A stretch of 64,000 nt of DNA from Turneriella sp. (lineage in GTDB: Bacteria > Spirochaetota > Leptospiria > Turneriellales > Turneriellaceae), in contig CBDIID010000003.1 in the NCBI GenBank assembly GCA_965279515.1, positions 2,752,001 through 2,816,000 on the forward strand, written 5' to 3'. The notes below the pieces were generated by a model. It saw nothing but the letters and a program-made list of their open reading frames with translations. It did not search any database and was not told where the DNA came from. Made by a program: the position numbers and the translations under genes. Positions 1 through 64,000 of the stretch are shown here, piece after piece; position 1 is the first letter of the stretch, and the number at the start of each line of letters is the position of its first letter.

Positions 1-233
1 ACCATGGCGGTAACATCCGCCGAATCAGGGTACTTCCGTTTTAAGCGGACCATAAGATATATGAGCAGAGCAACCCCCACCGCGGTGATCGCCAGACGCA
101 GATATTGGCCCGCATTCGTATTCTGCCAGGCGAAAAACGGATAGAGAAAATATGCCCATAAATAAGAGGCATACGCCCAGGCGACGGCTACGATGCCGGG
201 AACCAAGGAGAAAAGAAAGGTTCTAAATCTCAC
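1..233 (-). CDS. Membrane protein, 5' part (runs off window start)
   Basis: Manual translation from GTG at 233: MRFRTFLFSLVPGIVAVAWAYASYLW...LLIYLMVRLKRKYP; hydrophobic and open to the window edge. Confidence 0.6.
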   Translation of the reverse strand, partial: MRFRTFLFSLVPGIVAVAWAYASYLWAYFLYPFFAWQNTNAGQYLRLAITAVGVALLIYLMVRLKRKYPDSADVTAM

Positions 234-288
234 ATAACAGAATGAAAGTCAGACATCGACCAGTCAATCGGGTTTCCGGCAAAAAATG

Positions 289-1686
289 TTAATTCCGACG
301 CTTACGGGCGGCCGTTTTTTTGTTCCCACGCGCAATTTGCGTGGCATGGTGTTTGGGCCGGTGCTTCCAGGTATGGATGCGTTCGTGCGCCATCTTGCGC
401 ACCTGTTTGGCGAATGCAGGAAAATGCGTGAGCACGACCTGGAAGCTGTCTTTGTCGAGCGTGTAGAGATCGCAGTAATCGACGGCGCGCACGGTCGCAT
501 TGCGCGGTGAATCCATAAGCAGGGCAATTTCACCGAAATAGCCGCCTTCGGAAATTTTCGCAAAGACGCGGCTGGTCTTTTCGTGGATGATTTCGACCGA
601 GCCGCGGCTGATAAAATACATGTTGTGGCCGATTTCTCCCTCGCGGAAAATCACGTCGCCCGGCGTAAACATCGCGGGGTTGAGTTTCATGACAATCTCT
701 TTGATAAAGCCATCTTCGGCGCCACGGAAGATCGGAATCTTCTCGAGCACCTCGGCATGGATGTGGATCGCGAGTTCTTTCTGCAACGCACTCGGCAGAT
801 CTTTGATCAGCAGATTTTCGTCGTAACCGCGCCGGCTCTCCCACATATATTTATAATAGCGGCGCAGCTTCTGGCGCAGCGCAATCGGGATATCGCGGTA
901 TTCCATGAAGAGATTCAGGCGGTTAATCTTCTCCTGGTATTTCGAGCGCGCGATGTCCATATTCGCGAGTAAGCTTGCGATATTACCGATCATGTAACCG
1001 AACATGCCGACGCCGATGATTTCAATCACGATCGTATAGGCAATCTGCGCTACATTCTGCGGAGTAATGTCGCCGTAGCCGATGGTGGCAAAGGTCGTGA
1101 TCACCCAATAGAATGCGCGCAGGTAGTTTTCCGCGGCCGTATAATCTGGTTTGATGTTGCCTAAGACAATCCAGCCGCAGGCGGCCCAGTGCGCGACCAT
1201 CAGCATCCAGAGCACGAGAATACCCATACGGATCATGCTCGGGTTGAAAAAGTCGGCGTGGCGCCAGCGGTTCACCAGCTCACGCAGGTGCAAAAGACGA
1301 ATGAGGCGGATGAGGCGCAGCGCCGGGGCAAGGTCGATGGTGTGGCTGCCGTAGTGCACGAGAATCGGGCCGGCAAAGAACTCCACCGGGAAAATCGACA
1401 GCACATCGACGAGGAACCAGCTCTTCAGGTAGTGCAGCCGTATTTTGCGCGCATCGGAGACGAGCTCGCCGCGGTGGTAATACGCAGTGCGGAAACTGAT
1501 CAACATATCCGCGGCGAAGATGGCGGTGAGAAATACACCGGCATAGACCTGGTAAATCTTACCCTGCTGCGGATAAACAAGCTGCAGGGGCCCCAGAATC
1601 GCAAACGAGAGCGTGACTAAGAAAAGGAGGAAATCCCACAGCGTGCGTAGCCAGGAATCGGGAAGAAGAATGCTGCCGGATTGCAT
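289..1686 (-). CDS. Cyclic nucleotide-gated K+ channel (6TM + C-linker + CNBD; SthK/LliK-like)
   Basis: S4 LRLIRLIRLLHLR, selectivity filter TIGYGD, CNBD motif FGEIALL..SPRNATVRA. Confidence 0.93.
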   Translation of the reverse strand: MQSGSILLPDSWLRTLWDFLLFLVTLSFAILGPLQLVYPQQGKIYQVYAGVFLTAIFAADMLISFRTAYYHRGELVSDARKIRLHYLKSWFLVDVLSIFPVEFFAGPILVHYGSHTIDLAPALRLIRLIRLLHLRELVNRWRHADFFNPSMIRMGILVLWMLMVAHWAACGWIVLGNIKPDYTAAENYLRAFYWVITTFATIGYGDITPQNVAQIAYTIVIEIIGVGMFGYMIGNIASLLANMDIARSKYQEKINRLNLFMEYRDIPIALRQKLRRYYKYMWESRRGYDENLLIKDLPSALQKELAIHIHAEVLEKIPIFRGAEDGFIKEIVMKLNPAMFTPGDVIFREGEIGHNMYFISRGSVEIIHEKTSRVFAKISEGGYFGEIALLMDSPRNATVRAVDYCDLYTLDKDSFQVVLTHFPAFAKQVRKMAHERIHTWKHRPKHHATQIARGNKKTAARKRRN

Positions 1687-2774
1687 CAGGATCTGCCTAC
1701 CGGCTTTTTCAGAAGGCGGTTCACCGTGGCGAGTAATGCATGGAAAATAAAATAGGCCATTTGGAAGTAGAGGAATATTCTCACCGTGAAACGGATATTA
1801 CTGAGCCGTTGGTGGTCGCTCAGCGCCAGGTCGCCGGCGGGGCTTAGGAGCCTCAGCGTCGGCGGGTAAGGCGGCGTCGTGTCGGAGTTCTGGATGCGGA
1901 AGCGCACACGGCGGATGACCCAGGCAAAATCTTCGCTGCAATCCTTCGGGTCGGGGCAGAGATCGACGCTGACCAGGAGCGGCGTTTTATCATAACAACT
2001 GCCGGAACCGCAGTAATACCACAACGGCCAGCGCGCCGGGTCGGAGGATTCGGCGTCATCGTTGCCTAACATTGCGTATGTCACCGTATAGGCATCTTCG
2101 CCACTGCCAAAGCGGTGGCTCTGGGCATTGTTAAAGCGCAGCGCGGGATCTGTGATCAGTACATATTCGATGCGCGGGTTTTGCGCGAGGGCGCCCAGAT
2201 CGGAAAATTCGCCGTAGAGGCCCTTGCTTTTGATCTCAAGCCACTGCGCATTTCGGTAGGCGCGGTCGCGCACCTCTACCCAGAGTATGATACCAAAAAC
2301 CAGCAGCAGAAAGAGTGCAGTCCCCTGTAAAGTCAGCAGCAATTTAAAAACCCCGCGCTTGCGCTGGTAGGCGGAAATAACATCGCGCATCAGCGGTAGC
2401 TGGAAGAGCGTCAACAGCGCAAAGGCGAAAAGACAAATCAGCAGCGTTGGTGCCCAACTGACATAGGTGAGAAATGCCGCGATGGGCACAAAAAAATACA
2501 GTGCAAACGCCTTTCTGCGCCAGGCAGGCCTTGTTTTGCGCAGGACCAGGACGGCGATGGTGATGCCGATAAGCGTCGCGAGAAAGAGACCGGGGCGCAC
2601 GTAACGGAGAGCGCGCATGGCAGACTCAGATTGTAGCAACCGGTAGGCGATATCTGTCTTAAAATGGATGAGAACAGCCCCCAGGGCAATGACCGGTGCC
2701 GGCGCCAGGGCAAAAAGGATGCTGAACCAGCTTTCAGCGATGCGGGCGATGATTTCCTTCAAACGGGATTTCAT
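1686..2774 (-). CDS. Hypothetical multi-pass membrane protein with a periplasmic Cys-containing loop
   Basis: ORF 1686..2855, likely ATG 2774; several TM segments; stop overlaps the channel start codon. Confidence 0.7.
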   Translation of the reverse strand: MKSRLKEIIARIAESWFSILFALAPAPVIALGAVLIHFKTDIAYRLLQSESAMRALRYVRPGLFLATLIGITIAVLVLRKTRPAWRRKAFALYFFVPIAAFLTYVSWAPTLLICLFAFALLTLFQLPLMRDVISAYQRKRGVFKLLLTLQGTALFLLLVFGIILWVEVRDRAYRNAQWLEIKSKGLYGEFSDLGALAQNPRIEYVLITDPALRFNNAQSHRFGSGEDAYTVTYAMLGNDDAESSDPARWPLWYYCGSGSCYDKTPLLVSVDLCPDPKDCSEDFAWVIRRVRFRIQNSDTTPPYPPTLRLLSPAGDLALSDHQRLSNIRFTVRIFLYFQMAYFIFHALLATVNRLLKKPVGRS

Positions 2775-2861
2775 CCGGGTAGCGATCGGCGCCCAATCTC
2801 TGCCGGTCAACCGGTTTGCGGGCTTGCTTGACGCGGCGATCCGCACGGAAATCACTACGGC

Positions 2862-3290
2862 GTGATTTATTCATGGCTGATCGGGGCTTCGGCGGCAATT
2901 GTTTTGTTTCTGGGATTACTCCATCTGCTGTTTACTTACCACGGAAAAAAATTCTGGCCCCGCGATGCGGCGCTGAAACAGACGCTCGAAACTGCAAAGA
3001 TTTATCTGACCCCGCAGACGACGTTTTGGAAGGCTTGGATCTGTTTTAATGCCACGCATAGTCTCGGGGCGATTTTGTTTGGGCTGGTCTTCGGCTACCT
3101 GAGCCTGTTTGCGCCCGTATTCTTTTTCCAATCGTTTTTTCTCATGGGCCTCGGCGGAGCGACGCTCATCGCCTATGCATTTCTCGTCGGGCGCACCGGA
3201 TTCAGCACGCCGTTTCGCGGCATATGGATCGCTTTGGTCTGCTATGCGGGCGGAATCGTGGCATATTATCTTGAATCTGGTCGTATTTAA
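2862..3290 (+). CDS. Small 4-TM membrane protein
   Basis: 142 aa hydrophobic ORF with WxxFNxxHSLG motif. Confidence 0.75.
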   Translation: MIYSWLIGASAAIVLFLGLLHLLFTYHGKKFWPRDAALKQTLETAKIYLTPQTTFWKAWICFNATHSLGAILFGLVFGYLSLFAPVFFFQSFFLMGLGGATLIAYAFLVGRTGFSTPFRGIWIALVCYAGGIVAYYLESGRI

Positions 3291-3293
3291 TTC

Positions 3294-3977
3294 ATGGCAA
3301 CAGTACTCCGTTTTCTGCAACGTTACCCTGATAAAAAACTAATCTTATTACTCGCCGTGGCGTTTTTGTTCTCGGCGGCGCTGGTGATTGTGCGCGTCAA
3401 GAAGACGCAGCTTGTCACTTACTTCTTTCTGCTTTGGAATCTGTTTCTCGCCGTCGTGCCGCTTGTTGTCGCCTACCTGATGTATGCGTGGCTGAGCGGT
3501 CGCGCGCAAAAAATTGCTTTTTACGCCATGGCGATTCTGTGGCTCATATTCTACCCCAACGCGCCCTACATCATCACCGACTTTATTCACCTCAAAGCAC
3601 GGCACAACATACCGCTGTGGTATGACACACTCTTGATCTTCAGTTTTGCCTGGAACGGTTTTGTCGCGGGTCTCGTCTCGGTGCGCTACTTTCATCTGAC
3701 CGCGCTGCGCTTTATGCCGAAGTACCTGGTGTGGTTAGTGATACTTGTTGTATTTGTGCTCTCATCGCTCGGTATCTATCTCGGCCGGTTTTTGCGCTGG
3801 AATTCGTGGGATGTACTGAGTAACCCGATGCCATTGCTCACCGATATCTTCGAACGCGTCTCTAGCCCTGAAGAGCACCCGCGCACGATGGCGATGATCA
3901 TACTGTTCTCCGTGTTTTCGTTCCTGGCGTATTTGACTATCATTCATCTGCCGAAGAGCCGCGAAAAAGAATCGTGA
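3294..3977 (+). CDS. DUF1361-family membrane protein
   Basis: WNLFLA, PNAPYIITDFIHL, GIYLGRFLRWNSWD motifs. Confidence 0.88.
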   Translation: MATVLRFLQRYPDKKLILLLAVAFLFSAALVIVRVKKTQLVTYFFLLWNLFLAVVPLVVAYLMYAWLSGRAQKIAFYAMAILWLIFYPNAPYIITDFIHLKARHNIPLWYDTLLIFSFAWNGFVAGLVSVRYFHLTALRFMPKYLVWLVILVVFVLSSLGIYLGRFLRWNSWDVLSNPMPLLTDIFERVSSPEEHPRTMAMIILFSVFSFLAYLTIIHLPKSREKES

Positions 3978-4720
3978 CGGCGTTCGAGACAGCTTTCAAG
4001 CGCGATGGCTTCTATCTTTTCAAAGGTTTTTTTCCGAAAGCCGAAATGGATAAACTGGCGGCTGCTGTAGTCACTGCACACGAACGCTGGCTTGAAAAAC
4101 ATGCGGATGGCCTGCTGGTCAACAGTAATTATTTGACGTCACCGGAGTTTTGCACAGACCCCGAAGCGCGGCTGGGCCTGTTTCGTTTCATCGCACAAGA
4201 AAAACTCGTGCGCATCGCGGCGGCGCTCTGCCCGCGCGGAGTTTATTTTCTGAACACACAGTTATTCTTTAACCCGCGCGACGCGGCGAAAAAACCGTAC
4301 TGGCACCGCGATGTGCAGTACATGGGCGTCGATGAAACTGAGCAAAAGCAGATTATCGTGCGCGATACAGTGCTGCACTTCCGCATTGCACTGAGCGACG
4401 ACCCCGGGCTCGATTTCGTGCCGGGCTCGCATGCCCGGTGGGATACTCCGGCAGAGCGGGAAATCCGACTGGAGCTAAACGGGCATACTCATGCAGAGGA
4501 CATGCCAGGTCAGGTACGAATGCCGCAGGCGGTGGGAGACCTGCTGGTGTTTTCGGCGCATCTGTTGCACCGCGGCACGTATGCGCTGGAGCGCCGCTCA
4601 TTTGACATTCTTTACATCGATTTTCCTGAAAAGAAACAGACAGCCTCGAAGCTCGGGCATTTTCCCGACGCGGGTCTGTCGGCACTTTGTGAGCACGCGG
4701 AAATCTTCCAGACTATTTAG
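3974..4720 (+). CDS. Phytanoyl-CoA dioxygenase (PhyH) family Fe/2OG oxygenase
   Basis: RDGFY N-terminus, WHRD, FVPGSH, GDLLVF..LLHRG. Confidence 0.85.
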   Translation: MTAFETAFKRDGFYLFKGFFPKAEMDKLAAAVVTAHERWLEKHADGLLVNSNYLTSPEFCTDPEARLGLFRFIAQEKLVRIAAALCPRGVYFLNTQLFFNPRDAAKKPYWHRDVQYMGVDETEQKQIIVRDTVLHFRIALSDDPGLDFVPGSHARWDTPAEREIRLELNGHTHAEDMPGQVRMPQAVGDLLVFSAHLLHRGTYALERRSFDILYIDFPEKKQTASKLGHFPDAGLSALCEHAEIFQTI

Positions 4721-4769
4721 TTGACACTTTATCGATGGCGTGGCAGTTTTACGATATCTCCATCGATAA
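4721..4769 (+). promoter_or_regulatory. TA promoter/operator: TTGACA plus 10-bp inverted repeat
   Basis: TTGACA 4721-4726; TTATCGATGG (4729-4738) / CCATCGATAA (4760-4769) just upstream of the antitoxin RBS. Confidence 0.65.
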
Positions 4770-4778
4770 GAGGTAAAT

Positions 4779-4985
4779 ATGCCGATAGTCAAGGTTTCAC
4801 CAAAATTCCAGGTTGTCATTCCGAAAGAAATTCGCGAAAATTCGGGCATTAAAGTCGGTTCGAAAATGGATATTTTTGTATATGACGGACGCATTGAGCT
4901 CGTGCCCATCAAATCCATCAAGAGCCTCAAGGGTAGCCTACGCGGCATCAACACAGATATTGAGCGTGATGTTGACCGGATATGA
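4779..4985 (+). CDS. AbrB/MazE-family antitoxin
   Basis: KVSPKFQVVIPKEIR swapped-hairpin motif; ATGA overlap with the toxin. Confidence 0.9.
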   Translation: MPIVKVSPKFQVVIPKEIRENSGIKVGSKMDIFVYDGRIELVPIKSIKSLKGSLRGINTDIERDVDRI

Positions 4986-5353
4986 ATATAGTCGATTCTT
5001 CGGGTTGGCTGGAGTATCTTGCTGGCACGCAGAACAGCGAGATTTTCGGCAAATATATTGAGGATACCGGCAGGCTGATTGTGCCGGTAATTACGATCTA
5101 CGAAGTCTTTAAGAAGATACTCATTGAAAGCAACGAAGAAAATGCCTTAAAAATTGCTGCGCATATGCGGCTGGGAAAGGTCGTCGATGTAAACCTTACC
5201 CTTTCGCTAGAGGCTGCAAAATACGGAAAACAATACGGGTTGCCCCTGGCAGATGCTTTGATTTATGCCACGGCACGCCAATATCATTGCACAGTTTGGA
5301 CGCAAGATGAGCACTTCAAGGGATTGGAAGGAGTTCGGTATTTTCCCAAATAA
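4982..5353 (+). CDS. vapC: VapC PIN-domain toxin
   Basis: VDSSGW, YEV, LADALIYATA, TQDEHF PIN acidic residues. Confidence 0.92.
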   Translation: MNIVDSSGWLEYLAGTQNSEIFGKYIEDTGRLIVPVITIYEVFKKILIESNEENALKIAAHMRLGKVVDVNLTLSLEAAKYGKQYGLPLADALIYATARQYHCTVWTQDEHFKGLEGVRYFPK

Positions 5354-5383
5354 ATCCGGGTTTGTTTAAACTTATATATCAGC

Positions 5384-6469
5384 ATGACGCTAAAAGATCT
5401 CTACTTTAACCCGGCGTACTACAAGAGGTTGGCTGCCGAAATTAAAAAAGCACACCCCGCCTTTGTCGAGAAAGAATTTCATAAGGATGCAACCTACAAC
5501 TTAGCGGAACTGGAGCTCAACGGGCGCATGCGGCAGACCTCAATGGCACTGCGGAAATATTTGCCCAAAGATTACGAAGAGGCTCTGAGGATTCTGTTTG
5601 CGGTCGCGCCGAATATCGATGGCGGTTATGCAAATCTGGTTTATCCCGATTTTGTAGGTTTATACGGCCACGATCATTTCGACACGTCGATGGATGCGCT
5701 GAAATTTTTTACACAGCACGGCTCTTCGGAATTTGCCATTCGCGAATTTCTGAAACGCGATTTCGCGAAGACCATTGCCGTCATGAAAAAATGGGCCAGG
5801 GACAAGAACTACCATGTGCGCAGACTGGCTTCGGAAGGCTCGCGGCCCCGGCTGCCCTGGTCGTTTAAACTCGATGCCGTTGTGGAAAATCCCCGGCTGA
5901 CGTTGCCGATTCTGGAACAGTTGAAAGGCGACAACGAGCTCTATGTGCGAAAATCGGTGGCCAATCATCTCAACGATTTTTCGAAGGACCATGCCGGGTT
6001 GCTCATCGATACCGTGAAGAAGTGGGATTTAAGCCATGAGCACACGGCATGGATCGTCAAACATGCCTGCCGGACACTGATCAAAAAAGGCAATCCCGCT
6101 GCGCTGGCCGTTTTTGCCTTTGAGAAGAGTACCAAAGTGGCAGTCAAAAAACTGAAGCTGGCCAGCGAAAAAATCAAGATCGGTGGCAGGCTGGAGTTCT
6201 CGTTCGATATTATTTCGCAGAAGAACAAACCGCAGAAGCTGGCGATCGATTTCACTATCTACTATCGTAAAAAGCTGGGGGAACTTTCGCCCAAGGTATT
6301 CAAGCTCAAGGAAATTACGATTGCACCGGGAGAAATCCTCACATTCAAAAAGGCCCAGCGCATGCAGGATTTCACGACGCGGAAACACCATGCGGGAAAG
6401 CACAAACTGGTTATCACCGTTAATGGCAAAAGCCTTGCCGAAAAGATCTTTGAGCTGATAAGAAACTAA
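5384..6469 (+). CDS. alkC: AlkC-type HEAT-like repeat DNA glycosylase with C-terminal Ig-like domain
   Basis: SSEFAIREF, HVRRLASEGSRPRLPW, YVRKSVANHLND, TTRKHHAG motifs. Confidence 0.8.
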   Translation: MTLKDLYFNPAYYKRLAAEIKKAHPAFVEKEFHKDATYNLAELELNGRMRQTSMALRKYLPKDYEEALRILFAVAPNIDGGYANLVYPDFVGLYGHDHFDTSMDALKFFTQHGSSEFAIREFLKRDFAKTIAVMKKWARDKNYHVRRLASEGSRPRLPWSFKLDAVVENPRLTLPILEQLKGDNELYVRKSVANHLNDFSKDHAGLLIDTVKKWDLSHEHTAWIVKHACRTLIKKGNPAALAVFAFEKSTKVAVKKLKLASEKIKIGGRLEFSFDIISQKNKPQKLAIDFTIYYRKKLGELSPKVFKLKEITIAPGEILTFKKAQRMQDFTTRKHHAGKHKLVITVNGKSLAEKIFELIRN

Positions 6470-6561
6470 TCCTTAACTGCAGCAAAATAGCCCTTTCGGA
6501 CTAGGGGTGAATTTCTGTTTATTGCTATATTCAGTCATCGCGTAGAGATGCGGGAGGGATT

Positions 6562-6891
6562 ATGAAAGACAGAAATTTGCGCCTTAAGCTGAATAAGCAC
6601 ATCGAACTATTCTGGCAAGGCCGGAAAAGACATGCGGATATCGAGAATATCAGCACCAGCGGAGCTTTCGTACGTACGGATATTCCCGTACAAGTCGGGG
6701 ATTATATGGCGGTCTATCTGCAAAACCCGGCAGGCCCCGGCACACTGGAAATGGGCGGAGAGGTAATCCGCATAAAACCCAGCCGGTGGGGTATACCCGC
6801 ATTTGCGTTACAGTTCCTCAAGATACCTGAAGAGCTGCGGGTATTTTTGCGCCATATCTCGGTCAAACACAACGCGACGATAGAGGCGTAA
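6562..6891 (+). CDS. PilZ-domain protein
   Basis: RxxxR (RNLR), NISTSGAF, GEVIR. Confidence 0.8.
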   Translation: MKDRNLRLKLNKHIELFWQGRKRHADIENISTSGAFVRTDIPVQVGDYMAVYLQNPAGPGTLEMGGEVIRIKPSRWGIPAFALQFLKIPEELRVFLRHISVKHNATIEA

Positions 6892-6946
6892 GGTATTTTG
6901 CCTGCACGGCTATGCGGGTAGAATAGTTACTTCGCTTTGGCGCTGA

Positions 6947-8014
6947 ATGATGACAGCCGCCGAGCTAGGAAATTACCGCATCACGAGTCAAGGCATCGCC
7001 ACGGCGAAATTCAGAAAACCCGCTGAGGCCGTCGCGCACCTCGGCGCGATGCAGGCGCAGGATTTTCCGATGTCACGCTGGGCTGTGGGATTGCGCACGG
7101 CGAAAGCCACCGACGCTGGTGTGCTTGCGGCGTATGACAAGGGTGAGATCATTCGCACGCATTTGCTGCGGCCAACCTGGCACCTCGTGGCCAATGCCGA
7201 TATCGACTGGATGACGCGCCTGACCGCGCCGGCAATGATCGCCTCGATGCGCGGGCAATATGAACAGCGCTCTCTGAGCGAGGGCATTCTTCAGAAAAGT
7301 AATCAGGCGATGGAGAAAATCCTGACCGCCTCCGGGCCGCTCGTGCGGGAAGAACTTTTTGCTGCTCTCAAAAAGGCAAAGATTAATTGCACTACGCAGA
7401 ACTATCCCTATTTGCTTTTTCATGCGGAACTTAGCCGTGTGATCTGCAGCGGGCCGATGCGCGGGAAAAAGACAACCTACGCGCTCTACGCCGAACGTAT
7501 AAAGAAGACACCGGTGCTCAAGCGCGACGAGGCTTTGGCAAAACTCGCGGAAAGATATTTCACGAGCCACGGCCCGGCAACATTCGCCGACTTCAGTTGG
7601 TGGTCAGGACTCAAGGTAGAAGACGCCCGTACTGCCTACGCCGCAGTCGAAAAACAATTTAGCCGCGAATCCATCGGTGAGGATGTCTATCTCATACCCA
7701 AGAACCTTAAAGCAGCGCCGGATTCCCCAGTTCATCTCTTACCGGCATTTGACGAGTTCATCATCGCTTACAAAGACCGCGGCGCAGTACTACCGAGGAA
7801 CGTCTCGCCCCGGGTCGTCTCGAACAACGGCATCTTCCGCGCGACGATTGTGGCGAATGGCCTCGTGCGGGGTATTTGGAAGCGGGAGACCAAAAAGGGC
7901 AAGCTGGTGGTCGACGCGGAGTATTTTGGGAAAGTTGACGCGAACCTCAGGAATGCGGTGGAGATGGCTTCCGTAGAATTTGCTAAATTCACTTCATTGC
8001 CATTGACGCGTTGA
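6947..8014 (+). CDS. AlkZ-family (HTH_42) winged-helix DNA glycosylase
   Basis: MQAQD (QxQ), RTHLLRPTWH, HGPAT..DF.WWSG, LLPAFDE. Confidence 0.88.
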   Translation: MMTAAELGNYRITSQGIATAKFRKPAEAVAHLGAMQAQDFPMSRWAVGLRTAKATDAGVLAAYDKGEIIRTHLLRPTWHLVANADIDWMTRLTAPAMIASMRGQYEQRSLSEGILQKSNQAMEKILTASGPLVREELFAALKKAKINCTTQNYPYLLFHAELSRVICSGPMRGKKTTYALYAERIKKTPVLKRDEALAKLAERYFTSHGPATFADFSWWSGLKVEDARTAYAAVEKQFSRESIGEDVYLIPKNLKAAPDSPVHLLPAFDEFIIAYKDRGAVLPRNVSPRVVSNNGIFRATIVANGLVRGIWKRETKKGKLVVDAEYFGKVDANLRNAVEMASVEFAKFTSLPLTR

Positions 8015-8062
8015 GTTAGCCGAAAGCCGGGTCAAGGTGATCCGCTTACCTAAGGAAGACAC

Positions 8063-9016
8063 ATGTCCAGAATGCTTATCATCGTATTGCTCTGCCTGGC
8101 AAACAGCCGGCTATTTTCTGAAATCACAAAAAGCGACTTTCCCTCTTACACTATTAAAGGCATTCAATACCTGATACCCGTCGACAATGAAGAGATCGCG
8201 AAAAAAAATCTCTCCATACATATTGATGCGCGGGTGCCTGGGTTTTCCACGATACTGACTTTCACGGGCAAAAAGCGAACCATTCCGCCGCAGAGACAGG
8301 CAAAATTAGATCTGCTGAAAAAGATGGCGAATTTCCAGAGGCTAATCTCGCTCTATGAAACGGAAGTCGAGGTGACGCAGGATGGCAAAATCTACTGGCT
8401 CCCGGTACAGAAGGGGAGCGAAGCACCTTTTTTTGAACAGATCAAACAAGGTAATGAATTCAATGCGTTGATCCGTTACGTAGGTTGTTGTTACACCAAT
8501 GATCTGAAACAGATGAATGAAAACCGGCTCTACTTTCTCATCGGATTCGACTTTGAGTTAGAGCCACGCCGGCAAAAAAGTAAATGTTTTTCGGACAAAA
8601 TTCTGGGGTTCAAATTGGGCATGCCGCTGAAAGACGCGTTACTGCAGGCATCCAAAAAATACGGCGAGCCTATCATTACAAAAAATGCTTCGGGAGGGAT
8701 TCTCATGCAATTTGCGCTGGATGGCGCAAGATCAGCGCGCCTGTATATCGGATCAGCCACGGCGGATTATAACCGGAAAGTGTATCTCTTACAGGTTTCG
8801 GGCACAAAGCTCAAGACTCCGCTCTTTGACGATGTCAGACTAGGGGACACTTTGGACGCCATCAAAAACCTGGACCGCACTCAGTTGAAGGAAGAAGGTC
8901 CCGGCGTTGACCAGAAGACGATTTTTGAAAACGGCTCGCCCTGTTCAGTACAGACGACGAACGACCAGATTACCTCGGTGCAAATTCTCGAGGATTTTAA
9001 TTTCTTAACGGATTAG
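8063..9016 (+). CDS. Secreted hypothetical protein
   Basis: 317 aa ORF with N-terminal signal peptide and AAGGAAG RBS. Confidence 0.7.
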   Translation: MSRMLIIVLLCLANSRLFSEITKSDFPSYTIKGIQYLIPVDNEEIAKKNLSIHIDARVPGFSTILTFTGKKRTIPPQRQAKLDLLKKMANFQRLISLYETEVEVTQDGKIYWLPVQKGSEAPFFEQIKQGNEFNALIRYVGCCYTNDLKQMNENRLYFLIGFDFELEPRRQKSKCFSDKILGFKLGMPLKDALLQASKKYGEPIITKNASGGILMQFALDGARSARLYIGSATADYNRKVYLLQVSGTKLKTPLFDDVRLGDTLDAIKNLDRTQLKEEGPGVDQKTIFENGSPCSVQTTNDQITSVQILEDFNFLTD

Positions 9017-9137
9017 CTCAACAAAGATGAACAATGTGTCATTTTTCTTGACACCATTGCGGCTTTTTAGATCTTTTTATCTTTAATCAGGGGTTGCCCA
9101 TGCCTCGCGGTATGGAGGGACGCCGTAAGGAGTGAAT

Positions 9138-10012
9138 ATGTTTTCTGAAAGCAAATATGCAACCGCACGCAAAGACCGCGGTGAAAAAAAACTGCAGGTG
9201 CGGGCGCCGAAATGGACCTTTGACGACCTGAATCCGGGGCGGATGTCAGTGTCTTTGCCCGTACCCTATTCCATGCGCTCAGCCTGGTTTTCCCGGACGG
9301 TGAAAGATTCTTTATCCGCAGCGTAAAAGCATTCCAGGATCAGATTTCAGACGCAAAGCTGCTCGGCGATATCAAGGCCTTTATCGGCCAGGAAGTGCAG
9401 CACGGCAAGGTGCATGAGTACTACAACGAAAAGATTGTCGGCAGCCGCTTTGAGATCCAGAACTACCTCAAACTGCACCGCTGGGTAAATTATTCAGTGA
9501 TCGAACCGCTGACAAACTGGTTGTTCACGCCGAAATTTTCGCTTTCTGTCACTGCGGCGGCAGAACATTATACGGCGACATGGGCACACAATGCCCTTAC
9601 CGATGACCGCGTCAGAAGTATCCAAAGCGAATCGCTGCGCAACCTCATCTACTAGCATGCGATTGAAGAGATTGAGCATAAGCACGTGGCCTTTGATGTG
9701 CTGCGCCAGGTCGACGATGACTATGTTTTGCGTATCAGCGGTATTCTGTTTCTCGCGGTTACCATGCCGGCCTGGGTCGGGCTCGGGTTCATTTATCTGC
9801 TGGCCCAGGAAAAAGACGTGAAAATTGCGGATGTCTTGCGTGACCTCGCAGCGGATGCCTCGTCGGACAGCGGCCTCACCCGGCAGTTCGTCAAAGCATT
9901 CTTCAGTTATTTCAAACCGGGTTTTCACCCGGACGATCTGGACGACGAAGGATTGGTTGCCGGGATTGCCGCGCAAGTTGAAAAAAGTATCGGCCGGCCC
10001 AGCGCGGCTTAA
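9138..10012 (+). pseudogene. Metal-dependent hydrolase pseudogene (frameshift plus premature TAG)
   Basis: LSLVFPDGERFFIRSV..FIGQEVQH lies in a different frame from the N-terminus (shift at GGGG 9236-9239); in-frame TAG 9653-9655 replaces Trp in (W)HAIEEIEHKHVAFDV. Confidence 0.88.
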
Positions 10013-10019
10013 AAACTAC

Positions 10020-10049
10020 AGGGTTGTCTTTACAGACAACCCTTTTTTT
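10020..10049 (+). terminator. Rho-independent terminator
   Basis: AGGGTTGTCT-TTAC-AGACAACCCT followed by T6, between convergent genes. Confidence 0.85.
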
Positions 10050-10948
10050 CAGGTGCCGTATTCTGACAGCAGCGCGTCGCGGGCAGCATCTGGCCGCCGT
10101 TGGTGCTGCGTACGCATGGATTTTGACCGCCAGGGTGGAATAAAAACCGAAAGCACATACGTGCGAATGATGTACCAGACGAGGCTGCGTTCGATGAGGC
10201 GCGGATCGATCTTTCCGGCGATCTTGGCATGCGCTTCAGCTAACTGGCTCCAGTGCAGGCTCATCTGCTCGTGGTGAGCGGTATGAAATCCTGCATTCAG
10301 TAACAGCCTGCTGCCGATACCCGTAAAATTGCGCGAATGATTCAGCGCCGAATCTTCGTCACAGTGGACGTGTTGCATATAATTCACCATCAGCACGGCG
10401 ATGACTGAAAATTGCGACGGTATAATGATACAATAGAGTGCTTTCTTCCAGTCGAGCAGCAATGCGCCGCCCATCCAGGTAATCCAGATTGCGTATTCGC
10501 TGATATAGAAAAAGAAACGCGCTTTATCGTTTCTCCAGGCATGCTTCAGAAACTGGCTGGTGGGTGTCTGCTGGTAGATGGCGCTGATCACCGGATAGGT
10601 CAGAAGCGTAAATAGATTGTTGGCCTCGGAAAAGCGCCAGGTAATCGTATAATCGCCGTCCTTATTCCCGAAACGGTGGTGATTCAGGTTATGCGTCGGA
10701 ATCCATGCGTAGACGGGAAAGCCGTAGAAAAGTGTCAGCCAATAATCGGTCAGCCGGTTCAGCAACGGACTCTTCCACATGTTGTTGTGGTTATGGTTAT
10801 GGGCCATGGCAAAACAGGGCGCGGCCATCAGCATTGCGGCCACGAACAAATAAATATTAAATTCGGGAAGGGACCAGTGCCAAACCAGAATACCCGTGGT
10901 CAGAATCATATAAAACACCGAAAGCAAATCGGCTTTAAAGCGTAACAT
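10049..10948 (-). CDS. Fatty acid desaturase
   Basis: His boxes HNHNH, HNLNHH, HTAHH; ATG 10948 with AGGAGG RBS. Confidence 0.88.
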   Translation of the reverse strand: MLRFKADLLSVFYMILTTGILVWHWSLPEFNIYLFVAAMLMAAPCFAMAHNHNHNNMWKSPLLNRLTDYWLTLFYGFPVYAWIPTHNLNHHRFGNKDGDYTITWRFSEANNLFTLLTYPVISAIYQQTPTSQFLKHAWRNDKARFFFYISEYAIWITWMGGALLLDWKKALYCIIIPSQFSVIAVLMVNYMQHVHCDEDSALNHSRNFTGIGSRLLLNAGFHTAHHEQMSLHWSQLAEAHAKIAGKIDPRLIERSLVWYIIRTYVLSVFIPPWRSKSMRTQHQRRPDAARDALLSEYGT

Positions 10949-11117
10949 AAGCCTCCTATAAAGATAAATCCATCGATTTATCTTTATTTGCCTGAGTGAG
11001 AGATCCAAACAACGCGTCAATTCCCGAACACGTCGCTGAAAGCGGCTTTAAATATGGATTAAAGGATAAATATCTCTTATTTTGATCGACAGAGTATTTC
11101 CTTGGGATGTTTAGCCC

Positions 11118-12248
11118 ATGGCTATATCTGGTACGCTTGAAGCACTCAATATCGGCGCCGAATTCCAGGAGTCCTTGAAACAGTTCTGGATCAAGAACGC
11201 CCTCAAGCTCGACATTCCCGTCATTGACCTGCAACATGTTTGGCTTGTTTATCTCATTATGGAGCTCGAGAAGACAAATCACGGAGCGCCTGAAGAAGAA
11301 TTTCCCGAAGAAGATATTCTCAGGATCATGGGCGACCTGCTGGCCTTCGCCGCCGAACACTTCAGCGTCGAAGAAGATTTGTTCATGGCGTTTGAACTAC
11401 CCGAGGCGCTGGAGCACACCGACCGGCACCGTAACTTCGTGCAGTTCTTATCGCAACGCGCCAGTGAGGTAAAAGCCGGACAACGTGAATCCGTGAAGGT
11501 TCTGATCTCGTTCCTCAAGGATTGGCTGACGATGCACATTCTTAAGGACGACAAACATTATGCGGATTTCTACCGTGATAGTGGAGTAAACCTGAAACAA
11601 TATTTTCAGCGCCAGATCGAAAAACACGCTCTCACGATAGACCGCGGCCAGGTTGCTGTCTATAAACTCGTTTCAGAATCCGACGAAGTACGCGAAATCG
11701 TCAACGACAACATCACAAGTAACGTCATCAAAATATGGAATGCAAACCACCTGAACCTGCATATTCCTATCATCGATTTGCAGCACCTGTGGTTGATCCA
11801 TTTAGTTGTCGAGCTCGATCTCGCGAGCCGTAGCCGCAATATGGGTAGTTCTGCGCGTGAAAAAATTTTCCAGCGCGTCGTACAGGGAGCCGTGCAATAT
11901 GCTCAGGAACATTTTTCAACAGAAGAGCGCATTATGCAGAAGTTTGCTTTCCCGGGTGTGCAGGCACACATTAAACAGCATGACGCCTTTCGTGAGTTTG
12001 TTGCACGCCGTGCCCAGCAGTACCGCCAGGGAGATTCACAAGCGGCGATTAAGTTAGTCCAAGATTTGCGTGATTGGCTGCTTTCGCATATCGCGATAGA
12101 GGACCATAAGATACATCTGCACCTGCGTACTCACCTGAACGAAGTACAGAAATACGTGCGCGAGCTGATCAATTCAGGTGAGATAGCGATACGTAAGTCG
12201 CAGGTTGAGCTCTATAACCAGGTCTGCGGTCTGCAGCGCGTAGAGTAA
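11118..12248 (+). CDS. Tandem two-domain bacteriohemerythrin
   Basis: Two copies of IDLQH / HFSxEE / HxxxH / DWLxxHIxxxD. Confidence 0.9.
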   Translation: MAISGTLEALNIGAEFQESLKQFWIKNALKLDIPVIDLQHVWLVYLIMELEKTNHGAPEEEFPEEDILRIMGDLLAFAAEHFSVEEDLFMAFELPEALEHTDRHRNFVQFLSQRASEVKAGQRESVKVLISFLKDWLTMHILKDDKHYADFYRDSGVNLKQYFQRQIEKHALTIDRGQVAVYKLVSESDEVREIVNDNITSNVIKIWNANHLNLHIPIIDLQHLWLIHLVVELDLASRSRNMGSSAREKIFQRVVQGAVQYAQEHFSTEERIMQKFAFPGVQAHIKQHDAFREFVARRAQQYRQGDSQAAIKLVQDLRDWLLSHIAIEDHKIHLHLRTHLNEVQKYVRELINSGEIAIRKSQVELYNQVCGLQRVE

Positions 12249-12267
12249 TAATTCAAAAGGCGGTAAA

Positions 12268-12513
12268 TCAGGTCTTGGGAATCTCAACGCGCGGTGGTGC
12301 GGTGCAGACATTCTTTTCGCCGGCCTTACTGCACGTGTGATGCCTCTGGCATTCGTCTGAGGTTTTACATTCGGCGCCAGCCTTCTTCTTTTTCGTATCG
12401 GGTGCAGGTTCCATGAGGGCATCCGCGGCCTGTATTGGCGCGCCCGCATAGGCGCTGGTGACGCAAAGGACCAGGCCTGCGATCATGACGATTCTTGTGA
12501 GTTTGTTTAGCAT
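12268..12513 (-). CDS. Small secreted 4-Cys peptide (paralog 2)
   Basis: ATG 12513 with GGGAG RBS; signal peptide ending AYA; CKTSDECQRHHTCSKAGEKNVC. Confidence 0.8.
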   Translation of the reverse strand: MLNKLTRIVMIAGLVLCVTSAYAGAPIQAADALMEPAPDTKKKKAGAECKTSDECQRHHTCSKAGEKNVCTAPPRVEIPKT

Positions 12514-12547
12514 AGTTATTCTCCCGGACAACGCGGATAATCCCCGG

Positions 12548-12790
12548 TTACGTGGGTGGAACAGGTAGTGGCGAGACTGTACAGACATTCTTTTCGCCGG
12601 CCGGACTGCAGATATAATGCCTTGGGCATTCGGTAGAGACCTTACATTCTTCACCGGCTTTTTTCTTTTTCGGATCGGGCGCCGATTCAATAGCTTCAGC
12701 CGCAGGTTTCATGGGCGGACCGGCAAATGCACCGGCGGCAACAAAGACCAAGGTCGAAATCAGGATATTTCTGGTTATCTTGTTCTTCAT
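12548..12790 (-). CDS. Small secreted 4-Cys peptide (paralog 1)
   Basis: AGGAG RBS; signal peptide ending AFA; CKVSTECPRHYICSPAGEKNVC. Confidence 0.8.
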   Translation of the reverse strand: MKNKITRNILISTLVFVAAGAFAGPPMKPAAEAIESAPDPKKKKAGEECKVSTECPRHYICSPAGEKNVCTVSPLPVPPT

Positions 12791-12914
12791 GGTTCATTCT
12801 CCTAAGGAAAAGCTACAGGGCATTCGACGATTCTAAAGGCGTATTGGGTCAATTTAATTTCCCTTTAGCAAGAACTTACAAGTCAAAACGAGCCAGCAGC
12901 AATATACTCCAGCT

Positions 12915-13778
12915 ATGGAAAACCGTAACGGCACCAATCCTGTTCGCACCGATCGCGTCATGGTGGAAGATACCTCCATCTACTACCGGACCAGCGGCAG
13001 CGGCACACCTTTACTGATGATACATGGTTGGCCTTTTCACGGTGAAACATGGTTGCCCGTGGCCAGCATCCTGAGCAAAAAATTCCGATGTTATGTCGTC
13101 GATCTGCCGGGTCTTGGTCTAAGTCAACATACCGATAAGACGGATTTCTCCTTCACTGCACACGCGCGACGATTGAAGAAATTTGCCGCGCAGGTGATTG
13201 GCGGCGATTATTTCTGCATCGCGCATGATACGGGCGCAACGATTGCCCGCTATCTCGCGCTTGAGGATCCGGCGATGCAAAAGCTGGTGATGCTTAATAC
13301 GGAGATCCCCGGGCACCGGCCACCATGGATCGAGGCGTTTCAAACATCGATGAAACTACCCGGCTCACGCTTCGTTTTCCGGACTTTAATCCAGCAGCAG
13401 GCATATCTCGAAAGCAGCGCAGGGTTTGGCGGATGTTTTTTTGACAAAACGCGCCTGGATGCAGATTTCAAGAGTGCGTATGTCACTCCGCTTGTCGCTG
13501 ACAGCAAGCGTATGGATGGCGTTGTGCGCTATCTCCAGGGTATCGATTTTAAGCTCGTAGACAAGCTCAGGGAATTGCACCGCCAAATTACGATTCCTGT
13601 GGAATTTATCTGGGGTGCGGATGATCCCACTTTTCCCGAAACCAACGCGCGCGGAATGCTGGATCAATTTCCGGGGCCTGTCGCATTTCATTCTATTCCC
13701 AACGCACGCCTGATGCTGCATATGGAGCACCCCGGGTTGGTTGCACAGAAAGCCGAAAACTTTTTGCTAAATCGATAA
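12915..13778 (+). CDS. Alpha/beta hydrolase, epoxide hydrolase/dehalogenase-like
   Basis: HGWP oxyanion motif, DLPGLG.S, Asp nucleophile AHDTG, WGADD. Confidence 0.85.
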   Translation: MENRNGTNPVRTDRVMVEDTSIYYRTSGSGTPLLMIHGWPFHGETWLPVASILSKKFRCYVVDLPGLGLSQHTDKTDFSFTAHARRLKKFAAQVIGGDYFCIAHDTGATIARYLALEDPAMQKLVMLNTEIPGHRPPWIEAFQTSMKLPGSRFVFRTLIQQQAYLESSAGFGGCFFDKTRLDADFKSAYVTPLVADSKRMDGVVRYLQGIDFKLVDKLRELHRQITIPVEFIWGADDPTFPETNARGMLDQFPGPVAFHSIPNARLMLHMEHPGLVAQKAENFLLNR

Positions 13779-13803
13779 GCGTCGCTTCTTCGCGGCGCGA
13801 CTT

Positions 13804-14406
13804 TCAGGCCAAGTGATTTTTTATCAGCGGTAGAATTTCCGCGGGCCGGTCGTGCACAAAGGAATGATCGCCGCCGGGTATGACGTGTAGGCTTGCATTG
13901 GGCAATAGCTGTGAAAGGCGCTGCCCCACGGCAACGGGGCTGATGGGATCGCTCTCGCCCCAAAGCAAAAGAGTGGGATGATGTACCTTGTGCAATTCAT
14001 TGTCGTAGTGCGGTCTCGTTTCCATAATCCAGGATGAGGCTTCAGGGTATTCCCGCCGGTATTCAGGCCGCCAGTCGGCTGCACCCAGCGCCGAGATATC
14101 TATGCCGCCCGCGGTGACAGCAAGCACCAATCGCCGGATCTTCCTGGGATAATTCAGCGCGACGCGCAGGGCAACAGCGCCGCCCATCGATTGAGCCAGC
14201 AAATCCACGGGGTCATCACCCAGGTTATCTTCTGCCATCTTTACAATATCAGCAAAACTATCGATGCCAGGCTTCGGAGGTTGATGGCCAATGCCCGGCC
14301 AGCCGAAATAGTGTTTCTGCCACTCTGCGGGCAGCAGGTTACCCAAAGGCTGCCAGAACAGGGGGTCGGCTCCTGCGCCAGGCAAAAACAGCAGGCGGTG
14401 CTTCAT
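13804..14406 (-). CDS. Alpha/beta hydrolase
   Basis: AQSMGG nucleophile, WGESD, GGDH. Confidence 0.85.
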   Translation of the reverse strand: MKHRLLFLPGAGADPLFWQPLGNLLPAEWQKHYFGWPGIGHQPPKPGIDSFADIVKMAEDNLGDDPVDLLAQSMGGAVALRVALNYPRKIRRLVLAVTAGGIDISALGAADWRPEYRREYPEASSWIMETRPHYDNELHKVHHPTLLLWGESDPISPVAVGQRLSQLLPNASLHVIPGGDHSFVHDRPAEILPLIKNHLA

Positions 14407-14526
14407 GACTGCGCCACTCTACGGGCAGACGAGTCTTCGGCAAAGTGTTTTCACCTGCTCGCAGGCCCTGCCTTTGACGGGTTGCCTGGGAGATAGTGGG
14501 TTAAACACCCTACTCATCACAACACC

Positions 14527-14979
14527 ATGACGGATTTGGAAATAATGAAGATAGCCTTTGAAGAAGCGAAGATAGCTTTTGATCGGGGAGAGTATCCCGT
14601 TGGCGCAGTTCTGGTGGAGAACGACCAGATTATCGCCAAAGCCGGCAACCGCTCCATTTTGGATTCAGACCCAACAGCGCACGCGGAAATTCTCGTCATT
14701 CGGGAAGGCTACAAGAAACTCGACAGAAAAAGCCTGAGACATTGCACTCTGTATACAACTCTGTTCCCTTGCCCCATGTGCGAAAAAACAATCGTAGAGG
14801 TCGGCATTCCCAGAGTTGTATTTGGGGCCACCACTTTCAAATGGATCCGGGAATATAAATACGTGAACCTCATACCGACAATCGCAGGACCAATTATGGA
14901 GGAAGAATCCCGTGCTCTCTTTCAGAAGCGTTTGGAAGAAAATGGTCGCGACGATATCCTCTCCTACGAAAGCCAATGA
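14527..14979 (+). CDS. Zn-dependent nucleoside/nucleobase deaminase (TadA/GuaD-like)
   Basis: PVGAVLV, DPTAHAE, PCPMC. Confidence 0.85.
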   Translation: MTDLEIMKIAFEEAKIAFDRGEYPVGAVLVENDQIIAKAGNRSILDSDPTAHAEILVIREGYKKLDRKSLRHCTLYTTLFPCPMCEKTIVEVGIPRVVFGATTFKWIREYKYVNLIPTIAGPIMEEESRALFQKRLEENGRDDILSYESQ

Positions 14980-16139
14980 AAGCACATCTGTTGAATTTTG
15001 ACCCGACGCACTTTATGCGTAACCACTGGCAGCAAAAACCGCTCTTTGTGAAAAATGCGCTTGCCGCGGATTTTATCCAGCTGCGCCCCGCAGATTTGTT
15101 TAAGCTGGCGCACCGGCCTGAGGTGGAATCGCGATTCATCTCGCGGAAAAATGTGCGAAACCACTGGCGCTACCGCGCGGACGACGGCCCTTTTGAAAAA
15201 CACAAACTCGCCGCGTACAAAACAAAACCCAACTGGACATTGTTAGTGCAAAGAGTGAACGAGTGGCTGCCGCGCGTCGACTTATTCTTTGAATATTTCA
15301 AATTTATCGCGAACTGGCGCATCGATGATATCATGATCAGCTATGCGACACCCGGTGGAACCGTGGGCCCCCACCTCGACAATTACGACGTATTCCTATG
15401 CCAGCTTCAGGGCAACCGCACCTGGCAATATAGCCGTCGCGCATCTAAAGAAGAAAGACTTGAAACCGGCCAACCAGTGCGCCTGCTTACAGATTTCAAA
15501 AATGACTCTGTGGTCGTCGCTCGCCCGGGCGATATGCTCTATATCCCCCCGAAATTTGCGCATTACGGTATTGCTGACACTGAATCGATCACGGTTTCGG
15601 TCGGTTTTCGCGCTCCCCAGGTCAGGCAACTGATGGGTATCCTCCTGGATGGGGTCATGTCACAGTCAGGGGAACAATTCTATGGCGACAAAGGCGCAGG
15701 CATCGCGGGAAATCCCGGCCAATTGGATGAACAGGCGCTTAAGAAATTATTTTTGCTGGGAAAATCAGCTTTGGCATCGGGTACCCGGAACCTGAAAATG
15801 GAAACACTCAGCGATACTTTGCTGAGCGATCTGTCCGCCACGCCGAATGCACAGATTGCACGGCGAAAAAAAACCGCCTTAAGTGAGTTTAAATCACGTT
15901 GGCAGGGACAATCCCTGCAGCGCAACCCGCGGAACCAGTATTTTTACCGCGTGGGCCGCGGCGGCGTGATCTTATATGCGGCAGGCGAAAGTTTTACGCT
16001 ACCAGCAAGTCTTGAGGCCGCGGTCGCCGATTTTTGCAATACGCGGATTTTTACCTGCACACCCGCGCGACTCAAGACGCGCGCGCTGGCTTTTTGGCAT
16101 GAAATGTATGCGCTGGGTTTTGTATTTTTTCAGAAATGA
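14976..16139 (+). CDS. roxA: JmjC/cupin-4 ribosomal protein hydroxylase (RoxA/YcfD-like)
   Basis: F..HWQQKPL, WTLLVQ, WRIDDIMISYA..GG.VGPH.D.YDVFL.Q, PGDMLYIPP..AHYG. Confidence 0.85.
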   Translation: MKAHLLNFDPTHFMRNHWQQKPLFVKNALAADFIQLRPADLFKLAHRPEVESRFISRKNVRNHWRYRADDGPFEKHKLAAYKTKPNWTLLVQRVNEWLPRVDLFFEYFKFIANWRIDDIMISYATPGGTVGPHLDNYDVFLCQLQGNRTWQYSRRASKEERLETGQPVRLLTDFKNDSVVVARPGDMLYIPPKFAHYGIADTESITVSVGFRAPQVRQLMGILLDGVMSQSGEQFYGDKGAGIAGNPGQLDEQALKKLFLLGKSALASGTRNLKMETLSDTLLSDLSATPNAQIARRKKTALSEFKSRWQGQSLQRNPRNQYFYRVGRGGVILYAAGESFTLPASLEAAVADFCNTRIFTCTPARLKTRALAFWHEMYALGFVFFQK

Positions 16140-16585
16140 AATCCCGCATATACACGACAACATGGCAGCACGATGGCGCACGGCTGGGGGCTTTGAGACG
16201 GGAAGTTTTTGTCGTCGAACAGGAAGTTCCCGAAGAATTGGAATGGGATGAACATGATACGGCAGCAATTCACTTTGCCTGCGAAGATGGTTCGCCGGGT
16301 ATTATCATTGCTACTGCGCGTCTCGTCATCGATACAGAATCTAACAAGGCGACAATCGGCCGCCTTTGTGTGGAAAGTAAATTCAGACGTCAGAAGCTGG
16401 CAACGCGGTTGATGCAGACGATTCTACAATATTGTGAGGACCGAAAATTTAAGATCATCGAGCTGCATGCCCAGCTCTATCTGAAAGCGTTCTATGAAAG
16501 CTTCGGTTTTTTTTCCCGAGGTGGTATTTACCGGGAAGCGAATATCGAACACATAACGATGGTAATGCAGCACGGCGAATACTAA
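16136..16585 (+). CDS. GNAT N-acetyltransferase (ElaA-like)
   Basis: LRREVFVVEQ.VP..LEWD, IGRL.V, LHAQ, FYE.FGF. Confidence 0.88.
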   Translation: MKSRIYTTTWQHDGARLGALRREVFVVEQEVPEELEWDEHDTAAIHFACEDGSPGIIIATARLVIDTESNKATIGRLCVESKFRRQKLATRLMQTILQYCEDRKFKIIELHAQLYLKAFYESFGFFSRGGIYREANIEHITMVMQHGEY

Positions 16586-16595
16586 GTGATTGAAA

Positions 16596-17267
16596 ATGAA
16601 AAATAATTTAGTGACCAAACGAGCAACGGCAAAACTGAGCCTAAAAACTGAAGCCAAAGAAGTTCTCAAACGGAGTACCTTGAAAGCGGTACCCGAGGAT
16701 CTGCTCAATCTTCTTGTTGAGCGGGGAATATTTGCGGAATTCACCCAAGGATCAGTGATAAACCAGCCTGGTGACCCCATTCGTGTTGCGCTTGTTCTCT
16801 CCGGAACGTTAAGAATCTACTATGAACACGATGATGGCAGGCAGTTGACTATTTGCCGACTGGGTGAAGGCGATCTGGCCGGAGCCGTCTCCGTGGCCTC
16901 CAAGATGAATTCACTATACGTGGCGGCCGAAGGCCACGTGAAGTTTTGGATTATTCCGCCCGATATCCTTGAAGAAGTTCTTCGTAAATTTCCACTGGCT
17001 TACCGAGCTATGGTCGATGAACTCGGCAGACATCTGGATAGCGTAGTCCAGGAATGGATTCTATTCGCATTCTCATCGGTTGAAAACCGCATATTACATT
17101 GGCTGGCACAAGTGACGGACAAGCAACGCTATATCAGGATATCGCAACAAGCCCTGGCTGATGAAATTGGCACCGTGCGGGAGGTAGTGACAAGAGCGCT
17201 GCGGCGTTTAAAAAACGAAGGGAAAATTGTGTCCGATAAATTTGGCATCAAACTGCCTGACTTGTGA
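16596..17267 (+). CDS. Crp/Fnr-family transcriptional regulator
   Basis: N-terminal cNMP-like barrel; HTH SQQALADEIGTVREVVTRAL. Confidence 0.88.
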   Translation: MKNNLVTKRATAKLSLKTEAKEVLKRSTLKAVPEDLLNLLVERGIFAEFTQGSVINQPGDPIRVALVLSGTLRIYYEHDDGRQLTICRLGEGDLAGAVSVASKMNSLYVAAEGHVKFWIIPPDILEEVLRKFPLAYRAMVDELGRHLDSVVQEWILFAFSSVENRILHWLAQVTDKQRYIRISQQALADEIGTVREVVTRALRRLKNEGKIVSDKFGIKLPDL

Positions 17268-17278
17268 CTAAAGTCACA
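17263..17278. promoter_or_regulatory. CRP-type operator TGTGA-N6-TCACA
   Basis: TGTGACTAAAGTCACA, a perfect consensus, overlapping the regulator stop codon and 56 bp before the next ATG. Confidence 0.8.
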
Positions 17279-17334
17279 TCCCCAGCGTGCTTACGGTCCT
17301 TGCGAAAGGGAAAAAAATATGCAACTTGCGGGGT

Positions 17335-18264
17335 ATGAAAAACAAACTTATTTTCACAACTCTCTTATTCACTTCATGTATCACGATGGGCGATCCGCCA
17401 CGTAAATCTGCGATGCTGCCAATGCAGCCTTCTCTTATTGAATGGCCGGAGGTTTTGAGGCGAAAAACACAGATTAACGATCTGCGGATTTTGAACACCG
17501 GGGCCGTGGAGGTTCCGTTATCCGGTATGCTGAATCTGAAAGATGCGCGAATGCAGGATGAAAAGGATCACCGTTTATTTGTCGATGTTTTGGCAATCTG
17601 GTTCTGCCACGCCGACCGCGGTTGCTTTCTGATCGATAGCGGACTTGACGAAAGTTTTCAACGCGGGGGTAATCTGCGCGGTTTGGTTTCCGGTAATTAC
17701 GTAAGTAGTACGAGGCAGGAAAAAGGTCAGGATATTTTTTCGCAACTGCAACAGATCCGTAAACCTCTGGCCGGTGTTTTTTTTACGCATCTTCACGGCG
17801 ATCACACCTCAGGCGTACCGGCACTGCCAAAGGGAATTGATTTCTACGTAGGGGCCGGAGAAAAATACATTAACTATTGGCTGCTCTACTATGGAAACCA
17901 CCTGGACGCGGTTGATAAGTTGTACGAAATAGATTCGGCCCAAGGTACAATATCGCCGATTCTGGGAAGAGTCGTGGATATTTTTGGCGATGGATCATTG
18001 TTTGCGATTCCAACGCCCGGGCATTCGAAGGCAAATCTTTCTTATCTGATGGTTACAGACCATGGCGCCTTTCTTTTCACCGGCGATGCCTCTCATACCT
18101 GCAGGGGCTTTACACTGGGCGTCGAACCAGGTTGGGCAGACGATCGCAAGCTTGCAATCGAGAGCCTGGAAAAGTTAAGGGCCTTCGCCAAATCATATCC
18201 AGAAGTGAAAGTAGTTTGCGGTCATGAAGATTCTGCTCTAAAACCAAATTGGCGTAGCAAATAG
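17335..18264 (+). CDS. MBL-fold metallohydrolase (AHL-lactonase-like), probable lipoprotein
   Basis: THLHGDH, TPGHS, GDA, GH; lipobox-like LFTSC. Confidence 0.85.
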   Translation: MKNKLIFTTLLFTSCITMGDPPRKSAMLPMQPSLIEWPEVLRRKTQINDLRILNTGAVEVPLSGMLNLKDARMQDEKDHRLFVDVLAIWFCHADRGCFLIDSGLDESFQRGGNLRGLVSGNYVSSTRQEKGQDIFSQLQQIRKPLAGVFFTHLHGDHTSGVPALPKGIDFYVGAGEKYINYWLLYYGNHLDAVDKLYEIDSAQGTISPILGRVVDIFGDGSLFAIPTPGHSKANLSYLMVTDHGAFLFTGDASHTCRGFTLGVEPGWADDRKLAIESLEKLRAFAKSYPEVKVVCGHEDSALKPNWRSK

Positions 18265-18343
18265 GCAGAGGAATGATAAAATGGCGGTAGTATTCGCGCG
18301 GAAATCCTGCCGTTAGTGCGCCGCGTAAGGTTTGAGCCTAAAA

Positions 18344-18754
18344 TCAAACATGGATAACAACCTGCGCCGCTGCCTTCTTTGGCAGGTGCGGGTTTTTGAC
18401 CCAAAGCGTTTTGAGGAATGCCTGTTTTTCCTTCTCGGGTAATTGCACGTCAAAAATCTTGCCGGTGGCACCGACCACAACGTGATCATGCTCTTCCGTA
18501 TTCGAGTCATAGAGCAACACATCACTGCGCGCCTGCACGGTTTTGAGAAGACCGTGCTCGACAAACAGGTTCAGTACGTTAAAAACAGTCGCACGGGAAA
18601 CACGGGAGAAATCCGCATTGACTTCTTTGAAAATCTCTTCGGCCGTAAAATGGCGGTGCTCGCCCAGCACATGCTTCGCAATCTCGAGCTTTTGCAGCGA
18701 GACGCGCAAACCCCGGGATTTGAGGAATTCGGCAATGTCTGCGGGCTTTTTCAT
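18344..18754 (-). CDS. Fur-family regulator (PerR/Irr-like, no CxxC)
   Basis: GLRVS.QK, HFTAEEI, SRATVFNVL, HDH. Confidence 0.85.
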   Translation of the reverse strand: MKKPADIAEFLKSRGLRVSLQKLEIAKHVLGEHRHFTAEEIFKEVNADFSRVSRATVFNVLNLFVEHGLLKTVQARSDVLLYDSNTEEHDHVVVGATGKIFDVQLPEKEKQAFLKTLWVKNPHLPKKAAAQVVIHV

Positions 18755-18830
18755 GGTTTGCCTTCGATTTCAATATAATGCGATACTTAGAGTTTGTCTA
18801 TTTTTAGATGAATGGAGACCCTGATTCTGC

Positions 18831-19988
18831 TTGACGGTTCGCTGCTTCGTCTTTAAATCCGCCACTTTGTGGAAGTACCTTGCAGCGATCTTTTCGCTCG
18901 CCCTGTTGCCTCTCACCGCCGCGCCGACCGTCAAACGCCTGCTGATCCTGAACCCGGTGAATGAAGGCAGTGAGGCGAATTCCTATATCGGCCCGTCTCT
19001 GGCCGACGCCTTGCGCACGGGCCTCGCCGAAAACTACTTCTTTATACATCCCGAAGCGGATGCCATCGAAGCGGTGCGCAAAGAAAATCTGATCCAGGAC
19101 GAAGACCTCTACACCAAATCTGCAGCGCTGCAAATGGGCGCATGGCTCAGGCAAGATCTTGTGCTGGGCGGCAAATACTCTGTCGCCGGCAACCGGTTGA
19201 AACTCAACCTCACGCTTTACGAAATCGAGACCGAAAAGGCCCTCCTCACTTTCAAAAGTGAGACCGCCATTTCGGCGAAAATGTTTGATACCTTTGCGAA
19301 AATCGCCGCTGACCTCGGCAAACAGATGGCTGAGGCGCTGCCATCGCAACAAGATCTCGCGGCGTCGGGTGGCAGATTTTACGATCCGGAAAAAGGCAAG
19401 CGCACCCTGTTGCTGAGTTTTGGTACGCGCGCCGCGGGTTTTGCCAAGACGAATGACAATCTCTCTTCAGGCACGACGGTTTCGACAGCTGAAGCACTCC
19501 ACTTCAATGCTGAGTTTGCCTATCAGCGTCACAATGCGGGTGAAATACTGAACCGCAAATATAAATGGCCCGTATTTGTGCAGTTCAGCCTGAACGGCGG
19601 CTATGCGAAAAAAAATTATGCGCGCGACGGGCAAAGTGTGCCCACACGGGTCATAGCTATAGAAGGATTGCCTTCTTTGGGTTATGCCTTCTCCCTACCG
19701 AAGGGCATCCGTCTTGAGCCCTATGCGGGTGTCGGCTTTGGTTATTCGAATTATAACTTTGATTATTCGGGGCTTGCCCGCAAACCTGTCGATACCAGTG
19801 CTGCACAGAGCGTTTCGGCACAGACGCTCGAGCAGTTTTATTTTTTCTCTCAGGCGGGCCTGATCGCCAAGTATGCCATCACACCGCGTTGGGCGGTGGT
19901 GTTCGCCCCATCTTTTTCGCTGTTTCATTTTTCTGACGGCGTGCAGGCCGAGCTCAACGCGAAAATCGGGGCGGGGTGGTACTTTTGA
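18831..19988 (+). CDS. TolB/CsgG-like N-domain plus C-terminal outer-membrane beta-barrel (module A)
   Basis: Signal peptide; RLLILNPVN..YIG.SLADAL..LVLGGKY; amphipathic strands ending KIGAGWYF. Confidence 0.7.
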   Translation: MTVRCFVFKSATLWKYLAAIFSLALLPLTAAPTVKRLLILNPVNEGSEANSYIGPSLADALRTGLAENYFFIHPEADAIEAVRKENLIQDEDLYTKSAALQMGAWLRQDLVLGGKYSVAGNRLKLNLTLYEIETEKALLTFKSETAISAKMFDTFAKIAADLGKQMAEALPSQQDLAASGGRFYDPEKGKRTLLLSFGTRAAGFAKTNDNLSSGTTVSTAEALHFNAEFAYQRHNAGEILNRKYKWPVFVQFSLNGGYAKKNYARDGQSVPTRVIAIEGLPSLGYAFSLPKGIRLEPYAGVGFGYSNYNFDYSGLARKPVDTSAAQSVSAQTLEQFYFFSQAGLIAKYAITPRWAVVFAPSFSLFHFSDGVQAELNAKIGAGWYF

Positions 19989-20920
19989 AAAAGGGATTGA
20001 TTCTGGTTCTGGCGGCAGCGGGATTTAGTGCGTGTATTGCACAAAAAACCGTGGGTGTCACATTCACCGAAAGCGGAAAGGGCGTCGGGATTTTTTCGGG
20101 CCAGGTGGATAAGACGGCTACTACGGCCACTACAACTTTAGGCTCGATGGTAAATTCCATAGGCTTGGCTGTTACTATCCTCGAATTCACAGTCAAAGAA
20201 AATGGATCAAAAGACGGCTATCCGCTTCAGATCAAAGAACTGCGTTTTACGAATACCGGCACGGCTGATACTTCCGACCTGCGCTTTGTGCTGGAAGGCC
20301 CGGGAAGCAACAATACAATCGGTACCAGCAGCGGTACGATAGTAACCTTTAAAGACTTTGGCGACATTATCGTAACTGACGGCGATACTACAGGAAAAAC
20401 CTATCAGGTGAAAGTGCATGTCCGTTCAAACATTGTCGGTTCCACGGCTGATAATAATACCATCGTCCTGAAGACTTCTCCGGTCACGGATTTTGACGTG
20501 GCTGAAACCTCTTCTAATTTTTTGCAAAGCGTCGCTTCTTTTCAGCAAAGCCCGGGAACGGCCGTCGATGTTGTCGCCACCACCGTCCAGTTCAAGGGAA
20601 CATTCAACTTCGGCAATGTCGCCGTGAGTGCAGCTTTTCCCGGAACACCCTCGGTCTATGCGACAGACGCCAATGGCAGAATCGACAAGAACTGGTCGAC
20701 GGCCATTGCGGTGATCGACAAACTAACCGATTGTGCCGGTGCCAACACCGACGCGCCGGGTACATTAACCAACGCTGGTGGTGGTGGACTTTCCCTGACG
20801 CCTACGCAGGGCGTGGTTACTTATACCGACTTACGCTATAACGCTACCGGCTCCATTCAGATCTATGCAACTTCGGCCGGGTTGATTGCGAATTGTTCGT
20901 CCATCATCACGTTACCCTAA
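19985..20920 (+). CDS. Thr/Ser-rich beta-rich (Ig-like) lipoprotein (module A partner)
   Basis: Lipobox GFSAC; likely TTG start overlapping upstream TGA (ORF track start 19976). Confidence 0.7.
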   Translation: MKKGLILVLAAAGFSACIAQKTVGVTFTESGKGVGIFSGQVDKTATTATTTLGSMVNSIGLAVTILEFTVKENGSKDGYPLQIKELRFTNTGTADTSDLRFVLEGPGSNNTIGTSSGTIVTFKDFGDIIVTDGDTTGKTYQVKVHVRSNIVGSTADNNTIVLKTSPVTDFDVAETSSNFLQSVASFQQSPGTAVDVVATTVQFKGTFNFGNVAVSAAFPGTPSVYATDANGRIDKNWSTAIAVIDKLTDCAGANTDAPGTLTNAGGGGLSLTPTQGVVTYTDLRYNATGSIQIYATSAGLIANCSSIITLP

Positions 20921-20928
20921 GTCAGAAC

Positions 20929-21018
20929 TTGTTCCGTCAGGGTGATTCGAACACCCGAGTACAAAAGCGGATGCCCCTATCGCCATGGATCGTTGCGAAT
21001 TCTTTACCGCATGACGAC
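20929..21018 (-). other. tRNA-like element (intact T-arm and acceptor-like stem; no valid anticodon arm)
   Basis: Minus strand GGGTG-TTCGAAT-CACCC-TGACGGA-A-CAA; 5' GTCGTCA pairs 6/7 with TGACGGA. Confidence 0.35.
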
Positions 21019-21042
21019 CAATGGCGTGGCATGCGAGACGCC

Positions 21043-21975
21043 ATGAAAATCATCATCCCCGGTGGCACAGGTCAGCTCGGTCAGGTGCTGCGCCGTGAGT
21101 TTGAAAGCACCGGTGACGAAGTCGTGATTCTCACACGCCGGCCGACCCGGCCCGGCGAAATCGAGTGGGATGGCAAAACGTTAGGCGCATGGCAACGTGA
21201 ACTCGATGGCAGCGACGTCGTGATAAACCTCGCAGGCCGCACGGTGAATTGCCGCTATACCCAAGAAAATCTCGCGCAGATGATGGACTCCCGCGTCGAT
21301 TCAACCCGCGTGGTGGGTGAAGCCATCCGCCTTGCGAAAAAGCCGCCGAAGCTGTGGCTGCAGATGAGCACCGCGACAATCTATGCGCATCGCTTCGATG
21401 CCGCGAACGATGAAGCGACGGGAATCATCGGCGGCAGCGAAGCCTGGGTGCCAGAGTACTGGGCATTCAGCGTCGAAATTGCGAAAGCATGGGAGCGCGA
21501 ACAGGAAAAAGCAAAGACACCTAAGACGCGCAAGGTCGCCATGCGCACGGCCATGGTCATGGCGCCGGGTAAGGGCGGAGTGTTTGACGTGCTCCACAAC
21601 ATGACACGCGGGGGTCTGGGCGGAGCGATCGGCGGTGGCAATCAATTTGTCTCATGGATTCATTATGCCGATTTCTGCGCGGCCGTTCGTTTCGTGATGG
21701 AAAAAAAGAAACTCGCAGGCGCGATCAATTTTACAGCGCCCAACCCGCTGCCGCAAAAGGAATTTATGCGCGAGCTGCGTACCGCTGCACATGTACCGAT
21801 CGGGTTACCCGCGACAAAATGGATGGCCGAGATCGGCGCCTTTTTTCTGCGCACCGACACCGAGCTCCTTCTCAAGAGCCGGCGCGTGGTGCCGACACGC
21901 CTTCTTAAGGAAGGATTTAGATTTGCCTTCAATGACTGGCACACCGCAGCCGCCGATCTGCTGAGCCGCAAATAA
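21043..21975 (+). CDS. TIGR01777-family NAD-dependent epimerase
   Basis: IIPGGTGQLG Rossmann motif, VINLAGRTV, SRVDST, SWIH..D, KSRRVVP. Confidence 0.9.
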   Translation: MKIIIPGGTGQLGQVLRREFESTGDEVVILTRRPTRPGEIEWDGKTLGAWQRELDGSDVVINLAGRTVNCRYTQENLAQMMDSRVDSTRVVGEAIRLAKKPPKLWLQMSTATIYAHRFDAANDEATGIIGGSEAWVPEYWAFSVEIAKAWEREQEKAKTPKTRKVAMRTAMVMAPGKGGVFDVLHNMTRGGLGGAIGGGNQFVSWIHYADFCAAVRFVMEKKKLAGAINFTAPNPLPQKEFMRELRTAAHVPIGLPATKWMAEIGAFFLRTDTELLLKSRRVVPTRLLKEGFRFAFNDWHTAAADLLSRK

Positions 21976-21980
21976 AGCCC

Positions 21981-23759
21981 ATGGTGCGCCATACTTCTCT
22001 AATACTGCTCATCGCTGCGGGTACATCTTGCTTTTTTACGCGTAACCCTGCATCTAACCCGAACCAGCTGTTCATAACCGATGCCGCCGAACTCAAAGCT
22101 CTTGAGGACCAGGGATTCGGTTTTTCTGAGCTCGTCTTCGCCTCCAAAAAACTTTTAGCCACGAATAAGCAGCTATACCAGGTATCTGCATACAAGGAAA
22201 TCAGCGACAGTCTCTCCACTGATCTGAAAAATCTGCCAAAGGCGGATAAACTTTTGGGCGTGGGCATGGCTTATTCGCACAGGCTTTTCAACCCCGACTG
22301 GCTCGCCGCAGAATCTGCTTTCTATGAACTTGTCGGCATCGTCGCGCGGCTCGACCGCGCACCATTTCAAGCACAGAGCTGCGGCGAGATCCGTGTTATC
22401 TATCGGCTTGCCTACCGTACGCGCAGCGGCAAAAGTACTATTTATTCTCGCCTGCCGATGACTGTGAATGCGGTCTTCTGGGCCAAAGACGAAAACAACA
22501 GTTCCAACGATTGTCGTAAGGTTGCGGCCTATTGGCAAAACCTGTCGGGAAATTTGCCACGGAATCGGTCGGCTCTGACAGCCGCAAGTCTCAAATCCAT
22601 CGAAGTCAATATGCAGTCCGTGCGCTGGCCTTCCACCGTGCGGCCCGATTTTGGCGGTTATGCAGAATATTTTCTGCGCGTGTTTAAGAAAACAGGAGGG
22701 AAGTATAAACCGGCTGCTCTCGAGAATACTCCGGATGTCAAAAAAATCCAGGGCAGTGCGCAACTAAAAGACGAGATGCTCACCTGGATTTCGCAGAATC
22801 TTACTGCCATCGATCAGGGTATTGCAGTTCTACCCGATAAATTTCTTACCCGAAAAACAACATCGGTTGCGCTCAATGGATCAGGGCGCCTCGCGAATTT
22901 GCCGTTCCGGCAGATTTTCAGCGAAACGGAAATAGAGCCTTTGGCAAAAGCTGGAAAATACACGGCCTCGGCGGCTTGGCTCTTGCGGCGCCTCGACGAT
23001 ATGACCTGCAGTGGCTGTCACCAGGGCCGTGCCGTCGCGGGTTTTCATTTCACGGGCGCCGATCGCCCGGAAACCGACACCGTGAATTCGATCTTCAATG
23101 CCGCATCGCCGCACTTCTTTGCCGATCAAGGAAGACGTCAGCATTATGCCGACGCATTGCTGCAAAAAAAACCTGCCGATAATTACCGCGAGATTTCACT
23201 GCGCAGCGATCATGAAGCCGGTGTGTTCGGTTCTGTTTGTGAAACGGGAGATAGGGCTTTACCTAAGTTCGGCTGCAATGCCGGTTTTGCATGCCTGCCC
23301 CTGAACAGAGACGAAAAAATTCATAACCTGGGTATTTGTCAGCCGGTAACCACGCTCGCAGGTTCCGCGTGTACGAATGGCCAGCCCATCGCGGATATCC
23401 ATCCGCATAAAGATAGAATTACCAGGAGCAAAAATCTCTCTTGCAACAAGGGTTACCGCTGCCAAAATGTACCGGTGGGTTTTCCCGGTGGCATGTGTTC
23501 CAATAATTGCAGTTCACTTAAAGAGGGAGAAATCTGTGGCAGCATCGCTAACTTGCAGGGCTTCAACGATTGCCTCGCGCGCACCGAGCCGTTCGCGACC
23601 TGCCTTTCAGGCAACGTCAGGCCGGGTGCCTTGAAGGCCTGCGATCAAAACAATGCCTGCCGGCCCGACTATATCTGCGCGAGAATTTCAGGGAATAAAG
23701 GCGGATGCATACCGCCTTATTTTCTTTTTCAGTTACGCGTCGATGGCCACAACTTTTGA
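21981..23759 (+). CDS. Lipoprotein with a CxxCH motif and Cys-rich C-terminus
   Basis: Lipobox AGTSC; CSGCH; many Cys in the last ~175 aa. Confidence 0.75.
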   Translation: MVRHTSLILLIAAGTSCFFTRNPASNPNQLFITDAAELKALEDQGFGFSELVFASKKLLATNKQLYQVSAYKEISDSLSTDLKNLPKADKLLGVGMAYSHRLFNPDWLAAESAFYELVGIVARLDRAPFQAQSCGEIRVIYRLAYRTRSGKSTIYSRLPMTVNAVFWAKDENNSSNDCRKVAAYWQNLSGNLPRNRSALTAASLKSIEVNMQSVRWPSTVRPDFGGYAEYFLRVFKKTGGKYKPAALENTPDVKKIQGSAQLKDEMLTWISQNLTAIDQGIAVLPDKFLTRKTTSVALNGSGRLANLPFRQIFSETEIEPLAKAGKYTASAAWLLRRLDDMTCSGCHQGRAVAGFHFTGADRPETDTVNSIFNAASPHFFADQGRRQHYADALLQKKPADNYREISLRSDHEAGVFGSVCETGDRALPKFGCNAGFACLPLNRDEKIHNLGICQPVTTLAGSACTNGQPIADIHPHKDRITRSKNLSCNKGYRCQNVPVGFPGGMCSNNCSSLKEGEICGSIANLQGFNDCLARTEPFATCLSGNVRPGALKACDQNNACRPDYICARISGNKGGCIPPYFLFQLRVDGHNF

Positions 23760-23761
23760 GA

Positions 23762-24694
23762 TCAAAACTCCGTAGCGATGATGACCCCGTAAACACCGCG
23801 GATGACCTGCGTGATCTTTTCATAATCCAGCGTATCGGGAGTATCTGTTGCCTCATGGTAGTTGTGGTTACGCATGAAGGCGGTGTCGGTCACCATCGCT
23901 GCATTCCAGCCCTGCGCCCAGTAGTTGAGATGGTCTGAAAAATCGACGCCGGTAACAAAAGACGGGGCCGCAAGGGTAATGATTTTGAGCGGTGAATGTT
24001 TCTGAAAATTTTTCTTGAAGCCGCTCAGTAAATCGCTGTCAGCCTGACGCCCAACGGCGGCGATAAAATTCCCTTCGCCGGGATAAAACCAACTGAGTCC
24101 GGGCGGGTAACTCTGAGATCCCTTCTTATCGGAATAATAGCCGATGGTTTCTAGCGACAGCATATACTTTACCCTCGCCCCTTTATCTTTCAGCGAGCGT
24201 GCATGCACCGCGCTGCCCATGAACTTTGTACGAAAATACGGGGGCTCCTCCAGTGAATAAAACACCAGTTCGTAGTTGTAGCGGAGCGCAGCCTTGTTCT
24301 CGGAAAGATATTTTGCCAAAAGCAATAATCCCGCAACGCCGCTGGCGTTGTCGTCGGCGCCCGGCTGGTCACCGCAGACATCGTAGTGGGCACCAATCAC
24401 GATAATCTCAGCACTCTGTGGGCCGATGTTCGCCACCAGATTGCGGTAGATGCGATTATCCACCTTATAATCCTGAGTGCGGATGGTTTTCGTAAACGGC
24501 CGCAATTCACGGTTGATATATTTTACTGCTTTTTCGAGCGATTCTATGTTCCGGTGGTTACGCGGTGGTTGAATCGAAGAGAGGGCAGCGACGTGCCGCT
24601 TCACTAGCGCCATATCTTCGACCGGCGAGGCCTCCAGCGAACCTAAGAGCGTGACAGAAATAAGCGCTCCAACGAAACACGAGGCCTTGCGCAT
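23762..24694 (-). CDS. M28 family peptidase
   Basis: GAHYD, PGADDNASG, EEPP, SDH, YH..D. Confidence 0.92.
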   Translation of the reverse strand: MRKASCFVGALISVTLLGSLEASPVEDMALVKRHVAALSSIQPPRNHRNIESLEKAVKYINRELRPFTKTIRTQDYKVDNRIYRNLVANIGPQSAEIIVIGAHYDVCGDQPGADDNASGVAGLLLLAKYLSENKAALRYNYELVFYSLEEPPYFRTKFMGSAVHARSLKDKGARVKYMLSLETIGYYSDKKGSQSYPPGLSWFYPGEGNFIAAVGRQADSDLLSGFKKNFQKHSPLKIITLAAPSFVTGVDFSDHLNYWAQGWNAAMVTDTAFMRNHNYHEATDTPDTLDYEKITQVIRGVYGVIIATEF

Positions 24695-24795
24695 GCGAAC
24701 TTAACGGCATAAAGGATAGCGAAGCGTCAAGTGCCATTTGCCTAAATTCCGATTGACGGAACGCGGCGGTGGATATCCCGCTGACTGCCTACTCC

Positions 24796-25893
24796 ATGAT
24801 TTTCAGAAACGTGCTTTTGGTTGTTTTCGTTGCCTCTGCCGGAACAGTATCGGCGCAAACGGCGGCGCTTGCCGATGTGCCGGCAGGTTGCAACGCGGAA
24901 ATCCGCCTCAATCGCCCAAAGGTCTATATCGCTAACTTTTACGTCACCTATGGCAAGGCTGACATGGGCAAGAACATCGGCGATTATATTGCACAGCGCT
25001 TCGAAACCGACGGCCGTTTCGAGCTGGTACCGCGCGCTGCGATCAGCGAAACGATGAGCCGTTTTCTGACCGGAAAAAAGATCAGTGCAGACCAATACCT
25101 GCAACGCACACTCGCGCTTGCCGCAGGCGAAAACGCCGACTGCGTCATCTTCGGAAGAATTTCAAAAAAGAAAAACAAAGTCTCTTTTTCAGTGCGGATG
25201 TCCTCCGTCAGCAGCGGTGCCAGCGCGCGCAAAGTCGACACCGATGTCGAGCGCGACGCGGCGCTCGGCTTCTTAGAGGGCATCGGCGATTCGTTTGTCA
25301 GTTATTTTGTCACTGCCGCGCCGGTGCCCGTTGCGGACAACAATACCGAGGGCAGACACCGCGGTTTTCACCTGAGTCTTACGGCCGGCAGCGGCTACCT
25401 CACCGCATCCAAGCCGATCGGCAGTGATAGTTTTTCCGTGGATTCTTTTGCAGGCCATGCAGGTCTGAAAATCGGCGCGGCGATCCGGCCGGATGTCATT
25501 CTGTTCGGCGCCTTCGATGGTTTTATAGGTTTCTCTCCCGTGGGTAAGTTACAGCAGAGCGGCATTCAGGACGCCGTTTCGTTCTCTGAACTCAGCCATA
25601 ACATTCTCACAGCGGGTGCGGGGTTGAAATTATACAGCGAAGAAAATTATTTTTTTTCCGCCTCGCTTGGCTTTGCTACCGGAACTCTGGGGTACAGCAA
25701 CAACGGCGTCAGCACTTCCGGAAACTCAGGCTATGGTGTGGCAGTGCAGCTCAGCCTCGGCCGCGAATGGTGGATTGCCCAACGCCTGGGCATCGGCATC
25801 GCATTGACGGGCCACTATAGCAACCTGCCGGGAAACTCGGTTTCTGTGAATCAGTATTATGCAGGCCTCGGAATCTCGGCCAGTTATAACTGA
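24796..25893 (+). CDS. CsgG/TolB-like N-domain plus beta-barrel (module B, copy 1)
   Basis: Signal peptide; KVYIANF..RFELVPR..ADCVIFGRI; barrel ending YAGLGISASYN. Confidence 0.72.
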   Translation: MIFRNVLLVVFVASAGTVSAQTAALADVPAGCNAEIRLNRPKVYIANFYVTYGKADMGKNIGDYIAQRFETDGRFELVPRAAISETMSRFLTGKKISADQYLQRTLALAAGENADCVIFGRISKKKNKVSFSVRMSSVSSGASARKVDTDVERDAALGFLEGIGDSFVSYFVTAAPVPVADNNTEGRHRGFHLSLTAGSGYLTASKPIGSDSFSVDSFAGHAGLKIGAAIRPDVILFGAFDGFIGFSPVGKLQQSGIQDAVSFSELSHNILTAGAGLKLYSEENYFFSASLGFATGTLGYSNNGVSTSGNSGYGVAVQLSLGREWWIAQRLGIGIALTGHYSNLPGNSVSVNQYYAGLGISASYN

Positions 25894-25916
25894 CTTGCAG
25901 ATCCCTGAAATTCGAA

Positions 25917-25946
25917 TTGACGGCGCGATACGGCGGTTGCTATTAT
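25917..25946 (+). promoter_or_regulatory. Sigma70-like promoter with extended -10
   Basis: TTGACG-N18-TATTAT with TG at 25938-39; a related motif precedes copy 1 (TTGACGG at 24753). Confidence 0.55.
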
Positions 25947-26011
25947 GAGCCACCGCCTGTTAGCCCTCCGCAGCTATCACTTACATAAAACAGGCCTTTA
26001 ATTGAACTACT

Positions 26012-27076
26012 ATGTTAAGACGCTTCCTGATCGCGGCCGCTTGTGTCACAATACCCTGTAAGGTTTTTAGCCAAAATCCCGGCCAAATGATTTCTGCGAC
26101 GGGCGTTTCCGGATTAATCAGCCCGCCGACAGGCTGCAGTGCCGAAATCCGCGGCAACCGGCCAAAGGTTTACATCGCCAACTTCTTCGTAACCTACGGG
26201 AAAAAAGACATGGGCAAGGCGATCGGTGACTATATCGCCGAACGTTTCGAAACGGATGGCCGCTTTGAAATCATTCCCCGGGCCCAGATCAATGAAACGA
26301 TGATGCCTTTTTTCAAGAACAAAAAGGCCACGGCAGACCAATACCTGCAGAAAACGCTCGAACTCGCCGCCAGCCAGGATGCCGACTGTGTAATCTTTGG
26401 CCGCATAGCCAAAAAGAAAAACAAAATCTCTTTTCTTGTACGGATGGCAGCCGTCTCGACGGGAAACAGCGTGCGCAAAGTCGATACCGACGTCGAAAAA
26501 GCCGAAGCCGTCCAATTTCTCGAAGGTATCGGCGATTCTTTTGTCAGTTATTTTGTCTCAGCACCCGCTCTGCCCGTGCCGATTGCAGATAAGCCGGGAA
26601 AAATCCGCGGTTTTTATCTTGCTGCGAATGGTGTCGGCGTTCTTCCCTTTGGTTTCGTGCGCAATGGGTTCTCCTGGGGCTCAGGCGGGTCATTTGAATT
26701 CGGGCATAAAGGGCTGCTGGGCAAAGATTTGTTTTTCGGTGTGAACGGAGAATACGTCTATTATTTCAAGAGCAACGATAATTTTACAAGTCTCTATAGC
26801 ATGACCGCGCTGGGTCTCGCCGGTTATGAATTTCTGACTTTGGAGAAACTGAAATTCCAGCTTGTGCTGTATGGCGGTTACCAGATGGGTCGACTCACCG
26901 GGGCCGTGGAAACCTTTGATTATGGTTACGGTATCTTTATGGCCGGCAGCCGAGCCGTTTATGATCTGAGCGAACGTTGGGGACTCATGGGTGAAGCACG
27001 CTACTCACTGGCAATTGCGGGTTCAACGAAGATTTCCTCAGTCGGTTTTTCAGCTGGTGGCCAATGGAGGTTTTGA
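26012..27076 (+). CDS. CsgG/TolB-like N-domain plus beta-barrel (module B, copy 2)
   Basis: N-domain closely similar to copy 1; different barrel ending FSAGGQWRF. Confidence 0.75.
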   Translation: MLRRFLIAAACVTIPCKVFSQNPGQMISATGVSGLISPPTGCSAEIRGNRPKVYIANFFVTYGKKDMGKAIGDYIAERFETDGRFEIIPRAQINETMMPFFKNKKATADQYLQKTLELAASQDADCVIFGRIAKKKNKISFLVRMAAVSTGNSVRKVDTDVEKAEAVQFLEGIGDSFVSYFVSAPALPVPIADKPGKIRGFYLAANGVGVLPFGFVRNGFSWGSGGSFEFGHKGLLGKDLFFGVNGEYVYYFKSNDNFTSLYSMTALGLAGYEFLTLEKLKFQLVLYGGYQMGRLTGAVETFDYGYGIFMAGSRAVYDLSERWGLMGEARYSLAIAGSTKISSVGFSAGGQWRF

Positions 27077-28134
27077 TGCGACGTCAAATACACATACTAC
27101 TATCATGCTGTTTCGCACTCGGCATCTCGGATTGTAAATCCTATGAAGACAGCTTTAACCGCGATATCGATAGCACAGGGGTCTACGTACCTAATTCCGG
27201 TTCAAACACAGTTTCGCAACTCGCCGCCGACCCTAAATCCGGCATATTGAATGACCTGGGGCAATTAGGCGTGGGCAACCTGCCCGGTTATCTCACAGTA
27301 AATTCGACCGGCACGCTTGCATATCTGGTAAACACCAACGACAATTTGGTTCATGTTTACAGCATCAGTAAAACGACGCGCAAACTCACCTTAACAAGCA
27401 CGGCAACAACAGGCACGCAGCCGATCATGATCGCCTTCCATGGTTCGGGAAAGTTCGCCTACGTGGTGAACGCTACGTCGAAAACGATCTCGGCCTATTC
27501 CGTCGATGCGACGAGCGGCGCTCTCACGTCGCTTGGTACTGCCACCAATATGGAGGGCTCCGGAACGCGAATCCCTTATTTTATCGCGATTACAGGAAAC
27601 TATGCAATCGTAACCGCTTTGGCTCATGCCGAAATCTATTTGTACGATATTGCGCCCACTACGGGGGCAATTTCTTCAAATGCCACACCTTTTGCCAACA
27701 TCGGTGCGCTTCCGAAATGGATTCGCACTGTAGATTCAGGAAATAATCCGTATATTTTCGTTGCGACCGCTGCCAACAAGATTGAATCGTTTCAATTTTC
27801 CAGTTGGACTCTTAATCCGACGACAGCTCAAACGACTACGGGTGTAAACCCGATGGTATTCAGTTTTAATCCGGCATCTTCTGCGCTGTATGTTTCTAAC
27901 TACGATGCCGCGACAATTTCTATCTATTCGGTTTCCGGAATAAACCTGACTTTAACGGGCACAGTTAGTACCTGCACGAACCCTTCGCAATCTTATCTCA
28001 ATTCTTCCGGCTTTATGTATCTCATCTGCAGGGCCGATGGCAAGATTAACGGGTATTCCTATACTTCCAATAGCCTTACAGCCGTTGGCAGCGTGACTGT
28101 CGGAACAACCCCTGCGAGTATCGCCGGCTACTGA
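27076..28134 (+). CDS. Lactonase-type beta-propeller lipoprotein (module B partner)
   Basis: TGATG overlap; lipobox ISDC; repeats GKFAYVVN..ISAYSVD..SGALT. Confidence 0.8.
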   Translation: MRRQIHILLSCCFALGISDCKSYEDSFNRDIDSTGVYVPNSGSNTVSQLAADPKSGILNDLGQLGVGNLPGYLTVNSTGTLAYLVNTNDNLVHVYSISKTTRKLTLTSTATTGTQPIMIAFHGSGKFAYVVNATSKTISAYSVDATSGALTSLGTATNMEGSGTRIPYFIAITGNYAIVTALAHAEIYLYDIAPTTGAISSNATPFANIGALPKWIRTVDSGNNPYIFVATAANKIESFQFSSWTLNPTTAQTTTGVNPMVFSFNPASSALYVSNYDAATISIYSVSGINLTLTGTVSTCTNPSQSYLNSSGFMYLICRADGKINGYSYTSNSLTAVGSVTVGTTPASIAGY

Positions 28135-28177
28135 CCTTTTTCCTTTTCACCCTGTCTGAATTTTCATTTTTCCACGC

Positions 28178-29194
28178 ATGGATTACAAGTCGGCCGGTGT
28201 CGATACGCATTACGCGCAAAGGCTGATCCATAATCTCAAAGACCGCATCACCGCGACACACCGCGTCCCCAATGTCGGTGAAATCGCCGGCCAGTACGGC
28301 GGCTTTGCGGGACGCTTTACATCCCCCCAGATACCAGGCTTTGACGTCGTCGCCACCACCGATGGCGTCGGCACCAAGACGCAACTCTTACGCCGGTTCA
28401 ACTACCTCGACGGTATAGGCCAAGACCTCGTCGCCATGTGTGTCAACGACCTGTTCTGCTCCGGCGCCACCCCCGCTTTTTTCCTGGACTACATCGCCTG
28501 CGGCAAGCTCGATGAGAGCTGGTATGACCGCGTGCTCAGCAGTATCGCCGACGCGTGCGCGGCAACGCCGATGGCGCTCATGGGCGGAGAGACAGCCGAG
28601 CATCCCGGCGTTATGCCTGACGACGATTTTGACCTCGCGGGTTTCGCGGTCGGCTTTGTTCCCAAAGAGCGCAAGCTGCCGAACTTCGAGGCGCAAAAAG
28701 AGGGAGATCTACTCATTGCTCTGCCCGCATCGGGCCTGCATTCAAACGGCTTCTCTCTGGTGCGGAAAATTTTTGCCGAGATGGAAAAACAGAGCCCGGC
28801 TGAGTTTCAAACCATGGTCGCCAACCGCGATGAACTCATTGCCACCTGGCTGAATCCCACACGCATCTATTCTGAACTGCCGGGTCTCATTGCCGCGGCG
28901 CAAATCAAGGGGATTGCCCACATCACCGGCGGTGGCCTCCACGAAAACCTGCCGCGCGCCATTGCACCGGGTTTTGGCGCCGTTGTCGAAAACGCCGAAC
29001 CGTTTCGCCTGAAGGCCGCACCAATACTTGAAAAATACGTCGAGCGTGAAAAACTCTTCCATACCTTCAACATGGGTACGGGAATTATTCTGATAGCTGC
29101 TGAATCCGAACTTACAACAATCAGAACGCATTACCCGCAGGCCGCGGTCATGGGCAAGCTCGCGCAGGGCGCCGGCGTTTCAATCCAGAAGTAG
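28178..29194 (+). CDS. purM: AIR synthase (phosphoribosylformylglycinamidine cyclo-ligase)
   Basis: YKSAGVD, TDGVGTK, GQDLVAMCVND, GGETAEHP, SGLHSNGFSL, HITGGG, TFNMG. Confidence 0.96.
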   Translation: MDYKSAGVDTHYAQRLIHNLKDRITATHRVPNVGEIAGQYGGFAGRFTSPQIPGFDVVATTDGVGTKTQLLRRFNYLDGIGQDLVAMCVNDLFCSGATPAFFLDYIACGKLDESWYDRVLSSIADACAATPMALMGGETAEHPGVMPDDDFDLAGFAVGFVPKERKLPNFEAQKEGDLLIALPASGLHSNGFSLVRKIFAEMEKQSPAEFQTMVANRDELIATWLNPTRIYSELPGLIAAAQIKGIAHITGGGLHENLPRAIAPGFGAVVENAEPFRLKAAPILEKYVEREKLFHTFNMGTGIILIAAESELTTIRTHYPQAAVMGKLAQGAGVSIQK

Positions 29195-29224
29195 TTTTGG
29201 CAAGATATTCGCCTCACGGCGGGT

Positions 29225-30130
29225 ATGACAAAAGCAGAATTTCTCGCGAGCGAAACCGGCAAACAGTATACAGCGCAGATGCGCCTGACGGGATTAAGGC
29301 CTGTCACCATCAATAACTATGCCCGGCGCGTCAGCGCGGCAGCAAGGTTTTTGCGGAAGGAGCCCTCCAGCCTCAGTTCAAAAGACGCAGAAGAGTTCAT
29401 CCAGAAGGCGGCGCTCGAGGGTAACTCGAACATTAACAGCATTATTACATGCGTGGCGCTGAAATTTTATGTGACGCGCATACTGAAGAAACCCTGGCAC
29501 AGCTTTGCGTTACCGCGCGTCCATAAACACCGTAAGCGGCGCGCACGGCCGTTGACGCGCGACGAAATTCTCGCCATCATCGATCGCACGCAGGGTCGTC
29601 GGTACCGGCTGCTCTTCGCCCTGATCTATGGCAGCGGCCTGCGCGTGGGTGAAGCGTGCCGGCTGCGTCTCAGAGATCTGGATTTTCACAATCTGAAAAT
29701 TTATATCCGGGATGGAAAGGGCGGCCGTCACCGTGAAACGGTACTTTCTTCCGCGCTGGCAAAGGAACTCATGCTTTATATTTCCGAAAGGCGCCCGATC
29801 CAATGGCTTTTCCCTTCGAACCGCCAGACTTACGCGGCGGAAACCCTCTTTCCTGTGGTAATCAGAACAAAGCCTATCTCTGTGCGTTCGGCCCAGCGTG
29901 AGTTTGAAATTGCCTCCAACCAACTGAATCTTTCAGGGCTGGTCACCATCCACTCGCTGAGGCACTCTTTCGCCACCCATCTCGTGGAATATAATATGCC
30001 GCTGTTTTCTGTGCAGCGTTTGCTGGGCCACCAACACCTCAACACAACGCTGGGTTATTTGTCGTCGATGGGTCGGCCCGTGGTTGAAGATTTTAGCCCG
30101 CTAGACCGCTTGCGCATCGCGCACCTGTAA
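29225..30130 (+). CDS. Tyrosine recombinase, integron-integrase-like, lacking the I2 helix
   Basis: YGSGLR, GKG, HSLRHSFATHL, LLGH..TTLGY; C-terminal SPLD. Confidence 0.85.
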   Translation: MTKAEFLASETGKQYTAQMRLTGLRPVTINNYARRVSAAARFLRKEPSSLSSKDAEEFIQKAALEGNSNINSIITCVALKFYVTRILKKPWHSFALPRVHKHRKRRARPLTRDEILAIIDRTQGRRYRLLFALIYGSGLRVGEACRLRLRDLDFHNLKIYIRDGKGGRHRETVLSSALAKELMLYISERRPIQWLFPSNRQTYAAETLFPVVIRTKPISVRSAQREFEIASNQLNLSGLVTIHSLRHSFATHLVEYNMPLFSVQRLLGHQHLNTTLGYLSSMGRPVVEDFSPLDRLRIAHL

Positions 30131-30880
30131 CAGCTGCGCGGCAATACTGACCGCAATTTCGGCGGGCTCGCTCTTCCCCAGCTTCAGGCCAATCGGGCAA
30201 TGGAAGTCTTCGGCACGGGTGGGATGTATCCCCGCGGCAATCAGATCGGCGATAAGTACGGCCCTTTTACTCTTGCTGCCAATCACTCCCACATAAGGGA
30301 AGGATCTGTCGCGTTGCAGGCAGGCCATCAGAACGGGAAAATCCGTGGCATGGCCCTGCGTCATCATCAGCACGAATGTCTCATCAGACAGGCTATGGAT
30401 TTCCATAGCCGGGTTTTCGCGCAGGCGCTTTATCAGCTTCGGGCTATTGGGCAGTGCCTGCAACCATTCGTCGCGAGCATCGACACAAATCACCCGGCAA
30501 TTCAGGGTAAGCAGCGAAACCACCAGCGCCTGCGCTACATGCCCTGCACCAAAGACGGCAATCTGCCAATCCGAAACAGCGTAGGTTTCAAAGTAGAGTT
30601 TTACGCGCCCACCGCAGGTCATACCGACGTCACGTTCTAAATGCCAGTCGAAATGCGTGTTCGCCTGTTTCCGACGAAGTAAATCCGCCGCTGTCGCCAG
30701 CGCCTTCGCCTCGACTTTGCCGCCACCCACCGTGCCATAGATAAGACCCTGTTCATCGCAGAGCATTTTTGCACCGGATTCCTGGGGCGCAGAACCGAGC
30801 GCCTCGGTCAGAATGACCATGGCGAATGGGCGACCCGAATCAAGCAATTCGCGGTGTTTTTCCCAGAACAAGGATTTCAC
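30101..30880 (-). CDS. xdhC: Xanthine dehydrogenase accessory protein
   Basis: GSAPQ, GTVGGGKVE, GMTCGG, FGAGHV, GVIGS, CPIG. Confidence 0.92.
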   Translation of the reverse strand: MKSLFWEKHRELLDSGRPFAMVILTEALGSAPQESGAKMLCDEQGLIYGTVGGGKVEAKALATAADLLRRKQANTHFDWHLERDVGMTCGGRVKLYFETYAVSDWQIAVFGAGHVAQALVVSLLTLNCRVICVDARDEWLQALPNSPKLIKRLRENPAMEIHSLSDETFVLMMTQGHATDFPVLMACLQRDRSFPYVGVIGSKSKRAVLIADLIAAGIHPTRAEDFHCPIGLKLGKSEPAEIAVSIAAQLLQVRDAQAV

Positions 30881-30907
30881 TAAGGGGATATCTGCGATAC
30901 CCCCTTA
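30881..30907 (-). promoter_or_regulatory. 12-bp hairpin spanning the xdhB stop codon to the xdhC start codon
   Basis: mRNA TAAGGGGGTATC-GCA-GATATCCCCTTA then GTG; 11 WC pairs and 1 GU. Confidence 0.55.
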
Positions 30908-33271
30908 AACCCCCGCAATAAGCATTAAGATTTCTTCGTTTGTGGCAGGTAGGTTGATGTGTGCTGGTTTACCAGTCATATATGATAAGGCATTCTTCAC
31001 CGCGCAGAAAACTGCCAGGCCGAGCATCAGCGGTGGCTCGGCGACAGCCTTCGACGAACGGATGTTGAAGTCGTGCAAGGTATTCTCGAAAAATTCCAGC
31101 CGGAAATCGTCGGGGATATCCTGAATGTTCGGGATCTTATACGTCGTCGGCGAATGCGAGAGCAAGGCGCCTTTCTCATTGTATTTCAGCTCTTCTGCCG
31201 TCACCCAACCGATGCCTTGCACCAGGCCACCGATTAGCTGCCCACGATCGATGCCAGGGTTGATCGCCTTGCCAATATCCATAAGCACATCAAGGCGGTC
31301 GATCGTGAGCGCTCCGGTAAAACGGTCGATCGAAATCTCGGCCACGCAGGCACCGTTGGTAAAATAATAGAACGGGCTGCCCTTGCCCGTTGCATAATCG
31401 AAGTCGATGCCCGGCGTGGCATAGAAGCCACGCTCACCCATCGAAATGCGTTCACGCCACGCCTTTTGTGTAAGTTCGGCGAAGGTGATACTTTGTCCCC
31501 CCTCCGCCTTACCGGGCACCTCCCCCCGCCTGCGGGGGGAGGACGGGAGGGGGGACACGCCCACTATTCCATCACAAAACTCGATTTTATCAGGAGTAGT
31601 CGAAAACAGCTTCGCCGCAAATTCGGTAAGCCGCCCGCGGATCTTTTGGCAAGCCACAGCCGCCGCATTGCCGTTGAGGTCTGTACCCGCGGAAGCAGCC
31701 GTCGGCGCCGTGTTATTCGACTTCTCGCTCGATGTTGCCATCACACGCACATCTTCATAACGCACACCTAACTCGTCGGCGACGATCTGCTGCACCTTCG
31801 TGTAGAGGCCCTGCCCCATTTCCGTGCCACCGGTTGAAACCTGCACGGTGCCGTCGGTGTAGACGTTGACCAGGGCATTACCCTGGTTCAGAAATTTCGT
31901 GGTGAATGAAATGCCGAATTTGACACCGGTAAGGGCGAGACCTTTGATTTGCTCCCTTCCCCCAGACTTGGGGGAAGGGCCGGGGTTAGGGGCGAGGGCG
32001 GCAAAATTATGGTTATCAATTTCTTTACGTCTTTCGGCATAATTCGAACTTGCATAAAGCTGATCAAACAACTCGGGCAAGACATTATTTTTTACGTGCT
32101 GCCCGTAGTAGGTTACGGCATTCTGTCCCTGATAAAGATTTCGTTTGCGTACTCCGAGCGCATCGATCCCTAGCTCGACGGCGATATCTTCCAGAATATT
32201 CTCGATAGCCGCTACCCCCTGCGGTCCGCCAAAGCCACGGAACGCAGTGTTGGATGGATAATTCGTACGGCAGATGGTTCCCGTGGCGCGCAGGTTGGGA
32301 ATGTCATAGCAGTTATCGGTATGGAAAAGAGTGCGTGAGATAATCGAAGTCGAAAGGTCTGCCGTGCAACCGCCGTCGGAAAAATAATCGATCGCAAGTG
32401 CAGTAACCCGGCCCTCTGCGGTAAATCCCACTTCGTAAAAAGATTTCACCGGGTGGCGTTTGCCCGTCACCATCATGTCGGTGTCTTTGTCGAACTGGCA
32501 GCGCGCCGGCCGGCGTGTCTTCGCTGCCACAATACCCGCCATCAGCGCGGGCATCACCGCTTGCGTCTCTTTTCCCCCGAAGCCGCCGCCCATGCGCTTG
32601 CAGATACAGATGACATCGCTGTGCTTGAGGCCCAGAACTTCGGCGACTACCTTCTGTACTTCGGTGGTATTCTGCGTCGAGGAATGCACGACAAGTTCGC
32701 GGCCCTCGCCCGGCACAGCATACGCGGCCTGCGACTCAAGATAAAACTGTTCCTGGCCACCGGTAAAGAATTCACCTTTCAAGCTGCGTTCTGCCGTTTT
32801 CAGCGCGGCTTCAACATCACCCTGTTCCATCTTGATGGTCTTGTCTATGAAGAGTTTTTTTTCGCGCGCCTCGTCGATCGAGAGCACGGCGGGCAACTCC
32901 TTCAGCTCAAGCTTCACGGCTTTTTTGGCGAGATTTACCAGGTCGCGCGTCGGCGCCGCTACAACAACAATGGGCTCACCCAAATAATGCGCGTGTTTTT
33001 CCGCTAAGAAAACTTCATCTTTGATAATCGGGCCAAAGAGGTTGATGCCTTCGATATCCTTATGAGTGAATACAAACGCTCCGGGAATTTCACTGACCCC
33101 GCTGGTATCGACCCTGAGGATTTCACTATGCGCAAATCTACTGCCCACGAAGTCGACGATGAGCTCGCCGGGTAACTGCGGCATATCATCGATATACGGC
33201 GCCGCGCCCTGCACATGGCCAATAGCCGATTCGTGCGGGTGTGAAACTCCGACTGCGCCCGTCGCCGTCAT
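30905..33271 (-). CDS. xdhB: Xanthine dehydrogenase molybdopterin-binding subunit
   Basis: GQEQFYLE, RMGGGFGGKETQ, AFRGFGGPQG, KFGISF, EMGQG, SKAVAEPP. Confidence 0.96.
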   Translation of the reverse strand: MTATGAVGVSHPHESAIGHVQGAAPYIDDMPQLPGELIVDFVGSRFAHSEILRVDTSGVSEIPGAFVFTHKDIEGINLFGPIIKDEVFLAEKHAHYLGEPIVVVAAPTRDLVNLAKKAVKLELKELPAVLSIDEAREKKLFIDKTIKMEQGDVEAALKTAERSLKGEFFTGGQEQFYLESQAAYAVPGEGRELVVHSSTQNTTEVQKVVAEVLGLKHSDVICICKRMGGGFGGKETQAVMPALMAGIVAAKTRRPARCQFDKDTDMMVTGKRHPVKSFYEVGFTAEGRVTALAIDYFSDGGCTADLSTSIISRTLFHTDNCYDIPNLRATGTICRTNYPSNTAFRGFGGPQGVAAIENILEDIAVELGIDALGVRKRNLYQGQNAVTYYGQHVKNNVLPELFDQLYASSNYAERRKEIDNHNFAALAPNPGPSPKSGGREQIKGLALTGVKFGISFTTKFLNQGNALVNVYTDGTVQVSTGGTEMGQGLYTKVQQIVADELGVRYEDVRVMATSSEKSNNTAPTAASAGTDLNGNAAAVACQKIRGRLTEFAAKLFSTTPDKIEFCDGIVGVSPLPSSPRRRGEVPGKAEGGQSITFAELTQKAWRERISMGERGFYATPGIDFDYATGKGSPFYYFTNGACVAEISIDRFTGALTIDRLDVLMDIGKAINPGIDRGQLIGGLVQGIGWVTAEELKYNEKGALLSHSPTTYKIPNIQDIPDDFRLEFFENTLHDFNIRSSKAVAEPPLMLGLAVFCAVKNALSYMTGKPAHINLPATNEEILMLIAGV
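31494..31557. repeat. Y-shaped GC-rich palindrome in frame within xdhB
   Basis: Outer stem TGTCCCCCCTCC/GGAGGGGGGACA; inner hairpins GCC..GGC and CCTCCCCCCGC/GCGGGGGGAGG. Confidence 0.85.
31951..31993. repeat. REP-like palindrome in frame within xdhB
   Basis: CCCTTCCCCCA-GACT-TGGGGGAAGGG plus tail CCGGGGTTAGGGGC. Confidence 0.78.
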
Positions 33272-33663
33272 GTGATTCTCCCGACTGCCTTCAGATAGGC
33301 AATCGTGGTTCCGAAAATAAGACCAGCCACAGCGGTTAAAGGTGCAATTCTCAGCAGGCGGGGAAACCGCGTCGCCGCGCCGCGATAAACACGAACCGAT
33401 AAGAACAGAATCAACCCCAAACCACAGATGCAGAAAATCCCGAGACCCAGTGTGACATAGTCTCCCGGAAGTTGTGGCTGAAGCAGTCCGGTAAGGCGGC
33501 GGTACGCTGTGACCGCGACACCGCCGAGGATTATACCCAGGGTGGGTGGCAAAAAGATCAAAACCGTCATCAGCCTGGGTTCCAGAAGATCCATCACCCG
33601 CCGCCGGCGCTCCGCCTTTTGTTCGGCGCGCTTTATCGTTTCATTGCCTGCGCCGATTTCCAT
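33268..33663 (-). CDS. 3-TM membrane protein between xdhA and xdhB
   Basis: 131 aa; starts 2 nt after the xdhA stop; ATGA overlap with xdhB. Confidence 0.7.
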   Translation of the reverse strand: MEIGAGNETIKRAEQKAERRRRVMDLLEPRLMTVLIFLPPTLGIILGGVAVTAYRRLTGLLQPQLPGDYVTLGLGIFCICGLGLILFLSVRVYRGAATRFPRLLRIAPLTAVAGLIFGTTIAYLKAVGRIT

Positions 33664-33665
33664 AC

Positions 33666-35117
33666 TTAGCCCGCCTTAACACTCGCCGCATTTACGGTTT
33701 CAAAATGAAATTTCCGGAACAGGTTACGGATCAGAATCTTTCGGAAATCCGCCGAACCCCGCACATCGCTCTGCGGTTGCACTTCTGACATCGCAGATTC
33801 ACCGGCTTTGCGAAACCCTTCTTCTGAAAGTTCAGTACCCATCAAGAGCTTCTCCGTATTGCTGAGGCGCAGAATGGTCGCCGCAACGCCACCCGCAGCC
33901 AGTTGCGCACCGGCAATTTTAGATCCGGCCATTTGCAGGTGGATGGCCAACGTCACGGTTGAAATATCGAGATCACGGCGCTTCGATACTTTGTAGAGCT
34001 TGAACAAACTGCCCGGCTTGGGTAACGGTACGATAACTTTCGTCAAAAGTTCATCGGGCTTCAGGTCGAATTTTCTATAACCCGTGTAAAAACTATGGAT
34101 GTCAATTTCACGCGAGCCCGTAGCCGAGGTGACGACCAGGCGCGCACCCAATGCATAAAGGCACGGCAACGAATCGGCGATCGGCGAAGCGTTGATGATA
34201 TTGCCGCCAATGGTAGCGGCGTTTCTGATCTGCTCTGCGGCAAAAATCTTGAGGATGCCATGCAGTTCAGGCAATTCGGTTTTTGTGACAGCCAGCACGT
34301 CAGACCAGTTCGCCGCCGCGCCGATTTCGAGCGCATCACCTTTTTTTTGTATCGCGGCGATTTCATGCAGGTGCGCGATAAACAGCGCCTGCGTAATCAC
34401 CGACCGTCCTTTGTTATGCTGCACGCCGAGGTCAGTGGCGCCCGCTACGATTTTTAATTGCGGCATCGCGGCGCGTAGCTTCAGCGCTTCAGCCAGATTC
34501 GCGGGTTTAAAGAAGGTTTGTCCCGAAGTCGTTCCGATCTTCAGGGATTGGCCGGTGGTTTTCGCAAACTCGGTTTCCATCGTTTTGCGGTCAAAACGTT
34601 CGCTGATTTTGACCTGCTGCGCCGAATTCAGCGCCAAACCGGCTTTGACGATTGCCTCATAACCGGTGCAACGGCAGAGATTCCCAGCGAGTTTGTCTTT
34701 GATGGTAACAGTGGTATGCGACTTTTCTTTTTCAGCCATGTCGGCGAGCGCCATAACAAAGCCAGGCGTACAGAAGCCACATTGCGAACCGAAACACTCG
34801 ACCATCGCCTGTTGCGCGGGGTGCAGCGTACCGTTTTCTGCAAGGGCTTCGACGGTGATGACATGACACGAATCGAGCTGGAATAAAAACTGGATGCAGG
34901 AATCGACAATGCGGTATTCGAGTTTGCCGACGGGGTTCATCCAACCGAGAATGATCGTGCAGGCGCCGCAGTCACCTTCACTGCAAACAATCTTGGTGCC
35001 CGTCATGGCTCTTTTTACCCTGAGCCAGGTCGAGAGCGTCAGAAATGTATCTTCGCCCGAAATCTCAACACGTTCATGGTTCAGATAGAAGACAATCTTT
35101 TCGCGGGTAACAGCCAT
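33666..35117 (-). CDS. xdhA: Xanthine dehydrogenase small subunit (2x[2Fe-2S], FAD)
   Basis: GTKIVCSEGDCGACT, QCGFCTPG, GNLCRCTGY, AGATD, IRNAATIGGN, KVSKRRDLDIS. Confidence 0.96.
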   Translation of the reverse strand: MAVTREKIVFYLNHERVEISGEDTFLTLSTWLRVKRAMTGTKIVCSEGDCGACTIILGWMNPVGKLEYRIVDSCIQFLFQLDSCHVITVEALAENGTLHPAQQAMVECFGSQCGFCTPGFVMALADMAEKEKSHTTVTIKDKLAGNLCRCTGYEAIVKAGLALNSAQQVKISERFDRKTMETEFAKTTGQSLKIGTTSGQTFFKPANLAEALKLRAAMPQLKIVAGATDLGVQHNKGRSVITQALFIAHLHEIAAIQKKGDALEIGAAANWSDVLAVTKTELPELHGILKIFAAEQIRNAATIGGNIINASPIADSLPCLYALGARLVVTSATGSREIDIHSFYTGYRKFDLKPDELLTKVIVPLPKPGSLFKLYKVSKRRDLDISTVTLAIHLQMAGSKIAGAQLAAGGVAATILRLSNTEKLLMGTELSEEGFRKAGESAMSEVQPQSDVRGSADFRKILIRNLFRKFHFETVNAASVKAG

Positions 35118-35234
35118 GGCAATACAGGTTCGCTTAAGTCAGCATCTTTTGTGCCAAGCGGATGGCAGTAAAGCAGAAAAGCTTTGGGAGAAAAAAGTAC
35201 TCTTGCTTTCGGCGGATTATGCCGATCGACAAGC

Positions 35235-35927
35235 ATGATGTCCCGATTCACCGCCTTCGCCCTCGTTTTCGCTGGCCTCTTTGCCCTCGCTGCAGGTATC
35301 ACCGCGATCGATAGCGCGTATAAAAACGCCCCTGATACCGAGGTAAACCTCGAAGACCAGGCGCTCGATTCTCAGATTAAAGAAGAGATCGTAAAAATTG
35401 AAAAACTGCATACGCTGCGTAACCTGAAATCCATCCACATGGCCCCCCAGCAAACTAAAGTACGCATGAGCAGCAACGGCGAATGCCTCGAAGTCGATGC
35501 GCACGCAGAAAACCATGAAATGGTCCGTATCAAATCTGCACCGATTGACTACAAAGTGCAGAATATTCAGATCTGCTTCACGGGCGATAAAGTGTCACGC
35601 ATCGAATCGGCTTTCACGACCATTTCACTGCGCAAGCAAGAAACCGCAAATAATAGTTTTGTCCATAAAGACCCGGCCAAGGTGGGGGCCAATGATATTG
35701 TACTCACGACGGCAATGAACCAGCGACCGAAGCCGCCGCTACGGGTCGGCGACCTCGAAAACACCAAGGTTAATCCGTTGCGCTTGTCGTTCAAGCGCGA
35801 TTATTATTTACCACACCTGCGCAACACAACCTACATTTTACAGCTCACGTACGATTGGCATAAGCGCGAAGCGGTGAAAACAAACGAAAAAACCGTAAAC
35901 ACCTATATCAACGCGACTACTCCGTAG
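35235..35927 (+). CDS. Exported hypothetical protein
   Basis: Signal/TM segment followed by a soluble domain. Confidence 0.7.
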   Translation: MMSRFTAFALVFAGLFALAAGITAIDSAYKNAPDTEVNLEDQALDSQIKEEIVKIEKLHTLRNLKSIHMAPQQTKVRMSSNGECLEVDAHAENHEMVRIKSAPIDYKVQNIQICFTGDKVSRIESAFTTISLRKQETANNSFVHKDPAKVGANDIVLTTAMNQRPKPPLRVGDLENTKVNPLRLSFKRDYYLPHLRNTTYILQLTYDWHKREAVKTNEKTVNTYINATTP

Positions 35928-36582
35928 CGCCGGCCTTTTTTAGAATTTTACGGATTTCGTCCGTGTCCTTGCTGGGCGTGCCATAACCCTGGCCGATAAT
36001 GCCCAGCGGGGATTGCCCCTGTTTATTGCGGGTCGTTGCCTGCGCGCCGGCCTTCACCAGCAATTTCACGACGATAAGATCGTCGCGCCGCACCGCATGG
36101 TGCAGCGCGGTTAAACCTTCACTATCCGCCTTATTCACATCAGCGCCGGATTTCAAAAGTAATGCGACAACCTTCGCGACGGCAGCCTTGCGTTTTTCCA
36201 GGGCTTTTGGCCCATCCTTTTTCATTTCTTCTTTGAGACCGGGAGCAGTCCTGCCGCCGCCTGACTTGCGTATATGATGCATATCGAGGCCGCAGACCAT
36301 GAGCGCTGTTTTACCCTCGGCGTCCGTTGTATTAACATCGGCGCCCTTTTTCACCAACGCGGCAACCGCTTCCGGGAAATTACGCTCCGCCGCGTACATC
36401 AACGGTGTGCCGGCATCGGCAGAGCGCTGGTTGAGTTGTGCCGCGTTCGCGGACAGGGCTTCGTTAACCTCTTTGATATCGCCCGAAGCAATGGCGGCCA
36501 TCAGTTTTTGGTTGGGTTCTTCGCCATGTAGCGCCGTCAGCGCCAAGGCGACGAACAAGGTTGGATAAAAAATATTCCGCAT
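35917..36582 (-). CDS. Exported ankyrin-repeat protein
   Basis: GTPLMYAA, GKTALM, GLTALHHA, GADVN repeats; signal peptide. Confidence 0.9.
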   Translation of the reverse strand: MRNIFYPTLFVALALTALHGEEPNQKLMAAIASGDIKEVNEALSANAAQLNQRSADAGTPLMYAAERNFPEAVAALVKKGADVNTTDAEGKTALMVCGLDMHHIRKSGGGRTAPGLKEEMKKDGPKALEKRKAAVAKVVALLLKSGADVNKADSEGLTALHHAVRRDDLIVVKLLVKAGAQATTRNKQGQSPLGIIGQGYGTPSKDTDEIRKILKKAGATE

Positions 36583-36624
36583 AGCGGCCAGCACCGCTCT
36601 CAAACTTCCGCCGGGAATTCTTTT

Positions 36625-37914
36625 TTAAGCTTTGGGGCTGAAAACCCGGACGGGTTTCTCGCGTCCCTTGACGGGAACCTCGCCTTTTTCGACAAACTGA
36701 AAAGATTCCCCCGCAGCAACGCGCACTTCTTCAGAAACGAGAATCTCGCTCGCAAACTGCTTGTTGAGCTGCTCGATGCGCGAAGCCACATTGATGACAT
36801 CGCCAATCACGGTGTATTCCTTACGTTTGTCAGAGCCGACATTGCCCGTCAAAGCCTCGCCGCTGTGAATGCCGATACCGATACCCAGGGCTGCAACAGT
36901 GCCAGCTTCGGTGCGTTTTTTAAGCTCATCGGAAATCACCAGCGCCGTTTTCACGGCGTTGATGGCATGGCTGTTATCGTCGAGCGGCGCGCCAAACACG
37001 GCGAGAAACCCATCACCCAGGAACTTATTGATGATACCCGAATGCGCATGCACGATATCGATCATAAATTCGAGCAATTTGTTGAGCTCAGTATAAACCT
37101 CGTGCGCGCTGCGACTCTCCGAAAATGTCGTAAAACTGCGAATATCGAGAAACAGCGCGGTAATATGGCGGATCTCCGCCAGGTTCGTGTCACGCGACGT
37201 GAGCAGTTTCTGCACGACTTCCTGCGAAACATGTTCGCCGAAGAGCGCCTCAATTTCTTGTTTCTTTCGCTGTGATTCGATAACATGGAGGACGCGCTGT
37301 CTGAGCTGAGACGCGACGAAACCTGCGATCGCCGCGCCGCCCAGAATAAAGAACGCTTTCACAAAGTGGTTGGGCATCGTAAAAAGTAGCGACGGGTATG
37401 GGGGCTGGTTCGTTCCCATAATATGATAAACAAAAGCGATATAGGTAATCGCGGCGCTCAGCCCCGTCGTCAGGCAAATCCAGGGATTCAGCCGCAGCAC
37501 CGATAAGATCACGAAGAAAGCGTACGCGAAAAGCGGTGGCATAGCCAGCCCTGCTGCCAGATCACCCTGGGGCGCGAAGAGCCAGAGCGCAAAGCTCGGT
37601 ACCGTGCCTTCCATCGCAGCGTTGAAAAGACGTCCCGGTAGGGGCAGCGTTTTCTTTTTACGGGCCAGGCGCGAGATCACGGCGAAGGCGAGTGCATAAA
37701 ACACAGTCACACCTCCAAAAAAAGCCGGCAAAAGAGCTACGTTGACGCGGCCACGGAAAAGTTCATTATAACGCTCCGCGGCAACCAGGTAAAAACCGAG
37801 GCTGAGCACAAACATCGAAGCAAAACTGATGACGATAATCTTAATGCGCAGGACTTCGGAAGTGGCAATTTCTTCTGAGAGTGCGTCTAAAAGTTCGGTA
37901 TTCGGGTGGGCCAT
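36625..37914 (-). CDS. Membrane-bound class III adenylate cyclase
   Basis: LFLDIRSFT, NKFLGDG, EYTVIGDVINVASR, VKGR; several TM segments. Confidence 0.92.
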   Translation of the reverse strand: MAHPNTELLDALSEEIATSEVLRIKIIVISFASMFVLSLGFYLVAAERYNELFRGRVNVALLPAFFGGVTVFYALAFAVISRLARKKKTLPLPGRLFNAAMEGTVPSFALWLFAPQGDLAAGLAMPPLFAYAFFVILSVLRLNPWICLTTGLSAAITYIAFVYHIMGTNQPPYPSLLFTMPNHFVKAFFILGGAAIAGFVASQLRQRVLHVIESQRKKQEIEALFGEHVSQEVVQKLLTSRDTNLAEIRHITALFLDIRSFTTFSESRSAHEVYTELNKLLEFMIDIVHAHSGIINKFLGDGFLAVFGAPLDDNSHAINAVKTALVISDELKKRTEAGTVAALGIGIGIHSGEALTGNVGSDKRKEYTVIGDVINVASRIEQLNKQFASEILVSEEVRVAAGESFQFVEKGEVPVKGREKPVRVFSPKA

Positions 37915-37969
37915 AACGAAGCCTCAAAACGAATCTCAACCTGTAAATTCTCTTTGCCGAACTGAATAG

Positions 37970-38650
37970 CTATTCAGGAATCCGAATACTAAAATCGTCA
38001 AACGCAAAAGAGATTGGAGTGCCTGGCGTGGCGGCAAAACCATAGACACCTGAATAGCCCGTCACATAAGTTGAATCCAGAACAGTTAATGAATCCGATA
38101 CGGCACCGGCTAACTCGCAGCTTAGCTGGTTATATTCCAGTTTAAAGGTTATTAAATATTGATTTCCTACAATAACGGTAATCGGCGATGAAGAAACGGA
38201 CAAATCCGATCGAAGACCTGCACTGTTTTTGAAAATCGTAAGCCTTTTGGGATTTGTAGTCCCGTCAATTCCGCAGAAATATCCATCAGATGGCGCAGAC
38301 TTTAACTTTGATCTCGCAACCAGCATAAGCGAATGGTTCTGCGCGGGAAGAGTGGTTAAGGCCGTAAGCCGAGTGGCATGAAACGATTTCCTTTGATCTA
38401 CTTTGCGTGAACAAGCTACAAAAGTATAGTTTCCCCCGGAAAAATTAACTACAGCATTTTGGTTTATGATTGATGCTTGAAAATAATTAACCCCCGAAAC
38501 CTGCCAATTTTCACCCAAACTTGAAGAATCGCTCCTGTTGAAATCATCATTGCAGAATTCAGGATTGGATTCCCTTTCCATGTTTAATTGCGTACAGCAC
38601 GTAAGAAGCACCAAAATAATTGACCCATAACGCAGTCGAAATCGCAGCAT
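37970..38650 (-). CDS. Lipoprotein, beta-sandwich (concanavalin-like) (module C partner 2)
   Basis: LLTCC lipobox; CNDDFNRSDSSSLGENW; ends FDDFSI. Confidence 0.72.
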   Translation of the reverse strand: MLRFRLRYGSIILVLLTCCTQLNMERESNPEFCNDDFNRSDSSSLGENWQVSGVNYFQASIINQNAVVNFSGGNYTFVACSRKVDQRKSFHATRLTALTTLPAQNHSLMLVARSKLKSAPSDGYFCGIDGTTNPKRLTIFKNSAGLRSDLSVSSSPITVIVGNQYLITFKLEYNQLSCELAGAVSDSLTVLDSTYVTGYSGVYGFAATPGTPISFAFDDFSIRIPE

Positions 38651-38651
38651 A

Positions 38652-39347
38652 TTATTGTGCTACCTCCGACTTAAAACTATCAAAGAGTACCGTAATCGGC
38701 CCGCCTGTCCCTTCGCCGAAGAATCCCACTTGGCCGACCTGAAGGGCGCTATCCGTGGTCCGTAAAGCAACCTGACTCGAGCCGATATTTACGCTACACA
38801 AAAGCGATGCCCCATCCATCGCGAAAATAATAGATGCTGTTGTTCCTGCAGGAATACTGGAGATTGAATTATCTACCGCTAACTGTATAACGTTTCCTTG
38901 ACTAACATTAAACAGAGCAATTTTATTTTGATAGAAGCCACATAAATAAAGGTCTGTGATCAAATTCTTCACGCGCGCCACCAAGGCGAATTTGTGGTTT
39001 GCCAAAGCTGTCATTTGAGGCTGAATTCTAAGCGATATTTTAGATTTGGTATGCTCTATGCGATTCTTACAAGCGAGGACAATATACCTAAGCGTCAGAT
39101 CAAGTTTCCCCATTTGGTTGCTGATGCTAACTGTCGGTGGCGCCGAGTAGGGAAATAAGCCTGTAGCCTCCCATTTATCTCCAAGGTCCGAAGAATCTGG
39201 TCGATTAAACTCATCAGAGCATAAATCGTTATTAGAGGCTTCAAGTAAGTCTACTTGCGCGCAGTTTATGAACACTCCCAAGAGGACAAAAAGGGAAAAA
39301 ATAGATCCCGAAACAAAGCGATTAACCGACACCCCCTTAAAAACCAT
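38652..39347 (-). CDS. Lipoprotein, beta-sandwich (module C partner 1), paralog of 37970..38650
   Basis: VFINC lipobox; CSDEFNRPDSSDLGDKW; ends FDSFKS. Confidence 0.72.
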   Translation of the reverse strand: MVFKGVSVNRFVSGSIFSLFVLLGVFINCAQVDLLEASNNDLCSDEFNRPDSSDLGDKWEATGLFPYSAPPTVSISNQMGKLDLTLRYIVLACKNRIEHTKSKISLRIQPQMTALANHKFALVARVKNLITDLYLCGFYQNKIALFNVSQGNVIQLAVDNSISSIPAGTTASIIFAMDGASLLCSVNIGSSQVALRTTDSALQVGQVGFFGEGTGGPITVLFDSFKSEVAQ

Positions 39348-40359
39348 AACCCATACCCATTAAAACTTGCAGGGTGTTTAAATCTGCGCCCTGGAATAGG
39401 ATATGTGAGTAACTTCCCATCACTGATAGCGAAAGAGTTCGCCAGAGAATATAACGTAACTCCAGATTTGCGCGCAGTTCAATGTCCCGCGATTGCAATA
39501 TGGCATTGTCAAAATCCCGCTGCAGCTCGGAAATTGCAGCACCCACGAGTGCCGAGAAATGGATGGTAAACGTTCGAAAAGCTGAATAGCCGAAATCCAC
39601 GCCACCCAATATAGAAACGGGTTGAATACGTAAGCCAGGAAAGATACCTGCTTTATTCTGGTATTTAACGTAAGAGCCTGCAATTACAGGTGAAAAATGG
39701 AATCTACCCGACTGAAATGCCGAATAACCAATCTGACCATAAATTCCGAATGCGCCTTTGTAAATTTCGCTGAATTGTCCCTGCAGTGGCGCCGAGTAGA
39801 ATCCGTAGACACCAACGTGAAGTTCGTTTGTTTTTTGATAGCGAATAATTTCTTCGCGTGGGAGCGGAGGTAAGGCTGTTTTCATTTTCATACTCATCTT
39901 ATTGGAAAGCATATTAATGCCCTCAAATAATTTCAGGCTGGTTACCTGCATGACAATATTTTCCGTCACTTTTACCCGTTGGGATTGAACGTCGATAGCT
40001 TGAGCCTGAACCTGGGCAACTCCCTGGATCGTCAGAAAATTACCAATCAGCACAATATCAGCCTCAGCTTTCTTTCCCAAACCAACTGCCGTTTCAATTT
40101 CGTATAACTTAGCGGCCGAAATTTGCAGATCTTGAGCGAGTTTGCGACCTTTTTGTGGATCAAGGATATCAAAGGAGCCCGTTTCCTCCAAAGGTTTTAC
40201 AAAGGAATCGGGAATTGTTGGTGTTAGGAAATCACTCGCCACATCTTTTTTCTGGTTAACGAAATCCAGAATCAACACACGGCGCTTAATCATTTCCTTA
40301 GCACCGATAGTGGAAGAATACACCAGGAACAAAAGGAAGAATAAGCAATAATTTTTCAC
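39337..40359 (-). CDS. TolB/CsgG-like N-domain plus beta-barrel (module C)
   Basis: RRVLILDFVN..ADIVLIGNF..AIDVQS; barrel ending LMGMGYGF; likely GTG 40359. Confidence 0.72.
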   Translation of the reverse strand: MKNYCLFFLLFLVYSSTIGAKEMIKRRVLILDFVNQKKDVASDFLTPTIPDSFVKPLEETGSFDILDPQKGRKLAQDLQISAAKLYEIETAVGLGKKAEADIVLIGNFLTIQGVAQVQAQAIDVQSQRVKVTENIVMQVTSLKLFEGINMLSNKMSMKMKTALPPLPREEIIRYQKTNELHVGVYGFYSAPLQGQFSEIYKGAFGIYGQIGYSAFQSGRFHFSPVIAGSYVKYQNKAGIFPGLRIQPVSILGGVDFGYSAFRTFTIHFSALVGAAISELQRDFDNAILQSRDIELRANLELRYILWRTLSLSVMGSYSHILFQGADLNTLQVLMGMGYGF

Positions 40360-40487
40360 TGGATTAGCACCGGAAAAATGAACGTCACGTAAATAGACTT
40401 TCACCAATAGCTGCCAGGAATTCCGGTGTTTTTCCTCGGGCTCAAAATCCTTGACCCGGCATAACGCGGCACACCAACGCTACCATT

Positions 40488-41675
40488 ATGGAATCTTACC
40501 TTCTCGACTGGTTACAACTCGGCGTGCGCTGGCTGCACATGATCGCCGGCATCGCCTGGATCGGCGCCTCGTTCTATTTCGTCTGGCTGAATAATAACGT
40601 CCGCCGGCCCGTTGAGCCCAATGCTCCCGATGGCGAAAAAGATGGCGAGCTGCATGCCATCCACGGCGGCGGGTTTTACCGCGTGCAGCGCTATGCGCTC
40701 GCGCCGAAAGAACTTCCCCATGACCTGCATTGGTTTAAATGGGAAGCGTATACGACATGGCTTTCGGGCATCAGCCTTCTGGCCTTAGTCTATTACCTGA
40801 ATCCCCAGGTCTATCTCGTCGACACCGCCATTGCAAAAATCGGCTCGGGTGCCGCCATCGGCATCGGCGTGGGATTCATACTTGCGGGGTGGTTTGTTTA
40901 CGATTTGCTGCAACGCTCGCCCCTGGGCAAAAGCCAGCTCGCGTTTGGGATTGTTTTCTTCGCTCTCGTCATGGGCGCGACCTGGTTTATCTGCCACACC
41001 TTCGGCGGCCGCGCCGCCTACCTGCATGTCGGCGCGATGCTAGGCACGATCATGGTCGCGAACGTGTTCTTTGTCATCATTCCCTCGCAGCGCGAACTCG
41101 TGCACGCCAAAGAGCAGGGCCGCCTGCCCGAAAAGAAAATGGCCGAAATGGCCAAGAACCGCTCGCTGCATAACAACTACCTGACGCTGCCTGTGCTCTT
41201 TATCATGATCTCGAATCATTACCCGATGACGTTCTCGCATGAATATAACTGGGCGATTCTGGGCGCGATCTCGATGGGTGGGGCGCTTATCCGCCACTGG
41301 TTCAACCTGCGCGGCCAAGGGAAGTCCGCACCATACCTGTGGGTCATCAGTGCGGCCGTCTTCATTGCCGTGATCTGGTTCACTGCCCCCAAAAAACAAG
41401 CCGCTGGGGCGCCCGTCGCATTCAGGGAAGTCGATGCCCTCATGGGTAAACACTGCCGGGGATGCCACTCGGAGAAACCGACAGACGCGATTTTCAAGAT
41501 CGCCCCGAACGGCGTGAAATACGATACCGCTCAGCAGATCGCCGTAATGGCCTCTAAGATCAAACAAAGGGCGGTTGAAACGCCTTCAATGCCCTTTGGA
41601 AACAAGACAAATATGACCCCCGAAGAGCGGGTGCTGCTCGGACGCTGGATCGATCAGGGCGCGAAGGTTGAGTAA
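40488..41675 (+). CDS. puuD: Membrane urate hydroxylase with C-terminal cytochrome c
   Basis: RWLH..AGIAWIG.SFYF, HGGGFY, LHWFKWEAY, RS.HNNYLTLPV, CRGCH. Confidence 0.92.
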   Translation: MESYLLDWLQLGVRWLHMIAGIAWIGASFYFVWLNNNVRRPVEPNAPDGEKDGELHAIHGGGFYRVQRYALAPKELPHDLHWFKWEAYTTWLSGISLLALVYYLNPQVYLVDTAIAKIGSGAAIGIGVGFILAGWFVYDLLQRSPLGKSQLAFGIVFFALVMGATWFICHTFGGRAAYLHVGAMLGTIMVANVFFVIIPSQRELVHAKEQGRLPEKKMAEMAKNRSLHNNYLTLPVLFIMISNHYPMTFSHEYNWAILGAISMGGALIRHWFNLRGQGKSAPYLWVISAAVFIAVIWFTAPKKQAAGAPVAFREVDALMGKHCRGCHSEKPTDAIFKIAPNGVKYDTAQQIAVMASKIKQRAVETPSMPFGNKTNMTPEERVLLGRWIDQGAKVE

Positions 41676-43029
41676 GACTCTGCTTAAGAGCCGGCGGGCC
41701 GTCATTGGCAATGAAGTCAAACCCGCGGCGGTCATGATCGACGGCGAAATGATTACCGATATTCTCCCCTATGACGCGGCTTTAGGGTCGACGGGTATCC
41801 ATATCATCGACTACGGCGACCTCGCTCTCATGCCCGGCGTCGTCGACACGCACGTGCACATCAACCAACCGGGCCGCACCGAGTGGGAGGGCTTTCAGAC
41901 GGCCACCGCCGCCGCCGCAAAAGGCGGCATCACTACCCTCGTCGACATGCCGCTCAACTGCGACCCGGTCACCACAACGCGTGCGGCGCTCGAGGCAAAA
42001 CTCAAATCGTGTGCGGGACTCTTGCATGTCGATTGCGGTTTTTATGGCGGCGTGATTCCCGGCAACCTGAACGACCTCGAACCGCTGATCGATGCCGGCG
42101 TGCTCGGCTTCAAGAGTTTTCTTATCCATTCGGGCATCCACGAGTTTCCGCACTGCGGCGAAGCCGAACTGCGCGCGGCGATCCCGATTCTCAAAAAAGG
42201 CGGAGTCCCCTACCTCATGCATGCGGAGTTGGAGTCCCCCTCCGCCTCCGGCGCCTCCCCCGTAAACGGGGGAGGCCGGATGGGGGACAATCGTTCGTAT
42301 GCTACCTACCTAGCCTCGCGCCCGCGCCGCTGGGAAAATGATGCCATCGAACTTATGGCCCGCCTCGCGGATGAGACCAACGCGCACCTGCATGTCGTGC
42401 ATCTGTCGTCGTCGGATGCCCTCACGACGCTGGAAGGTGCGCGCAAAAAAAATATCCCGCTGAGCGTCGAGACCTGCCATCATTACCTGACGTATTGCTC
42501 CGAAGAGATTCCTGACGGCCGTACCGAATTCAAATGCGCGCCGCCGATACGCGAAAGAGAGAACCGCGAAAAACTCTGGGCGGCGCTGAAAAACGGCACG
42601 ATTGATTTTGCCGTGTCAGACCATTCGCCGTGCACGCCTGAACTCAAGGCCGCCGAATCGGGCGATTTTATGAAAGCGTGGGGCGGCATCGCCGGATTGC
42701 AATTCAGCCTCTCTGTCTTCCACACGGGGGCATCCGCCCGTGGTCTTTCGCTGGCGCAGATCAGTCATTTTCTCTCGGCGGCGCCGGCGAAATTTGTCGG
42801 CCTGAAGAACAAGGGCGCCATCGCGCCAGGCATGGACGCCGATCTCATTGTTTTCGATTCAGGAAAAAAATTCCGCGTCGAGCGCAGCGACATAGAACAC
42901 CGCCACGATGTTTCACCCTATATCGGTATGGAGCTTTTAGGGCAGGTCAAAGAAACCTGGCTGCGCGGCGTCTGTGTACATAAAGAGGGAAAATCCGTCG
43001 GCCCGGCGGGCAGGCCAATCTTACGCTAA
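41668..43029 (+). CDS. allB: Allantoinase
   Basis: DTHVHIN.PGRTEWEGF, DMPLN, ETCHHYL, KCAPPIR, SDHSPC, WGGI. Confidence 0.92.
   Translation: MSKTLLKSRRAVIGNEVKPAAVMIDGEMITDILPYDAALGSTGIHIIDYGDLALMPGVVDTHVHINQPGRTEWEGFQTATAAAAKGGITTLVDMPLNCDPVTTTRAALEAKLKSCAGLLHVDCGFYGGVIPGNLNDLEPLIDAGVLGFKSFLIHSGIHEFPHCGEAELRAAIPILKKGGVPYLMHAELESPSASGASPVNGGGRMGDNRSYATYLASRPRRWENDAIELMARLADETNAHLHVVHLSSSDALTTLEGARKKNIPLSVETCHHYLTYCSEEIPDGRTEFKCAPPIRERENREKLWAALKNGTIDFAVSDHSPCTPELKAAESGDFMKAWGGIAGLQFSLSVFHTGASARGLSLAQISHFLSAAPAKFVGLKNKGAIAPGMDADLIVFDSGKKFRVERSDIEHRHDVSPYIGMELLGQVKETWLRGVCVHKEGKSVGPAGRPILR
42234..42288. repeat. Y-shaped palindrome in frame within allB (same family as 31494-31557)
   Basis: GTCCCCCTCC..GGATGGGGGAC outer stem; GCCTCCGGC and GCCTCCCCCGT/ACGGGGGAGGC inner hairpins. 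Confidence 0.85.
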
Positions 43030-45107
43030 TGCTCAAAACTGCCTGAACCGATGAATTCGCGCAGAATCGATGTTGAGGGTACATCGTCGGGCGAGACCGC
43101 GACGAACTGTTCGAGCAGTTGCCGCAGGCGAAATGCAGTCGCGTACGACGGGCTGTGCGGCGGCACTTCGAGCAGGTAGCGGTCGGCATAGACCTTGAGC
43201 ACCGACATCTCATAGATCAGCGAAGTATCAAACACGGCATCAGCCCGGTCGACGTGCGGAAAGATATAGGCGTGCTCGCCCGCGCGCACATCGCCCCAGC
43301 GCCGGATGTTATCTTGCGTCGCGAAACCGCGCTGGCGGCGGTCGCGCACAATACGGCGCAACAGGCGCAGGTCAGAGGGATTCACATGGCTGACCTTGTC
43401 GATCGGCAGCGTCAAGAGCGGCTGAATGAAGATGCGGAACACGTGGTTCGCCGGCACAACATCGCTCAAAAGTTCAGGGTTGAGACCATGGATGCCTTCG
43501 AGCACGAGCAGCTTTTGCGGACCGAGTGTGATTTCGGGCCCTGCCGTGTGTTCGCAGACGCCGGTGCGAAAATCGTAACGCGCGGTTTTTTGCGGCCTGC
43601 CTGAAACCAGCGCCTTCAAATGTTCCGCCAAGAGCTGCAGATTCAGCGAATGTATAGTTTCGAAATCTTTCTCACCGCGCTCGTTGAGTGGCACATCGTC
43701 GCGGTTATGGTAATAGTCATCGATCGAAATGCCCTCGGGAATGAGTCCGTTGATGCGCAGCTGAATCGAAAGCCGGCGAATAAAAGTGGTTTTTCCGGAA
43801 GATGAGGGCCCGGCAACGCAGACAATCTTGATCTCGGGACGCGCCGCAATCTGGTCGGCGAGCGCTGCCAGCCGCTTTTCATGGTAACCCTCGGCAACGC
43901 GAATAACTTCGCTGACCCGGCCATCGACGCAGGCGCGGTTGAGCGCGCCGAGGCTATTCAGCTCGAAGGATTTCAGCCATTGCTGGCTCTCTTGAGAAAG
44001 ACGCGCAAACGAGGAAAATCCGGCGGTCACCGTACTTTCAGCGCCTGAAAGCAGAATGAGGCTTGAGCCATTGGCTTTGATGCGGAAGTCGCCGACGAGA
44101 CCGGCATGCGGCAAGAGCGGCCCATTGTAGATCGCCAGCATTCGGCCGCAGGTCACGAGGGGCACGTTGAGCATGCGCGCGGTCTGCAGTAACTGCACCG
44201 CGTCGACCTGACCGCGCTTTTCGAAATAATTGAGTGCTTCATCGATATTCCACCACTCTTCACGGAAATCCGCATGGTGCTGTATCAGCTCGCGCATGCG
44301 GCGCGTGAGCTTGTCGGCGATTTGTTGCGGGGTCAATGGATGGCCGTGCGGCAATTCAAGCCATTGCCCGGCGCCGACGCCGAAACCGAGCCGCAGCGAT
44401 AATTTAGGCGTAATTTCTTCTGCCGCCTCCATGAGCAACAAAGCGAGCGAATGGCGGAGCACACGCTCGCCCTCCCAGTGTGCGCTGGTCAGAGGCTCGA
44501 CGTCGACGTCGGAAAATATCTGCGTATCGAGCGAACTGACCCTGCGGTTCACGAGCGCCGCGACGACGGTTATCCCCGAAACCTGGGCAGGTAGAATATC
44601 CCGCACGAAAGTGCCGGTCTTCACTTCGCTGACAGAGCCGTCTTCACGCGTGACTTTAACCTCTGCCTGCCGCGGCAGAGAACGTTGCCGCAGAACCAGA
44701 TCGAGGCTTTCTGTGCGCTCGACCAGCTGGCGGCCCAGCGTCGCAATAAGGCCCGACATGAGTTTCACAGCAAGCTGCGGCTGTGAGGCCTGCAACTCTT
44801 CAAATCCCTTACGGTTGAGGCGGGCCAGCCGCAGGGATGTCTCGGCCCTGATGGTCGCGGCGCGGGGCCGGTGGGCAATGAGGCCCAGTTCGCCGAAATG
44901 ATCGCCCGGCTTCAGCATGCCGAGCTCGAGATCATGCTTGAACATACGCACCGTGCCTGAAAGCACGAAGTACATGTCATCGGCGGCGCTGCCGAAATGC
45001 ACGACTTCTTCGCCGGGTTTAAACTCAGGGTATTCGAAATATTTCCCGAGATCTTTTCTTTCTTCTGTATTGAGGCCGGCGAGCACATCCACGCCTTCGG
45101 GAAGCAT
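43026..45107 (-). CDS. cNMP-binding domain + ThrRS-N-like + uridine-kinase-like fusion
   Basis: FGELGLI..PRAATIRA; TGS/ThrRS-like middle; AGPSSSGKTT, DDYY, EGIHGLN, RRIVRD. Confidence 0.85.
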   Translation of the reverse strand: MLPEGVDVLAGLNTEERKDLGKYFEYPEFKPGEEVVHFGSAADDMYFVLSGTVRMFKHDLELGMLKPGDHFGELGLIAHRPRAATIRAETSLRLARLNRKGFEELQASQPQLAVKLMSGLIATLGRQLVERTESLDLVLRQRSLPRQAEVKVTREDGSVSEVKTGTFVRDILPAQVSGITVVAALVNRRVSSLDTQIFSDVDVEPLTSAHWEGERVLRHSLALLLMEAAEEITPKLSLRLGFGVGAGQWLELPHGHPLTPQQIADKLTRRMRELIQHHADFREEWWNIDEALNYFEKRGQVDAVQLLQTARMLNVPLVTCGRMLAIYNGPLLPHAGLVGDFRIKANGSSLILLSGAESTVTAGFSSFARLSQESQQWLKSFELNSLGALNRACVDGRVSEVIRVAEGYHEKRLAALADQIAARPEIKIVCVAGPSSSGKTTFIRRLSIQLRINGLIPEGISIDDYYHNRDDVPLNERGEKDFETIHSLNLQLLAEHLKALVSGRPQKTARYDFRTGVCEHTAGPEITLGPQKLLVLEGIHGLNPELLSDVVPANHVFRIFIQPLLTLPIDKVSHVNPSDLRLLRRIVRDRRQRGFATQDNIRRWGDVRAGEHAYIFPHVDRADAVFDTSLIYEMSVLKVYADRYLLEVPPHSPSYATAFRLRQLLEQFVAVSPDDVPSTSILREFIGSGSFEH

Positions 45108-45221
45108 GCGTCTAAACCGAACCCCAACACGCGGCGGCGAGTAAGTTCATTAGCGCGCCAGGCTTGGCTGTTTTTCTATTTACGCCCGCCGCGGCCCAAA
45201 CCCTTATCGCAGGCAAAACAT

Positions 45222-46436
45222 ATGTCAAACTATATCGAACTCGCAGAGACAGCCTTAAAGCGGGCTGACGAGCTTGCCCAATGCACCGAGGTACCGGGTA
45301 TTCTCAAGCGCACCTTCATGTCTGACCCGATGCAAAAGGCACATGGTCTGGTGCGCAGCTGGATGCAAGCGGCGGGCATGTCGGTGCGCGTCGATGCACT
45401 CGGCAACCTGATCGGCCGCTTACCTGGCAAAACCGAAAAGATGTTTTTGACCGGCAGCCATCTCGACACCGTGCCCGACGCGGGTAAATACGACGGCATG
45501 CTGGGTGTGCTGATCGGCATCGCCGCGGCTGAAGCCATCGGCAAAGACCAGTTGGATTTCCACTTTGATACCATCGGCTTCAGTGACGAAGAGGGCGTGC
45601 GTTACAAAATGCCCTACCTGGGTTCGCTCGCCATCAGCGGCCTCTTTAAAGAAGAGTATCTTGCCCGTGTCGATGAGAAGGGTATCACGATGGCAGACGC
45701 CATCAAAAATTTCGGCCTCAACCCGGCGGATTACCCCAGTGCTGCGTACAATTTCGCCGACGTGAAAGGTTTTGCCGAAGTACACATCGAGCAAGGCCCC
45801 GTACTCGAAACGGAAAGTCTGGCTCTGGGAGCCGTGACTGGTCTCGTGGGACAATCCCGCATCAAACTCTATTTCAAGGGATTAGCCAGCCATGCGGGCA
45901 CAACACCGATGCCGGGTCGCCGCGACGCCTTTGCCGGGCTCAGCGAACTCTCCGTTTTCGTCGAAAAGTATGCCCAATCGGTGCCCCACCTCGTTGCCAC
46001 GATCGGCATGGCGCAGATACGCCCCGGGGGGGCAAACGTGATTCCGGGCGAAGTCTATTTCAGCCTTGATATACGCCACGGCGACCAGCAGACGCTCGAT
46101 AAGGCCACTGAAGTCATTTTACATGAGGCTAAAACGATCTCAAGCGCTCGTAAGATCAAAATGGAGATCGAAACGCAAGAGGCGCAGGCGGTCGTTAAAT
46201 GCGACGATGGCTTAGTTAATAAAATGGCCCTGGCTATGGAAAAACACAGCCACAAGCCATTTCGCCTGGCCAGCGGGGCGGGTCACGATACGGCCATTCT
46301 CTCCAAAGTCACGCCGACCGCCATGCTATTCATCCGCAGCCCGGGCGGTATCAGCCACAACCCGGTCGAGACGGTGAATGTCGAAGATGTGGCCGAGGCG
46401 ATTCAAGTCTTCGTTGAATTTTTGAAATCCGTTTAG
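45222..46436 (+). CDS. allC: Allantoate amidohydrolase (M20 family)
   Basis: GSHLDTV, DEEGVRY, EVHIEQGP, HAGTTPM, SGAGHD, GISHNP; ATG 45222. Confidence 0.85.
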   Translation: MSNYIELAETALKRADELAQCTEVPGILKRTFMSDPMQKAHGLVRSWMQAAGMSVRVDALGNLIGRLPGKTEKMFLTGSHLDTVPDAGKYDGMLGVLIGIAAAEAIGKDQLDFHFDTIGFSDEEGVRYKMPYLGSLAISGLFKEEYLARVDEKGITMADAIKNFGLNPADYPSAAYNFADVKGFAEVHIEQGPVLETESLALGAVTGLVGQSRIKLYFKGLASHAGTTPMPGRRDAFAGLSELSVFVEKYAQSVPHLVATIGMAQIRPGGANVIPGEVYFSLDIRHGDQQTLDKATEVILHEAKTISSARKIKMEIETQEAQAVVKCDDGLVNKMALAMEKHSHKPFRLASGAGHDTAILSKVTPTAMLFIRSPGGISHNPVETVNVEDVAEAIQVFVEFLKSV

Positions 46437-47587
46437 GATTCCACCGCGAATTTTAATCCGGCATGCGCTTCGAGGCGTGCGACGAGTGGCCCCGCCATGA
46501 CACCGCCCGGCGTAAAACAGCCACCGTCAGATTCGACATCGAGCAGCGTCAGCGCCGCTTCAGATATCATCTTCGAAGTCGAGCCATAGCCGGGGTCACG
46601 GTCGCCCTTGACCGAAGCTTTAATTATACCGCCGTCGGGATATTCACCGGTGAAGAGCACATCGTAGAAACCGTTTTCTCTTTCTTCTTTAGATGGGCCA
46701 TCGCCGGGCTTGAGACCCTTTCCGGAAAACGGATTGGCTTTCGCTGCGGCGTCGACGAGAGCGCGTGCGGCCTCGCCCAATGTTGTGAGCATCATTTCAT
46801 CGTAAACGAAATCGGTGCCGTACTGGTGCTTCAGTAGAAAATTGGTACGGTGCACGTTCTTCGTATTGATCGGCGCCATCACAAAGGGAGCCGCCCAGAC
46901 GCCCATGGTCTTATCGTATTCAGGAACCAGGCCCGACGGCTGCGACGGGCCGGTAAAGCCCGGCGTCAGCGCAAAGGGATTATTCAGCAGGCCCAGAATA
47001 CCCGGGTCTTTGATCGAAGCTTTCAGCGTGGCCTTCATACTCGCCATGGTACCGCCCGAAGCGCCGCCCTGCATCTTGCGCACGCGGCCCTTGACGCGCG
47101 GCGCAGGTTTGCCGAATTTCTGGATGGCTTCTTGTTGCAAAAACCAGACGCCGAGATCGAACGGAATTGAATCGAAACCAGCGGAGAGCACAATACGCGC
47201 GCCGCTTTTCTTCGCCGCCTCTTCATGCGCATCGATCATCTGCCGCGCCCAGGCGGGCTCGCCGTTGAGGTCGAGGTAGTCGGTGCCCGATGCGGCGCAG
47301 GCGGCGACGAGCGGAGTACCATAGAGCTGGTAGGGACCGACGGTGGTTAAGACCGAGCGGGTGCGGTTACACATCGCGGCCAGCGATGATGGGTTCTCCG
47401 CGTCAGCGGCAATGAGGGGGATGTCCTTCGATGCACCTACCGCATCGCGCACTTCGGCGAGTTTTGCCGTGTTGCGGCCCGCCATTGCCCAACCCTGGAT
47501 GCCGCGCTGTACAAGGTACTCGGCGACAAGCCGACCTGTAAAACCGCTTGCGCCATAGACGATGATGTCGAATTCTCTTTGTGCCAT
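46433..47587 (-). CDS. Saccharopine dehydrogenase-like / trans-acting enoyl reductase family
   Basis: YGASGFTG, TVGPY, YLDLNGE, GFDSIP.D, SGGT, DPGY. Confidence 0.9.
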   Translation of the reverse strand: MAQREFDIIVYGASGFTGRLVAEYLVQRGIQGWAMAGRNTAKLAEVRDAVGASKDIPLIAADAENPSSLAAMCNRTRSVLTTVGPYQLYGTPLVAACAASGTDYLDLNGEPAWARQMIDAHEEAAKKSGARIVLSAGFDSIPFDLGVWFLQQEAIQKFGKPAPRVKGRVRKMQGGASGGTMASMKATLKASIKDPGILGLLNNPFALTPGFTGPSQPSGLVPEYDKTMGVWAAPFVMAPINTKNVHRTNFLLKHQYGTDFVYDEMMLTTLGEAARALVDAAAKANPFSGKGLKPGDGPSKEERENGFYDVLFTGEYPDGGIIKASVKGDRDPGYGSTSKMISEAALTLLDVESDGGCFTPGGVMAGPLVARLEAHAGLKFAVES

Positions 47588-47669
47588 GGGTTATTTTAAG
47601 GAGGCGATTACTCGTGTCGCCACAAATTCCCTTAGGATGTAGCGTTCAGATTTTTAACGGAGAAAATTC

Positions 47670-48566
47670 ATGCGGCTAAAAATTCCGATTGTTTTTATTA
47701 AGCCATTTTTTATCCTTTTGCCCTTGCTGACCGTCTGGGCAGGCTTCGAATACTTTCAGATCCGGAAGAAACTGAATTATTCTACACAACACCCAGATTC
47801 ACGAAAGACCCCGGCGCTGGCCCTACCTGATGTGCAAGGCAAACTGCACCGCCTGGATAAAATCAATGCCCCAGGAATCGTCGTATTTTGGGCATCCTGG
47901 TGCGGACCCTGCATTGAAGAACTGCGCAAACTCGAAAAACAGGATTTGGGAAGCTGGAGTTATCTTGCTATAAACTCTGCGGATAATCGGGAAGACGCCG
48001 AAAAATTTCTTAAAAAAGAGAAATTTCAAAAACCGCTGATCTTATTCGACGACAAGGGGGAAATTTCCGGAATCAAGGGTTATCCCAGTGTCTATGCTTC
48101 CTTTGGCAATGGTGTTTGGGCGGGACCAATGCTCTGGGGTGATTTCGATGAGGTCATCACGGAGGTGAAGAACACCTTGAGTCAAACAGACTATAAGCCG
48201 CTGCAGGAATCCCAAAAAAGAAGGAGCGAGTATTTCGAAAATGCTGCATGGCACTTCTACTACGCTGTGACGAACTTAGTAGGCGTCGCATATATGCTCA
48301 TTTTACTTTTTCTAATGCGTAATGTAGTGCGCCGGACCGTCTTTCTTCGCTGGGTACTTCTCGCCTATCTCACGATATGTATTTTGGAGTCCCTGAACGT
48401 TTTTAGTATAAAGGAAGTCTTTGGGAAAGGAAGCCATTCGCCATGGCGGATAGTCATCTATCTTTATTACAGTCCATTATTCTGGGGAGCATGGGTTAGT
48501 TTGGGGATCCTGATCTACTTGCGTCAGTTCGTCCCGGCTACTAAACCTGAAAATTCCTTGTCGTAG
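47670..48566 (+). CDS. TlpA-like thioredoxin fused to C-terminal TM helices
   Basis: FWASWCGPC, GYP; three hydrophobic C-terminal segments. Confidence 0.8.
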   Translation: MRLKIPIVFIKPFFILLPLLTVWAGFEYFQIRKKLNYSTQHPDSRKTPALALPDVQGKLHRLDKINAPGIVVFWASWCGPCIEELRKLEKQDLGSWSYLAINSADNREDAEKFLKKEKFQKPLILFDDKGEISGIKGYPSVYASFGNGVWAGPMLWGDFDEVITEVKNTLSQTDYKPLQESQKRRSEYFENAAWHFYYAVTNLVGVAYMLILLFLMRNVVRRTVFLRWVLLAYLTICILESLNVFSIKEVFGKGSHSPWRIVIYLYYSPLFWGAWVSLGILIYLRQFVPATKPENSLS

Positions 48567-48590
48567 GGTAGCAAGCCACTAACGCGAGCC

Positions 48591-49841
48591 ATGTCTTCTA
48601 TCCCCAAATTCACCATCGACGGCAAGCGCACTGCCGACGAACTCGAAAAGCTCGCGCGCTTTTCTGACCACAAGTACCCCGCTGTCACGCGCATCATCTT
48701 CACCGAGAACGATGTTAAAGCGCGCAATTATTTTAAGTCTCTGGCGAATGAAGCGGGACTCTCTGTGCGCGAAGACACGATCGGTAATATCTTTGTGCGC
48801 CTCGAGGGTTCGCAAAAAGACGGCGCGATCGGTACCGGTTCACACTGCGACGCGGTACCTTTTGCAGGACGCTTCGATGGTACGGTGGGAGTTTTCGGCG
48901 GCCTCGAAGCGTTGCGCGCGCTGAAGAATGCCGGCTTTAAGCCGAAGCGCCCGCTCGAAGTTGTCTTCTTTACCTCTGAAGAACCCACGCGCTTCGGCAT
49001 CGGCTGCATCGGCAGCAGAATCATGTCAAACACCATTACGATGGAAAAAGTGGCTGCTCTGCGCGATAAAGACGGCCTCAGCTTCGACCAGGCGAGAGAA
49101 TCGGCAGGGTATAAAGGCGCAGTACAAGACTCTATCCTACCTAAAGGTTATTACGATTATTTCTGCGAGCTGCACATCGAGCAGGGCCCTGTGCTCGAGC
49201 GCGAAAAAAAGCAGATCGGTGCTGTGACGGGCATCGCCGCGCCCGCTTCGTTCCGTATTCACTTCACGGGCGAAGGTGGCCACGCAGGGGGAGTTCTCAT
49301 GCCGGCGCGCAAAGACGCCCTGGTGCCGTGCGCTATCCTCATTCAGGAGACTGAGCGTCTCGCAAAGTCATCGGCGAGCCCTGACACTGTCGGCACCGTA
49401 GGCGTGGTGAAAGTGCATCCCGGTGCGATCAACAGTATTCCAGCGAAAGCAACGGTAGAGTTCGACATTCGCGACATACGCCTCGATACGCGCGACCATG
49501 TTGTGACCGAGGTCAAAAAACTCGCGCAGAAGCTCGCCGACGAGCGCGGCTTGAAAGTGGAAATCGAAGACATCAATTCCGATCCGCCGGCGGTTTCTGA
49601 CGAGGCCATCCTCAAAATCACGGAAAAGGCCGCGGCAAATTATGGTTATTCGCATATGCGTCTGCCGAGCCGCGCCTACCACGATTCGCTGTTCATCGCG
49701 CGCATCGCGCCGATGGGTATGATCTTTGTGCCCTCAAAGAGCGGTTACAGCCACCGCAGCGACGAGTATACCTCGCCTGAGGAAATCCAACGCGGCGTCG
49801 AGATGCTGGCGCAGACTATGGCCGAACTTTCACTGCTGTAA
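48591..49841 (+). CDS. M20 amidohydrolase, ureidoglycolate-amidohydrolase-like
   Basis: FTSEEPTRFG, IAAPAS, GGHAG..LMP, HPGAINSIP, SRAYHDSLF, GYSH. Confidence 0.8.
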   Translation: MSSIPKFTIDGKRTADELEKLARFSDHKYPAVTRIIFTENDVKARNYFKSLANEAGLSVREDTIGNIFVRLEGSQKDGAIGTGSHCDAVPFAGRFDGTVGVFGGLEALRALKNAGFKPKRPLEVVFFTSEEPTRFGIGCIGSRIMSNTITMEKVAALRDKDGLSFDQARESAGYKGAVQDSILPKGYYDYFCELHIEQGPVLEREKKQIGAVTGIAAPASFRIHFTGEGGHAGGVLMPARKDALVPCAILIQETERLAKSSASPDTVGTVGVVKVHPGAINSIPAKATVEFDIRDIRLDTRDHVVTEVKKLAQKLADERGLKVEIEDINSDPPAVSDEAILKITEKAAANYGYSHMRLPSRAYHDSLFIARIAPMGMIFVPSKSGYSHRSDEYTSPEEIQRGVEMLAQTMAELSLL

Positions 49842-49842
49842 C

Positions 49843-50250
49843 TTGGCTTCGTACCAAAGTTTCATTTTCTCAGCAGAGACGGCGCAGGTGTTCTGGCCCA
49901 AAGCACGGGCCGCTGTGGAAACGTATTGCCGCAAAGCCGGCCGTCCCGTTTCACTGATGGCCGATACGAAACGAATGCGCGTCGAGTATGGGCGTGAAGA
50001 ATATTATTTTTATCTTAGCCTCTTTGAGGGTGAGGCCGCGCTGGCTGAGTCGGAAGATATTGCCAGAAGCCGTCTATCCCACCCTTGGGCCAAAACCGTT
50101 GCAAACTGCGCTTACCGGATTGAATTTTCCGGGGATGACGACCCCGACATGGATTATTTCAACGAGTACTTTGCCTTAATGGAAGAGCTCGTGCAAGGTG
50201 CCGGGGCTATTGTTTTTGATTACCCAAGCGGCAAGTTCTTCGGCACTTAG
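49843..50250 (+). CDS. Hypothetical protein
   Basis: Likely TTG start 1 nt after the upstream stop; DDPDMDYFNEY motif. Confidence 0.6.
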   Translation: MASYQSFIFSAETAQVFWPKARAAVETYCRKAGRPVSLMADTKRMRVEYGREEYYFYLSLFEGEAALAESEDIARSRLSHPWAKTVANCAYRIEFSGDDDPDMDYFNEYFALMEELVQGAGAIVFDYPSGKFFGT

Positions 50251-50293
50251 GTTTTTTTGACACCTTGCATCGGCATCGGGCGTACATGAGGCT

Positions 50294-50878
50294 ATGCAAA
50301 AATTATCATTCACCCTGATTTTCGCCATTTTCATCGCCGGATGCGGCAAGGGCAAGGGTTCTGCGGCTGGCGCGCTCGTGGTACCCGCATTACCGGCAGA
50401 TTATACTGCCTTAGACTTAACCCAGACCGGCCTCAAGGCTACCGTGAAGGCACCTGCAGGCGCCACAGCTGAAAAATCTACCCTCGATGACAACGAGGGT
50501 AAGCGGCCCTATTACATCGTGCGCGCATTTTCGATTCCGAGCGATGCCGCGAACCCGGACAGAACCGCCCAGGCGAAATTCGATATCTATTCGACGAAGC
50601 GGCCCTTTGGCCAGCACCGCGAAGAAGTCAAATTCAGGCCGACCATCGGCTGGAAAAGCTGGCTCAAAGACGAAGGCGAACTGATCGTCTTTGCGGCGCG
50701 GCCCGGCAATTCGATCGGCCAGCCGATACGCGAAAAAGACAGTGAAGTCTATCACTTCATGCTGCTGCGCCAGGGCGCGGATGGCCAGCACTACATCGTG
50801 GCCTCTAGCTCGTCTATGGATTATACGAAGGATGAAATGCTGAGACTGCTGGCTATCGCCCAGTCGCTGAAGATCTGA
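50294..50878 (+). CDS. Lipoprotein, unknown function
   Basis: IAGC lipobox. Confidence 0.75.
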   Translation: MQKLSFTLIFAIFIAGCGKGKGSAAGALVVPALPADYTALDLTQTGLKATVKAPAGATAEKSTLDDNEGKRPYYIVRAFSIPSDAANPDRTAQAKFDIYSTKRPFGQHREEVKFRPTIGWKSWLKDEGELIVFAARPGNSIGQPIREKDSEVYHFMLLRQGADGQHYIVASSSSMDYTKDEMLRLLAIAQSLKI

Positions 50879-50880
50879 CC

Positions 50881-51234
50881 TCAGCGCGCCGCAAGGGCGC
50901 GCAGTGCTTCCTCTTGAGACGCATAGATGGAGACATAACGCGTGATCTGCACAAGATCGAGCATTTTTCTGACATGCAGGTTCGCGCCAAAAATGCACAC
51001 GGAGCCGGAAACGGGGCTAAGCAGTTTCAGCAGCGAGAATAAAACGCTGACCGCGGGGGAGTCGATCGCTTCCATTTTAGTCGCATCGACCAGAAAGGTG
51101 CGGCCGCCACCCTGAACCCGGGCCGTGAGTTCTTTGCGCAGCGCCTCGGCGCTTTCCATATTCATGTCGCCGGAGGTACTGAGGATCAGGGTCGTCGGAT
51201 CAACGGCGTGGAATTCTAATGTAAACGCCTGCAT
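50881..51234 (-). CDS. STAS-domain anti-sigma antagonist
   Basis: GDMNM, D...EAIDS, V.KMLDLV. Confidence 0.82.
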   Translation of the reverse strand: MQAFTLEFHAVDPTTLILSTSGDMNMESAEALRKELTARVQGGGRTFLVDATKMEAIDSPAVSVLFSLLKLLSPVSGSVCIFGANLHVRKMLDLVQITRYVSIYASQEEALRALAAR

Positions 51235-51265
51235 CGTTCATAATACGAACGGGCAGGCTTGGGGG

Positions 51266-51670
51266 TTACAGGCCGGCGATGCCGGCTTTGGCGACCTGGG
51301 TATCTTGCGTCGAAAGCGCGCCAGAGACGCCGATCGCGCCAACGATCTTATCGCCTTTGACAATGATCTCTCCGCCTTCGACGGGAATCACATTCGGCAT
51401 GCCAAGAATCTTGAGACCCGCGCCGCCCTTTTCGACAGTCTCTTCAAAAGCCTTCGTGGCACGCTTGAATTTTATCGAGGTCAGTGCCTTGGCCTGGCAG
51501 ATTTCAATCGAACCCAGCTGCGTGTTATCCATCTTTTCGAGCAGCACGAGATTCGCGCCCGAATCGACGATGGCAATCGCCATGTTCCAGCCGTTTTTCC
51601 CGGCCTCTGCCTGCGCAGCCGCGACAATTTTTTTCGCATCGGCAAGTGCGATGGGTTCACCGTAAGTCAT
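51266..51670 (-). CDS. GlcG/HbpS heme-binding protein
   Basis: IAIVDSG..L, KALTS, GG..I, GAIGVSG...QD; ATG 51670. Confidence 0.88.
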   Translation of the reverse strand: MTYGEPIALADAKKIVAAAQAEAGKNGWNMAIAIVDSGANLVLLEKMDNTQLGSIEICQAKALTSIKFKRATKAFEETVEKGGAGLKILGMPNVIPVEGGEIIVKGDKIVGAIGVSGALSTQDTQVAKAGIAGL

Positions 51671-51716
51671 GGGTAAATAAAGATTGCCGCGCACAGGCTG
51701 GCAATCGCAATAAGCA

Positions 51717-52436
51717 ATGTTATCACCTTTCTGGGGCGAATTTCTGGGCACGATGGTGCTCATCATCTTAGGCAGCGGCGTTGTCGCGGGCGTGCTGCTT
51801 GAAAAATCGAAGGCGCAAAACGCCGGGTGGATTGTCATCACGGCGGGCTGGGCCTTTGCCGTCACGCTGGGGATTTTCACCGCGAAGACTTTCGGCAGTC
51901 CCGATGCGCACCTAAACCCGGCCGTAACGCTGGCCTTCGCGATCAAATCGGGCTCGTATGAAAACGTGCCCGTCTTCTTCGCCGCCCAGTTCGCGGGCGC
52001 TTTTGCGGGAGCTGTCATCACCTGGCTGCACTATTTACCGCACTGGGGCGAAACAAAAAACCCCGCACTAAAACTCGCGGTCTTCTCAACCGACCCGGCC
52101 ATTCGCCATCCGGTGCACAACATGGTGAGCGAGATCATCGGCACATTGGTTCTCATCATCGGCGTCTACGTCATCTTCTCACGCGGCTCCGGCGGCATCA
52201 GCGCAGGCATGGGCCCGTTTCTCGTCGGCATACTCGTCTGGGCAATCGGCCTCTCGATGGGCGGCACGACCGGCTACGCGATCAACCCCGCCCGCGACCT
52301 CGGCCCACGCCTCGCGCATGCACTGCTGCCGATTGCTGGCAAGGGCTCATCGGACTGGCGCTATGCTTGGGTGCCAGTGGTCGCACCGCTGATTGGAGGG
52401 GGGATTGCGGGGGTGGTGTTGCGGTTGGTTTCGTAG
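51717..52436 (+). CDS. glpF: MIP aquaglyceroporin
   Basis: HLNPAVT and GYAINPARD. Confidence 0.9.
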   Translation: MLSPFWGEFLGTMVLIILGSGVVAGVLLEKSKAQNAGWIVITAGWAFAVTLGIFTAKTFGSPDAHLNPAVTLAFAIKSGSYENVPVFFAAQFAGAFAGAVITWLHYLPHWGETKNPALKLAVFSTDPAIRHPVHNMVSEIIGTLVLIIGVYVIFSRGSGGISAGMGPFLVGILVWAIGLSMGGTTGYAINPARDLGPRLAHALLPIAGKGSSDWRYAWVPVVAPLIGGGIAGVVLRLVS

Positions 52437-52470
52437 AATAGGTGGAGTGTGACATGGGCAAAGAGTAATT

Positions 52471-53259
52471 ATGTACGCAAAATATTTTATCGCATTATTG
52501 ATTATCTTCTTAGGAAATTGCCGAGACCCCAAAGGCCAGATTGTTGAAGATTACTTAGATTCTACTCTGACGAGAGAAAGTACGATCAGAATGCAAGAGG
52601 TTTTTGTCGAAAAATTGCCACCGCAAATGCCGCGCTCAGTCAAGTTAAAACTCGGTGCCTTTGCACGCCGGATATGGGACTTTGAAACATACGCTGATAC
52701 ATTAAAGCAAACCTCGATACCGCCGGAAGTCATAGCCGGCATGAAGTCGACTATAGATTTCAGTAAGACAGAAGCTGGCAGGTCGTACAAAAAATCCCTT
52801 AAGAATTATTTTGACAATGAGCGGCAGCTTTTAGGCCAGAAGAGAATCTCCGATTTCCCCGCCGCTCGAATCGACTTTTTTACGCAGCGCTTTTTTGCCA
52901 ATAACGAGCCTGAAAACGGGGAACGGGTAAACCGCGACTTCAACTATCGTATGATGAAAATCTTTTGGATATTGAGCCATCCAAATAAACCCATTGACGA
53001 GGCAGAAATCAAGGCAAAGTCTCAGATTATCATAAACGCTGAGCGTAACAAAATGCAGAAATCAATTATTCAGGGCAAAGTCCCAGATTCTATGCTTCTT
53101 CGCAGCTTGGTACAGACTATGCTCTTAACCGAGCAAGAATTTGAGGCGTACAAATCCTACCTTAATGCAACAGAGGCCATTTCTCTGAAAAAGTTCATTT
53201 TTGACTTTGACCATACTCAGTCGCAAATCCGCATGGACAAATACATACAATCACTATAA
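52471..53259 (+). CDS. Cassette 1: lipoprotein, unknown function
   Basis: FLGNC lipobox; flanked by a 14/15 inverted repeat. Confidence 0.75.
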   Translation: MYAKYFIALLIIFLGNCRDPKGQIVEDYLDSTLTRESTIRMQEVFVEKLPPQMPRSVKLKLGAFARRIWDFETYADTLKQTSIPPEVIAGMKSTIDFSKTEAGRSYKKSLKNYFDNERQLLGQKRISDFPAARIDFFTQRFFANNEPENGERVNRDFNYRMMKIFWILSHPNKPIDEAEIKAKSQIIINAERNKMQKSIIQGKVPDSMLLRSLVQTMLLTEQEFEAYKSYLNATEAISLKKFIFDFDHTQSQIRMDKYIQSL

Positions 53260-53271
53260 GTTGCCCACGTC

Positions 53272-53455
53272 ACACAACAAATTTTACGCGCTGCGCCGCT
53301 GCGGTGCAGTAGCTCCCCGCGTGCTCCCTAAGGGGAGATTCGCTTCGCGCGTCGCCGCGAGCCGCTACGACCACATTTTTTGACGCAAATCGGCTTTACA
53401 AAGTGAATAATGACACAAGCATCAAAAAACGTCATCGTAAAATCCAACGTTAGCT
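53272..53455 (+). repeat. attC-like site 1 (184 bp)
   Basis: ACACAAC, ATTTTACG (53281-88) pairing CGTAAAAT (53436-43), GTTAGCT. Confidence 0.8.
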
Positions 53456-53468
53456 GCCATGGTGCATT

Positions 53469-54389
53469 ATGTCAGACCACTTAAATAAACTAATTAACTC
53501 AGTTCACTTTCAATCGATCCTTAAAGAGCAGAGTGTTTTTAACGTAGTTAAACAGCATTTACCAGACACTCAAATGGGGACTTTTTATGTAGACCCTGAT
53601 ACGAGTAAGTACAGAGAAATTGATGTATTGGCTTTAAAGGAGAGCACAATAAATCAAAAATCTGAAGAAATTAGAGTAAGAACTATTATACCAATCGAGT
53701 GCAAGACGTTGAAAAATTTTAGTGTCTTTTTGTATAATGAGCAGCCTAAAGAAAAATCCAGGCCAAATACGGTTTGGCCTCTTGAAATTCTTCAAACAAC
53801 AATTTTTCAGAAGATTCACCGTGAATCACTGAGTCTAAAAGTCCAAAAACGGTTTGAGCTTGAGCATTCAAATACACGCCCGAAACTAACAGATCAGATA
53901 GATTTGGCCGCCAGTTTCGCTGAACCTGTCTTTCCTACTTATGCGAGTTTTAGGGAGATGAACCCAGCAAATGTGCGACGCAAGGATGATGATGGGAGCG
54001 TCGTTTGGGAAGCTAGCCAAAGTCTTCGGGCCTGCCAGATGTACTTCGTAAATGAGGTTATCAAGACCGCCGTTGAGGATTCGATTGAACAAATGGCAGG
54101 CTTTATTGATGAAGTTGACAAAGCTAGAGATGCAACTTATACACGCATACCGCTAATAAGACTTGATGCCATTAAAGCATTGCATAATAGATTTTACTCA
54201 ATTCATCCCATATTGGTGGTAGACGCTCAGCTTTTTACAATTGATGAGAATGAAAACCCTAAGGAGATTTCCGCAGGCAATTTGGCATTTTACGGCGTTG
54301 GCGGCTTCGCAAATTTTCAAATGACAGTCATGCGGTATTCGACCTTTCAAGAGTCAATCGCTGCTTTGATAAAAGGCATCTTGATCTGA
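53469..54389 (+). CDS. Cassette 2: PD-(D/E)xK nuclease-like protein
   Basis: YVDPDTSKYREIDV ... IECK; AT-rich relative to the window. Confidence 0.65.
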   Translation: MSDHLNKLINSVHFQSILKEQSVFNVVKQHLPDTQMGTFYVDPDTSKYREIDVLALKESTINQKSEEIRVRTIIPIECKTLKNFSVFLYNEQPKEKSRPNTVWPLEILQTTIFQKIHRESLSLKVQKRFELEHSNTRPKLTDQIDLAASFAEPVFPTYASFREMNPANVRRKDDDGSVVWEASQSLRACQMYFVNEVIKTAVEDSIEQMAGFIDEVDKARDATYTRIPLIRLDAIKALHNRFYSIHPILVVDAQLFTIDENENPKEISAGNLAFYGVGGFANFQMTVMRYSTFQESIAALIKGILI

Positions 54390-54401
54390 ATGCCCCACGG
54401 C

Positions 54402-54698
54402 AGCTAACAAATTTTACGCGCTGCGCGCTGCGGTGCCGTAGTTCCTCTGAAAACAGAGACCCGAGGACAGGTCGCGTGTGCTCCCTCAGGGGAGATTCGC
54501 TTCGCTCATCGCGGGTCTTCGCAGCAAAGATCGCGGACGACGCGCACACCGGGAGGTGTGTTTTCGCGCGGCGCTGCGTGACCTTTTAGGTCTTCGTCTT
54601 CGGTGCCGCTAGACCACATCTTTTGACGCGAATCGGCTTTACAAATTGATTAAATGGCACAGGCGTCAAAAAACGTCGGCGTTAGATCCAAGTTGTGT
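54402..54698 (+). repeat. attC-like site 2 (297 bp)
   Basis: AGCTAAC-AAATTTTACGCGCTGCG start shared with site 1; ends GATCCAAGTTGTGT. Confidence 0.78.
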
Positions 54699-54708
54699 TA
54701 CCTTTACT

Positions 54709-55497
54709 ATGAAACCATTCTCAAAGCGCTATTTTCTACTTATAATACTTGGCCTAAATTCGATTACGTGTAATAATCATAAAATTGCAACGAAAGATAT
54801 ACTTATTGTCGAAATCACTGATGCCGATCTCGGCCTGAAAATAACTGCTGAGCCGGAGTATCGGAGAATGATCCCCTTGTTCCGCACATCTCTGACGAAG
54901 TTTCTAACGGATTTAGGACCGTTAGCTCGATATGTTCTAATTCATATGACCCTTAGTTCGCACGAAAAAAATGACATCGATCATAACTTGCGCGACGCCA
55001 TACAGAAGCTGCCCCGTAAGACTCTAATTTATGGCAACTTACTTAAACGAAAGATGACGCATAAGTTTTTTTCCTCCGCAGTCGCCGAAATGGGTCACGT
55101 TGAATTTGCCGAAGCAGACGAAATGACATGGTTATTCTATCCGAGTATTTGTGACCGTGATAATGTAAACTCTGACAATGAGCCCGGCGATTGCCCTGAA
55201 AACAAAATCCGCAGAGATATTGCTTTGATCGCCGCTGAGGGGTATGCAGGTAAAAAAATTACGACAAAACTTGCTGATTCTATTGCCTACGAAAAATGGA
55301 GATTAAAAGGGTTATCGCGAATTACCTATACGAAAGCAACGCAATCGCCCGAGCTCTTGAAGGACAAGCTCATCATAATAATCAATCAACCGACACCTGA
55401 CAGCGATATGCACGATCTAATGGGGGATTCAAAAATATCCGGTTCAGAAATTCTTGGGAATCGAGTTTTGTTTTACAATGAATTAGCTGCCCCGTAG
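54709..55497 (+). CDS. Cassette 3: lipoprotein with CHASE2-like features
   Basis: SITC lipobox; DILIVEITDADL; LKDKLIII..DMH..ISGSEILG. Confidence 0.6.
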   Translation: MKPFSKRYFLLIILGLNSITCNNHKIATKDILIVEITDADLGLKITAEPEYRRMIPLFRTSLTKFLTDLGPLARYVLIHMTLSSHEKNDIDHNLRDAIQKLPRKTLIYGNLLKRKMTHKFFSSAVAEMGHVEFAEADEMTWLFYPSICDRDNVNSDNEPGDCPENKIRRDIALIAAEGYAGKKITTKLADSIAYEKWRLKGLSRITYTKATQSPELLKDKLIIIINQPTPDSDMHDLMGDSKISGSEILGNRVLFYNELAAP

Positions 55498-55505
55498 CAA
55501 ACGGC

Positions 55506-55818
55506 GCACATCGAGGTTTGCGGGGCTACGCTCGCTGGGGCGCCATAGCTTGAAACCGCAAGGGCGATGGCGCGGGCTTCCTAAAGGGAGATTCGCTTCG
55601 CTCATCGCGGGGTCTCCGCGGCAAAGATCGCGGATGACGCGCACACCGGGAGGTGTGTTTTTGCGCGGCGCTCGTGACCTTTTAGGTCACTGAAGACAGA
55701 GGCGAAGACGCCACCGTCTTCGGTGCTACGAGGGCACATTTTGTGTCGCGAATCGGCTTTACAGATTGATTAATTGGGGCAGGCGTCAACAAACGTCAGC
55801 GGAAAATCCACGTTGAGC
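55506..55818 (+). repeat. attC-like site 3 (313 bp; left end ATC instead of AAC)
   Basis: Shares GGGAGATTCGCTTCGC, GCACACCGGGAGGTGTG and AATCGGCTTTACA with site 2; ends AAATCCACGTTGAGC. Confidence 0.72.
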
Positions 55819-55836
55819 TCTATCGCCAGGAGACGA

Positions 55837-56361
55837 ATGAAAAAGAAACATTACTCCTATTCATTATTGATTCTTGTCATTTTCTTTGGAGTATCCTGCC
55901 AGCCGCGACTAAAGCTGTTTATCATTCAGAATATGACCGAAAAACCTTTAGCTATTGAACTATTTATTCATCCCTTTGAGGACATGCCAGCCAAACCGCC
56001 TGAAGATTTCCCCTTCGAAGTAACTTTCTTTAAGTCTGGCTATTTTGGAGAGCCGAGCATTGAGGAGAATGGTACGCGAATACCCTTAAAATCTTCTGCG
56101 ATTAAGTTAGATACGAAAAGGCATTCGATTATTTTTTCCCTAAAGCCCAGGGCGGGATTAGAGATTTTTAAAATGACGTTTCACCAGTTTAAGGCTTTGG
56201 ATGATAAAACTATTTCAAAGTTTCCTTTCAAATTACTTGCAATACAAACTCCAAGCAAGCAACTAGAAATTGCCATAACATCGAAAGGTTTAACTGAAAA
56301 CTTCCAGAGACCGTTTTTTTCAATCTGGGATCATGAGCGAAATGAACTAATTGTCCAATAG
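55837..56361 (+). CDS. Cassette 4: lipoprotein, unknown function
   Basis: AGGAG RBS, ATG 55837, FGVSC lipobox. Confidence 0.72.
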   Translation: MKKKHYSYSLLILVIFFGVSCQPRLKLFIIQNMTEKPLAIELFIHPFEDMPAKPPEDFPFEVTFFKSGYFGEPSIEENGTRIPLKSSAIKLDTKRHSIIFSLKPRAGLEIFKMTFHQFKALDDKTISKFPFKLLAIQTPSKQLEIAITSKGLTENFQRPFFSIWDHERNELIVQ

Positions 56362-56369
56362 GCAACGGC

Positions 56370-56640
56370 TCACAGCAAGAATTACCTGCGGTGCGGTAGC
56401 TGCCCTACAGACATAGACCCGAAGACGGGTCGCGCTTTGCGCGTCGCGGCCCTGGCAGCAGCAAGCGGTATACTTCTTTTGTGCACAACCCTCGGCGGAT
56501 ATCCGAAAGCGAGTTACAGAGAGGCGCCAGGAGTATATTAACTGCCGCAAGATCCCGCTACAGGCTAAAAAGTCGAACAAGGCGTCATTCAACGGTAAAT
56601 AAAATTCACGCCGCCGGCCCTCCAACAGCAAAAATATTTC
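56370..56640 (+). repeat. Degenerate attC-like site 4
   Basis: CTGCGGTGCGGTAGCT and GACCCGAAGACGGGTCGCG resemble blocks in sites 1 and 2; ends unclear. Confidence 0.45.
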
Positions 56641-56653
56641 GTCTAAGTAGAGT

Positions 56654-57045
56654 ATGAGCATCTATCGAAGATACATGCTGGATGAATCCTGGGGCGATGA
56701 GCCCGAAATCAAGGCGCAGAAAAGTCTCGTCGCCGCACTCCGAAAAACACTGCTCACCCCTGCCGACGTTAAGAGCGCCCTCAAGAAGGGCATAAATCCC
56801 ATTGATTCATCCATAGAGAAATGGTCTCGCATTCAAGCGGTTTTGGCCGAAGCGAAGCGAATTGAAACATTGGCTGCTTTAGAAACCTTCATCGGCGCCA
56901 AGACCTGCGCGCTCTGTATCAGATTGTACAAAATGCCCGGCATGCACCCCAGCTCTATGCCGAAGATGAGGAGATATTTGAGCAAATAAAACAGCTGGCT
57001 CTTCAGATGGTGAATTTACTGAAATCAATTCCTCAGAATAGCTGA
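56654..57045 (+). pseudogene. Probable frameshifted Cys-motif protein
   Basis: ORF to 56989 with CALC; DCTKCP and the helix AEDEEIFEQIKQLALQMVNLLKSIPQNS* follow in the other two frames. Confidence 0.4.
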
Positions 57046-57123
57046 GGGGTTATCTAAATAAAACGCCTTCACACTTAAACAGAAGATCAAAGCTTGCTCC
57101 GAAACCTTCTTTGGTTAACTAAG

Positions 57124-58146
57124 CTACGGTCGTCGCACGGGACGGAAACCGATGCTGGAGAACGCCTGATACGGGGAAATCGCGTTGATGCGGCTCGAGG
57201 TGCGTACAATGCCGGAACCGGGATCGTTCCAGCTACCGCTACGCCTGATACGAAGCGGGCCGGTTGCTGGGCCTATGCTATCCGCATCCGTGTAAGGTGA
57301 GGCGGTTGTATACGAGCCATTCCAGTCCCAAACCCATTCATAAACGTTGCCACTCATATGATAGAGGCCCAAAGCATTGGGTGCTTTGGTGTCTACCGGG
57401 TGTGTTGTTGTGGTATTGCCTGTAGTGCCATTAACGATGTTGCCGAACCAAGCTACGAAATCTGTTGCGGCAAAGTCAGAAACGTCGGCTGTTGCCCCGC
57501 TCGCATAGTTGCCCGGAGTGAATGCGGTGCCGTTAATATAACGTGCCGCATATTCCCACTCCACTTCGGTGGGCAACCGATAACCATTCGCCGACCAGTT
57601 GACGAAAGGAAAATCTATGCTGCCACTCCCCGGTGTGCCCAGAATCGAGAAGGTAGCCGACGAGGTTTTCTGCACGACCGAAAAACCAGCGTCACTGTAA
57701 TACACAGGGGTCAGTCCATCTTTTTGCGATGCCGCGTTGCACCAGAGGATGCTATCCCGCCAACTAACAGCCGTCACCGGGTGCTGGTCGGTGCGCGCTC
57801 CGTTGTCACCCGGAATGCCTGGGTTGGCGAAAGTGTACCCGTTATTCGTGGCCCAAGCCTTCACCGTTACCCAGTCGCTGTATTGCACCTCATATTTCGC
57901 GATGGCGAACGCGGTGATCGAGGGAACCGTGTGCGTCAGTTCAATACCAGTATCGTCCATAACGAAACCGGTAGTATTCGCTGGCACGCGTACCATCAGC
58001 AGGCTACAAGAGGCCATACTTATGGTGCAACTGCTTGAAATGTCGGTCGAGTCCCAGAATTTACCCCAACTCGTGCAGGAGTGGCTCATCCCTGTTGCTA
58101 TGCAAAGAAAAAACACGCCGATATAAGATATTTTTCCGGATAGCAT
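57124..58146 (-). CDS. SUMF1/FGE-sulfatase-domain lipoprotein
   Basis: AKYEV, HPVTAVSW, YRLPTE.EWEYAAR, PNALGLY.MSGNV.EW, GFRPVR; SHSC lipobox. Confidence 0.88.
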   Translation of the reverse strand: MLSGKISYIGVFFLCIATGMSHSCTSWGKFWDSTDISSSCTISMASCSLLMVRVPANTTGFVMDDTGIELTHTVPSITAFAIAKYEVQYSDWVTVKAWATNNGYTFANPGIPGDNGARTDQHPVTAVSWRDSILWCNAASQKDGLTPVYYSDAGFSVVQKTSSATFSILGTPGSGSIDFPFVNWSANGYRLPTEVEWEYAARYINGTAFTPGNYASGATADVSDFAATDFVAWFGNIVNGTTGNTTTTHPVDTKAPNALGLYHMSGNVYEWVWDWNGSYTTASPYTDADSIGPATGPLRIRRSGSWNDPGSGIVRTSSRINAISPYQAFSSIGFRPVRRP

Positions 58147-58322
58147 TTCCGTAAACATATCAGAATTTTGCCCTTTGTCGACCGGAATGATCATTCAAGA
58201 CCAATTTTTTTGCTTTATTCAGGGCGAGTCTCTGACTTCAGGGGCGCGGCATTAAAAATTTGTTTCATTTACGCCATGTACTTTTTATTAACTTTATTCG
58301 GGAAAATTGTTAAGAATCAAAA

Positions 58323-59243
58323 ATGGCTATGCTTAAAGATAAAATTCTGCAGAAAAAAAGAGGCTTGATATTTTATGGGTTAACACCTCCAAAAATAAAT
58401 ACCGAACCTCAACGCATAGTTGAAATTGCCCATAAGCAGGTTGAAAGGCTTCAAGACATCGATATAGACGGGTTGATATTGTATGATATCCAGGATGAAT
58501 CTGCACGAACGGATGCGCCGCGACCATTTCCATATATACCTACAGTTGCACCGGATAATTACAGCGAAATATACCTGAAAGAATTGAATGTTGCTAAAAT
58601 AATTTATAAAAGTGTCGGTAAATATTCAGCACAGGACTTTAAGACGTGGATAAGTGCTAAAAACCACGAAATAGAATGTGCCGTATTTGTCGGTAGCCCG
58701 TCTAAAAGTCATTTGCCGGCGTTAGCATTACATGACGCCTATAAACTCAAGCGGGAAGTAAATTCACCCATCGTGCTGGGCGGAGTTGCAATCCCGGAAC
58801 GGCATCTGATTAAGAACGATGAACATTTGAGAATGTTTAACAAGATAGATGAGGGCTGTTCTTTTTTCATTTCGCAATGCGTGTATAATATGGATAATGC
58901 TAAAAATCTTTTATCGGATTATTATTATACCGGCGTAGATACGGGTAAACCATTAGTGCCGATCATATTTACATTAACTCCATGTGGTTCACTCAAAACG
59001 CTGGAATTCATGAAATGGCTGGGCATAGATATGCCGCATTGGCTAAATAATGAATTAAAACATTCTGAGAATATTCTACAGAAGTCGCTGGATATTTGCA
59101 GGAAAATAGCTGTGGAGTTGCTGGAATTCAGCGCCGGTAAAAATATACCTGTAGGCTTTAATGTAGAAAGTGTTGCCATCAGAAAAGAAGAGATAGAAGC
59201 CTCTATACATTTGCTGAAAGATGTGAAAGAATTCATGAAATAA
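58323..59243 (+). CDS. Methylenetetrahydrofolate-reductase-like FAD protein
   Basis: YGLTPPK, YDIQDES.R..RPFP, GGVAIPERH, FFISQ, WLGI; AT-rich. Confidence 0.78.
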   Translation: MAMLKDKILQKKRGLIFYGLTPPKINTEPQRIVEIAHKQVERLQDIDIDGLILYDIQDESARTDAPRPFPYIPTVAPDNYSEIYLKELNVAKIIYKSVGKYSAQDFKTWISAKNHEIECAVFVGSPSKSHLPALALHDAYKLKREVNSPIVLGGVAIPERHLIKNDEHLRMFNKIDEGCSFFISQCVYNMDNAKNLLSDYYYTGVDTGKPLVPIIFTLTPCGSLKTLEFMKWLGIDMPHWLNNELKHSENILQKSLDICRKIAVELLEFSAGKNIPVGFNVESVAIRKEEIEASIHLLKDVKEFMK

Positions 59244-59434
59244 GATACAGAAGCTGGCAAAGGCACGACATGGTCATTTTTCAAAGCTTTTTACCGCGGA
59301 TTCCCCCGGCCATCCCCCGCCTTACGCACCAGAATCTGCATTTTTTCGTAACGTAACTGTCACAAACCCAAATTCAGGCGATATCACCTTTAACGGCGGG
59401 AACCCTGAGTTCTCCGCTGGTTAAGGAGAAATAA

Positions 59435-59758
59435 ATGTATATTCAATTGGCCCCAGGAAAAGTAAAAGCGGGTGTGGACGAGACTAAGATTCTTAAAGCA
59501 TCCGACGAATTTGATTCCCAGTTCGTTGCCCGGCAGCCGGGCATCGTCAAGCGCATACTCTTGAAAGGAAAAGACGGCACTTACGCAGATTTGGTCTTCT
59601 TTGAAAGCAAAGAGGCCGCGGATCGGGTCGCACAGGCTGAACAGGCCGGCCATCCGGCATGCGCGAACTTTTTCCAATTGTTTGAGATGGACGAAACAAA
59701 GCCAGATATGGGTGTCCTCAGTTTTCAGGAAATCAAGGCATACGGTAAGCAGATATAA
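59435..59758 (+). CDS. Small dimeric alpha/beta-barrel-like protein
   Basis: AAGGAG RBS; QPG..KR.LL, YADLV.FES. Confidence 0.65.
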   Translation: MYIQLAPGKVKAGVDETKILKASDEFDSQFVARQPGIVKRILLKGKDGTYADLVFFESKEAADRVAQAEQAGHPACANFFQLFEMDETKPDMGVLSFQEIKAYGKQI

Positions 59759-59767
59759 GGTCTGACT

Positions 59768-60652
59768 ATGATTTTTTTAAGCAACAACGCACAGAGAAAA
59801 ACTGAGCATGATTGGGCTGACCTCGTGCGTAAGAGCCTCGCGGGAAACCGCGAGGTGCTGGATCATCTTCTCGCATCATTGCAGCCTTATATTTTCAATC
59901 TCGCCCAAAAAATGCTGCTGAACCCGGATGATGCCGCAGACATTACCCAGGAAGTACTGCTTAAAGTCATCCTGGGTCTCCAGACCTATGCGCCCGAGAA
60001 AGCCGAATTTACAACCTGGGCCTATGCCATAGCGCGGAATCAGCTTCTGAAATTCCGCAAAGGAAAAATCGAGGCCTTGACCGGTTCCTTCGACGAGTTT
60101 GCTGAAGAAATTTATGCCGTCGCCGATGAGGTCATCGAGGCGCGGGAGTTTCAGAATCCGGAGACCCAACTCTTGGTAAAGGAAGCCAATGTCGGCTGCA
60201 TGCTGGGGATGTTGTTGTGCCTGACACGCGAGCAGCGCTTAGTCTTCATTCTCGGCGAAATTCTTGCCCTCAAATCGGACGTAGCTGGTGAAATTTGCGG
60301 AGTCAGTTCTGAGAATTACAGGCAGCAGCTTTCCCGTGCAAGGCGCGATCTTTACTCATTCATGCAGAACAAATGCGGACTTGTCAACAAGGCGAACTCC
60401 TGTCGCTGCCACCGAAAAACGCGAGGCTTCGTTAAGGCAGGATATGTTGACCCGCAAAACATCCGCTTTGCCACGCCACACTATGAAAACGCGAGAATTT
60501 TTTCAGAAGAGCATGCGGCCGCGATGTGCGATCTGGATAATGAGTATGGGCAAATGTTCCGCAACTTGCCCGCATATGATGCCGGGCACACGCTGCTCAC
60601 GGTTGAGAGTCTTTTGCGTTCAGAAGAATTTAAAGGGACCTTCGGCATTTAA
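59768..60652 (+). CDS. ECF sigma factor with Cys-rich C-terminal extension
   Basis: DAADITQEV, F.TW.Y.IARN; CMLGMLLCL; CGLVN..NSCRC. Confidence 0.88.
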   Translation: MIFLSNNAQRKTEHDWADLVRKSLAGNREVLDHLLASLQPYIFNLAQKMLLNPDDAADITQEVLLKVILGLQTYAPEKAEFTTWAYAIARNQLLKFRKGKIEALTGSFDEFAEEIYAVADEVIEAREFQNPETQLLVKEANVGCMLGMLLCLTREQRLVFILGEILALKSDVAGEICGVSSENYRQQLSRARRDLYSFMQNKCGLVNKANSCRCHRKTRGFVKAGYVDPQNIRFATPHYENARIFSEEHAAAMCDLDNEYGQMFRNLPAYDAGHTLLTVESLLRSEEFKGTFGI

Positions 60653-60792
60653 GATACCACTACTCAACCCATAAAACATGGAGTGTCTCCGGACAGGTCG
60701 GTTTTTTTATGGCATGGCATGTGTGCGGCGAGCGTATTTTAAAGGCGGCGGAAAAATCGGGGTTCCGGTCTTTTTGCACTTTAAGGAATCAA

Positions 60793-61266
60793 ATGTTACA
60801 CCTGTTCTGCGGAAAAATCGCATCCGGTAAATCGACGATGGCAAAAGAAATTGCCTCGAAGGAAGGCGCGATAATTATCAGCCAGGATGAATGGATGGCC
60901 ACCTTATTTCCCGGAGAAATTAAATCCATTGAAGATTTTGCCCATGCCCTGGGAAAGTTGCGAAAGGTCATGGGCCCGCACATCGTCATGTTATTGAAAC
61001 GGGGACAAACGGTAGTGCTCGACTTTCATGCAAATACGCTAAATGCGCGCCATTGGATGAAATCCATCTTTGAAGAAGCCGGCGCTGACCATACCCTGCA
61101 TTACATGAAAACGCCGGACGATATCTGCAGAACAAGACTCAATCAAAGGAATGCCAAAGGTGATCATGAATATCAGGTTAGCCAGGATGATTTTGATGCC
61201 TTTGCCCTGCATTTTTTGGCGCCATCAGCGGAAGAAGGTTTCAAGATAAAGATGTATAGGGTTTGA
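60793..61266 (+). CDS. AAA_33-type P-loop kinase
   Basis: CGKIASGKST, SQDEW, VVLDF, C..RL..RN. Confidence 0.85.
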   Translation: MLHLFCGKIASGKSTMAKEIASKEGAIIISQDEWMATLFPGEIKSIEDFAHALGKLRKVMGPHIVMLLKRGQTVVLDFHANTLNARHWMKSIFEEAGADHTLHYMKTPDDICRTRLNQRNAKGDHEYQVSQDDFDAFALHFLAPSAEEGFKIKMYRV

Positions 61267-61301
61267 CTTTTTTGCCGTTTTCTTTGGGATATTATAAATC
61301 A

Positions 61302-61578
61302 CGGGGCGACGGCGGCTGGGCAGACCCGGAAAGAGGATGCCTCGCGACAAACCGGCGGCGAAGTCACCCGACTTTCAAGATCGATGATTTGGGATTTCGC
61401 CTGGCGAGATCGCTCTGAAAGCATCGACTGGATGACGGTCGCTGGGCGCGTCACCGCAGCGACCCGAAACTTTTTTTGGCATTATCCTGAGCCGCACGGC
61501 GTACATGCCTGAAGGATCAATGCCCGCTTTCCCTGCCTCAAACCGCGAAACGCTGCCAAATCCTACCCATCAGCCCCG
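61302..61578. ncRNA. Candidate structured RNA or leader (~280 nt)
   Basis: Closing stem plus at least three internal stems in an intergenic region with no ORF of 60 aa or more. Confidence 0.35.
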
Positions 61579-61608
61579 AGTTCACTGTAAGGAGTTTTCT
61601 CATTTCGC

Positions 61609-62964
61609 ATGGAATCGATCAGAAATTTCGACGCCGGTCGAACACTTACCTACATCGGCATTTTAGAAGGCTTAACCAATGACATGAATTCGGCCATCCT
61701 GGCCGCTACTGGGCGGGGTCAAAGTTTGCCGCCCGAGATCTTCGAAATTGCAACACGCTGCAAGTCAATGCAGCAGCTTTCGGCTGACCTGCAGGAAGAC
61801 CTGGTGACCCTTCTGGACGTTCATGACCAGAAAACGCGCCAGGCGGAGGAACTCGAAATTCTCGTACGCGAAAGGACACAAAAACTCGAAGAGAGCTTCG
61901 CGCAGACGCTGCGGCTGAAAGAAGTCCAGGATGCTGATTATTTTCTTATCTCCCTGTTGCTGAAACCTCTGCTAAAACATGAATTGCAAAGTGAACATTT
62001 CCGGGTTTATTTTGACATCGAGCAGTATAAGAAAATTTTCTTCAAGAACCGTTATGCGGAGATCGGCGGCGATATCTGCGCTGCGCAGGAAATATGGCTC
62101 GGGGATCAACGCTACTGCCTGCTCATGAACGCCGACGCCATGGGCAAGTCGATGCAAGGTGCCGCAGGTTCACTGATACTTTCTGCCGTCCTGCGAACCC
62201 TCATATCACGGCCCACGGTTTCGGGGTTGAGGGGACAGTTTCCCGAACATTGGCTTATCAGCACATTCATCGACCTGCACAGGATATTCGAGTGCTTCGA
62301 GTATAGCATGATGGCTTCAATGTTCATCGGACTGTTGCATGAAGCAACGGGGATTCTCTATTTCATCAACGCGGAGCATCCATATCCCATCCTTTACCGC
62401 AATGGCGCTGCGTCTTTTGTCGAAAGTGCCGCACTAAATAAGATCGGCGCTTTTATCGATCTGGAAAATATTCACGTTAACATACTGGCATTGGAGGCGC
62501 ACGATATTCTATTCGTCGGTTCGGATGGAAAAGACGATTTGATTATCGGCGAACACCACGAAGGCAGCCGAATCTTTAACGAGGACGAAACCAGAATTCT
62601 TCGCCACATTGAAGCAGGCAAGGGTGACGGAGAAAAGGTGCGCGCTGAAATCATAGACGCGGGCAAACTTGCCGATGATTATTCTTTGTTACGCCTGCAA
62701 ATTCTGGACACAGCCGTGACCGCGAACTGGAAAAAGCCGCGGCCCAACCGGGGGTCGCGAATGGAATTTTGCCGGCAAATTCGCGCCGGCGATTATCATG
62801 CGGCACTGGAATCTGCGCTAAGAGCAATGCACGAAGATCCGTTAGATGAGGAAGTTGTAATCGCCTTTGCGAAAACAAATGAGAAGTTATCGAATTTCGA
62901 CGCCGCACGGGTTGCACATGAAAGACTGTTATACAGGGGGAAATCCCCAAAAAAAGCAATCTAA
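61609..62964 (+). CDS. SpoIIE/RsbU-type PP2C phosphatase with coiled coil and C-terminal TPR-like helix
   Basis: IGGD, NADAMGKS.QGA, NAEHP, GSDG.DD, DDYSL. Confidence 0.88.
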   Translation: MESIRNFDAGRTLTYIGILEGLTNDMNSAILAATGRGQSLPPEIFEIATRCKSMQQLSADLQEDLVTLLDVHDQKTRQAEELEILVRERTQKLEESFAQTLRLKEVQDADYFLISLLLKPLLKHELQSEHFRVYFDIEQYKKIFFKNRYAEIGGDICAAQEIWLGDQRYCLLMNADAMGKSMQGAAGSLILSAVLRTLISRPTVSGLRGQFPEHWLISTFIDLHRIFECFEYSMMASMFIGLLHEATGILYFINAEHPYPILYRNGAASFVESAALNKIGAFIDLENIHVNILALEAHDILFVGSDGKDDLIIGEHHEGSRIFNEDETRILRHIEAGKGDGEKVRAEIIDAGKLADDYSLLRLQILDTAVTANWKKPRPNRGSRMEFCRQIRAGDYHAALESALRAMHEDPLDEEVVIAFAKTNEKLSNFDAARVAHERLLYRGKSPKKAI

Positions 62965-64000
62965 TAAACCGCAATGCCCTGGGCATTCGTGGCTGATTGC
63001 AGATTAATTTGGGTTAGGGCACCGGTTTGCTGGTCAATGGTGTAAGAACCCACCTGATTTGTCGTCGAACCATAGCTAATAACCGCAAAACGACCGCTGG
63101 CCTCGATCGCGATAAATGTCGGAAAATTCGCCACACTCAACGTTTGTACCGTGGTCGGGAAACCCGTCGAAGCGTTAATGCTGAATACGGAAATCGAGGG
63201 GCCGCTTGTGTTCACAATATAAACAAAGCGGCCCGTGGGATCGACAGCGGCGCCTTGGGGATTCGAACCGACGGAAACTGTGCCTAACAGCGTCAGCAGG
63301 CCGGTGGATGCATTGATGGAGTAGTAGGACATCGTTTGCGGAGTATTGTTTGCAGAATACAGATAATTACCACTGGGCTCGATGACCGGCGTTAGCGGAC
63401 TCGCACCGCCTGCGGAAACCTGTCCGGCCAGGCCCGTCAGGCTTCCGCTAGTCTGATTTACCTGTGCGACATAGATTTGGTTATCCCCACTCGAAGAAAC
63501 ATAAACGTATTTACCATTCGGATGAATACCGATGCCCGACGGAGCGCTACCTGAAAGCGCAAGATTGGCAGCGCTGAGCGGCGCTCCCGTGCTCATATTG
63601 ATTGAGTATTGCGTAACGGTTGAATTATTAGCGGCGCCATAAAGCACCGAAAGGGTTGGGTGATAGACAAACCCCCGGTTGAAGGTCACATCGGCATAGG
63701 TTGATCCGGTACTGGGCACACCCGTGGACTGGTTGATGCTGGAATAATTCAACGAAGTGCCGGAATTGGTACTCGAGACCAGGACTTTTCCATTAGGGTC
63801 CATCGCAACGGGTATTGTCAGCGACCCATTGGGCACCGTTAGGAACGTACTCACATTGCCCGTTGTCTGATTCAAGGTAGCGTATGAGAGGTTGGCCGAG
63901 GTAAAATTTCCCGTAAACACCCACTTACCAATATCCTTAGTCGTGTACGTGGTACTCGTGTATTCGCTGCCCAGTGCCACGCCTTGATAACTCCTGAGCC
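62961..64000 (-). CDS. Lactonase-type beta-propeller protein (3' part; frame open to window end)
   Basis: Repeats HPNGKYVYV, DPTGRFVY, YSINASTG.LT. Confidence 0.85.
   Translation of the reverse strand, partial: LRSYQGVALGSEYTSTTYTTKDIGKWVFTGNFTSANLSYATLNQTTGNVSTFLTVPNGSLTIPVAMDPNGKVLVSSTNSGTSLNYSSINQSTGVPSTGSTYADVTFNRGFVYHPTLSVLYGAANNSTVTQYSINMSTGAPLSAANLALSGSAPSGIGIHPNGKYVYVSSSGDNQIYVAQVNQTSGSLTGLAGQVSAGGASPLTPVIEPSGNYLYSANNTPQTMSYYSINASTGLLTLLGTVSVGSNPQGAAVDPTGRFVYIVNTSGPSISVFSINASTGFPTTVQTLSVANFPTFIAIEASGRFAVISYGSTTNQVGSYTIDQQTGALTQINLQSATNAQGIAVY

Follow-up and report, generated by a model that had tools for sequence, protein, structure and literature searches.

Downstream of a glpF/aquaporin-family gene in Turneriella sp., a row of AT-rich genes is interspersed with long repeats, and the locus raises the question of whether this row is an integron-like cassette array and, if so, which recombinase serves it. 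We looked into the window (the whole stretch of 64,000 nucleotides analyzed), the rest of the genome, and its relatives. The repeats listed in the preliminary description (184, 297, and 313 bp plus a degenerate copy, here 247 bp, all measured from R''-7mer to R'-7mer) are real and were located at exact coordinates (Table 1), each lying downstream of the stop codon of a single AT-rich ORF. The GC content of these ORFs is 0.37 to 0.42 versus 0.61 for glpF, which has an orthologue in 8/13 other genomes of the genus and whose final codons, together with its stop, double as the left arm of the attachment site.

Table 1. Features of the window array and the two IntI-like recombinases
Feature	Coordinates	Strand	Remarks
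L004, second IntI-like tyrosine recombinase	29225..30127	+	
glpF/aquaporin-family gene	51717..52436	+	core-genome flank; Pfam MIP E=3e-37
attI-like attachment site	52428..52455	+	inverted 11-bp arm (52428-52438), 6-bp spacer, right arm
Cassette 1	52445..53449	+	ORF 52471-53259, 262 aa, signal-peptide-like start
Site 1, attC-like	53272..53455	+	184 bp; left and right arms intact
Cassette 2	53450..54692	+	ORF 53469-54389, 306 aa; unnamed family
Site 2	54402..54698	+	297 bp; additional hairpin modules; damage to right inner arm
Cassette 3	54693..55812	+	ORF 54709-55497, 262 aa
Site 3	55506..55818	+	313 bp; decay in left arm, where AAC is ATC
Cassette 4	55813..56610	+	ORF 55837-56361, 174 aa, lipoprotein-like start
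Site 4	56370..56616	+	~247 bp; strongly decayed/degenerate
Trailing ORF	56654..56989	+	111 aa
L003, short IntI-like tyrosine recombinase	G000:C3:2926093-2927190		IntI-like; 117 kb from window array

Cassettes 1, 2, and 4 and the trailing ORF matched no family in Pfam, NCBIfam, or PADLOC. For the cassette 2 product, a homologue search returned only itself and a single-sequence fold had a pLDDT of 32; its Atlas scores (0.96 to unnamed clusters, 0.83 to PDDEXK_GAPS4) give a weak lead toward a PD-(D/E)XK nuclease. The cassette 3 product has a weak CHASE2 match (Pfam E=6e-5, under the cut-off) and a 31% homologue within a recombinase-headed array of the relative G002. No site end scored 3' of position 56616, hence none was detected downstream of the trailing ORF, which may be what is left of a fifth cassette. 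A sigma-70 promoter scan had no match at the head of the array; across the region, it gave 7 matches where shuffled sequences gave 6.6, i.e., chance level.

The repeats belong to a family that goes well beyond chance, with 130 nhmmer matches at E<=1 and 133 left/right pairs across the genome, 126 of which lie in two arrays of ~80 and ~70 kb. The window array is a small frozen satellite rather than the main system. Classical attC sites measure 57 to 141 bp (PMC5371416), and the sites here span 170 to 330 bp. The "giant" sites of the preliminary description were indeed measured at 297 and 313 bp but are exceptional in a family of mostly 213 to 226 bp; long forms are in part a feature of the satellite, as forms of 249 to 326 bp occur in G013 too. 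The blocks that had been called invariant are not family-wide, GGGAGATTCGCTTCGC occurring 5 times, GACCTTTTAGGTC twice, and AATCGGCTTTACA 40 times in the genome, and the proposed end geometry, AAC..ATTTTACG / CGTAAAAT..GTT, holds for site 1 and is complete there only. Rfam had no match for the sites. The cargo has numerous toxin-antitoxin modules. In 42/124 cassettes, it is the antisense strand that bears the longest ORF, which departs from what is usual in integrons.

The ends of each cassette pair with one another. At positions 4 to 10, complementarity between a cassette's own ends averages 6.55/7 versus 3.82 against the next cassette (119/124 cassettes), and 2,000 permutations gave at most 4.35. 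Own-end pairing reaches position 16 to 22, with position 11 mismatched in 114/114 well-matched cassettes. In addition, cassettes of the same sequence were found with differing neighbors, and copies are shared between the two large arrays at 100% identity over 604 bp and 97% over 705 bp; another cassette, 194 bp long and devoid of an ORF, is present in ~11 copies. The sequences thereby show self-complementary cassette ends, reshuffled cassettes, and the use of several attachment sites. Matching own ends and reshuffled identical cassettes are marks of excision as circles followed by reinsertion, which we infer to have occurred. Since cassette-specific sequence starts directly after GTT, the crossover can be placed at or within GTT, not to the base. 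Some cassettes with shared ends ("shells") enclose up to 9 kb of genes, mostly in reverse orientation.

The same data bear on whether the repeats could instead be self-spreading palindromic elements (REP/MITE-like) or homogenized leaders, the genes between them not being mobile units. Numerous small hairpins, gained and lost as modules, and near-identical copies would fit such elements. However, it is the ends of a cassette that pair, across the intervening gene, and not the ends of a standing repeat; sites have a single orientation within each array, and entire cassettes are duplicated. On present evidence, the test of own ends against next ends refutes this explanation, to which we attach a very low probability.

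Decay from left to right, as put forward earlier, is broadly seen in the own-end matches of cassettes 1 to 4 (15, 16, 12, and 9 of 17 positions) but is not strictly monotonic; the left-arm scores of sites 1 to 4 are 50.8, 38.7, -36.2, and 1.9, and the right-arm scores are 19.8, 7.5, 13.1, and -20.9. On the bottom strand of site 1, whose outer stem extends ~11 bp further leftward, the R and L stems both fold, and the modeled circle of site 3 has no outer stem. The attI-like site has GGA in place of GTT and is for this reason probably inactive; contigs of runs X1, X4, and X6 span this position with no other letter. In the closest relative, G001, the glpF site has GTT and holds an unrelated cassette, and in 7 other relatives it has no array. 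A gene order fixed across strains, together with repeats elsewhere untied to single-ORF boundaries, had been named as what would refute an integron-like array. We found that cassette content at the glpF site differs between relatives and that the repeats elsewhere are located at cassette boundaries with own-end complementarity. A noncanonical integron-like cassette system is the best reading.

The noncanonical character lies mainly in the recombinase and in the geometry of the sites, not in length alone. The canonical 5+8/7+6 attC geometry was found in 1/133 sites here and 0/103 in four relatives, by a simple scan of low sensitivity that recovered canonical sites in just 2/12 loci with long-insert enzymes; the RYYYAAC and GTTRRRY boxes occur in 18 and 19 of the 133 sites. 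The canonical extrahelical base is lacking, the register offset being 2 in 124 sites and 3 in 8, and the outer stem is long (16 to 22 bp) and has position 11 as a fixed mismatch. Default attC models may miss the array. The bottom strand was more stable in 114/114 modeled circles, whose stem is built in by construction of the model; in array form, 88/114 bottom strands versus 64/114 top strands make the R stem, and 394 GNA mini-hairpins were counted on the bottom strand compared with 73 on the top; these counts are not independent because the sites are homologous copies.

Could the arrays then be ordinary CALINs with long attC sites, left by a canonical integron that lost its IntI? The AAC/GTT core, the crossover at GTT, the bottom-strand bias, and the toxin-antitoxin cargo are all compatible with this, and CALINs with up to 114 sites have been described (PMC4889954). 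Yet none of the 14 genus genomes exceeds the TIGR02249 cut-off for a canonical IntI while 100%-identical duplicates are present in the arrays, the site geometry departs as described above, and a short enzyme heads the intact arrays of relatives. This explanation is largely refuted, and we consider it quite unlikely. The likeness to CALIN/SALIN arrays and attG insertions (PMC4889954; bioRxiv 10.1101/2022.09.11.507474) is in arrays without an adjacent integrase that start at a secondary site and are served in trans. The differences are that secondary sites here share an entire inverted arm with a constant spacing of 6 bp, theirs sharing a short GWT core, and that no IntI was found in the genus genomes searched.

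As for the recombinase of a noncanonical system, the statement that no integrase is adjacent stands insofar as none adjoins the array, but the window does contain an IntI-like gene, L004, at a distance of 22 kb. Besides this proximity, L004 has the integron integrase model as its best NCBIfam match (149 bits for TIGR02249 against a cut-off of 265) and a Phage_int_SAM_4 domain. However, 0/7 orthologue loci carry cassettes, most of them keeping a purM/xanthine-dehydrogenase neighborhood, and L004 belongs to a separate, long-branch clade. We rejected it on the absence of cassettes at these loci: L004 is probably not the cognate enzyme, and we see only the slimmest chance that it is.

The better candidate, L003, scores 161 bits with TIGR02249 (cut-off, 265) and is ∼40 to 41 residues shorter than VchIntIA (2a3v), with 23 residues in place of 64 and no I2 insertion; its motif distance is 60 residues versus 100 to 106 in 12 long-insert relatives. 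VchIntIA is nevertheless its best Foldseek match, the C-terminal SPL tail is retained, and the catalytic residues R-K-H-R-H-Y are invariant across 19 orthologues. In 10 relatives, cassettes lie next to the L003 orthologue, and the chromosomal neighborhoods differ; in G011, 55 detector matches fall within the first 60 kb next to the orthologue. An attI next to the recombinase gene at the array head was found in G011, G002, G007, G005, G003, G013, G024, G039, and G036. In this genome, the 9 array heads with an arm/6-bp/arm layout are unlinked from the enzyme, and neither here nor in G001 does L003 have a cassette within 1.5 kb, so that its link to cassettes rests on relatives. Among broader relatives, only 5/79 have two or more same-strand cassettes, hence many short recombinases do something else. 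A plasmid search with L003 returned unrelated recombinases (32 to 39% identity).

XerC and XerD of the host could also recombine the sites, as they do at pdif modules or at the folded, single-stranded site of CTX phage, in which case L003 would be a bystander. The arms of XerC/D sites are fixed in sequence, whereas the seven bases 3' of GTT vary freely among the cassettes, and array heads are occupied by L003 orthologues in the 10 relatives. On the other side, the array heads are dif-like, the genome encodes its own XerC and XerD, the arrays here are unlinked from L003, and CTX integration has been named as the reaction that cassette recombination most resembles (PMC4792948). L003 does share with XerC/XerD-dif, archaeal XerA, and IMEX systems a compact catalytic domain (58 to 62 versus 65 to 66 residues between motifs) and the site layout, and its best PDB sequence match is the archaeal Xer 4a8e. 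It differs in scoring below the XerA, XerC, and XerD cut-offs and in lying outside the XerC/D clade of a quick tree (7/115 loci dropped, motifs not found), in which the deep nodes, which bear on loss versus primitive absence of I2, have a support of 41. We regard a Xer-driven system as highly improbable.

We propose that the window probably contains a small frozen satellite array belonging to an integron-like system of gene capture that is run by L003. Each cassette comprises one gene and a long site, whose bottom strand would fold into a hairpin with a 16- to 22-bp outer stem, a T-G wobble at position 11, an asymmetric bulge of 2 to 3 nt, and a short inner stem that ends in branched hairpins with GNA loops. 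L003 would cut at or within GTT, releasing cassettes as circles, and would put these into double-stranded, dif-like arm/6-bp/arm sites. In this genome, it would have lost its linkage to arrays and would act in trans on both large arrays as well as on several secondary sites. The glpF site would be a former secondary site that acquired four or five cassettes before GTT turned to GGA, the sites having decayed since, the oldest (rightmost) most. Recombination by this system is inferred from these patterns. Six sequencing runs are listed, none recorded as RNA; contigs of four contained no clean cassette-skipping joint (the joints listed are short-sided and come from other repeat copies), which is no evidence either way because contigs drop rare variants.

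The proposed system shares with the classical integron the cassette of gene plus site, the complementarity of its own R'' and R', and the crossover at GTT. It resembles sedentary chromosomal integrons (the Vibrio cholerae superintegron, VchIntIA/VCR; Treponema integrons) in its long co-oriented arrays, its AAC/GTT core, its bottom-strand folding bias, its cargo of toxin-antitoxin and unknown-function genes, and its enzyme's structure. It differs from them in the features of enzyme and site given above, in the 6-bp spacer of its array heads, and in having its large arrays on the lagging template: the bottom strand of both is the lagging-strand template, while large classical arrays have the opposite orientation (PMC5371416). 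Our model does not fully account for this. Replication orientation was called for these two arrays and, weakly, for G011; the window itself lies within a flat skew minimum (2.75 to 2.85 Mb) and the G002 array is near the terminus, positions that allow no such call.

Integrons are defined and detected via the I2 insertion and the extrahelical bases of attC. The system described here appears to work in an integron-like manner yet lacks both features, and our literature search found no description of such a system; Treponema was called the only integron-bearing spirochaete clade (PMC3607928, 2013). The findings suggest that ∼3% of this chromosome is a mobile-gene reservoir which surveys based on IntI would leave uncounted. 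The window array makes up a small and decayed share of it, but one that can serve as a dated record of secondary-site insertion. More tentatively, and with rather less than even chances, this may be a living integron branch that lacked the I2 domain and extrahelical bases from the outset, in which a short, Xer-sized recombinase would read the long double-stranded arms of folded single-stranded sites as well as dif-like attachment sites, with arrays of 100 to 200 kb in spirochaetes and other phyla. In that case, its shell cassettes may be a guide to how cassettes originate. The order in which I2 and extrahelical bases evolved has been presented as a chicken-and-egg paradox (PMC4792948). A system that has neither feature, with >120 cassettes in one genome, opens the paradox to testing by means of a single small enzyme and natural sites, and, if the above is true, the short-enzyme branch would be the intermediate that it requires.

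Between glpF and a sulfatase-modifying-factor gene, we found five plus-strand ORFs; four are AT-rich, each with one copy of a common repeat after it, and the fifth is short. The repeat copies reported in the preliminary description were recovered with measured lengths of 184, 297, 313, and about 247 bp, and both ends are intact in the first copy alone. The left-to-right decay proposed there holds broadly, in that arm scores and matches between a cassette's own ends drop rightwards, but it is not a strict trend; modelled circles of the cassettes form an outer stem for cassettes 1 and 2 and none for 3 and 4. At the entry site, the 5' end of cassette 1 reads GGA where GTT is expected, and contigs of three sequencing runs span this position with no other letters. 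In the closest relative, the same sequence follows glpF, with the GTT intact and then an unrelated 607-bp cassette, and in seven other relatives with this glpF, different genes follow and such an entry site is absent. In both genomes, the glpF array is followed downstream by the same kinase-like ORF (L154 in the closest relative), in opposite orientations, and the variable region beyond glpF may extend past 57045. Elsewhere in the window, two direct repeat copies of 300 nt, 1246 bp apart and 72% identical, are probably paralogous coding sequence.

The window corresponds to G000:C3:2752001-2816000 of a 4.9-Mb genome. A profile built from the four window copies gave 130 matches in this genome, and separate scoring of the two site ends gave 133 left/right pairs, 10 lone left ends, and 5 lone right ends. 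Most pairs fall in two large arrays, A1 and A2, and those outside are small satellites, among which is the window array; we conclude that the latter is a frozen satellite of a genome-wide integron-like system. Sites are mostly 213 to 226 bp long, and the default size limit of IntegronFinder is 200 bp. The blocks previously called invariant do not extend to the whole site family, one occurring 5 times in the genome and another 40 times. A1 and A2 (L206-L213) are super-integron-like, each with an intact attI-like head and no adjoining recombinase. At nine array heads of this genome, an inverted cassette-end arm lies exactly 6 bp ahead of the TT, a dif-like layout, and no recognizable head was found at six further left ends. 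Among 13 heads taken from other genomes, the 6-bp spacer also scored best at 10, and the three misfits (L085, L097, and L104) come from more distant genomes.

Coordinates of features in the Turneriella sp. genome (positions without a contig handle are window coordinates)
Feature	Position	Remark
glpF	51717-52436	left flank of window array
Cassette 1, 5' end	52444	entry site
Sulfatase-modifying-factor gene	57124-58194	opposite strand; right flank of window array
Kinase-like ORF	60709-61266	
300-nt direct repeat	24879-25178; 26125-26424	
L004, IntI-like recombinase	29225-30127	301 aa; after purM
L003, short IntI-like recombinase	G000:C3:2926093-2927190	
Array A1	G000:C3:90.8-170.7 kb	74 paired sites
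Array A2	G000:C3:3734-3805 kb	52 paired sites
"Shell" cassettes, starts (examples)	G000:C3:3794045, 3799778, 3802478, 142707	
194-bp ORF-less cassette (examples)	G000:C3:155727, 115567, 3781851	
Insertion-sequence copies	G000:C3:3766293, 3750273, 3741837, 3734365, 159299, 157974, 144423, 138045, 99147, 90770	401-aa transposase
dnaA-like motif	G000:C3:4283619	sole copy

We compared the ends of 119 of the 124 A1 and A2 units (five units above 2.6 kb were omitted). Bases 4 to 10 after a unit's own 5' GTT matched the complement of its own 3' end at a mean of 6.55 of 7 positions; the same 3' end matched the next unit's GTT end at 3.82 of 7, and 2000 permutations never exceeded 4.35. Excision as a circle followed by reinsertion at GTT would leave such a trace, and, as judged from their ends, the A1 and A2 units are probably mobile cassettes. 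Where the ends match well (114 units), pairing extends to positions 16 to 22, with position 11 unpaired throughout; in 113 of these units, A stands against C there on the top strand, equivalent to a T-G wobble on the bottom one. Entire cassettes are repeated beside different neighbors, also between A1 and A2, a 194-bp ORF-less cassette occurring about 11 times, and one cassette type is common to this genome and G013, another relative (72-73%). Multicopy ORF-less cassettes, also seen at 280 and 375 bp in a further relative, G011 (L043-L045), may serve as promoters or spacers.

In 42 of the 124 cassettes, the longest ORF runs antisense, which departs from the pattern usual in integrons. Among the 149 of 171 array ORFs scanned for families (22 transposase or short ORFs were omitted), 81 have no Pfam family and 19 match TA toxin-type families. 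"Shell" cassettes in A1 and A2 share common ends and flanking GC hairpins around differing, mostly antisense cargo that reaches 9 kb and 12 ORFs. Near their 3' end lies a second element, about 110 bp long (20 matches), which in some long shells is present at the 5' end as well, as a direct repeat. Shell cassettes may hold clues to cassette formation. All 10 copies of an insertion sequence lie inside A1 and A2 in a single orientation, 8 of them 18 to 19 bp inside a cassette 5' end, and it seems to target cassette ends.

The genome encodes four tyrosine recombinases, XerD, XerC, and the IntI-like L003 and L004, and both IntI-like proteins score under the integron-integrase cut-off, which is reached in none of the 14 genus genomes. 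L004 is conserved in the genus without cassettes, none being found at its seven orthologue loci. In this genome, 117 kb separate L003 from the window array, and no cassette adjoins L003. Its orthologue is present in 26 of 41 genomes, and at 8 of the 25 loci in other genomes a cassette lies within 1.5 kb; two more gain cassettes once longer stretches are read, and about nine of the remainder break off no more than a few hundred bases from the gene. In G011, an array begins about 170 bp from the orthologue, and sites run on for at least 200 kb. Arrays diverge from the gene in members of the order, and in family f8 array and gene point the same way. On one contig of another relative (G003:C44; L029 and L165), the orthologue is split into 239 and 125 aa and still stands at the array head.

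A stretch of 64 residues in VchIntIA is reduced to 23 in L003, which thus lacks the insertion bearing the I2 helix; it retains the catalytic residues and a C-terminal SPL. Its structure model (pLDDT 85) matched VchIntIA first and XerA next; in a quick tree, 12 long-insert integrases formed one clade and the short ones were unresolved at the base. A passage of PMC8138268 calls the insertion "not fully conserved" in an integron-like subgroup, yet essential for integron function, so short enzymes were already known as sequences. Passages of PMC3053210 and PMC4792948 describe the I2 helix as touching the extrahelical G of attC and blocking the second cleavage. Canonical spacing with an extrahelical base occurs in 1 of 133 sites here and in none of 103 sites of four relatives, the right spacer instead exceeding the left by 2 or 3 nt; the site geometry fits the absence of the I2 insertion from the enzyme. 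The bottom strand was the more stable in all 114 modelled circles, the R stem formed in 88 bottom versus 64 top strands when sites were folded in their array context, and GNA-loop mini-hairpins numbered 394 on the bottom versus 73 on the top strand, counts that reflect a consistent design rather than independent trials, since the site copies are related.

At 5 of the 79 loci from broader relatives, there are at least two same-strand cassettes following the same end rule (reversed controls, 0/79), in genomes of Spirochaetota, Firmicutes (gaps of 269 to 346 bp), Bacteroidota (two), and Ignavibacteriota. The Firmicutes locus (L086, Firmicutes bacterium HGW-Firmicutes-8) has four cassettes with these gaps, divergent from a short recombinase, and so presents long sites outside spirochaetes. 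No cassettes were found at 60 of the 79 loci; enzyme similarity alone is therefore no marker of the system. The open-access literature searched held no description of such a system; supplementary IntegronFinder tables may include some such arrays. The integron-like system first proposed from the window is a real feature and, on its sequence characteristics, appears to act like an integron; it falls outside the classical integron family as defined, because the enzyme lacks the I2 insertion and the sites as a family lack the canonical attC geometry.

GC skew, a KOPS-like motif, and the orientation of rpsL, fusA, and 16S place the origin at about 2.75 to 2.85 Mb and the terminus at about 0.31 Mb. 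The GC-skew minimum, the likely origin, lies around the window, and the sole dnaA-like motif is at 4.28 Mb. With this placement, A1 and A2 have their bottom strands on the lagging template, the side on which the classical arrays in a passage of PMC5371416 held at most 22 cassettes; the integron-like reading does not fully account for this orientation. We infer that the long sites may need the single-stranded route of the lagging template to fold.
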